DNA of 64,000 nucleotides from assembly GCA_020137815.1 (NCBI GenBank), contig CM035351.1, positions 6,572,001 to 6,636,000 of the forward strand. Reading direction: 5' to 3'. The translations under genes and the position numbers were made by a program. Shown here piece after piece: positions 1 to 64,000 of this stretch. This DNA is from Hormiphora californensis. Taxonomy: Eukaryota; Animalia; Ctenophora. Each line of letters begins with the position of its first letter. Within the stretch, counting starts at the first letter, position 1. The notes under the pieces were generated by a model. It had not been told where the DNA came from and searched no databases. It was given only the letters and a program-made list of their open reading frames with translations.

Positions 1-289
1 GGAAGGTGGGGTCCCCAAAGTTCATGACCCTTCCACAGGGTCCCCCAGCTGACGCAAATTCTTGCAACTCTGGTAACACCACCGAAGGATCCTTCCCCGC
101 ACATAGCACAAATCGTAGAGTATCTGATACTTCCGCGGCTAGAGTTTCGTAGGGGTCTGAACCATCCATCCATTGGAGGATGGCTGACCGGAGGTAAAAG
201 TGCAGAAATTCATCGTTAGGGTTATCAGATTCCGTGAACTCCTTCACAAACTTCTCACGGTCGTTAGTGAGATTCTCTTTTGCAGTCAT
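1..289 (-). CDS. N-terminal exon of a UBR1/UBR2 N-recognin E3 ligase, entering the UBR box; runs off the window
   Basis: Manual translation of the minus strand from ATG 289: MTAKENLTNDREKF...LRFVLCAGKDPSVVLPELQEFASAGGPCGRVMNFGDPTF. Resembles recalled UBR2 ...EWYLCGEDP...LCGRVFKVGEPTY. Not in the ORF track because it is truncated. Confidence 0.8.
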   Translation of the reverse strand, partial: MTAKENLTNDREKFVKEFTESDNPNDEFLHFYLRSAILQWMDGSDPYETLAAEVSDTLRFVLCAGKDPSVVLPELQEFASAGGPCGRVMNFGDPTF

Positions 290-697
290 ACCTCCCACAC
301 ATTTTTACAATGATTTCATGCTTCAAAGGGTAATACATAGTTAGGGACAGCTGATTTATGACATTTATGAAACGTGGAAGGGCGTACCATTGAACCAGAA
401 ATGTTTAATTTCAAAATGCTAAGTGGGTGAAACCGGCCACAAGCCCAAGGGGGTTCCAGGGACTGAAACTCCTGGAGAGGTCACCACGCATGATACCCCC
501 TAAGCTACCCCCTTAATCCTTATCCTAGGAGGCTCCTAGGATAAGTTGGCGGGTCCCTAGGGCCCGACTCGCTATCCAAACGACTCTCAAAATCGGTCGA
601 ACCACCTTCAAACCCACAAAGAAGTTGTTCATAGGGTCAGGTCACTCATTGCTGACAGTCAAAACTTGGCAGCGCTTTTCAAGTTAGAAATTAAAAA

Positions 698-815
698 ATA
701 ATAATAATAATAATAATAATAAAGGGTTTTTAGTATACCGCTCAGTCCAGACAGGGCTGGATCATTGACATGAGTCCAACACTGCCCAGATTCAGAGCGG
801 TACACCAAGATTGTT
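698..815 (-). mobile_element. Short retroposon 3'-end fragment (L2/SINE-like stem-loop plus (TTA)n tail); copied at about 2016-2130
   Basis: (AAT)n tract next to a TACCGCTC...GAGCGGTA stem; a similar CCGCTCAG plus (CAT)n tail occurs at about 27720-27755. Confidence 0.4.
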
Positions 816-961
816 AATATCCTGACGGGCGCGATTATAATCTGGGTGCCTTGCAGCGATTTTATTTATTTATTCAATCTAATTTGTATACATTGAATCA
901 CAATCAACATACACGCCCCTTCTTGCGGGCAAAATCGGGCAGGTGAGTAGAACTTCGCTCC

Positions 962-1080
962 TAATAAAAGGCTGCAATAAAAGGCTGCAATAAAAGGCTG
1001 CAGAAAAAGGCTGCAATAAAAGGCTGCAATAAAAGGCTGCAGAAAAAGGCTGCAATAAAAGGCTGCAATAAAAGGCTGCA
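962..1080 (+). repeat. 13-bp tandem repeat (GCTGCAATAAAAG)n in the left TIR; inverted copy at about 4414-4531
   Basis: About 9 units visible in each arm, in opposite orientation. Confidence 0.95.
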
Positions 1081-1626
1081 AGGGATCACGTATCCAACCA
1101 GACTAAAGCGGGGGATAGACCGAATCGTCCTCCCCTAATAGTGTTTCGTATCACGTATCGGCTGTAGTGAGACCGAATCACCCTCCCCTAATTATAGTGA
1201 TTCGTGTCACGTATCCAACTAGACCATAGGCAATAGAGAGAGACCGAGATAGAGAGCGAGTACGAGTGAGAACTGAGAGTGTGAAAAATCAGAATCACGG
1301 TATGGTATCACGTACCATGGTATCCTCTAATGAAAAGCGGTTACCAATTGACAATGAGACCTCATCGGTCCCGATACGTGATTCTCTACCGCTATGTATT
1401 CTCCATTAGTCTTTCCGTATCAATCCACGATTCAGTAGAGGTAGTCAGTAACTACTGGGAGTATTGGTCTAATGAGGTAGGGTAGATCTATTGATTGAAC
1501 GTGTAGCACAATGACAGGTGGACCACCCAACCACTTAGTTCACCTATCGTAGTATTATGTGTGATTTGTGTACATAAAGACTATTGGCGAATAACGGTAG
1601 AAAATCAGTAATCACGTATTGGCACC

Positions 1627-1934
1627 CAGGGGTGTAGGAATAGGGGGGGCGAGGGGGGCGGCCGCCCCCCCCCCCCACTTTTGGCCAGGTTCGCCCCCTC
1701 ACTTTCGTCGCCAACAGTCAACACTCACTCCCAAATGACGAAATCATGACTTTTTTGGCTTTAAACCCTAAAATTTTTCTCGGCTCCGCTGTCGCTCCGC
1801 CCAATGTACAGTAAATGCAATGGAATAGGTGACTAAATCTTGCTCATAAATTTTTTTTCTTGGGCGCTGACCAGCGCTGTAATTGGTCACGTGACTTCGC
1901 CCCCCTCACTTGAAAATTCATTCCTACACCCCTG
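1627..1934. mobile_element. hAT-type MITE inside the Merlin-like element
   Basis: TIR CAGGGGTGTAGGAAT / ATTCCTACACCCCTG; 8-bp TSD TTGGCACC (1619-1626, 1935-1942). Confidence 0.9.
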
Positions 1935-3066
1935 TTGGCACCGATTAGGTCATGTGTCAGGTCACCTTGACAGTCAAAACTTGTCAGGTCGCCTTTTCAA
2001 GTTAGAAATTAAAAAATAATAATAATAATAATAATAAAGGGTTTTTAGTATACCGCTCAGTCCAGACAGGGCTGGATCATTGACATGAGTCCAACACTGC
2101 CCAGATTCAGAGCGGTACACCAAGATTGTTAATATCCTGACTCACAAAAAAAAGAAAAAAAAGAAAAAAAGAGTTGAACTTGAAAAAAATCATGATCAGG
2201 CTTGATACCGCGCGGCCGCGGTGTTTTGAAATTTATTAGCGCATTCCGTTTATTTTTCGGTTCGACCACACGTCTTGCGAGGCGCGGCGATGGCACCCAA
2301 AAAAAAACAAAAGCTTTGAGTTTTCAGTTTGGACTTCGTTTAACGTTTTCAGTTCGGACTTCGTTTGAAAAGCGCTGCCTTATCCCCCGCGGGGACCAGA
2401 AGCGTTTGTCAAGGACTTCGTTGGATACCCGCACACGTATTCCTTTTCTTGTTCAGTTTGGACTTCGTTTTGAAAAGCGCTGCCTTATCCCGCGACCAGC
2501 AGCATTTGCCATTTGCCAAGACTTCGTTTAACGTTTACACTTTACTAATAATAGTAACAGTTTATATCCCTCATGTGGTCATCTGACCGCAAAAAAACCC
2601 GCATATCACCAGTCAACAGAAAGCACAATTTTAAAGTCCGTAAAATTTTATTTTGAAGAATTTGGTTGAGAAACAGTGGAAAGAGAGCAAAAACAAAGTC
2701 CCGACGTACGTTTCTAATAATATCTCTGGTTCCTGATAACTGATCCCAGTAGCTGGTTGCACTGGGAAGTTCTTTCCAGTATCTTTCCGATACAACGGGA
2801 ATAAAGTTTCATCTATCTTATCACTGATAATGGATTCAATAAATAGCCCTTGAATCATGCAGTACAGGTTGGGCGGACCATTTCAAAACCTGGTGTGTTC
2901 TTGGTACAACAAACCGTCACTGTTAACAATTATTATTTTGAATTTTGTATGTATGTATTTCCTTCCAGGCCCTGTTAACACTTGAGACAGAATGATAATA
3001 CATTCCGATCATTTACATAGGATGTCGTTAAGGAGCGGATAACTTGGAATTCCACGACTATCAGTT

Positions 3067-4383
3067 ATGCTACCTAAACGTCCATCTCCAACGTGCTATC
3101 GGTTCCTGGTTCTTAGCAAGAAAACTAAGGCAATCATAGGAGTTAAAGGAAGTCACATAAAGGCAGCTCAACAGCTTTGTTCTAATCGTGGTTGCAAAAT
3201 AACCGTGTTTACAAGGCTTCCTGATGGCACAGAATTTCCTCCAAATGCGTCTGATCGGGTTTTGCAAGTTGATGTGTCATCCTTGGATGATTTGGTTGCA
3301 GTGATAGGCTACTTGACCCCTTTCTTCCAAAAGGTAGCTGAAACTGATGAAAGTCAGTTGAAACATGTGAAAGTTTTAGTTCCAGACTTTGTTTGTTCTT
3401 TGATAATCGGAGAACACGGAGAGAACATTCACCAGATGGAAAAAGATTTCAATTCCAGGGTTCATGTTTTCAATACGTCACTTCCTGGATCAAGCGAAAA
3501 TGTTGTGAAGGTTACAAACTTCGATACTGATCGACTAGCCGCGACCATTGGATGCATCTTCGAGTCAATACTGAGTGAGCGAACCATGTCAAGAGTGACC
3601 TTCTACAACCCCTTAAGTTGGGATCCAAAAGATAACGGTCACACGGGTAGTTACAACGATACCCAGTACAACACGACAAGTGAACATGTAGGATCAGAAG
3701 ATGGGAATTGGATTGAGGTTCGTGCCTTGGAGAACTCCTTGAATGAGGATGAAGTAGAAACGGGTGTAGAACTGAATTCAAGCGAAATTGCAATTATGCC
3801 AAATAGTTCCGAAGAAGAACCTGGACCATCGACTGGAAGTGGAGGTCAGCGAAAGTTTGGTGGGAGGAGAGATCTTCAACCACAAATAAACCCCAAAAAT
3901 ACAAACTTTGGTGAGCCATCGCTTGCAGAAAGAGAAAACTGGAGGAGTAGGGATACTTGTGAGGGATTAGGAGGCATCCGGCTAATGGATGACCAGGGAA
4001 GACGAAGGGGTGGTGGGGGAAGGCCTAGGAGCAATTTCAGAAATATAAGAGGAGGAAGAGGATGCGGTGTTTTCAGGGGTGGGGATAGAGAACATCGGTG
4101 TGTGGATAGAGGCCTTTTCAGAGGTGGTGCGAGATGTGATTACAGAGGAGTGTACAGAGGTGGGGAGGGTTATTATAGAGGTAGTTTTAGAGGAGGAGAG
4201 AGTTGTTACAGAGGAGGGAATATTAAAGTTTTCAGGGGCCACCCTGGTGGAAGGTGGACAGAAGGGCCGAGAGGATGGAATAATGGAAGGGGCAGGAGGG
4301 GCAGGAGAGCCAGGGAGAATCATAACGAGGAGAGAACTCGTCGTGGGAAGGTAAAGCCCCCCCGTGGTTCGTATCTCCGTTAG
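3067..4383 (+). CDS. Transposon-borne hnRNP K-like protein (2 KH domains, acidic linker, F/Y-RGG tail), 438 aa
   Basis: KH motifs AIIGVKGSHIK and SLIIGEHGENI; FYNPLSWD resembles hnRNP K YDPNFYD; RGG repeats; ORF intact, stop codon supplied by the element's right subterminal sequence. Confidence 0.8.
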   Translation: MLPKRPSPTCYRFLVLSKKTKAIIGVKGSHIKAAQQLCSNRGCKITVFTRLPDGTEFPPNASDRVLQVDVSSLDDLVAVIGYLTPFFQKVAETDESQLKHVKVLVPDFVCSLIIGEHGENIHQMEKDFNSRVHVFNTSLPGSSENVVKVTNFDTDRLAATIGCIFESILSERTMSRVTFYNPLSWDPKDNGHTGSYNDTQYNTTSEHVGSEDGNWIEVRALENSLNEDEVETGVELNSSEIAIMPNSSEEEPGPSTGSGGQRKFGGRRDLQPQINPKNTNFGEPSLAERENWRSRDTCEGLGGIRLMDDQGRRRGGGGRPRSNFRNIRGGRGCGVFRGGDREHRCVDRGLFRGGARCDYRGVYRGGEGYYRGSFRGGESCYRGGNIKVFRGHPGGRWTEGPRGWNNGRGRRGRRARENHNEERTRRGKVKPPRGSYLR

Positions 4384-5503
4384 TGCTTTAGTCCAGTTGG
4401 ATATGTGATCCATTGCAGCCTTTTATTGCAGCCTTTTATTGCAGCCTTTTATTGCAGCCTTTTATTGCAGCCTTTTTCTGCAGCCTTTTATTGCAGCCTT
4501 TTTCTGCAGCCTTTTATTGCAGCCTTTTATTAGGAGCGAAGTTCTACTCACCTGCCCAAAATCGGATATTCAATTCAATAAATTCAGACCTCCTGATAGA
4601 AATTAAGGCTATTTAGATAAAGATAGCAGTTATAAAATAGTTGATAATTAAAGTATAAAAGTATAAAAGTATAAAAGTTATTAATTAGATTAAGTTGAGT
4701 AATTGGATAATAAGGATAATATAGTAAGTAGACGATTAAATAATTAAGTGAGAATTAAGTGTAATAAATTAAATAAAAACTGTGGTAAAAAGATTAAAAA
4801 GCATGAGATGGCCGATGCAATGAGGGAATGAGAACAATTAATAAAGCTAACAGCCTCGAGATTAACGGTTAATAGTAAACTAATAAAACTGTGATAATAA
4901 TGATTAGACGGGGGATGGGTGGTGGGAAGGGTGATGAGAGGATAGAACTTAAAGGTGATATCAATAGTAATTAAAGCTAACATTAAAGCATGATATTAAT
5001 CTCGGTAGTTAAATAAAGGATAGGGCTACTGGGTTAGAAGATCATCTCCAAATGCTAGGCTATCATAGACTTCACTGACTAACATTCTAAACTTGTGTTT
5101 GAGGTTTCTATCTCTAGTGAAGATCAAAGGTATGTGAAAATTGGCATTGCAGACCGAAAGGGGTAGACACTGGTCCCTAAGAGCTGTCACTGCACCAGCC
5201 GCCGTACACTGGAATAGTTTATGGTATGGAGAGTCCAACTGCTCACCACATTCCAAGCAGTAGGGTTCTTCATTCGCCTGGCCACGACCCTGGACGGAAA
5301 ATGCAAAGTTCTGGAACCTTAAATTGTGTCCGTGTATGAAATCAAGGATCCTCGTTGAAGTTTCTCTGTTCATTGATCTTGTAACAAGTGGGCAAGCAGC
5401 AACGGCGCCCGTGTCCACATATTTTTCCAAGTCTTCAATCAATCCAGTTGTTTGCCCTCTTATAATGTCTGGAAGGGATGCTCGAACGTAGTCGTCCCAT
5501 ATC

Positions 5504-5776
5504 GGGCGCGATTATAATCTGGGTGCCTTGCAGCGTGTTTACAGGTGCGCGCTACCAAAAGAGTATACTTAGACCAACTTTTTTCAAACGGCTATAGCCA
5601 TGGAACCACTTGGCCGATTTGAGTAAACTAAACGGTATCAGTTAGAGAATCGATAGCCCTAACCGATAACCCCAAACCAAACCCTAACCAGACCCTAACG
5701 GATAGCCCTAACCCGTCGCGCGCGCCAAAACTACGAATTGTTAGCAATGAAAGGCACCCAGATTTTAACGTTTTCC
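5504..5776. mobile_element. Intact 273-bp MULE-like MITE, same family as 827-6310
   Basis: 9-bp TSD TCCCATATC (5495-5503, 5777-5785); imperfect TIRs; internal CCCTAA-rich repeats. Confidence 0.92.
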
Positions 5777-6310
5777 TCCCATATCTTGGAGAAGTATGCA
5801 TCCATATCTTCTTTGGAGTAGTGAAATCTTTCCGAATCATACGTCATGAGGTCGCACTGCCTTAAAAAGGACCGTCTTCCTGTCTCCCTCCCAAGGTCTC
5901 CATCCTGTTCACAATCTGCCCACTCGAGGTACCTCTTGACATTCGTCGTGTGATGGTAGAAGTAGTGACTAGGCTCGGACTCAATTTGGTAGAGTTTAGC
6001 AGTCATCGTGTCCCCTGCTTTTAGTCCTTTAAGGACGAATTTCGTTGCAGCGAGTTTACAGGTGCGCGCTACCAAAAAGAGTACACTTTTATTTCCTAGA
6101 CCGACTTTTTTCAAACGGCTATAGCCACGCAACCACATGACCGATTTGAGTAAACTAAACGGTATCTGATAGAGAATCGATAGCCCTAACCGATAACCCC
6201 AAACAAAACCCTAACCCGACCCTAACAACAGCCCTAACCCGTCTCGACCGCCAAAATCGATGAATTGTTAGCAATGGAAGGCACCCAGTCCCCAGATTTT
6301 AACGTTTTCC

Positions 6311-6770
6311 TATCCTGACTCACAAAAAAAAAGAAAAAAAAAGAAAAAAAGAGTTGAACTTGAAAAAAATCATGAGCAGGCTTGATACCGCGCGGCCGCG
6401 GTGTTTTGAAATTTATTAGCGCATTCCGTTTATTTTTCGGTTCGACCACACGTCTTGCGAGGCGCGGCGATGGCACCCAAAAAAACAAAAGCTTTGAGTT
6501 TTCAGTTTGGACTTCGTTTAACGTTTTCAGTTTGGACTTCGTTTGAAAAGCGCTGCCTTATCCTCCGCGGGGACCAGAAGCGTTTGTCAAGGACTTCGTT
6601 GGATACCCGCACACGTATTCCTTTTCTTGTTCAGTTTGGACTTCGTTTTGAAAAGCGCTGCCTTATCCCGCGACCAGCAGCATTTGCCATTTGCCAAGAC
6701 TTCGTTTAACGTTTACACTTTACTAATAATAGTAACAGTTTATATCCCTCATGTGGTCATCTGACCGCAA
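6311..6770. promoter_or_regulatory. Putative divergent promoter between UBR and the + strand gene cluster; its left part is at about 640-826
   Basis: Lies between head-to-head genes; CGCG-rich; TTGAAAAGCGCTGCC motif on + at about 6543 and 6648 and on - at about 668; the same motif pair recurs at 30150-30465. Confidence 0.5.
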
Positions 6771-7244
6771 AAAAATCCGCATATCACCAGTCAACAGAAA
6801 ACACAATTTTAAAGTCCGTAAAATTTTATTTTGAAGAATTTGGTTGAGAAACAGTGGAAAGAGAGCAAAAACAAAGTCCCGACGTACGTTTCTAATAATA
6901 TCTTTGGTTCCTGATAACTGATCCCAGTAGCTGGTTGCACTGGGAAGTTCTTTCCAGTATCTTTCCGATACAACGGGAATAAAGTTTCATCTATCTTATC
7001 ACTGATAATGGATTCAATAAATAGCCCTTGAATCATGCAGTACAGGTTGGGCGGACCATTTCAAAACCTGGTGTGTTCTTGGTACAACAAACCGTCACTG
7101 TTAACAATTATTATTTTGAATTTTGTATGTATGTATTTCCTTCCAGGCCCTGTTAACACTTGAGACAGAATGATAATACATTCCGATCATTTACATAGGA
7201 TGTCGTTAAGGAGCAGATAACTTGGAATTCCACGACTATCAGTT

Positions 7245-8630
7245 ATGCTACCTAAACGTCCATCTCCAACGTGCTATCGGTTCCTGGTTCTTAGCAAGAA
7301 AACTAAGGCAATCATAGGAGTTAAAGGAAGTCATATAAAGGCAGCTCAACAGCTTTGTTCTAATCGTGGTTGCAAAATAACCGTGTTTACAAGGCTTCCT
7401 GATGGTACAGAGTTTCCTCCAAATGCGTCTGATCGGGTTTTGCAAGTTGATGTGTCATCCTTGGATGATTTGGTTGCAGTGATAGGCTACTTGATGCCGT
7501 TCTTCCAAAAATCGGCTGAAACTGATGAAAGTCAGTTGAAACATGTGAAAGTTTTAGTTCCGGACTTTGTTTGTTCTTTGATAATCGGAGAACGCGGAGA
7601 GAACATTCACCAGATGGAAAACGATTTCAATTCCAGGGTTCATGTTTTTAATACTTCACTTCCTGGATCAAGCGAAAATATCGTGAAGGTTACAAACTTC
7701 GATGCTAATCAGCTTACTGCAACAATAAGGAACATCTTCGAGTCAATACTGAGTGAGCGAACCATTTCAAATGTAGCCTTCTACAACCCCTTAAGATGGG
7801 ATCCGAAAACCTACGGTCACACGGGCAGTTACAACGATACCCAGTTCCAGAATATCACGGAACAGGAAGAATCGGAAGAAGAGGATTCGACTGAGGAAGA
7901 TTGCGAATCTCTGAATTCTTTGAATGATGATGTTGTTGATGATGAAGCAACAGATGGCGAACAGGAATCAAGTGAAGTTGGGGATGTACTAGATAATCCT
8001 GAAGAGCCTGATGATGAAGTGGTAGAAACGGATGATGAAGAGGAACAAAACAAAATCGCAGAGATATCTGAAAGTTCTGAAGAGCCCGGACCATCAACTG
8101 CACGTGGGGGTCTACGGACATTTGGTGGAAGGAGAGACCAACCACTGCACCCTGAAAATGTAGATGGATCTAGGCTGGCGGAAAGAGAAAGGGGCAACTC
8201 GAAACGCAGGGGTGGTAGAAGAGGAGGGAGAGGACGACCAAGAAGTGGAATCAGGGGAGAACCGAGGGGAGGAACTAGAGGGGAGCCGGTAGGACCATCG
8301 ATGGGAGGATCGATTGGAGCACTGATTGGGGGACCGAGAGGAGGAACTAGAGGAGCCCCGAGGGGAGGACACAGGCGAGGACACAGGGGTGGAGCTAGAG
8401 GAGGGCCAGGAGGACCACCAAGAGAGGAATCAAGTGGAGCACCACAAGAACCACCAAGCAGAGGAATTAGAGGAGGGACTAGCGGCGCACGGAGGGGACG
8501 GAGTAATAGAGGAGGACGCGGTTTGGTGAACCAAGGTGTGGAGAGAACTCGTCGGGATAGCGGTCGTAGAAGGGATGATATTGATAGAGAGAGGGGAAGT
8601 GTGGTACTTGGTTCACCCCCAAACATTTAA
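7245..8630 (+). CDS. hnRNP K-like KH-KH-acidic-RGG protein, chromosomal copy, 461 aa, intronless CDS
   Basis: Same two KH domains (GVKG, GERG loops), long D/E tract and G/P/R-rich RGG tail; lacks a third KH domain. Confidence 0.85.
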   Translation: MLPKRPSPTCYRFLVLSKKTKAIIGVKGSHIKAAQQLCSNRGCKITVFTRLPDGTEFPPNASDRVLQVDVSSLDDLVAVIGYLMPFFQKSAETDESQLKHVKVLVPDFVCSLIIGERGENIHQMENDFNSRVHVFNTSLPGSSENIVKVTNFDANQLTATIRNIFESILSERTISNVAFYNPLRWDPKTYGHTGSYNDTQFQNITEQEESEEEDSTEEDCESLNSLNDDVVDDEATDGEQESSEVGDVLDNPEEPDDEVVETDDEEEQNKIAEISESSEEPGPSTARGGLRTFGGRRDQPLHPENVDGSRLAERERGNSKRRGGRRGGRGRPRSGIRGEPRGGTRGEPVGPSMGGSIGALIGGPRGGTRGAPRGGHRRGHRGGARGGPGGPPREESSGAPQEPPSRGIRGGTSGARRGRSNRGGRGLVNQGVERTRRDSGRRRDDIDRERGSVVLGSPPNI

Positions 8631-8900
8631 TACATACTTTTCATTTAGTTATGCATCAATTGATTCTCACTGAGCATTTTTGTAAGCCGTTCTTTTTTTT
8701 GTCTTCTGTTTTTACGTGCAGTTTTTCTGTTTTTGTGTATGTTTTTGTGTATAAATTTCATATAATTTTATTCTTGCGTTTTATGAGAATGTGTCTTTAG
8801 CAAGCTTGTTTCATTTAGAACCTCCTACATGTATGTATATTACACTCCTAATTCCCAAATTAATCAGCCCTAATTGTTGTAATAGTGAGTGTGGAATGCT

Positions 8901-10451
8901 ATGAGTTACGCATTGCTATCCTACGAGGATGGCCCAACCCAACTGAACACCCTTTACACGGACAGTGATGCACCTACTTTGGATGCCGTCAAGAGCTACC
9001 TCTGTACCATTCTAGCTAAATCACCCACCCTCACCTCTTCTCACATTCAGGTTCGCCATTCCAGAATGCAAAAAAAATGGAATTAATTTTAAAGTATATG
9101 TTTCATTATTTATTTCCCCCTTAACCCCTCCACAGACAATAACAAACAGTGGAATCTCTGCGACGGTCTACTACCGGGGACTAGATGATAACCAAGTGGT
9201 GTGCTACATAGTTTCAGAACATGTCGCCCTCTCTCCCTTCTACCACGAGCTGGACAAGTACACTGATACCCTGGTGTCTTCCCATATGGAAGACCCCAAA
9301 CCTTACCTGGGAAAATGGTAGGTTTTAGAGAATGGCGTTGTTGGTTCGTTGAATCTTCTTTATCTCTATCGCTTGCATTTATGCCCGTTTTATATATCTC
9401 GTGCGTGATGAGAGGGGGTAATGGATTAGTGTGTACTGTGTAGGAGAATTGATATTTGGTGTTGGAGTTGTTTGTCATTCCTAAATGTGCCAGAGAAATT
9501 TGAGACCCTCCCTTAACATTCTTTCTCTAGGTATTACGTGTGTATAGAGTACGTCTTGCGTGTGATTGACTACTTTCGCAACGACCTGCCCTCACTACTT
9601 TTCATTGCTCTATCTCGCAACAATATTACCACAACATCACCAGATCATGAGGGTTCACAGATCGTGAGAGATACCCAACTGTTCATATCTGCGTGTAGTC
9701 TCAAGGTAACTCCAGGCCCCTGGGCGTGTACTGTGTGTACTGTGTGTACTGTGTGTGTGAGTCTGACAAGTCATTGGTCAACGTTTGTACATTGTTTGTG
9801 TGTCCAACCGGTCCAATCAACCAACTATTCCTAAATTTAACACACTCCAGGAGTTGATGTACAATACAAGTGTAGTATTTGAAGACACGGAAGAATCCCC
9901 CATGATAGATTTCACCTCTAAAGCGGTTCACTATGAAAGCAGTACTTTCTGTGTTGAGTGGGCCCGGCAGATAGAGTCGGATGGGAACCCATTCTCAGTT
10001 AGACAGGCTCTAGAAGATAGGAAGATTACCGCTAATGAGGATATGAATACCTTTAGGAGGTTACTACACCAGGCAGAGACTGATCACTATGCTTTCTATA
10101 GGGTATGTCAATGTTCCTTAGATCTGAATTGTCTTGTGTGAGTTTGCAATCAGCCTGACAGGACAAGAAATGTGTCTCGGTCTCCCCATGCATGGAGGTC
10201 ACCAAAACACTGAATTGTCTCCCAAATTTCTAAATAAACTTCTCCCCTATATTTTATTAATAAAAACCACAATTCCCCAGGGGTACGAGTTTGTGAAGAT
10301 GCACAGTAACGGTAAAGTTCTATACGAGATGCTGAGTCACGAGAGTACAGTGTATAGCCTGGACAAGTTAGGAGGGCTGCTGGATGTTCTACAGAACTTT
10401 AGGATTTACAAAGAATCCCATCCTTACAATCTCACCAGCCCTGAACGATGA
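8901..10451 (+). CDS. C17orf75: Protein Njmu-R1 (C17orf75) homolog, about 5 exons
   Basis: FCVEWARQ..NPFSVRQALEDRKITANEDMNTFRRLLHQAETDHYAFYR|GYEFVK matches recalled Njmu-R1 FCEEW..NPFLFRQVLENFKLKAIQDTNNLKRFIRQAEMNHYALFKCYMFLK; GT-AG introns. Confidence 0.8.
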
Positions 10452-10636
10452 TAACTTATTTATTTTTCTATACCATTCTGCAATGTTGAATACATGTAAT
10501 ATTTTATGTCTGTGTGTGGGTGTGTTCTTATGTATTTTGTGTCTATTTTAGAAACTCTCTACACGAGTCTTCTTTTCCGCCTGCTAGTTAGGATGAAATT
10601 GTTTGGAAGCATTTAATATAACCCGCTTCATTCAGG

Positions 10637-12617
10637 ATGACACAGAGTGAAGATAATGAAACACGGACATGTCTGGACCTAGCCTTCTCAACAGACCGTT
10701 ACCTGGAACCGTGTATTATAGACACAATATGTGATCTATGTTCAATACAACCACCCTCCCTTCTATCTCCCTACACCTCGTGTTCCCCATCCCTCCAGCC
10801 AGTGCTGCAACTCAGACTGGCTGGTATTTCTCCACCACCCTGTATCAACCACCTGCTACCTCATCTAAACACCCATCCTGTGGAAACACTGCGTGTTCTG
10901 TGCAAGTACCGGCCTACTACTCAGGATGAGATTATATCCCTCAGTTCTACAACTCTGCACCTGGCAACATCTCCCAGTCTCTACGTGACAGAAGCCCTGG
11001 CGTCCCTCCAAGCTTGTCTGGCAGTACAACATCCTAAAATAATTGTTGAAATAATGAAGATACCATCCCGGTTTGTTATATCGTTCCTAGCAGCACTGTT
11101 TCGTGCTGGAGAGAAGGAACGAGCAGCCTCCCTGGCTGATCTCACCTCACAGGACATGAGGTTATGTGAGGTTGGTGGGTACAAGTTACTGCAGAGGTAC
11201 AGGGCAGGCGAGGTAGTGAAACAGAACCACACGGAAAGGTTCTGGAAGGAGTGCTATAGAAACCTGGGGAACATATGTAACTCTACCGACATACCCCTTA
11301 TCATCTCTACACTGTGTCAGGCTGAGAATTTTGAGCTACTTTCGAGTTTCTTATCAGCTGTCAAACTGTCTCGTGTTGATGCTGTTACTACTACTCTACA
11401 GGAGAACTTTTCAGCAGGGAGTTTAATGAAACAACTCATGGATGGTGTTTATAACTCAGGAGAGGCTCAACTGGCTGCTATATCTGTTTTATCATGTCTT
11501 GCTAGGGAGGGTATCTTATCAAGGAAGGATGTAAGGGAGAGGGCATGTCCTCATAAAGACACGTGCGACTGTTTCATGAAGACTCTCCTAACATTCCTGT
11601 CAGAGTGTCATCCTGATACCCTTCACAGAATTCTCTCCTCCTGTGGGACAGCCATCTTTAATGATTCCTCCTCCTCGATTCTGTTGAGTAAATCCCTTTT
11701 ACATCGACTCCATCACACTGATTGTAGGGTCAGGGAGGTGGTGTTAGAGGTGCTGTCTACCTCCAAGTTGGTCAATGAGGATGTTATTACTAGAGTTGTG
11801 GAGTTGGCTGGGTCAGATGATAGCTTCTATGCGAGAGAATCCTGTTTCAGGGTTCTCGAGGTACAGGGAGTAAGTGGATTGGAAGGGTTTATAGGTAGGG
11901 ATAACATCGTCAAGTCTCTACTGAGGCTGGCTAAATGTACAGAGGGGCAAGACTCTCTTGTAGCAATTGCTTTCTTTTCATTTCTCACCACTCATTTCGA
12001 CATCCTATTGTCAGAGATTATGAAGGAGCAGTGTTCTACAAGCCTCTTGTCTACTTCAAATGGCTCCATACACAACCCTTCAAATGGCTCCCTTCACAAC
12101 CCTTCAAATGGTGCAGTTCACCAACTGAAATTGGACAGCAACCCACTTGATGTGGACAGTATAATTGACAGTGTTGTTAATGTGGGTGATTGTCACGATG
12201 TCCCTCTGATACGGGGTGGCGCAGAAAAACCAGCACACCACCAGGAGGAGACATCAACAACAGCATCAGAATTAGAGAGGGAGTTGGTGTTGCTCCTTCT
12301 TGACATAGCAACATGTGATAGATGTGATATGGAGCGGTTAGTACAGGGTACCAAGTTTATTGTTCGTGTACTAGAGGACGTCAGTGATCAGAAACATATC
12401 CTAGAATTCCTGGAGACATCCTTCTTCCCTTTACTCCAAGACCTAGAGAGTCCAGCATTGTGTGGGGTTCTAGGAGAGTTGAACAGGGTTATTGGAAGGG
12501 ACATGTTTGTACTTCACACCAAGTCTCGTGATCAGGAAGCAAGGGAGAGATTAGAGACTGTAATGCAGTATCTCAACTCTGATCCTAGCCATTACTGTAC
12601 CCATGGATTGTTATTGA
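10637..12617 (+). CDS. BRAT1: BRAT1-like HEAT/ARM repeat protein, single coding exon
   Basis: RLHHTDCRVREVVLEVL...SDDSFYARESC resembles BRAT1 RLCHPCWEVRDSALEFL...DPESYVRASA. Removing one extra C near 12590 gives the conserved C-terminal ...MDCY-stop at 12603-12617. Confidence 0.75.
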
Positions 12618-12751
12618 GATATGTTACACTCATTTTATTTTGTTTATTTGAACTTTTTTAACTCAAATTTTAACATTTTTAACGACATCTGAGTGCTCCT
12701 ATATGTCTGCTAGCTAACTACCCACCCAACACTACTCCTTCTCCCCAGGGC

Positions 12752-13467
12752 ATGGCTCACCATGTAGGATGCCTACTGGGAGTACCACCGTATTGTGGGC
12801 GATGACGTTGGTGATGATGTCATGACACCAGAACAATTCGAGGAGTACAAACGCACTGTTGTCCCTGAGCGAATGAAAAACAGGCTGTATTTGAGTTGGA
12901 GGGTGACTGCCTAATGCCCCAGTTGACTGTGAGCTGATAGGACCGGAGACGAACTGTCACTGCCAGCACCGGTACAGACAACACAACTCTGATAACCCTG
13001 AGAAGAAGACAAGCTGTAAGAAGTGCAGGTGTAAGGCGTTCAGGTATGTGCCTCGGAACACGCGGTGTAAATGTAAACACCTGACAACTGAGCATGGGGT
13101 CCAGGGCGGGTGTGGCAGGTGTGCTTGTACTGACATGAGAGTCACCTGGACCTGTCCGTGTGGGGTGGCGGCACACGCTCACTCCACTTTTGTAGAGACG
13201 AGGGAAGAGAGGGAGACGGCTGGGAAGCCTACTGGTGAGGATGTACCATATGCTGCAATGGGAGGGATTACTGGGTTTAGTTCTCTTGCTCCTGGGTATA
13301 TGAGGATGGACCCCAGTGGAGCTCTGGGGGATTGTGTGGAGTTGGAGGGGAGTTTGGCGGCTCCAAATATCCCACGGGCCATAGGCGGGGTGGAGCGGAG
13401 GGGACAGTCTAGTAGAGGTTTTAGAGGGGCGCCCAGGTTGAGAGGAAGAGGAGGCGAACGTCGGTAA
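12752..13467 (+). CDS. FAM221A: FAM221A (DUF4475) homolog; several 1-bp indels in the 5' half
   Basis: DAYWEYHRIVGDD..MTPEQFEEYKRTVVPERMKNRLYLSW, DCELIGPET.CHCQHRYRQH and ETREERETAGKPTGEDVPYAAMGGITGFSSLAPGYMRMDPSG are characteristic of FAM221A. Confidence 0.85.
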
Positions 13468-13878
13468 ACTCCAAATGTCAGTAAAAAAAGAATTATTTGT
13501 ACTTCCACAATATTTATTCAGCCAGATATAAATCAGCAGAAACATTCTATATTTGTCAGTAATTTTATGTGAATACCTGTAAATATCCCAAATACAATAT
13601 TAATTTATTTTTAGTCAACACTCTGTTTCGTCTTTCTAGCCCTAACTTGTTGATGTTACACTGCATACTGTTGCTACATCCCCCACTTGACACCGACTGG
13701 TTACCTCTAACACCCAACACTGACACGATCTAATAGGAGCTACCTCTACGTCTAACACCCTGAACACTGATAGGATGAGACAGGTTCTAACTTCTACCAA
13801 ACACCAGATGTAGACATAACACTGATCTAATAGGTTCTACTATTTACCTCTACCTCTAACACCCTGAACACTAATAGG

Positions 13879-15057
13879 ATGAGCCTGGTTCGTGGGGGCG
13901 GTGTGGCATTACGCCGGTTAGCCACAACAGCAGCCATTCATCCCACCACCTCCCCCTCCTCCACCCCTCCCACTATGGGCAGGTTGAGGGAGTGTGCGGG
14001 GACTCACAACATAGTGGGGGACCTGGTGTCTAGTCTGATGTCAGATAACCATCATCTATCATCCTCAGCTACACACCTTTTCAAAGGTACATGTAGTTAG
14101 AGTGCTATAAAATCTCCTATTAGATTAGATATACCCCCTCCCGATCCCCCCTCTCTCTATCCTTATCTCAAGCGCCCCATTAACACACCTCTTCCTTCTT
14201 CAGGGGGAGGAAAGTACTTCAGACCAACTTCTGTAACCCTAATGGGCCACTGTTGTAACCATGGTTCCCCGAGTACCAGCAGCAATCAGCGCCAGATCGC
14301 CCTCATTTCAGAGTTGATTCACGTTGCTAGTCTGGTACATGATGATGTGTTGGACAGCGCTTATACCAGGAGGTCCCTGGCCACTGTTAACGCCCTGTAT
14401 AACGAGAGGGTTGCTATTCTGGCGGGAGATTTCATTATCGCCCGGGCAACCAGTAAACTCGCTCAGTTGGGGTGCCCAGAGACAATTACAATTCTATCCA
14501 GTGTTATCCGGGATCTGATAAAGGGTGAGATCCTACAACTACACAGCTCCTCCCCTTCCTCTCCAGCTGACCTGTTCGGGGTTTACATCGAGAAGACCTA
14601 CCTAAAAACAGCTAGTTTAATATCGCACAGCTGCCAGGCTGTAGCACTGAACAGTTCCCGGCCACACCTCCAAAATGCTGCCTTTAGCTATGGTAAAAAT
14701 CTCGGTATTGCTTTTCAGCTGGTGGATGACATGTTAGATTTTGTGGCCAGTTCTACTGAAATGGGGAAGGCAGCCTCTGGATCTGATCTGAAGCTAGGTC
14801 TTGCTACAGCTCCTGTGTTATACGCAGCACGAGAGTTCCCCCAACTAAACGACATGATATTGAGAGGGTTCAGTAGGGAGGGGGATGCGGAGGAGGCGTT
14901 CCAACTAGTGGGACGAAGTGAAGGAGTTGAACTGACCAGGCAGTTAGCTGAGCGGTACTGTGCTGGAGCTATCAGGGATCTGGAGGTGATGCCGGAGTGC
15001 GAGGAGAGAGATGCCTTGTCGAGTTTGTGCGATCTGGTACTAAACAGGACTAATTAG
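13879..15057 (+). CDS. PDSS1: Decaprenyl-diphosphate synthase subunit 1 (trans-prenyltransferase), 2 exons
   Basis: GGKYFRP, ELIHVASLVHDDVLD..TRR, KTYLKTASL, GIAFQLVDDMLDF, DLKLGLATAPVLYA; N-terminal mitochondrial-type leader. Confidence 0.92.
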
Positions 15058-15314
15058 AATTTAATTAACTTAACTTAACTTATTATTACATCCCTCATTA
15101 GTAGTTACCGTGGCCTGTACTATGTGTGATTTGAGGCTTTTTGTACCGTTTTTTATCTGCCATTTGATCATTGTCGTAGCAGTGAAAAAATCACAATTGT
15201 ATTGAAGTTTAGCAACTACATCAATAACTCATCCCTCTTTACCTACCTAGCAATGAATATAGTGGGGTAAAGTAGGTACAGGAAGAAGAAGAAAAGAGGA
15301 GGGCTGCTCAGCCA

Positions 15315-22212
<6,898 letters not shown>

Positions 22213-22926
22213 TCGCACAAAAACATTGTAGATAGAGGGCGATTATTTTATATTGATTTATTTCTGTTAAAGGCTACACCCGACAAGCTTACTGTTGTTA
22301 TTGTAAGGTTGATTTGACAAAGTGAGATTAGGTTAGAAGACAAATGTTGGAAAAGGGAGGCTGAGAGAGAAATTGTATATTCAGAGGCCTATGTGTATGT
22401 TTTTAGAGATAACTTTCGTTCGAAATATATAGCAGAAAACATATTTTAAACAACTTGGGTGCAAGGTCTTCTAAATTTCGACAGTCTACTGTGAAGAAGG
22501 GTGGCCATTGTTATTTGATCGTCCCGGTCCTCTCCCAATAAATAATTTGCTGTCGGCCCGATGTGAGAGCCGACAGACTGGGAACATGTCAAATCTAAGC
22601 ACACTGTCGAGTGTCGACGACGCCTGACAGATAATATGAGAAAATCTTGCACCCAACAAACTGAGTAAAACGCGACCAGTTTATAATGGTTTGAAGAATA
22701 GTGGTGACCCAATACAACAATATATATTATGGCGATTTAAAACTGCACCAGCAGCACATATACAAACTTTTCTGCCCAACTCTCTCGTTCACTTGATTGG
22801 CCCCGAGACTAGCCCGGATATATCCTATCCAAAACAAGAATCGGGGCCAAGTGATCTCTCTCGTTCTCAGAAACCAGTCCTTCGATAAAAAACGAAACAC
22901 ACGTCACCATTTCACATTCACCCTCT

Positions 22927-23320
22927 TTAGCTCTTCTTGGCCTTGGAAGCAAGGGCCTCGTATTTGGAGTGAGACGAGTGCCAAGTGAGAAAGGGAATGA
23001 GGAGGACGGGGGTGCACAGTCCAACAAAGATCAGCCAGTCAACCTGAAACAAAAGGAGTGTCATGATGTGTGCTGACAAGCTCTCCAGAACACACGTCAA
23101 GATTGGACGTGGCAGATGCGCGCACCGCGCTCCCTTCACTCAGACAGCCCACAAGCCAGACCTCGCGCGCTACATCCACAACACAGGGGGACGTCAGCAC
23201 AGTGGTGCACTGTGGGACAATTGTCACCGTGACGTCACGAGACTATTGAGGGATCAGAGCTACTCACCAGATGGGGGCTGTGTTTCCTGTTGTACTCAGC
23301 AATGGAGAGGATGGGGTTGT
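22927..23320 (-). pseudogene. Duplicated SSR2 3' fragment (partial exon 3 and exon 4)
   Basis: VDWLIFVGLCTPVLLIPFLTWHSSHSKYEALASKAKKS-stop identical to 25410-25526; exon 3 copy has lost its acceptor at the junction. Confidence 0.8.
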
Positions 23321-23500
23321 CCGCTTTTAGATATAGAGTCCGCCTTGAATTTAGATAAAGAGTCCGTTAGCACTAGAGTCCGCCCACCGTTAAAAAGGAA
23401 GACACATTCTATACACACAATCATTCCACATTGATATTTGATACACACACATTTTACATTGATACACGGAAATCAGGGTAATTAATCTTTACATTTCGCA

Positions 23501-24694
<1,194 letters not shown>

Positions 24695-25409
24695 TCGCAC
24701 AAAGACATTGTAGATAGAGGGCGATTATTTTATATTGATTTATTTCTGTTAAAGGCTACACCCGACAAGCTTACTGTTGTTATTGTAAGGTTGATTTGAC
24801 AAAGTGAGATTAGGTTAGAAGACAAATGTTGGAAAAGGGAGGCTGAGAGAGAAATTGTATATTCAGAGGCCTATGTGTATGTTTTTAGAGATAACTTTCG
24901 TTCGAAATATATAGCAGAAAACGTGTTTTAAACAACTTGGGTGCAGGGTCTTCTAAATTTCGACAGTCTACTGTGAAGAAGGGTGGCCATTGTTATTTGA
25001 TCGTCCAAGTCTATGTCCTCTCCCAATAAATAATTTGCTGTCGGCCCGATGTGAGAGCCGACAGACTGGGAACAAATCTAAGCACACTGTCGAGTGTCGA
25101 CGACGCCTGATAGATAATATGAGAAAATCTTGCACCCAACAAACTGAGTAAAACTCGAACAATTTATAACGGTTTGAAGAATAGTGGTGACCCAATACAA
25201 CAATATATATTATGGCGATTTAAAACTGCACCAGCAGCACATATACAAACTTTTCTGCCCAACTCTCTCGTTCACTTGATTGGCCCCGAGACTAGCCCGG
25301 ATATATCCTATCCAAAACAAGAATCGGGGCCAAGTGATCTCTCTCGTTCTCAGAAACCAGTCCTTCGATAAAAAACGAAACACACGTCACCATTTCACAT
25401 TCACCCTCT

Positions 25410-27173
25410 TTAGCTCTTCTTGGCCTTGGAAGCAAGGGCCTCGTATTTGGAGTGAGACGAGTGCCAAGTGAGAAAGGGAATGAGGAGGACGGGGGTGCAC
25501 AGTCCAACAAAGATCAGCCAGTCAACCTGAAATAAAGGAGTGTCATGATGTGTGCTGACAAGCTCTCCAGAACACACGTCAAGATTGGACGTGGCAGATG
25601 CGCGCGCCGCGCTCCCTTCACTCAGACAGCCCACAAGCCAGACCTCGCGCGCTACATCCACAACACAGGGGGACGTCAGCACAGTGGTGGACAGTGGGAC
25701 AATTGTCACAGAGTGACGTCACGAGACTATTGAGGGATCAGAGCTACTCACCAGATGGGGGCTGTGTTTCCTGTTGTACTCAGCAATGGAGAGGATGGGG
25801 TTGTTATCAAGGAAACTGGAGAATGTAACCTGAAACAAAACAATTTTCAGATTAATTTGGCCACTGTTAATTGTTATACCTAACCAGACTATTATAAGTT
25901 GGTGAAACTTGATGAATAACACTCGATCTTCAAAATTTTATACCCCCTTACCAGATCTTCGCCGTTGGAGTTCTTGTAGTTAACCATAGCGGGGATGAAG
26001 TTGTGGGCACCAGCAATCTTGGGCAGCAGAACAACAGCATGGGAGACATTGGTTCCGGCAGGGATCTGGTCAAAAGATGCCTGGAGGGATCCGGAGATAA
26101 CCTCAAACTCAGCAGCAGGGAATCCGTGGCTATCGTCCAGCTGAAAGAGGGGTTAGTTGATATCCTGTATACCGCAAACAGCAAACTTTGAAGTAACTAA
26201 ACCACTGATGGGGCCCTATTAGGGGAAACTCTAACTGAATGGCATCCCATTAATGGGATCCCATCAACAGTAAAACTCTAACTGATAATGGACCACAGTG
26301 ATGGTTCTTTCTCTGTATTCTCTCTGTAGGCAGTACATCTATGTATTGCCTACAGAGAGAATACAGAGAAAGAACTATAGGGCATGCCCAGGCACGGGCG
26401 CGCACACAGAGAGAATACAGAGAAAGAACCATCAATGTGTTCCATTATCAGTTAGAGTTTTACTGTTGATGGGATCCCATTAATGGGATGCCATTCAGTT
26501 AGAGTATCCCCTTAGAGAGGGTTAGACAGGATAAATATATCTCACACCACATTTTATTTCATAAAATACAATGAGGGTTCGCCAGAGAAAAGCAAACATA
26601 ACCAACACCTTGTATCTCGCTTGGACCCACTCGATCACACTCTCTCTCTCTTACCTTAACATCGTAGTGGAGATGAGGTAAAGAAGTGACGACACACGGA
26701 TTTTAGGAAAGTACTTTCGTAGATAAAGTCTACATCATCAGTCCTCAAATTAATTTGTTTAAAGTAGTGTTGAAAAGTTTGAAAACACTACTTTTCAACA
26801 CTACTTTAAACAAATTAATTTGAGGACTGATGATGTAGACTTTATCTACGAAAGTACTTTCCTAAAATCCGTGTGTCGTCACTTCTTTACCTCATCTCCA
26901 CTACCTTGTTTCTACCGAACCCCGGGGTAATGGACGACCGGATCTAAATTATGATGGCACACCGACTAGGAGGGAAGCCCCTGCACCCAACCCTTGTCTT
27001 CTTACCTTTACATCAGTGGCCGCCTCAGATCCAATGTTATGGATGACATAGTGCATTGTGAGGTGTTTGTCCTGTGCAATAACGTCATTGAGGAAGTCCT
27101 TGGAGGCCAGCAGGATGGGGCTCTCCTGGGCAGAGGCAGCCGCCACCAGCACCATAAGGGCAATCACAATCAT
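25410..27173 (-). CDS. SSR2: Translocon-associated protein beta (TRAP-beta), 4 exons: 27173-27006, 26140-25952, 25829-25752, 25526-25410
   Basis: Signal peptide, LLASKDFLN..YVIHNIGSEAATDV, GFPAAEFEVISGSL..IPAGTNVSHAVVL, EYNRKHSPHLVDW, C-terminal TM segment. Confidence 0.93.
26222..26511. mobile_element. PIF/Harbinger (Tourist-like) palindromic MITE in an SSR2 intron
   Basis: TIR GGGGAAACTCTAACTGAATGGCATCCC; 3-bp TSD TTA (26219-26221, 26512-26514). Confidence 0.85.
26667..26901. mobile_element. Near-perfect palindromic MITE (about 105-bp arms) in an SSR2 intron
   Basis: GTGGAGATGAGGTAAAGAAGTGACG... and its reverse complement, flanked by TA on both sides. Confidence 0.8.
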
Positions 27174-28466
27174 GTTTGGGATTCCTAGAACAGAAATTAG
27201 TGGTTAGCCCGACCTGAGTTTTGATTTCTTCTAGTGTAGGCGTGAGATAGAAACGTCCAATAGTTTGTGTCAAACAAGCGTTTACAATACGAGCATCATA
27301 TTCCAAATATTTTAGCTCTCGGATGTAATTTTGTGTACGAAAGAGTTGAAATTCGTCGGCATTTTGTACACCGTTGGAAAAAACTGGAAGGCGCTGACAG
27401 GGCGATTGGTAGGGCCAAGGGTGTAGCCCAATTAGAGGATACACACACAAAAATATAAATGCTTACTGAAATGGTACGAGCCACGATAGCAAAGAGTTGA
27501 CCTACGATATTGTCTCAACCCGTAGGCCGTTTAAAGGGCAAAAGCTTTAGAAACTCGAGTGAAATTAGAAATAAGAAGCACCCACCAGATTCTTGAAAGC
27601 ATACAGCTAAAAGCTGAAACTACAATTAGATTGTACATCTATTGAAGGCGGCAGGAAATGTATCAAGGGATGAGGGTTAGAAATCAGCAGGTTAAAATTG
27701 AACTTGGTCAGCGGGATGGTGTCATCATCATCATAAAAATATTATTCCGCTCAGCCCAAACAAACCAATAAATTGGGCCTGCCGTGGACGGAGCTGGCTG
27801 CTGGGTCTCCGGCAAGGGATGGCCGATATTCTCAGCGTGCGTGAACCCCCCACTCTCCGTAAGGAGGGCCATGTGACGAAGTCTTAGCGGCGGTCGGGCG
27901 CGATTATAATCTGGATGCAGCCTATTAACAGGTGCGCGCTAGCAAAAAGAGTACACTTTTATTTTCAAGGCCGACTTTTTTCAAACGGCTATAGCCACGC
28001 AACCACATGGCCAATTTCAGTAAACTAAACGGTATCTGATAGAGAATCGATAGCACTAACCGATAACCCCAAACAAAACCCTAACCAGACCCTAACAACA
28101 GCCCTGACCAGTCTCCACCGCCATATATATAAGAGGCAGAGTCCCGCTTGGTGACATAGACACCGTGCGCGACCAAGATTGAGCTCACACACAGGTGTCT
28201 GCTCCGCCTCAAAAAGGGTCGTTTCTTTCAAGGGATGTTGCACGCGATCCACTGGACCGATTTGCATCCGGTTTGTCGCAAAAGACTACAAATGATCCTA
28301 ATATACTGGAAAATACCCGAGAAGATTGTCTGTCAACAGGAAGTGGGTCAAAATTGACACTGAAGTCAAATCTATAATCTGGCTTCCGAGAGTTTCTGCG
28401 CTACGCCCATGCGATTTAGAAGATATTGGGAGATATGTTGATGCAATTAGCGGGTAATTTCCAGTA

Positions 28467-29412
28467 GGGTAAACCGGGGCAAAATGGTTAACTTTTTACT
28501 TAATCGGTTCTCACTCCCATTTAAAAAAAGATACAATGAAAAAAATTATATAGGATTAAAGTTCATTATTTTATCTTTCAAATAAGATAAATTTCAACTC
28601 TAGGGACCATCATTCCGCCTGGTGTTGTTATAGGTGGGGGCAATTCGAACAATGTAGTCTACACGCAATCTACACGCTGGTCGTTCTTGTTCGAATTGCC
28701 CCGGTATCACGCGTGATCACGTGGTACAAAGAACTGCCCATCATTGGCCCGGGTGTTAACCAAATTGCCCCGGTTCGAATTGCCCCGGTTGTCCCAGTGG
28801 CATGAGTTATAAAATCTGCCGGAAATGTCTAAAATTTTATATCCGGTTTCTGCCGTTTTTTCTGCCGAAAATCGAAAATTCACTTGATATATACCTGATT
28901 TCAATGTCGTTTTTACTCGCGTTGCCATTGCGCGTTTTTTTAGCGCCAGGAACCCTATTTTAAAGGTCTCGCCGCTTACATAAAGTGTCTGAAAGCTATT
29001 TAAACTGAGAATTCAAAAAAATTGTTAAAAATTACATTTGGTTCCCTGCCGGTTTTATAACTCTGCCGGTCCAAACCGGATTGGAAGATTTGAACTTTTA
29101 TGCCACTGGGCCGGTTGTTCGAATTGCCCCGGTAATCTTAATTTACCAGAATTTGGAATGAAAACATGCGAATATTTAAATAATTTTTATACCATCTGAA
29201 AGCTGATATTATTAGCTTTCAGCTGGTTTTTTCAAATCGGAAATTGACGAACTTAAACCGGATCTAGAGCCTATTTAGTGGTAACGGGCAGGCTCGAACG
29301 AGCAGTTTTCTTCTGGAGATAGGATGACGTCATTATGATAGCTTAACTAGGTGAGAGACGGGCAGTACATTGTTCGAATTGCCCCGGTTGTTCGAATTGC
29401 CCCGGTTTACCC
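28467..29412. mobile_element. Tc1/mariner/pogo-type MITE
   Basis: TIR GGGTAAACCGGGGCAA; TA TSD inside the palindromic target agTAct; many internal TTCGAATTGCCCCGG motifs. Confidence 0.88.
28793..29110. mobile_element. MITE with CCCAG ends and 8-bp TSD, nested in the pogo-type MITE
   Basis: TIR CCCAGTGGCAT/ATGCCACTGGG; TSD CCGGTTGT (28785-28792, 29111-29118). Confidence 0.88.
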
Positions 29413-29960
29413 TACTCACAAGAGTTCAACCTATCTTCTGATACCCTCAGATTCATTCTTAACCGTCTGGGAGTGGTGCAAAAAGGCTCGGAAGCCAGAT
29501 TATAGATTTGACTTCAGTGTCAATTTTGACCCACTTCCTGTTGACAGACAAACTTCTCGGGTATTTTCCAGTAAACTAGGACCAATTTGCAGTCTCATGA
29601 AACAAGCGGGATGTAAATCGGTCCAGTGGATCACGTGCAATTTGGCTTGAAAGACACGACCCTTTTTTAGGGGGCGGAGCGGACACCTATGTGCGAGCTC
29701 GATCTCGCACGCTCGGGCGCCGTTAGGATCTGGGTGTTTGGAGGCCTGTTTACAGGTGTGCGCTGCCAAAAAAGTTGATTCACTAAAATGGCTCTAACCG
29801 CCAAACCACTCAACCGTTTTGGCTGATTCAAAGTTTATCTGGTAGGGAATGTCAAGGCCTAACCCCAACCCAAACCCTAACCCTACTTTAGCCCTAACCC
29901 TAAAAAAACCGTTTGTCAGCACTTCCAAAACACCCAGATTTTAACGCTGGCCCGCACGCT

Positions 29961-30118
29961 CTATACTCCATTTTTTTTCAACTGTTCACCCCCCAAAGTC
30001 GTGCGCGGAATTGTTTTGCGCGTTTATCACATGTTAACGTGTAGCGCGCGCCACCCAAATTAAAATATCGCACGCGCAAAAATTGGAGGGTGAACAGTTG
30101 AATAAAAATGGACTTTAG
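29961..30118. mobile_element. Small MITE-like inverted repeat
   Basis: CTATACTCCATTTTTTTTCAACTGTTCACCC ... GGGTGAACAGTTGAATAAAAATGGACTTTAG. Confidence 0.65.
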
Positions 30119-30147
30119 GTGTCAATGTCACCAAGAGTCCCGCAACC

Positions 30148-30470
30148 AGTTGGCAAACGGTGCTGGCCCCCGCAGCGCGGGACAAGGCAGCCAGCAGCGC
30201 TTTTCAACGCTTTTCAAAGCCTGCTCCTGAAAACTGTGAAAATGAAAATTGAAACCTTCGAAGTTTTGGAATTTTGCAAAAACGCGCGCGCATAATCTCC
30301 AGCTCAGTCGAATAATTTTCGCGTGTTACATTCAAATTAAATATTTGCAACGCTGTGTAGGCCGAATGTTCATATTCCAAAAAAATCTCGCGGGTATTTT
30401 TAAATTCTTTTACCAAGATTGAAAAGCGCTGCCTTATCCCGCGCTGCCAGCAACGTTTGCCAATTACCAA
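30148..30470. promoter_or_regulatory. Outward-facing pair of the TTGAAAAGCGCTGCCTT(A/G)TCCCGCG..TTTGCCA motif; putative bidirectional promoter
   Basis: Motif on - at about 30150-30217 and on + at 30419-30463, with a CGCG-rich core; lies between divergent SSR2 and the PH-SH2 gene. Confidence 0.45.
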
Positions 30471-30885
30471 GATATTTTTTATTATTATTGGCTGGTGGCT
30501 GGTGAAGGATTGTCTAGAGGAGTTGGCGCCTGCTTTAACGACTATTATTAACAAGTCATTATGTAGAGCTTCAGTACTTTCATCAACTACAACGTAAAAC
30601 TATTTATTGAGCATATTTCTATTCTATTCTATCAGCAGCATGCCCATTTTAACCTAATCTAACTACCTTTTCATTGAAAACCATCACAAACAGACTATCT
30701 TTTAATGTTCAGAACAATCCGAGTACCAGTTCTTTAGCACGCAAGAAGGTGCAATATTACATGTTATATTGTAATATCAGAGATAATAAATAAATAAATA
30801 AATTTATTGAGCAGGTAGATATGTCACAGTGATCGCCCAGGAGGGCAGGCAACTTTCTACCTACTGTGGTGATAACAGAAAAGCT

Positions 30886-32184
30886 ATGGCTTCCGATATC
30901 TGCAAGTGCGGCGAGGAAACTGATCCAAAGGGAGTTCGTGTACAGTGTGCTAACTGTAAGAGTCACTTTCACAAGACCTGTGCCAATCCCTTTTTTGCCA
31001 ACTATACTGGTAATACGCTCCCGAAGAATTTTAATGACTGGTGGTGTACTCAGTGTCTAGTATTGCGGGACATTGATGAGGGAAACCAGGTGTTAATAAA
31101 TTCCTTGACAGCTAAACTAGCTCCTCATTTCGAGGCACGTTTTGATGACCTCTCTAAGGAAATGGACGGTAAGGTGAACCAATTGAATGATCAAATTGAG
31201 TCTAAGATTCTTGCGGTACTCCAGTCCTTCTTCCCCAATAGATCACCTTCTCCATCAAACCCGTCATCTGCTTCTCCCTCCCTAGAAATCCTCCAGGACT
31301 CTATGGCAACTCCTATCAAAACCTCCACTTCCCAATTCGTTACCACCCCCAAATCTTCAACCACCTATGCATCCTTGATTGATAAACCAGCTGCCCCCAC
31401 AGCTGATCCGCTCCCCATCATCCCACCACCGCGTCCCGTTCTTAAATCGGCCCCATCTCTGAAACTGAAGGTACAATGTCCCAACAAAGATGCTTCCGAA
31501 ATAGCTAAGACCCTTGACAGGGTATTGGTGTCGACCCCTCTGAACTTCCTTGACTGCAAAGGTGAGGATCAAATCGTTATAGGATTTCCGAGCTCAACGG
31601 ACTTGAAGTCTGTAAGTGATATTATTGACGAAAAGACTCCTGATGAGGTTACTGTTGCTCCAGTTACCCTAACTGCAAAAGTGACCGTTCTTAGCGTGCC
31701 TCTGGAAATTGAGGGAGTTGGGAAAGAGGCTCTTAACAAATTGGTCCTGCACAATCTTCTATCCAAAAACCCATGGCTCAGCTCTGATAACACTACTGTC
31801 GTTGACGTTAAGAGCCACTTCAAAAACAAGCAGCTGTGCAATGTTGGTCTTAGGCTTCCAGTAGAGATGCAGAAACGTTTGCTGCAGGAAGGCAAGTTGT
31901 ATTACGGCAGATCGAGGCTGAATGTTCAGGAGCGCTTCTATATCAAGCAATGCTACAAATGCCAGGGGTACAATCATGTTAGCAAGGACTGTACAAGTGA
32001 TGTCTCGGTGTGTAAGAGATGTGGCGGTGACCACGATGTGAAGAAATGTGATGCTCCCCATACAAAACTCTGTGTTAATTGTAACCATTCTGCTGAACAT
32101 AAAGCTAATGCGATAACCCATTTCAGTGGTGATCACAAATGCCCAGTGCGCCTCAGCATAATTAATGGGATGGCAAAAAACTAG
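30886..32184 (+). CDS. LINE ORF1: N-terminal PHD finger, coiled coil, three C-terminal CCHC knuckles
   Basis: CKC..VQCANCKSHFHKTC..WWCTQC; QCYKCQGYNHVSKDC, CKRCGGDH, CVNC...H. Confidence 0.88.
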   Translation: MASDICKCGEETDPKGVRVQCANCKSHFHKTCANPFFANYTGNTLPKNFNDWWCTQCLVLRDIDEGNQVLINSLTAKLAPHFEARFDDLSKEMDGKVNQLNDQIESKILAVLQSFFPNRSPSPSNPSSASPSLEILQDSMATPIKTSTSQFVTTPKSSTTYASLIDKPAAPTADPLPIIPPPRPVLKSAPSLKLKVQCPNKDASEIAKTLDRVLVSTPLNFLDCKGEDQIVIGFPSSTDLKSVSDIIDEKTPDEVTVAPVTLTAKVTVLSVPLEIEGVGKEALNKLVLHNLLSKNPWLSSDNTTVVDVKSHFKNKQLCNVGLRLPVEMQKRLLQEGKLYYGRSRLNVQERFYIKQCYKCQGYNHVSKDCTSDVSVCKRCGGDHDVKKCDAPHTKLCVNCNHSAEHKANAITHFSGDHKCPVRLSIINGMAKN

Positions 32185-32186
32185 AG

Positions 32187-35110
32187 ATGTTAGAGGCTCC
32201 TTATCTCAGATTTGCTACCTTGAACTGCTTTTCTATCCGGAATAAACTTGAGGAGGTCATGATGTTAGTCTCTGAGAACTGTGTCGATGTTATGTGCATT
32301 ACTGAGAGCTGGCTCCATGAAGAAGAACACTCCATTAGCAGACAAATTTCTGAGTTTGATTATCAACTAATCAACCTCTCGAGAGGATCCAGAGGTGGGG
32401 GTGTAGCGGTTATCTCTAGGAATGGTTTGACGGTGAAGCGGTGCAAAACTAACAGACAATTTTCATCTTTTGAGTGTTTAGAGGTGACGGTGGAGGGGCG
32501 AGGAGTAGAGCTCACTAGAGCGGCTGTTGTTTATCGCCCACCAGATGCGTCTAAACAGACTGCTTTCTTGGACGAATTTGGAGATTTCTTGTCTGACTTC
32601 ACGACCAAGTCAGGCCATCTAGTATTAACAGGTGATTTCAACATTCACATTGAGAACCCCAGCTGCTCTTTTTCTGATAACTTTATGCAGATAGTTGGAG
32701 ACCATAACTGGCAACAGAAGATCGACCAGCCAACACACATAAATGGAGGTTGGCTTGATTTGGTTCTCACAAATGATGATTACCTCTTGAGTGATGTCGA
32801 TGTTTTACCTACCCCAGAAGTCCCTGATCATTTTCTGGTGTCATTCAACGTTCACTGTGGCTCATCAAACCGTCTTCCTCAGAAAAAGACTGTTGTATCT
32901 AGATGCATGCGAAGAGTGACGGTCCAGAAATCTGAGCTGAAGGGCCCCAATTTTCCTGGGCGATCTCTTACTGAGTGCGTTGAGATGTATGATGAACTCT
33001 TACTAGACATTCTAGACGAGCTTGCAGCTCTTGAAGAGAAAACACTTTTGATCGGTGACAAACCTCGGTGGTTTGACGTTGACTGCTATACAGCACTGAA
33101 GAGCAGGCGTGGGGCTGAGCGCAGGTATCGACGGCTTTACAAGAAGAAGCTAAAGAAGCCCAATCGAGTTACTTATGAAGAACTTGATCTAGCGGAAAGG
33201 GAGTTTGTAAGAGAAGTGAGATACGCAAGGTCAGTGTTTAGACGGGCTAGACGAGAGTTTTTCAGACGCAGACTTCAGGCTGCTGAGGGCAATCCATCTG
33301 CTACCTATCAGGTGATGAACTACCTGCTGGGTAAAGATAAAACCCCGAAAGCACTCCCAACAGTGCCTGATCCTGCTAAACTTCCGGATTTACTGAGTGA
33401 GTTCTTTCACTCCAAAGTTGAAAAGATTTATCAGGATATTCGAAATGATCCATCCTTCTCAGAAACCTTGCCTAACTTGCCCGATACGAGAACACCAACA
33501 TCAGTGCCTGTCCTTGCATCGTTTAAACCGGTATCGGATGAACAACTTGTATCTACCATCCGAAGAATGAACCAAAAACATTGTTCCCTTGACCCTATAC
33601 CGACCTCTCTACTCACAGGTGCCTTACCTCATCTCCTACCAATAATCTCGAAGATCGTCAACTCCAGTCTGTCCCAAGGAGAAGTGCCTGGTAACTTGAA
33701 AACAGCTGTAATAAGACCTGCTCACAAAAATGCGTCATTGGATCCGGATCAATTGAAAAGCTACAGACCTATTTCCAACTTATCATTTTTATCAAAGGTA
33801 GTAGAGAAATGTGTAGCTGAGCAGCTGATTGACCATCTTGAAAAACATGATCTTTTCGCTAAATTCCAGTCCGCCTATAGAACGAAACATTCTTGCGAAA
33901 CGGCGACCGTGAAAATTGTCAATGACATCCTCTTGCAGATTGACAGCAAATCTCAGGTGATTCTTGTGTTATTGGACCTCTCGGCCGCGTTCGACACCAT
34001 CTCGCATTCAGAACTGTTACGGCGACTTGAGAATGAATATCGAATTGGAGGTAGTGTTCTGAAATGGATCAAATCCTACCTGTCAGGACGCTTTGCGAAG
34101 GTTAAGATCGGATCGACGGAGTCCAGTTCGAAACCTATTGACATCGGAGTGCCCCAAGGGTCTATTCTTGGCCCGTTGTTGTTTATCCTATATATGAAGG
34201 ACCTGGAAAAGATTGCTGCATTATACGACCTAACCATACATATGTATGCTGATGATAGTCAGATATATGTTTCATTCTCACCAGAATCAATCGGTGAGGT
34301 GACTGAAAGACTACAGAAATGCATGGCACACATAAAATTGTGGATGGCTCATAGTATGCTGAAGCTCAACCCAGAGAAAACGGAAGTTCTCATCCTGAAA
34401 AACAAATGGAGTAAATCATCTGATATTGAGAACATATTGATCAATCCAGAAGATGGCGAAACAGAAGTCAGCCCCAAGAGCGAGAAACTTGGGCGTAATG
34501 TTTGACTAGCACATTATCAATGGCCGATCACGTTACTAAAGTTGTCAAAGCTTGCAATCTACAACTGGTACAGATGTGGAGAATAGCCGGAAAATTGAGT
34601 AAGGCACAGAAAACTAAGCTGGTTTCAACCCTTATTCATAGCCGTATCGATTATTGCAACTCTCTTTTGGTTTCATTAAAGGATTCTGACCTGAAACGTC
34701 TACAGAAAGTTCAGAACAGTGCGACACGATACATTTACGGGAAAAGAGGAAAACGCGGTGTAACAAAACTTCGTATGAAATCACACTTCTTGCCTGTGAA
34801 ACAGCGAATAGAGTACAAAATTTGCTTGATGGTATACAAGACTCTTCATGATCAATCCCCTCCATACATGTCTGAGATGTTAGTGAAGCGGCCCCAGAAA
34901 GTGAAATCACTCCGAGTGGATAATGACGTCACCGCTCTGAAAGAGGTGCGGAGGAGTGAGTACCACTACGAGAACACTAGAGGCGCTTTCAGTATTGCTG
35001 CACCTAAATTATGGAATCAGCTACCACGATCAATCCGGGACTCAGAATCCCTTACTACTTTTAAAACATCCCTGAAGACGCACTTGTTCTTTAGAGCATA
35101 CAACCAATGA
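32187..35110 (+). CDS. LINE ORF2: apurinic endonuclease plus reverse transcriptase; two 1-bp insertions near 34475-34506
   Basis: CITESWL, GDFNIH, LDLVLT, PDHFLV; YRPISNL, LLDLSAAFDTI, GVPQGSILGPLLF, YADD; ARNLGVMFD-STLSM restored by deleting two bases. Confidence 0.92.
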
Positions 35111-35227
35111 TCGGCAAAATAATCCTCACTTCCCTACATTTGGTACATCCACATGGATTCCTGAGTAACTACTGTCTCCAACTCCTATTCCTGATTCCTG
35201 GGCTCCCTTTTTCTCGTGTATTCCTTC

Positions 35228-35690
35228 ACATCGATACCTGGGTCCTCTACTCCTACCTCCTCCACATCGATCCCTGGGTCCTTTACTCCTACCTCCTCCA
35301 CATCGATCCCTGGGTCCTCTACTCCTACCTCCTCCACATCGATCCCTGGGTCCTTTACTCCTACCTCCTCCACATCGATTCCTGGGTCCTTTCCCTACCT
35401 TGCTCCACATCGATCCCTGGGTCTTTTCCCAACCTCCTTCACATCGATCCCTGGGTCCTTTACTCCTACCTCCTCCACATCGATTCCTGGGTCCTTTCCC
35501 TACCTTGCTCCACATCGATCCCTGGGTCCTCTACTCCTACCTGCTCCACATCGATCCCTGGGTCCTTTACTCCTACCTCCTCCACATCGATCCCTGGGTC
35601 CTTTACTCCTACCTTGCTCCTCATCCCTGGGTCCTTTACTCCTACCGGTACTCCTACCTCCTCCACATCGATCCCTGGGTCCTTTTCCTT
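35228..35690 (+). repeat. 36-bp minisatellite in the LINE 3' UTR
   Basis: About 12 units of CTCCACATCGATCCCTGGGTCCTTTACTCCTACCTC. Confidence 0.92.
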
Positions 35691-36033
35691 GCGCTGCTCT
35701 ATATCGAGCACATCCTCATTCCTCATTCTACAAACTATCTACAACATCCCTAATACACGCTACTCATCACTTGTTATCACGACAGTTTATCGAATCTGTT
35801 TTTTGTACATACAATGTGATATTGAAGAGTGTTTGAATTAGACGAGATAACCCAGCTAGAGGTAGCTACGGGCGGAAACGTCCGCATGTTGGACATATTT
35901 ATTTTTAATACTTGTGAACCAATATGTTTAGTGTATTAGCGGGGTGTCAATAATTACATTTATTTAATTTATTGACATTATAAATATAATTTTAATCTTG
36001 TAATCTTGTAATCTTGTAATCTTGTAATCTTGT

Positions 36034-36360
36034 ACCTGAGCCCCTGCAAAAAGCAGTAGTCATGCCAACGATAAAGGATCCGAATGGAGACAGAGATCTT
36101 CTTGCCAACTACCGCCCTGTCTCGAACATTGCTTTTGTCTCCAAAGTCTTGGAAAAGGTGGTATTGTGTCAAATGAATGACTATCTACTGAAGAATGACT
36201 TGTTGAACGCCAACCAGTCGGGTTACCGAACTGGTCATAGTTGTGAAACTCTTCTGGCTGGAATGTTTGATGACTTGCTGAAAGAACTTGATTCTGGAAA
36301 GGTAGCGGCACTCATGCTGTTGGACATGAGCGCGGCTTTCGATACAGTAGATCATGAGAA
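36034..36360 (+). mobile_element. Fragment of a second L2-group RT
   Basis: ANYRPVSNIAFVSKVLEKVV..NQSGYRTGHSCETLL..LLDMSAAFDTVDH, then degrades into noise. Confidence 0.88.
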
Positions 36361-38600
36361 CTTTTCCCCCAAAACCTTTGGGCCCCCAATCGGGTTTCCC
36401 TTTTTCGACCCTTTTTCTTTTCCCCAATCCCCGGCCTTTCATTCCCCTTTTTCCCCACTTCCTCCAATCCCCCGGGCCCTTTACTCCCCCCCCCCCCGGG
36501 GGGGGGGAAAAACCCCCTACCCCCCCCACCCCCCCGGGGTTTTTCCCCGCCCCCAACAGCCCCCAAAAACCCAAAAAACCCCAAACCCTAAGTTTTTTGA
36601 ACCCGACTTTTGGGGAATTTTTTTTTGGGAAAAAAAAAGGGGGTTTAAAGCAAAACCCCGAGGGGAACCGGGGGGTCCCCCGGGAAATTTTTTTTAAAGG
36701 CCCAAGGGTTTTGAAGGGGTGCAAAAAATTTTTTTTAAAAAAATAAAAAAATTTTTAATTTTGAACGGGTTGTAACAACGAGGCCCCCGGCAGTGTATCC
36801 CAAGAAAAGGCCAAAGGAAAAGCCCCCTTTTTTTGGGGGGAAAACCGCCCAAAAGGGAAAGGGGGGAAAAGAAGGAAAAAAAAATGGAGGAAGAAATCGG
36901 GGGGGGCTGGGGGGGGGGAAACCCCGGCAAAAACTCAAAAAGAAGGGGGGAAAAGGTGCGGAAGGTTTGGAAGAGCGCGGGGGGGGAAAAAAACGGGGCA
37001 AAAGGGGGAGGATTTTGGGGGGGAAGGGGGGCTTGGGGGGGGGTTTTTGGGGGGGCCGGAGAAGGGTTGGGGGAAAGGAGGGGGGGGAGCCCACGGGGTT
37101 TTTTTTTTAATTAGGGGAGGGGAAAAAGGTTTTGCAAGGGTTTGGGGAAAGTGATGAGTGAAGAAGGGGGCGGAGGGTTGTGAGGGAGGCGCTTAAACCC
37201 AATTGGGGGGGGGCCAAAAAGGGGAGGAAGGGGTTGGGGGGAACGGGAAAGGGAGGGGGGGGAAAACGCCGGGCGGGGGGAATTTTTTTGGGACGGGGAG
37301 AGGGGGAGGAGGGGGGAAGGGGTTGGGTTTTTGGGGGGGGGGGTTTGGAGCGGGGGGGGGAAAAAAAAAATTTTGGCCCCAAAAAAAGGGCCCCTTTTTG
37401 GGGGTTTTGGGGGGGGGGGGTTTGGGTTTTGGGGGGGGGGGTTCATCTAAACCTACGGGGACATCAAAAACCTATGATGAGTATTTAAGGGAAGCCAATC
37501 CTCCCAATACAGCAGAGACTAAGTTAAAGGGGCCGCCTTTAGCGTACAAAATTTGGTGAACAGCTCCAGAGTATTTGCTGGGAAATGGTCCCCCAGGGTG
37601 GATATTTTTGGGTATGAACCAACGAGGGCGAATTTAGGTTGATTTTATAAGCTGAAAAATCCAAACTCTCGAGTGTTAACGAAAATCTAAATGAGGAAAG
37701 GAGGGTTTTGGTGTTTTACCGACGGTATGAACTCTTTACCTCGACCTGGATCTTTCACCCCCTTGAGTTGTTCAAACTAGGCTGAAGACCCAAATTTTCC
37801 TAGAAGCGTTCCCTCCTACCCCCGAAAACTCCCGGTGTGGCGTCTGAGTTGTTCACCGTGCTCCCCCTTGTCAGTAGGGGGCTTTTGGCTGTCACCATTT
37901 ACACTTAGGGCTTTTTTTATCAGTATTGTTGAGGGGGAAAGTAGTGTTGGGGGGTTGGTTTTTTCCCTTTTTTTTGGTAAAGTCTGTAATTTTTCATCTA
38001 AACGTTTTTAAGGGTTTTGTGACCAGTTATCTAATTAGTTAAACTTGAATAGGGTTAATTTTTTTCCAAAGTGTGTGGAATATTTAAGGGCCTTTTGGTG
38101 AGGATACCGCTCTGAAGCTCTCAGGTAGTTTCAGTTTTTCTTATCTGGGCCCGTCGTGTCTGTGGGGGTAACAAAACTTTAAATTTTTTTATTATTATTT
38201 TTTATTATAAATCTGTTTACAATAACTTGACCCGTCCACCCCAAAGTCCAAAATTTCAAACACTGTGGGGCCAACTGTGATTTTACTGCAGCTAAAACAC
38301 CCCCGTTACCATGAAGGTCTCCCGGGTGAGGACGTTCCCAGAGACTTCCTTTTCGGAGAACAAAAGGTCCCGCCAAACCCCCTTTTACTGCCAAAAAAAT
38401 GTCGGAATTTTTACATTTCGTCTGGGTGGGCATCAATTATAATCCCCAGCTGGGAATTTTTTGGGGCACGTTTTCGGGACCAATCAAGCGAAGAAAATAT
38501 GCAATGGTTTGGATGCAAACACAACTGGGGTTTTTGGGAATGGAACAACGGTAACTGTGACCGAAATAAAAAAGAGATTTTCTATCGACCTAGGGGGGGC
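36361..38600. other. Homopolymer-inflated low-quality sequence, probable base-calling or consensus artefact over retroelement DNA
   Basis: Abrupt switch mid-RT to runs of C/G/A/T; worst at 36361-37450, partly readable afterwards. Confidence 0.8.
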
Positions 38601-38639
38601 ATCAATAAGTATATCACCTCCGTCAGCAGCTGAAGCTTG

Positions 38640-40525
38640 GAAATAAAGTTATTTCTTTTGCCAAGAATAGTAAAGTCCTTGGGGTTTACATCGATAGTAA
38701 CCTAAATTTCATGACTCATGCTGCTGATGTACTGAAAAGATGCTGGTTTAACTGGAACACATTAACCTCAATGACTGGTCGACTGACGGATCAACAGTTC
38801 GGGGCTTTCGCTACTATTCAGAACAGTAATCTTAACAAAGATCCTTTATGCAGCATAAACCGTGTAATTCTTGCCAGGACCTGGAATTTTTGGGGGGCAA
38901 GCCAATTTTTCACCAAATGTTACCCAAGGGTCCCCTGAGTCACCACAAAAAAGTCTAAGAGTGAAGTCCTTGGGGAGAGGTCATTTCCGGGCCACGCCCC
39001 TTTTTACCTGTATTATCAGTCATAATTCCAAAATTATGTAATTATGTAGGAAAAGAGTAGAGAAAAAACCAAGGGCACTAAAGTGATCAGCGTCCTCACA
39101 TTAGTGGGGGTAGGTGCAAAAATTAAGTTTCTATCTGGTCGCGTTAATGAGTTAATTGGATAATTAGGTGCGCGAATAACCGTTTTTGGCCATATAGCTA
39201 TAGCCACTTTGGAATGGTTTAGAGACTTTTCACTGGTGCCATTTTGTAGGCAATGGCTAACTTACGGGGGGTCATGGTCGGACTTTTAAGCTCTATCTCC
39301 AACCGTTTAGCCGTTATTTGGATTCAAAGGTGCTGAAAATGAGCAAAAAATGGTAATTAGTCCGATTTTGTGCCTCTTTGTGCTCATTTCAGCACCTTTG
39401 AATCCAAATAACGGCTAAACGGTTGGAGATAGAGCTTAAAAGTCCGACCATGACCCCCCGTAAGTTAGCCATTGCCTACAAAATGGCACCAGTGAAAAGT
39501 CTCTAAACCATTCCAAAGTGGCTATAGCCATATGGCCAAAAACGGTTATTCGCGCACCTAATTATCCAATTAACTCATTAACGCGACCAGATAGAAACTT
39601 AATTTTTGCACCTACCCCCACTAATGTGAGGACGCTGATCACTTTAGTGCCCTTGGTTTTTTCTCTACTCTTTTCCTACATAATTACATAATTTTGGAAT
39701 TATGACTGATAATACAGGTAAAAAGGGGCGTGGCCCGGAAATGACCTCTCCCCAAGGACTTCACTCTTAGACTTTTTTGTGGTGACTCAGGGGACCCTTG
39801 GGTAACATTTGGTGAAAAATTAGCTTGCCCCCCAAAAATTCCAGGTCCTGGCAAGAATTACAAGGATTAGCACCAGTTTGGCTAAAACAGCGAACGGACT
39901 TCTTCGGAGATCTTCTTTCCCGTGCACGGCTGAAGATAACAGGGGGACAAGTTCACATAGCCAAACCTCTGTCGTAACTCCTAGCATGCGTACCTCCTAT
40001 TGACGTTCTTGTGACAACAGTGGTAACCAAATTTGTGCTGAAAGGCCTTGCAGCTAAAGATAATATATCAGCTAAGCTACTACAAATCGAAGCGGAACAA
40101 AATCATGTGTTCTTCTGGCAGATTGCTGCTACCAAAAGATATTTGGTTTGGAAGTCGAATCAACTAGACGGAGTCCAGATCCAGGATTCTAACATTCATT
40201 CTAAGATTCAATCCGAGCTATTAACTTAGGAAATTTAGAACCGGACACTTTCCTGTACTCAAAAGAGGAAATGAGACAGTACACAGGTAATTTATGGGAC
40301 CGGTCACGTGACCCATAAGTGTGACGTCACTCAAATCATCGATTAACCATTTGACTCGAGATGACCCTTTTAGCATACTTCCTATTCGCTCTCAAGAAGA
40401 GCCAGCCTTATCAACTCAGAGGCCATTTTGGATTTCCCCATAGTTCCAAGAAACATGTCCCGACAGAACTCATCTCAAGTCTTAGACTTTGTACACGGCA
40501 GATCCTTCGTTTTCAAGACTTCAGC
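38640..40525 (+). mobile_element. Decayed LINE ORF2 C-terminal region, same family as 860-6044, interrupted by a foldback element
   Basis: SKVLGVYIDSNLNFMTHAADVLKRCWFNW; YAAPVW restored across the insertion; VTKFVLKGL..ISAKLLQIEAE..KRYLVW aligns to 5731-6138. Confidence 0.75.
38856..39869. mobile_element. About 1-kb foldback element (about 490-bp arms) with 3-bp TSD
   Basis: Near-perfect palindrome centred near 39365; TSD GCA (38853-38855, 39870-39872); excision restores TATGCAGCACCAGTTTGG (YAAPVW). Confidence 0.85.
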
Positions 40526-40529
40526 TTCA

Positions 40530-40998
40530 AGTGAGAGTGGACCGGATCAGAATTGGACAAGTTTGTTGTAGGTAGTAGAGAATAGCTCTCTGAGCATTTT
40601 GCCTTTTTGCCGCTCAAAATCGACCCACCCATCACTGAGATATTTTTGTTATGTTGGGAGAATTCCTGCTGGATCAGTATTTATCAAACAGGATAGAAAC
40701 AATCCTTGTGTTTTACTAACACATTCTTTAAATTTTTAATATGCTGGCTTGCATTGCCCTGCTTCTGTGCATGGACATGTCAACCTCACTGCTTGTATTC
40801 AGAATGTGTTAGTAAAACACTACGATTGTTTCTATTATGTTTTATACATACTGATTAAACAGGAGTTCTCCCAACATAACAAAAATATCTCAGTGATGGG
40901 TGGGTCGATTTTGAGCGGCAAAAACGCAAAATGCTCAGAAAGCTACTCTCTACTACCTACAACAAACTTGTCCAATTCTGATTCGGTCCACTCTCACT
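40530..40998. mobile_element. MITE with about 135-bp TIRs and 4-bp TSD (Kolobok- or Sola-like)
   Basis: AGTGAGAGTGGACCG...CGGTCCACTCTCACT; TTCA on both sides (40526-40529, 40999-41002). Confidence 0.8.
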
Positions 40999-42014
40999 TT
41001 CAGTTACCTGAGATACGAGCGATCACTCACAGTTCCCAATTGCCTTGAATGTGGCCAACTCCCAGATTCATCCCACAAATTGTTTCCACTAATTTTCTCC
41101 AAAGACAAGCAGGTAAAATCGAACTTTAGAAAGCTAGTTAGAGCTGTGATAGAACAATCTTTATTTGGAGATGAACTGCGAAAATCATACGATAGAGGCC
41201 GACCCCGTGAGTTCCCAAGTTGTAAATTAGTAGGGGTACTCGTCAGAGCTCCAAAAGACATCAACTTTCGCTGTTCCAGAAACTTTATACTTTCCCTTTT
41301 CATTATTTGTTCTTGTGCTGCTGCAGCCTGCATCACAGCTGTAAGCTGATATATCGGCAATGTACTTCCCATTTAACTGCGTGCGGCTTGTATGGATAGG
41401 GTAGCCGTCAACATAAGAATATATTTAGCTTGAATGTTGAATACATGATTGTTGTGTTTTACAGTGGGTCATTTGGGATCTTTCATCTAACGTCTGTTAT
41501 TTGTTTCCCTCATCTCTCTTACCTTCAATCTCTATTTCTTCTTCTTTCTTCCTTTCTTATTTCTCTCTCCCTTTCCCATCTCTCTCAGTGTTTTGCCAGC
41601 GTCTGACTGAACTCGATGTGATTACAAGCTCGACTAAGTATAACACACGGAGACGAGAAGTCGAGAGAGTGTGTGTGTGTGTGCACACATCACTTACCTA
41701 ATTTGCCTCACACACAACTTCCAGCATTAACAGTGCACACACTAGCTCTTGTTATAGTCATGTTATCCCATCGTTAGGAGGAGTTAACAATAATTGTCGC
41801 CCTGACTAGACGCAGTAAACCACTTTTATCTGCTGTACTCTGCGGCAGAGTTCGAGCCTCTGCCCTCTTTTTGTGTATAATAGTACCCCACTTTTATCAT
41901 TTATCTTCCAACAACGCCTATAATAACACCTACATTCTGTTTAATATAATTGTACACCATTTTGAAATAACACCAACCATAACACCTACCCCCTGTTAGT
42001 GTTTCACGTATGTC

Positions 42015-52930
<10,916 letters not shown>

Positions 52931-53346
52931 ATATCCACATCATCTCACACTGGTATTCTTGTTTTTTAGCTTGTACACTCGTTGTCTAGAATTCTGTAGA
53001 TACTAGATAGGTGGCTTGTTATCGTTCCAAAGGGTTAACCTAATTTCTTGTTTCAGGGAGGCATAACGGAAACGTGTGAACGTTGTTGAAATGAAAACAC
53101 TGCAATCAACCAATCAACTACTCCAGGGGAAATGAGCCAAGACTAGATGCTAATCACACAGACTTGTGAAGAATTCAGACTTTTGTACAATATATTGTTT
53201 CTTCTCTCCGTCCATTTTACTCACAAATCTTCTACAGCTCCACAAAAACTTTTGGTAGAGTGGTATATTTTTTTATTTCATAAAGGCAAAATTCACAGAG
53301 ATTAGCAAATAGGGTGTTGATGATGATGTGTATTCAGGGCGTTTTT

Positions 53347-54902
53347 GTGGGCCACGGATTGTTGGTAAGGGTTAGCGAGTTGTCCCGTCAAAACGGTGAT
53401 AGTTGCGAGAATAAAAATCATGGGAGCACTCTGGATCAATTTCTTGGTAACTTTTTCCATAATTTTTTGTCAAAAATTTGAAAATTCATTTTTCATTCCT
53501 TCATTCATTTCTCGTTCATTTATGATGTGAGCATCCTAATTTTCCATCATGGTGCTATTTTTCTTTGGCTTGAATTTATCTTTCCAATGAACACCATAAA
53601 AATGAAATTGAAGCACCAGGTCACGTTGCAGTTGAGAAAATGCTCATGCATGATTTTGGCTCTTCCTGCGACTTTCAATGAGCTGTATCACGGCTCCCTT
53701 TTGTTCAATCTTTTTCAAAATTTGGGAGAACATTGGATAAACAAAGATCTTTGCTCACAAGAAAAATCAAGGTCAAAACTCAAAGTTCATTTTTCATTTT
53801 TGGTAGTTCATTCCACCCATTCAGGAACTAACATCCCTAAAGTCATGAAAAGTTTTGGGTTTTGTTTGGCCTATGCTCTGCAATGCCAGAGAGGTGTAGT
53901 AGCGTGTTTCCGGGCTAGTTTTTGGGTGTCCATGTGATCATGATGATACCTGACACCTTATTTGGGCCATAATTAAGAGATTTTCTCAAGTTGAAGCATG
54001 TGACTTGGGTTTTCTGTGATTGATATCGTGAAACAATGTTATGGGATCCCATAGCACCCCTAAAATGATGATTAATTCAACAAAATGAGTTGATTTATTA
54101 TTGAAAAGATTCAAACCGAAGACAAACTCAACTAAACGAACAATTTCGATCATAAATCAACTCATTTTGTTGAATTAATCATCATTTTAGGGGTGCTATG
54201 GGATCCCATAACATTGTTTCACGATATCAATCACAGAAAACCCAAGTCACATGCTTCAACTTGAGAAAATCGCTTAATTATGGCCCAAATAAGGTGTCAG
54301 ATATCATCATGATCACATGGACACCCAAAAACTAGCCCGGAAACACGCTACTACACCTCTCTGGCATTGCAGAGCATAGGCCAAACAAAACCCAAAACTT
54401 TTCATGACTTTAGGGATGTTAGTTCCTGCATGAGTGGAATGAACTACCAAAAATGAAAAATGAACTTTGAGTTTTGACCTTGATTTTTCTTGTGAGCAAA
54501 GATCTTTGTTTATCCAATGTTAACCCAAATTTTGAAAAATATTGAACAAAAGGGAGCCGTGATACAGCTCATTGAAAGTCGCAGGAAGAGCCAAAATCAT
54601 GCATGAGCATTTTCTCAACTGCAACGTGACCTGGTGCTTCAATTTCATTTTTATGGTGTTCGTTGGAAAGATAAATTCAAGCCAAAGAAAAATAGCACCA
54701 TGATGGAAAATTAGGATGCTCACATCATAAATGAACGAGAAATGAATGAAGGAATGAAAATGAATTTTCGAATTTTTGACAAAAAATTATGGAAAAAGTT
54801 ACCAAGAAATTGATCCAGAGTGCTCCCATGATTTTTATTCTCGCAACTATCACCGTTTTGACGGGACAACTCGCTAACCCTTACCAACAATCCGTGGCCC
54901 AC
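53347..54902. mobile_element. 1.55-kb foldback element (about 750-bp arms)
   Basis: GTGGGCCACGGATTGTTGGTAAGGG... mirrored with a few mismatches; spacer about 54100-54150; no clear TSD. Confidence 0.85.
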
Positions 54903-55574
54903 CTTGTATAAACCTCCCGGTATATTTGTGTGACAGAAAAGTGGTCAGCTGAAGACGGTTTATAATGCGAGATTGTGCCAGGAACTGGCAGTCTCTGGAG
55001 AGACAAGAAGAGAGATGAATGATGCTCTCTGTATCTTTCTCAATTATTAATTCTGAATCTTTTTACCACAGTCTTTAGAATCTGTTTATAAGTTCTTGAT
55101 TTAATGTTACTTAAAAAAATCTGAGGTTTTTCTCTTTGGAGTCGATGAAAGGAAGCCGGAGAGATCTGTCGAGGATCTGTCTGCTGGCGAAAGAAAGTGT
55201 GTTCAGATGGGGTCCACGGTGCCAGACAGGGAGAGAGAGGGAGGCAGTCGACTGCAGTCGCTCTTCTAACCTCTTTACAATACATGAGTTAAAACCCGTG
55301 TGAAGTTGTCGCGTTTATGATAACCCTTTCCGGCTTCCAATGGCCGGTCCATTGAACCAAATAAAAGGTGTCTGTTTTTAGAAATATCAAAAATAAATAA
55401 TAAAATTGATGTATCAATACTGGTGTGCGTCTAGCACTAACATGTGTATGTGACAACAATGCACTTTAGTAAATAACTTACATATCTTCTCTCTAAAGCA
55501 TGCACATTACAACAAACTATACTACTGTACCCCTATAACATTTCCAAAACTTGTTAATATATCACAGTCCCATA

Positions 55575-56735
55575 TTATACCACCCTCCGTACTTCAAAGA
55601 ACCGCTTTAGATAGTATATCTGTCCCAGAGACATCGCCAGTAGGACCAGTGCCTCAAAGAATGCCCACCAAACCACTCTCGTGTTCGTGGAATTGTTAAC
55701 TGAAAATAGAAAATGTGACAGCTTGTTTGTTTACACACCTGACACCGACAGAATGTGACACAAGAATTATGGAGCACCCCTTACGGGATCGGTCGTGCGC
55801 GCTATGCTGACAACTAAACTTTGTACAGATGGGACGCGCCGCGCACTGCATACTCTCACACCCCGTGACTTCAGTGTTACGTGTACCGATCCACATGAGT
55901 GTGTGTGTGCCTCTCTCTCTCTTTCTTCAACTGCCCATTCATCTTGGGCATATAACACGAGAGATAAGAAAGGGAGATATTACTTTATCTCAACTTACTC
56001 ATAGAGTGGGTCCTGTCCCTGACTTCCATATATTCCTGGTCGTGTTTTACCCCAACTAGAGCTGTTCGGAGCTCACTCAATTGCTCAGCTAGCTTATCGT
56101 GATCTGAGGGAGTGGAAACGGGCTCAATAATAACTAAAATATTACTCATTTCTAGTCCGGGAGTAGAGTATAAAAACGGGCTCAAGATTAAGCTTGATAT
56201 TACTAGTTCCTAGGTGTAAGTGGGAATACCTTTGTCAATAGAATCAGCATGGTCCTCCTTATGATGATCCATCACCAATATCCATACTAAACATAACAAC
56301 CTTCGCAGTCATCTTGCTCATTGTATTACTAAAACAGTATTTATATTGCCCGTCCATATAGGCACTGAACGCATATTTACCACTACTCTCCCTGCTCCCC
56401 TTATACACAGACTTTCCCTCTGGACCAAATATCTGGAAATGGGAGGTATGTAAACAAGAAAATTTGATAATTTTAGATAATAATGTTGGGTAAAATTAGA
56501 GAAAACAACGATTTGGCAGTACTAAAATTCAATTAATTTGAAAACCTACCGATACATCGATATCAAGGAACCCTCCCTCTGCCACTTCGAATGTTAAGGT
56601 CATTTTAGTTCCACTGGTGGCTGTGTCGAAGAAGCAGGTTTCCGTTTTAGGATCCACAGATGTAAAGAAGGAGTGTGCACTGGCCAGCAGCATGGATAGG
56701 AGGAGAAGGAGTTTCATCGGGAACAACTGGGTCAT
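55575..56735 (-). CDS. TMED2: p24 family cargo receptor TMED2, 4 exons
   Basis: [94 protein letters not shown]-stop. Confidence 0.95.
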
Positions 56736-57031
56736 AACTAGGAAGATACTAAATAGTTATTGAAATCTTAACACACCCTCAACATCCCCTTCAAGACAAG
56801 ATAAACTATGAGCTCCAAAAGTTCTAATCAAAGAATATAAATCTCATGGATATACAGCTGGAGAAAGAATATAAATCACTTGTGAAGACATTTGGAGAGT
56901 TGTCGCGGATTTTACTACACACATATATTTACAAGAAAAGCAGCATTGTAGTCTATCTGTGGCGATATATTTGATCAACACTTGACCAGACAAGATTAAG
57001 AAAGACACTGAAATCGGAGAAACTAAACTCT

Positions 57032-60000
57032 TCACCGTAGGATCTGCCTATCCTCAGCCTCTGAAAAACTCGTATAAAAAAGAAGATAAGCTTCTTTTTT
57101 CTGAGTCTGAGATGCTCTCATGGGTCGAATCACGTGATCATCATACGTGAACCAATCCCCACTGGCAGGATTCCGGGCACAACCAATATAATGTCCACCC
57201 TCGAGTGTACCAGTATGGTTAGTTACCCCAAATAACCTATACACCTTCCTCTCACGCTCATTGGACACCCACTGACCCCTGGATCCCTGGGCCGCAAAGC
57301 TATCGACTGGAAAGTTAACCATGTTTGATATCTTATCCCGCCACATTCCCGAATAACTAAACCTCTTCAGGATCACCACTAGAATCTTGGGCAACCTCCA
57401 TACTGTGATATCTTTATAAGCCTTGCCCATCACTTTGCACTTTTCACACCTCCATTCTATCTCCTCGGGCTGCACAAAACAATCAATACAATCCTGAAGA
57501 GTGACCGTTCCCTTCCCAGGTATGGGTACAGTCAGATACATAAAGCTATCAAATGCAGTTGATATAAATCCACATTTGGCGCATTTTGTTCGACTCCGGA
57601 ACTGCCCCTGGAAGAGATCTACAATGACAGAGTCGTTTCGGGCAGTATACTGCTGCCAGGCGATCTGTCCCGCCTCGTGGGGATCCATTTTATTGTAGTC
57701 AACTTCTTTCTGTCGCTGCGGCTTTTCTATCACCTGAGAGAAAAACGGGATAAACACAAAACAGACACAACATAACTCTCCCAGTCTTGTCTCCAGTATT
57801 TGTGTTTAGTAGACACTGTCTACTAAATTCAAAATTTGACTCACCCTATTAAGATCCTCGTGTAGTGCATCCAGCATGAAACTAGTAAACTCCTGACTAT
57901 CCTTCTGAGTAAAATCCAGGAACTGAGGACGGAACTTTCCGATGGCAACCTTCCAATCTTTGGGCGAGAAGTGTCGTATCTCATTGCCCCACATACAGTG
58001 AATCAGGAAGGCATATTCCTTCGCCACTAGACCTTGTGTTCCCAGGGGGTTGCTCGGATTTACCTCTTTCTTATAATCCCCAGCAAGGAAATACCGGGTT
58101 AGTGGTGCTATGGCTGAGAGACACTGTAGTACCGCGTTCATGAAGCAGGTGTTGCCGATATTCTTCAACCCACACGCACCCCGCTGTACTGAACCATAGG
58201 AGGGACTCGCCCGGAGACGTTTCTCCTCGAATTCCTCCCGGGATAATGGTTTAACTGTCCGGTTAACAGTGGGTCGTGGTCCATCAGGCTGTTTGGGCTG
58301 TTGTGGCTGGGGTTTAGGAGGGAGAGATTGTGGTTGGGGTTTAGGAGGGAGAGATTGCGGCTGAGGTTTAGGAGGGAGTGATTGTGGTTTAGGAGGGAGA
58401 GATTGTGGCTGGATCGTTGGATGTTGTTGGGGCTGCACTGGCTGGAGGGGCTGCTGCTGAGGAGGAGATTTAGGTTGTTCAGGAAGTGGCCGGATTGGCT
58501 GGGATCTGGAGGGTTTCAGGGGCTGTGACATGGCAGGGATTGAAGGGGCAGAATGTCTGGCTGTTACAGGAACCGGATCCTCTGGAAGTGTCCTGAAAGA
58601 GGGAAGTAGTCAAACTCATTACTAATTTTACCCACTGCTCAACTTTTTTCATTCTAATTCTTAGCTCTAATTCTATAAATCGAGCTGCTTCAAGCGTAAA
58701 ATCTGTCTTACCTAGGAATTAAGGGTTTGCTAGACCTATCAATAGTGGGTTTATTGAAACTAGACACGTCTGCATACTCCGCGGTATGAGGAGCAGCGGG
58801 ACGGATCTCAGGGGCAATATCCCTAGATCGGGGTATCCTCTCCACCTCAGCGTATATCGGCTCTACCACCTTCTGTAATAAAGAGGAGTGTTTTAGGGTG
58901 TTTTTTGAGCATGCCAACAAGTAAGCTGTCATACACGCGATATGATAACTTGAATGAGTATGGTTGAAATTTAAAGGATCTTTTTGCAGTGAAATAGGGG
59001 GATTTTGCCTTGTTCGACCCTCTCTCAAAGGGTTGTAACAAAGCATGGGGGATTACTCAACTGTTCATCATAACAAACCTCTTTGATGGCAGTGGTGGCA
59101 GAACTACTTGAATCCCCTATCACTGTTCCACCTCCATACTGGTTGATCTGTATATTCTGAACGGGCATGTTTATCTGCACGTTCCTATGTGATGACGTCA
59201 TATCGTCCACTGGTTCAGGTTCGGGTTTTAGGAGTATGGTAGCCCGAGACTCCATGTCTTTATTGAGTGTAGGGTAGATGGGCTCACTCTCCCGGGGAAT
59301 GGTGGAGAGAACTGGGGGTGCTGATCTCCTGAAGGGGGCAGTGGGGTTGAATTGTTCATACAGTGTCAAGCCGCAAGCGACTCAACAGTGGGGTTAGTTA
59401 AAGGTGGGATATGAAGAGTGAAGACTGAATAGTAAAAGAGACATGTATGTACATCAATTACAGACCTGTGAATGGTTTATCAAGTTACATACCTTGTGGT
59501 AGGTTTAACAACTTTGTATCTCCGGGCCAGATCAGGGTTAGTACACTGTCTTGGGAAGTGTTCTGCCCAGGATAGGTAGCCACCATCTAATATCTGAAGA
59601 AGAGTATCAAATAGCATGAGTAGGTAGATCATAAGATGTATGTTTAGGAATGTCTGTCGAGTGTGACGACAACAGATGGATGTATCCAATAGTACAGACA
59701 GTGGGTGGGGTGCCAACTGAGTTAACACTGTACCAGCTGATACAGCTGATGGCAAATTGTTTCCTGAAGGAACTCCCTAAACCCTTCTCTAGGCTCTACA
59801 GAAGGGTCTAGATATTGTCTGAGGAAGCCTAGAAAGGTTTGGAGATTGTCTAGGGAGGGCCAGAAAGGTTTAGAGATTGTATTGGGAGGCCGGGGTAGTA
59901 CACTACCTTTGGTAGGTCGGCTGATGTGGAAGTAAGACAATCCACAGCACACTCCCTGACAATATTTATAGGATGGTTTGGCACCTCTCTTGTATCCTGA

Positions 60001-61391
60001 TATGAGCTGTCATTGTCAAACACAACTATCAAATCATAATCATCCCTCTTCTTCCAGAGATCTTTGTGGGCCTTGACCAGGATCAATTCCGCTAACTCAC
60101 TTGCAGTTAGCCTGAGAACGGAATGGAGGGAAGACATTACAATTTGAGAACAGAAAATTAACAAAACGTTACATGACATATGCCGGTAATATATTTACTT
60201 GGTGGTAAGATCAAGGTAATTCCTGCATATCAGTATCACTGGGAGGCACTTCATGTGACTGTCCTTGAATTGATCTAGTCGTCTCACGTCAATCATCAAC
60301 ACCTGGGTAATTCGATGATTAGAATTATCACAATATTGATGGTTATCTGCTGTTTAGTTTTCGTAACTTTCAAGTTTCCTACCTTTAGTTTAGCATCAAT
60401 AATCCAATTTAGCTCCACAGCAGTTAGGTTCGGCTCTTTCGGTATCATATCTGAATAGATCATTAAATCTTAATTGTGGTCAATTTTACGAATCTAAATG
60501 ATCAACTGATAATTCGCCAATATTACAATTAATTTGTTTGACATTATTATTGATTATTCACTAGTATAATTACCTTTTGGTGTTCGTCCGTCAGGGATAA
60601 GAGGTGTTTGTCCACTGGAAAAGATAGCGAAAGCATCAACAGGAGGTCTACTTGCTTCAATTCGTAGCTGTTCCATTTCTTGGATCTCTCTTTCCTTCTC
60701 TTCAGCCGCTTTTCTTGCCTCTTCCTCTCTTTTACTTTTTTCTTCTTCAGCTCTACGAATCTCTTCGTAAACCTTTTCCAACTTCGTTTGCAGCAAATTG
60801 ATCCGTTCTAGAACCTTTGTTACTCGATCCCGGGTAAAATTAACTCTAAACTCGTCCTGTAACATTGTAACAATAGGTTAATATAATAGAGAATTCACTT
60901 CATATCACAATGGATCGATGTGGGCAGGAGTCAGGACACCAATTCAAACTACTATATTTTAACAATCAACAATAAGTTATACCATGACGTTTTGCTGTTT
61001 GTTGATGTACACAGCAGTAGCTTGTATTTGTTGGAAGAGCATCCCAAACTTGTAGTAGTACATGTAAGCTCTCTCATGGTCCCCCTTTTCTGTACTCTGA
61101 CTCGGCAGAACTGTAGATGGTACTGGCTGCTTTGATGTACCTCAATGTCCTGCAATTATTATTGATATTATTATTTATTCTATATAAAACACCATTTTGT
61201 GAGCAAAAATAGGGTCATTTAATAGCATCGACTCCGAAGGTGATCCTGGAAAGAGGGGGTGTAGTGAGTTCGATATTCTATCCAATATAACAGACTATGG
61301 AGTCTTACGTTTTAGAGTCACATTTGGGCGGGATATCTATACCAGCTTTATCCTGTAATTCTTCCACTGATTTTGCAATCTTGACCCTCAT
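57032..61391 (-). CDS. USP8: Ubiquitin-specific protease 8 (N-terminal MIT/dimerisation domain, rhodanese, Pro-rich linker, USP domain)
   Basis: GLKNIGNTCFMNAVLQCL, QKDSQEF..LDALHEDLNR, NHTGTLEGGHY; rhodanese exons (LIDVRR, LWKKRDDYDLIVVFD, ILDGGYLSW); start MRVKIAKSVEEL. Confidence 0.92.
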
Positions 61392-62345
61392 TTTATCTCA
61401 AGTATTCACTGCCATTATATCACCCATACGATGTTCAAAAAGACATCCTAGGCAGTTAGTATAGTCAGGTAATATGTGATATCTAGAACACGAGCAGATC
61501 GTAGAGCATATCGGAGACCATAGCAAGGAGCTACGCGATCGGCTTAACGAATTTCATTTGATTTCTTTGTTAGCTGATTATCTCACTGAAAAGCGGATAA
61601 TAAAGTCCAATTTTTAACAATTCACTCCCCCCCTTTTCGTGCATGGATTTTTTCTGGCACACCAGTGCATGGTGTACATGTGGTGCGTGAATAAGTTTGT
61701 TCTCTGGCGTTTATTCAGTAGTGATTAACACGTATGGAGTGTTTATGGCTTCGATAGAGAGGATGAGAGTACAACGGATTTCAAAATTTAGAAAGAAAGG
61801 AGAAAAAAAAATTAAAAAGATTGTCTCAAAATCCCTGTAAAATTTTTAAATCTCAAGTTCAGATGAGCCGCGCGCGGGATGTAATGACGCGCGGCGCGTT
61901 TTATATTTGCGCGTGTAACGCGCGCCGTATTTTTCAACTACTGTTTTCTAGTTTCACCTTCCAGTTTGCTTCGCGCGTTCCGTCAAAGTGATAGTTCATA
62001 ATAATGTTACTGATATTAGCTATTGATTACTATTTGTGGTCAGTGCCCGCTATTCTAAGAGGATAATCTTTCAGCTTATGTTTGTGGACAAATTAAAAAC
62101 ACAAATATTATATCATTGTCAGCTTTCAACAAATTAGATAAAATTAAACTGTAAAATCAAGAAGCGTTTGTTGTGTTGATTATATTTATTAAACTTGAAT
62201 GACAATTCAGCATTTCGTGTCACAAAAAAAAGCATATTAGAACCAGGGACCAGGGTGATGAAAGGGAAATTTAGTGATATGGAGTGAATTAAAAATGCTG
62301 TTCACAATTTGTAATGTTAATCACAATCCGGCCTCATAGTTCATT

Positions 62346-63423
62346 TTAAACACTGGTTAAACTCTCAGATTGTGGAGTGTCCGTACACACGTTAACCAGC
62401 CGATGGGGAATATCTGGCTCCGATTTGTAGCGAGGTGGGGGAGATGAAGTTGCAATCTCCGAGTAGGCAGGGGGTAATCGCTGTATCTCTTCATGGTTTA
62501 GTCCGCGGTGTTTTTTGTGGCAGTGGCGGAAAATGGTGAAGATGAGAAGGACAGAGATAACTGAAACACACCCGGAGATCGATGTTGCAATAATGATAAC
62601 AGTGGTTAGGTTGCTACACGTCTCTGGAGAATCTGATGGGGGGGGGGTTGTCATGTTTAACTGCATCCTTTGAGAGAATGTCACGAGATGCCCTTTTACT
62701 TTGAGAAAGGGAGAAACATTAAGAAAGTGAGAGATGGAGAGAGGGCCAATAATTATGAATAGTGGAGAATTCGAGTGGCGAGAGTAGGCCCTAAACGATT
62801 AGTTCTAAGAGGGATTAGAAAGTTCAACTTCGCGTGTTTTCTATGCTACTGAAATTATACGAATATTACAGGAGCCAAGATTATCCTGATAAGGAGGTAT
62901 GAAAATATCCTCGTGATCAGGGGTAACTCGAGAAGATAATGGAGGATTAGAGGGGTGCAAAAGTTATTAATCGAGCCTGAATTACTACGACCATTATCAA
63001 AAAGTCGAAAAGTCTGTGTGTCTTAATTTTGAATATCAACTGACCTAGGCACGTAGTTGAGTTGCAGATATTACAGTTGGTTTCATCTAGTCCGTTAGGG
63101 CAGTCACTAAACCCATCGCACACTAGAGAACACGATAAACATCCAGATCCGCACTTGAACTGTTCAGCTCCACATGTATACGCTGTAGAAAGACATGTGT
63201 GTGTGTGTGTGTCAACACAATTCAAGATTCCTGGCTAACTAACAAGTTACAGAACTACAATTTAGACTTTGCTGTAACTATAATTTAGACTCGGGTGTGT
63301 AATTCCTGACTTACAGCAGTTTTGTTCATCAGACTTGTCAGTACAGTCGGCAACTCCGTCACATAACCAGGAATCAGGGATGCACCTTTTATCGCAGGTG
63401 GAGTAGCCAGAGGAGCAGTTACC
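62346..63423 (-). CDS. LDL-receptor class A repeat single-pass membrane protein with PPxY motifs (LDLRAD3/4-like); 5' end not identified
   Basis: Two LDLa exons ([23 protein letters not shown]; [16 protein letters not shown]), TM helix, cytoplasmic PPAY and PPPRY. Confidence 0.8.
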
Positions 63424-64000
63424 TGAATTTGGAGCGTGAGTAGTTGCTATATTGTGCAGTGTACTACAAGGTACAAGCCGAATATATATTGGGTGCGATA
63501 CCTATATTATGTATACTAGTAAGCCCGCTCGCCCTACGGGCGAATGTCGGGGATGGTCATACAGTAAACTAAGTAAATAGTGTAGTATCATTTGAAATTT
63601 TTTAAATCAGTAAGTTTATCAGGTAAATTAACCACAGGGATTCTTTCGACAGAAAAACCACGGGTCCTCTTTTGCCAGGTCCTGAAGTATTTTATGAAGG
63701 AGCACATTTGTAAAATACTTTCACTTTGCATCCTCAAATCAGTACTCATTCAAATTCGAGGCTACCGAGGGTCTCTACCATTCTATCCTGATCTAATAGA
63801 TATGAATCTAGTACCTTTATTCCTTTTATAAATCACGTTATTAGTATAACCTATTTCTATATATTTTGCGAGATGTTGTATAACATGACATTATAAATTT
63901 GTTCTATCTTTTCCCTGAAAAAAATACTTTCACGTATTACTTTCATTTCTTATTAGTGCCATTGATACTTTGTTATTACGTGTGTTGACAACAATTTTGA

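What the first reader, a model, noticed from the sequence alone, without database searches (positions are those of the whole stretch)
938..4556. Pack-type Merlin-like transposon carrying a complete promoter plus hnRNP K-like KH/RGG gene
Seen: a 3.6-kb element with about 170-bp TIRs (GG ends, internal 13-bp tandem repeats) and an exact 8-bp TSD, with no transposase. Its cargo (about 1956-4345) is host DNA: the upstream region and an uninterrupted 438-aa copy of the neighbouring KH gene. Known: GG ends with an 8-9 bp TSD fit Merlin/IS1016, and gene capture is best known for plant Pack-MULE/CACTA and Helitrons, usually as fragments. Inference: a mobile vehicle that amplifies a full, potentially expressed RNA-binding protein gene in an animal genome, possibly acting on TE RNA or silencing.
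Basis: partly seen in the sequence, partly recalled or inferred. Interest (0 to 1): 0.9.

Follow-up and report, generated by a model that had tools for sequence, protein, structure and literature searches.

The report
Single-copy Merlin transposon carrying KH gene
A small non-autonomous Merlin DNA transposon has had its core replaced by 2.4 kb of host DNA holding the upstream region and an almost complete KH/RGG RNA-binding gene, but it exists only once in the genome, so it is a one-off gene capture and not a gene-amplifying vehicle.

Summary
Window 938-4556 is bounded by 173-nt inverted repeats (93%), GG/CC ends, 13-bp repeat arrays and an exact 8-bp duplication, CAAAATCG.

The Merlin call is supported:
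- About 98 elements share the 24-nt terminus, and about 30 checked copies have 8-bp duplications.
- A 3,842-bp relative with the same right terminus carries a DDE_Tnp_IS1595 transposase fragment.

The element is a roughly 1.16-kb MITE. Its core is replaced by host DNA (1953-4349): 1.1 kb of upstream region plus 426 codons of a two-KH/RGG gene. The last 12 codons and the stop come from filler and transposon sequence.

The amplification and function inference is not supported:
- The cargo occurs once. The only relative is the neighbouring gene.
- Other long family members carry nested repeats, not genes.
- Expression could not be tested.

The cargo is not a plain copy of the neighbour. Identity is 99% upstream, then decays to unalignable tails. 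This indicates an old paralogue with recent 5' gene conversion, whose free-standing source is absent from the assembly.

The cargo keeps the uninterrupted form of the site that the surrounding MITE/LINE nest splits upstream of the neighbour. The scan also noted this nest under a separate finding.

This is a new member of the known animal Pack-TIR kind. Interest is moderate.

The parts
930..937 (.). Left target-site duplication CAAAATCG
   Evidence: identical to 4557-4564
938..1626 (+). Left arm of the Merlin MITE. Holds the 173-nt TIR 938-1110, the 13-bp array 963-1081 and the subterminal repeats. Equals canonical positions 1-703.
   Evidence: 96.5% identical to the nearest copies, and the first 363 nt are 100% identical to two other copies
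1627..1934 (.). Nested hAT-like MITE with CAGGGGTGTAGGAAT termini; duplication TTGGCACC at 1619-1626 and 1935-1942
   Evidence: canonical family copies read straight through this site
1943..1952 (+). Last 10 nt of canonical MITE sequence (GATTAGGTCA) before the cargo; left junction with 3-nt microhomology TCA
1953..4349 (+). Captured host DNA, about 2.4 kb. It replaces roughly canonical positions 714-960 of the MITE.
2011..2145 (-). 5'-truncated retroposon 3' end ('R') with an (ATT)n tail, inside the cargo's upstream region. The same fragment lies at 696-826 plus 6312-6323.
   Evidence: at least 40 genomic copies at 98-100% identity
2146..3066 (+). Upstream region of the gene; 10 mismatches in 924 aligned columns against the neighbour's 6323-7244
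3067..4383 (+). Open frame of 438 codons ('KH-A'): two KH domains and an aromatic RGG tail. Codons 1-426 are host. Codons 427-438 and the stop come from the junction, filler and transposon sequence.
4350..4367 (.). Filler of unknown origin at the right junction
4368..4556 (+). Right arm of the Merlin MITE (TIR 4385-4556, 13-bp array 4412-4531). The inverted subterminal repeats of the canonical element are missing.
   Evidence: 1 mismatch in 177 nt against four other copies
4557..4564 (.). Right target-site duplication CAAAATCG
859..6044 (-). Context: 5'-truncated non-LTR-retrotransposon-like fragment that hosts the element (its own sequence is 859-937, 4565-5503 and 5786-6044); duplication TTGCAGCG at 851-858 and 6045-6052
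   Evidence: a joint 938->4573 at multi-copy depth shows other copies are uninterrupted
827..6311 (.). Context: outer 'Y' MITE (827-858 plus 6053-6311), split by the retrotransposon. Duplication ATCCTGAC at 819-826 and 6312-6319. It interrupts the neighbour's upstream region. A second copy Y' lies at 5504-5777 (duplication CCCATATC).
6320..8630 (+). Neighbouring paralogue 'KH-B': upstream region 6320-7244 and ORF 7245-8630 (461 aa)

Best explanation
Window 938-4556 is a single-copy Pack-type derivative of an abundant Merlin MITE family with about 98 copies and a canonical length of about 1.16 kb.

Structure (shown):
- About 250 bp of the MITE core is replaced by 2.4 kb of host DNA. This holds 1.1 kb of upstream region, including a truncated retroposon, and codons 1-426 of an intronless two-KH/RGG gene (KH-A).
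- The frame is closed by 12 codons and a stop from filler and transposon sequence.
- The junctions are internal to the MITE. One has a 3-nt microhomology and the other an 18-nt filler.

Mechanism (inferred): these junctions are the signature of double-strand-break or gap repair with template switching, as proposed for animal Pack-TIRs.

Setting (shown): the unit sits with an exact 8-bp duplication inside a retrotransposon fragment. That fragment sits inside a MITE inserted 925 bp upstream of the paralogue KH-B.

Origin of the cargo (inferred):
- The cargo keeps the uninterrupted form of that insertion site, and its 3' half is unalignable with KH-B. So it was not copied from today's neighbouring locus.
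- KH-A is an older paralogue whose 5' 1.3 kb was homogenised with KH-B by gene conversion about 1% divergence ago.
- Its free-standing source is no longer in the assembly. It has been lost, or it is absent from this haplotype.

Status:
- Shown: the element is not amplified.
- Unresolved: whether the loaded element itself ever jumped, or a plain MITE was filled in place from a now-absent source.
- Untested: whether KH-A is expressed.
For: Ends and family:
- TIR and duplication.
- 98 forward and 97 reverse termini against 0 controls.
- Perfect 8-bp duplications in 12 of 12 copies. In a second, partly overlapping set, 17 of 20 were perfect and 2 more differed at one base.
- Canonical copies align to 938-1626 and to 4368/4380-4556 and lack the cargo.

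Merlin superfamily:
- PF12762 match at C1:577425-577649 (E 1.2e-9; 8.8e-12).
- The match lies inside a 3,842-bp element. Its left end carries the same 13-bp repeats and a diverged terminus, and its right terminus is the exact 24-mer.
- The defining features are listed in PMC8101967.

Single copy:
- DNA search with 3000-4556 finds only itself and the neighbour.
- Protein search finds only distant paralogues, 31-33% identical.
- Contig depth over the cargo-specific part is 25.9, against 47-62 where the two paralogues are identical.

Real, not an artefact: cargo-specific contigs also occur in an independent sample, X5, with 4 SNPs.

Old paralogue plus gene conversion:
- Identity is 99% over 2144-3142, falls to 82% by 3640, and is unalignable beyond.
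- Upstream mismatches are 10 in 924. dS is 0.10 for codons 1-100 and 0.28-0.34 for codons 100-200.
- Both copies share the same truncated young retroposon at the same point.

Nest: four exact 8-bp duplications, and removing the Y' copy restores a 244-aa frame.

Purifying selection: dN/dS is 0.26 over the KH region.

Fit to the literature: the pattern matches single-copy, cis-biased, microhomology-bearing animal Pack-TIRs (PMC8277862).
Against: - No free-standing source gene for the KH-A tail exists in the assembly, so 'capture' of that paralogue is inferred and not shown.
- The transposon arms are only 0.6-1.6% from their nearest relatives, while the tails are saturated. This forces either a lost source or an unusual history.
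- The transposase-bearing relative has a diverged left terminus and no matching duplication, and its transposase lies in three reading frames. I searched those pieces separately and did not join them, so whether it is intact is unknown.
- No RNA evidence: the one presumed RNA run laid nothing anywhere on the stretch.
- The short contigs do not demonstrably bridge the cargo-to-arm junctions.
Confidence: 0.75

Rival explanations
1. One reading: an active Pack-Merlin vehicle that spreads and amplifies an expressed RNA-binding gene, perhaps acting on TE RNA or silencing.
For: The frame is intact and 1.1 kb of upstream region is carried along. The family is young and abundant. dN/dS is 0.26.
Against: The cargo is present once in 110.7 Mb. 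Other long copies hold LINE, foldback or tandem-repeat inserts, not genes. There are no expression data. The right arm lacks the subterminal repeats. Nothing links the protein to TE control.
Confidence: 0.05
2. Transposition-independent gap filling in place, copying directly from the neighbouring KH-B locus 1.8 kb downstream. This is the commonest route for single-copy animal Pack-TIRs.
For: The parent-like gene lies within 5 kb in cis, the breakpoints are internal, and there is microhomology (PMC8277862). The 5' 1 kb is 99% identical.
Against: When a MITE sat in this retrotransposon fragment, the cis template was already split by the same nest. Yet the cargo has the exact uninterrupted junction with one ATCCTGAC. 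The 3' 700 bp is unalignable with KH-B, and no other template exists in the genome.
Confidence: 0.12
3. Assembly artefact: a chimeric join of a MITE and a collapsed tandem paralogue.
For: The region is repeat-rich. Contigs break at repeats, and no listed contig demonstrably bridges the junctions.
Against: There are exact 8-bp duplications and clean canonical breakpoints. Depth over the cargo-specific part is single-copy, and that part is present in a second sample. One 1,273-letter X1 contig starts at 3558, and its length would carry it past the right end, but only its first 786 letters were laid.
Confidence: 0.03
4. The element belongs to another 8-bp-duplication superfamily (hAT or P), or to MULE, and not to Merlin.
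For: An 8-bp duplication alone also fits hAT. Long TIRs and gene capture recall MULEs.
Against: The termini are GG, not hAT-type. An IS1595-type DDE fragment lies inside a relative that shares the terminus, the 13-bp repeats and the subterminal repeats. All checked duplications are 8 bp, not 9-10.
Confidence: 0.05

Closest known systems
Animal Pack-TIRs (Tan et al. 2021, PMC8277862)
   Same: Host sequence lies between the ends of a non-autonomous TIR transposon. It is single-copy, within 5 kb of a parent-like gene, and has internal breakpoints with microhomology or filler. These features point to gap repair with template switching.
   Different: - The cargo is about 2.4 kb, holding a promoter-bearing upstream region and 426 codons, against a median of 224 bp.
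- The superfamily is Merlin. In that survey 87% were hAT or Tc/mariner, and in the text held here 'Merlin' appears only as a column of TE counts.
- The exact parent of the 3' half is missing from the genome.
Pack-MULEs / Pack-TYPE elements of plants (PMC8903248)
   Same: Long TIRs, no transposase and captured genic DNA.
   Different: Those are often multicopy and carry fragments, sometimes from several genes, with 9-10-bp duplications. This one has a single near-complete gene, a single copy and 8-bp duplications, in a different superfamily and kingdom.
Ssk-FB4 of Drosophila melanogaster (PMC8277862)
   Same: A whole coding gene carried between long inverted repeats of a non-autonomous element.
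   Different: Ssk-FB4 is multicopy, transposes repeatedly and has peptide support. Here there is one copy and no expression evidence.
Merlin MITEs and autonomous Merlin elements (Feschotte 2004, as summarised in PMC8101967)
   Same: GG termini, 8-bp duplication, a TIR within the 24-462 bp range, and a DDE_Tnp_IS1595 partner.
   Different: This one carries a host gene. The 13-bp tandem arrays inside the TIR are a family-specific feature.

Membership tests
Merlin superfamily (DNA transposon) | Conserved terminal 5'-GG-3' (PMC8101967) | tested here: met
   GGCAGGTGAG... at 938 and ...CTCACCTGCC at 4556. The same 24-mer is found 195 times.
Merlin superfamily (DNA transposon) | 8- or 9-bp target-site duplication | tested here: met
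   CAAAATCG here. Perfect 8-bp duplications in 12 of 12 copies and in 17 of 20 copies of a second, partly overlapping set.
Merlin superfamily (DNA transposon) | TIRs of 24-462 bp | tested here: met
   173 nt at 93%.
Merlin superfamily (DNA transposon) | An autonomous partner with the same ends encodes a DDE_Tnp_IS1595 transposase | tested here: met
   PF12762 fragment (E 8.8e-12) inside C1:576151-579992. That element has the exact right terminus, the same 13-bp repeats and the same subterminal repeats.
Pack-TIR (transduplicating TIR element) | Non-TE host sequence between the two ends of a non-autonomous element | tested here: met
   1953-4349 is absent from canonical copies and holds a KH_1 gene and its upstream region.
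Pack-TIR (transduplicating TIR element) | An identifiable parental copy not itself flanked by the TE | tested here: inconclusive
   The neighbour matches at 95% over 1.6 kb, but its 3' half is unalignable. No other source is in the genome.
Amplifying (multicopy) Pack element | Several copies of the same cargo at different sites with different duplications | tested here: not met
   The cargo occurs once.
Expressed or functional Pack gene | Copy-specific transcripts | tested here: inconclusive
hnRNP K family | Three KH domains with the RGG/KI region between KH2 and KH3, and specific sequence kinship | tested here: not met
   One significant KH_1 (aa 101-155), plus an N-terminal GxxG KH-like region seen by eye. 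The RGG region is C-terminal. The best solved-structure sequence matches are Nova-1 (E 2.8e-5) and PCBP2.
hAT superfamily (considered) | 8-bp duplication with hAT-type termini and a hAT transposase partner | tested here: not met
   The 8-bp duplication fits, but the termini are GG and the partner is IS1595-type. The nested MITE at 1627-1934 has CAGGGG termini, which I recall as the hAT type; I did not test this.

The most novel reading that the evidence does not exclude
A Merlin MITE has become the only genomic carrier of a selectively maintained, promoter-bearing KH/RGG paralogue whose original locus has been lost. A functional host gene would then reside on, and could be moved by, a DNA transposon in what is probably a ctenophore. 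This would be the first gene-scale, functional Pack-Merlin.
Probability: 0.25. Interest if true: 0.65.

Novelty: new member of a known kind. Interest (0 to 1): 0.45.

Why it matters
Gene capture by cut-and-paste transposons in animals is documented mostly as short, non-coding or fragmentary pieces. Captures of a whole gene together with its upstream region are very rare.

This case extends the phenomenon in three ways:
- to the Merlin superfamily;
- to a compact genome that is probably a ctenophore's;
- to a cargo large enough to be a working gene.

It also gives a dated, nested record of the events around one locus: retroposon, gene conversion, MITE, LINE, then the Pack element. All of them fall within roughly 1-2% divergence.

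If the captured paralogue is expressed and its source is truly lost, it would be a natural example of a host gene relocated onto a mobile element.

Tried and rejected
**Searches that gave nothing**
- Two word-based protein searches with KH-A, whole and residues 1-205, found nothing, not even the query itself. A full HMMER scan then found about 20 unnamed relatives at E < 1e-10, 24-45% identical to the query, plus one 97-aa fragment 91% identical to it. None carries a name, so they could not serve as an outgroup.
- Pfam found nothing on the retrotransposon-like ORFs at 5029-5442 and 5734-6138. They do not match the LINE reverse transcriptases nested in other copies. Its class therefore rests on 5' truncation, the (AATA)n tail, a cysteine/histidine motif seen by eye near the C-terminus, and copy number.
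- No large tandem repeat explains the rewritten tails.

Only the first 100 of 195 termini could be paired, and the other Merlin transposase loci were seen with short flanks only.

**Readings considered and rejected**
- Capture of a retrocopy. The cargo includes 1.1 kb of upstream DNA and a retroposon.
- A composite of two whole MITEs. The two arms add up to a single canonical element.
- KH as a transposon-encoded gene. Paralogues lie outside TEs.

**Checks on other Merlin families and copies**
- The other Merlin families in this genome share no ends with this one.
- The inserts in the other long family copies proved to be a foldback-like TE (L065; L066) and tandem repeats (L064).
Full report
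**1. The observation**

- The arms 937-1109 and 4385-4557 are 173 nt long and 93% complementary.
- Each arm holds a 13-bp array of 9.2 units, at 963-1081 and 4412-4531.
- The ends read GGCAGGTGAG... and ...CTCACCTGCC.
- CAAAATCG stands directly outside both ends, at 930-937 and 4557-4564.
- Inside, the only recognisable protein is the 438-codon frame 3067-4383 with a KH_1 domain. There is no transposase.

**2. A large, young family**

The window is C2:6572001-6636000 of a 110.69-Mb assembly in 45 contigs.
- The 24-nt terminus occurs 98 times forward and 97 times reverse with up to 2 mismatches. The reversed control gives 0.
- Paired termini are mostly 1.1-1.4 kb apart.
- I fetched two partly overlapping sets of copies. 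In the first, 12 of 12 have perfect 8-bp duplications. In the second, 17 of 20 are perfect, 2 differ at one base and 1 has none.
- The canonical element is 1,159-1,185 bp (L068, L069). It aligns to window 938-1626 at 96.4% and to 4380-4556 at 99.4%. Its positions 704-982 have no BLAST match in ours; direct comparison (section 4) narrows the missing core to about 714-960.
- The first 363 nt of our left arm are 100% identical to two other copies. Over the whole arms the nearest copies differ by 11 mismatches in 699 nt and 1 in 177 nt.

**3. Superfamily**

- A genome search with PF12762 (DDE_Tnp_IS1595) gave nine loci. Only one, C1:577425-577649, shares sequence with our element.
- Upstream of that match lies a diverged left terminus followed by the same AAAAGGCTGCA-type 13-bp repeats. 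Downstream lie the family's subterminal repeats in inverted orientation.
- The exact 24-nt terminus closes the unit at C1:579992, so the element is 3,842 bp.
- The transposase-like sequence lies in three open pieces in three frames. I searched them separately, and only the third scores (E 8.8e-12).
- A 3,492-bp element at C2:781234-784725 is a deletion derivative lacking that region.
That agrees in size with what I found independently.
- GG termini, 8-9-bp duplications, 24-462-bp TIRs and this DDE domain are the defining Merlin features (PMC8101967). All four are met.

**4. Anatomy of the loaded element**

- *Left arm.* Canonical sequence runs 938-1626. It is interrupted by a 308-bp MITE with CAGGGGTGTAGGAAT termini (1627-1934; duplication TTGGCACC at 1619-1626 and 1935-1942). 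It resumes for 10 nt (1943-1952, GATTAGGTCA) and then stops.
- *Left junction.* Host homology begins at 1953 and shares TCA with the transposon.
- *Right junction.* Homology to the neighbouring gene ends at about 4345-4349, within ...GAGAGAACTCGTCG(T)GGGA. Then come 18 nt of filler (4350-4367) and canonical right-arm sequence from 4368.
- *Net effect.* One MITE has lost about 250 bp of its core, including the right-hand subterminal repeats, and gained 2.4 kb.
- *Mechanism.* Internal breakpoints, microhomology and filler are what Tan et al. describe for gap repair with template switching (PMC8277862). This step is inferred, not shown.

**5. The cargo**

- *Layout.* 1953-2010 is unique upstream DNA. 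2011-2145 is a 5'-truncated retroposon end with an (ATT)n tail, of which at least 40 copies at 98-100% identity exist. 2146-3066 is further upstream region. 3067-4383 is the open frame.
- *Truncation.* Compared with the neighbour (461 aa, 7245-8630), the cargo lacks the last 24 or so codons, the stop and the 3' UTR. Codons 427-438 and the stop are junction, filler and transposon sequence. The first AATAAA after the stop is at 4577, just outside the element.
- *Protein.* There is a significant KH_1 domain at aa 101-155. By eye, an N-terminal KH-like region carries a GxxG motif, and the C-terminal tail is rich in RGG. The best solved-structure sequence matches are weak, to Nova-1 (E 2.8e-5) and PCBP2. 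'hnRNP K-like' is therefore not established.

**6. Not amplified**

- DNA search with 3000-4556 finds the coding part only at itself and, for its first 719 nt, at the neighbour.
- The neighbour's tail is unique too.
- A protein search finds only distant paralogues, 26-34% identical, on C1, C8 and C2.
- In contigs of the presumed source sample, depth over 3558-4343 is 25.9. It is 47-62 where the two paralogues are identical. That fits one copy each.
- Other long family members carry LINE reverse transcriptases (L061, L063), foldback-like TEs (L065; L066, which equals window 53347-54908) or tandem repeats (L064).
- No second gene-bearing copy was seen. Only the first 100 of the 195 termini were listed, and about 40 copies were inspected directly.

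**7. Not a simple copy of the neighbour**

- Identity to the neighbour is 96-100% per 100-nt window from 2144 to 3142. It then runs 97, 93, 98, 88, 82 and 67%, and is unalignable beyond.
- The upstream non-coding part has 10 mismatches in 924 columns. Synonymous divergence is 0.10 in codons 1-100 and 0.28-0.34 in codons 100-200.
- Non-coding DNA more alike than synonymous sites, with a gradient, points to gene conversion between old paralogues rather than to constraint.
- The tails share a layout: an acidic linker, EEPGPST, FGGRRD, LAERE, an RGG region, and ERTRR with 14 identical nucleotides. But they are saturated, and no recent tandem expansion explains this.
- Both copies contain the same young retroposon, truncated at the same base. 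So the shared 5' block is recent, at roughly 1% divergence, similar to the divergence of the transposon arms.
- If the genome is Hormiphora californensis, that is within its reported heterozygosity of about 2-3% (PMC8527503). I infer that identity from 110 Mb, 44 scaffolds and 13 chromosome-scale pieces.
- dN/dS over the KH region is 0.26. Purifying selection has therefore acted on at least one lineage.

**8. The nest and what it implies**

- Upstream of the neighbour, the retroposon end ...ATCCTGAC (819-826) is followed by a MITE 'Y' (827-858 plus 6053-6311). After Y, ATCCTGAC recurs (6312-6319) and the neighbour's upstream region continues.
- Y is itself split by a 5'-truncated retrotransposon-like fragment on the minus strand (859-6044; duplication TTGCAGCG).
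- That fragment holds our element and a second Y copy (5504-5777; duplication CCCATATC). Removing them restores a 244-aa frame and an (AATA)n tail.
- A joint 938->4573 at multi-copy depth in three runs shows that other copies of that retrotransposon are uninterrupted at this site.
- The cargo carries ...ATCCTGAC-TCACAAAA... uninterrupted. A cis copy from today's neighbour is therefore excluded: it would need two switches landing exactly on the duplication, and the tail does not match either.
- So a separate KH-A source with an intact upstream region existed. It was most likely a nearby tandem paralogue, given the gene conversion and the cis bias of such captures. It is now absent from the assembly.
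- Whether the loaded unit jumped here, or a plain MITE was filled here from that source, cannot be told. The duplication fits both.

**9. Independent support and limits**

- A second sample (X5, another study) holds cargo-specific contigs 3729-3869 and 3997-4343 with four SNPs, two synonymous and two not.
- The one presumed RNA run laid nothing anywhere, so expression is untested.

**10. Verdict**

The structure and the Merlin call are confirmed. The 'vehicle that amplifies an expressed gene' reading is not.

This is a new member of the known animal Pack-TIR kind. It is unusual for three reasons: its superfamily, its gene-sized cargo with upstream region, and the absence of a free source copy.

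Noticed in passing
window 827-858 + 6053-6311, and 5504-5777: 'Y' MITE of about 275 bp with 8-bp duplications. In the contig runs its summed depth is thousands of times the single-copy depth, so it may be the most abundant element seen on this stretch.
   Followed up: partly
window 1627-1934: A 308-bp MITE with CAGGGGTGTAGGAAT termini and duplication TTGGCACC, nested in the Merlin left arm 18 nt from the cargo junction.
   Followed up: partly
window 696-826 and 2011-2145; L087, L088: 3' end of a retroposon with an (ATT)n tail, at least 40 copies at 98-100% identity. The two KH upstream regions share one copy truncated at the same base.
   Followed up: partly
window 53347-54908; also L066 827-2412: A 1.56-kb element that matches itself in both orientations (99% and 96.5%), foldback-like. 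It is also nested inside another Merlin MITE copy.
   Followed up: no
L065 1393-2706 (C3:3186456-3187771): A 1.3-kb palindromic repeat with more than 1,000 first-look candidates in the genome and copies 94-99% identical to the query.
   Followed up: no
G000 C1:576151-579992 (L079 + L082) and C2:781234-784725 (L062): A Merlin element of 3,842 bp bearing a transposase, and its 3,492-bp deletion derivative. They share a 1.2-kb region between the inverted subterminal repeats and the right TIR. The derivative has 1.19 kb of extra sequence of unknown origin.
   Followed up: partly
window 2981-3067: In sample X5, one contig leaves the reference at 2981 and another joins it exactly at the ATG (3067). 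Both run on into unlike sequence. This may be a structural variant upstream of the start codon in that sample, or a contig artefact.
   Followed up: no
G000 C1:8929237-8931469 and C8:6270416-6271316: Distant paralogues of the two-KH protein, 26-34% identical. The two on C1 lie 2 kb apart on the same strand, with open frames of 434 and 475 aa.
   Followed up: no
window 3526-3543: Eight differences between the two paralogues fall within 18 nt (aa 153-160, DTDRLAAT against DANQLTAT). This is a cluster, not scattered substitutions.
   Followed up: no
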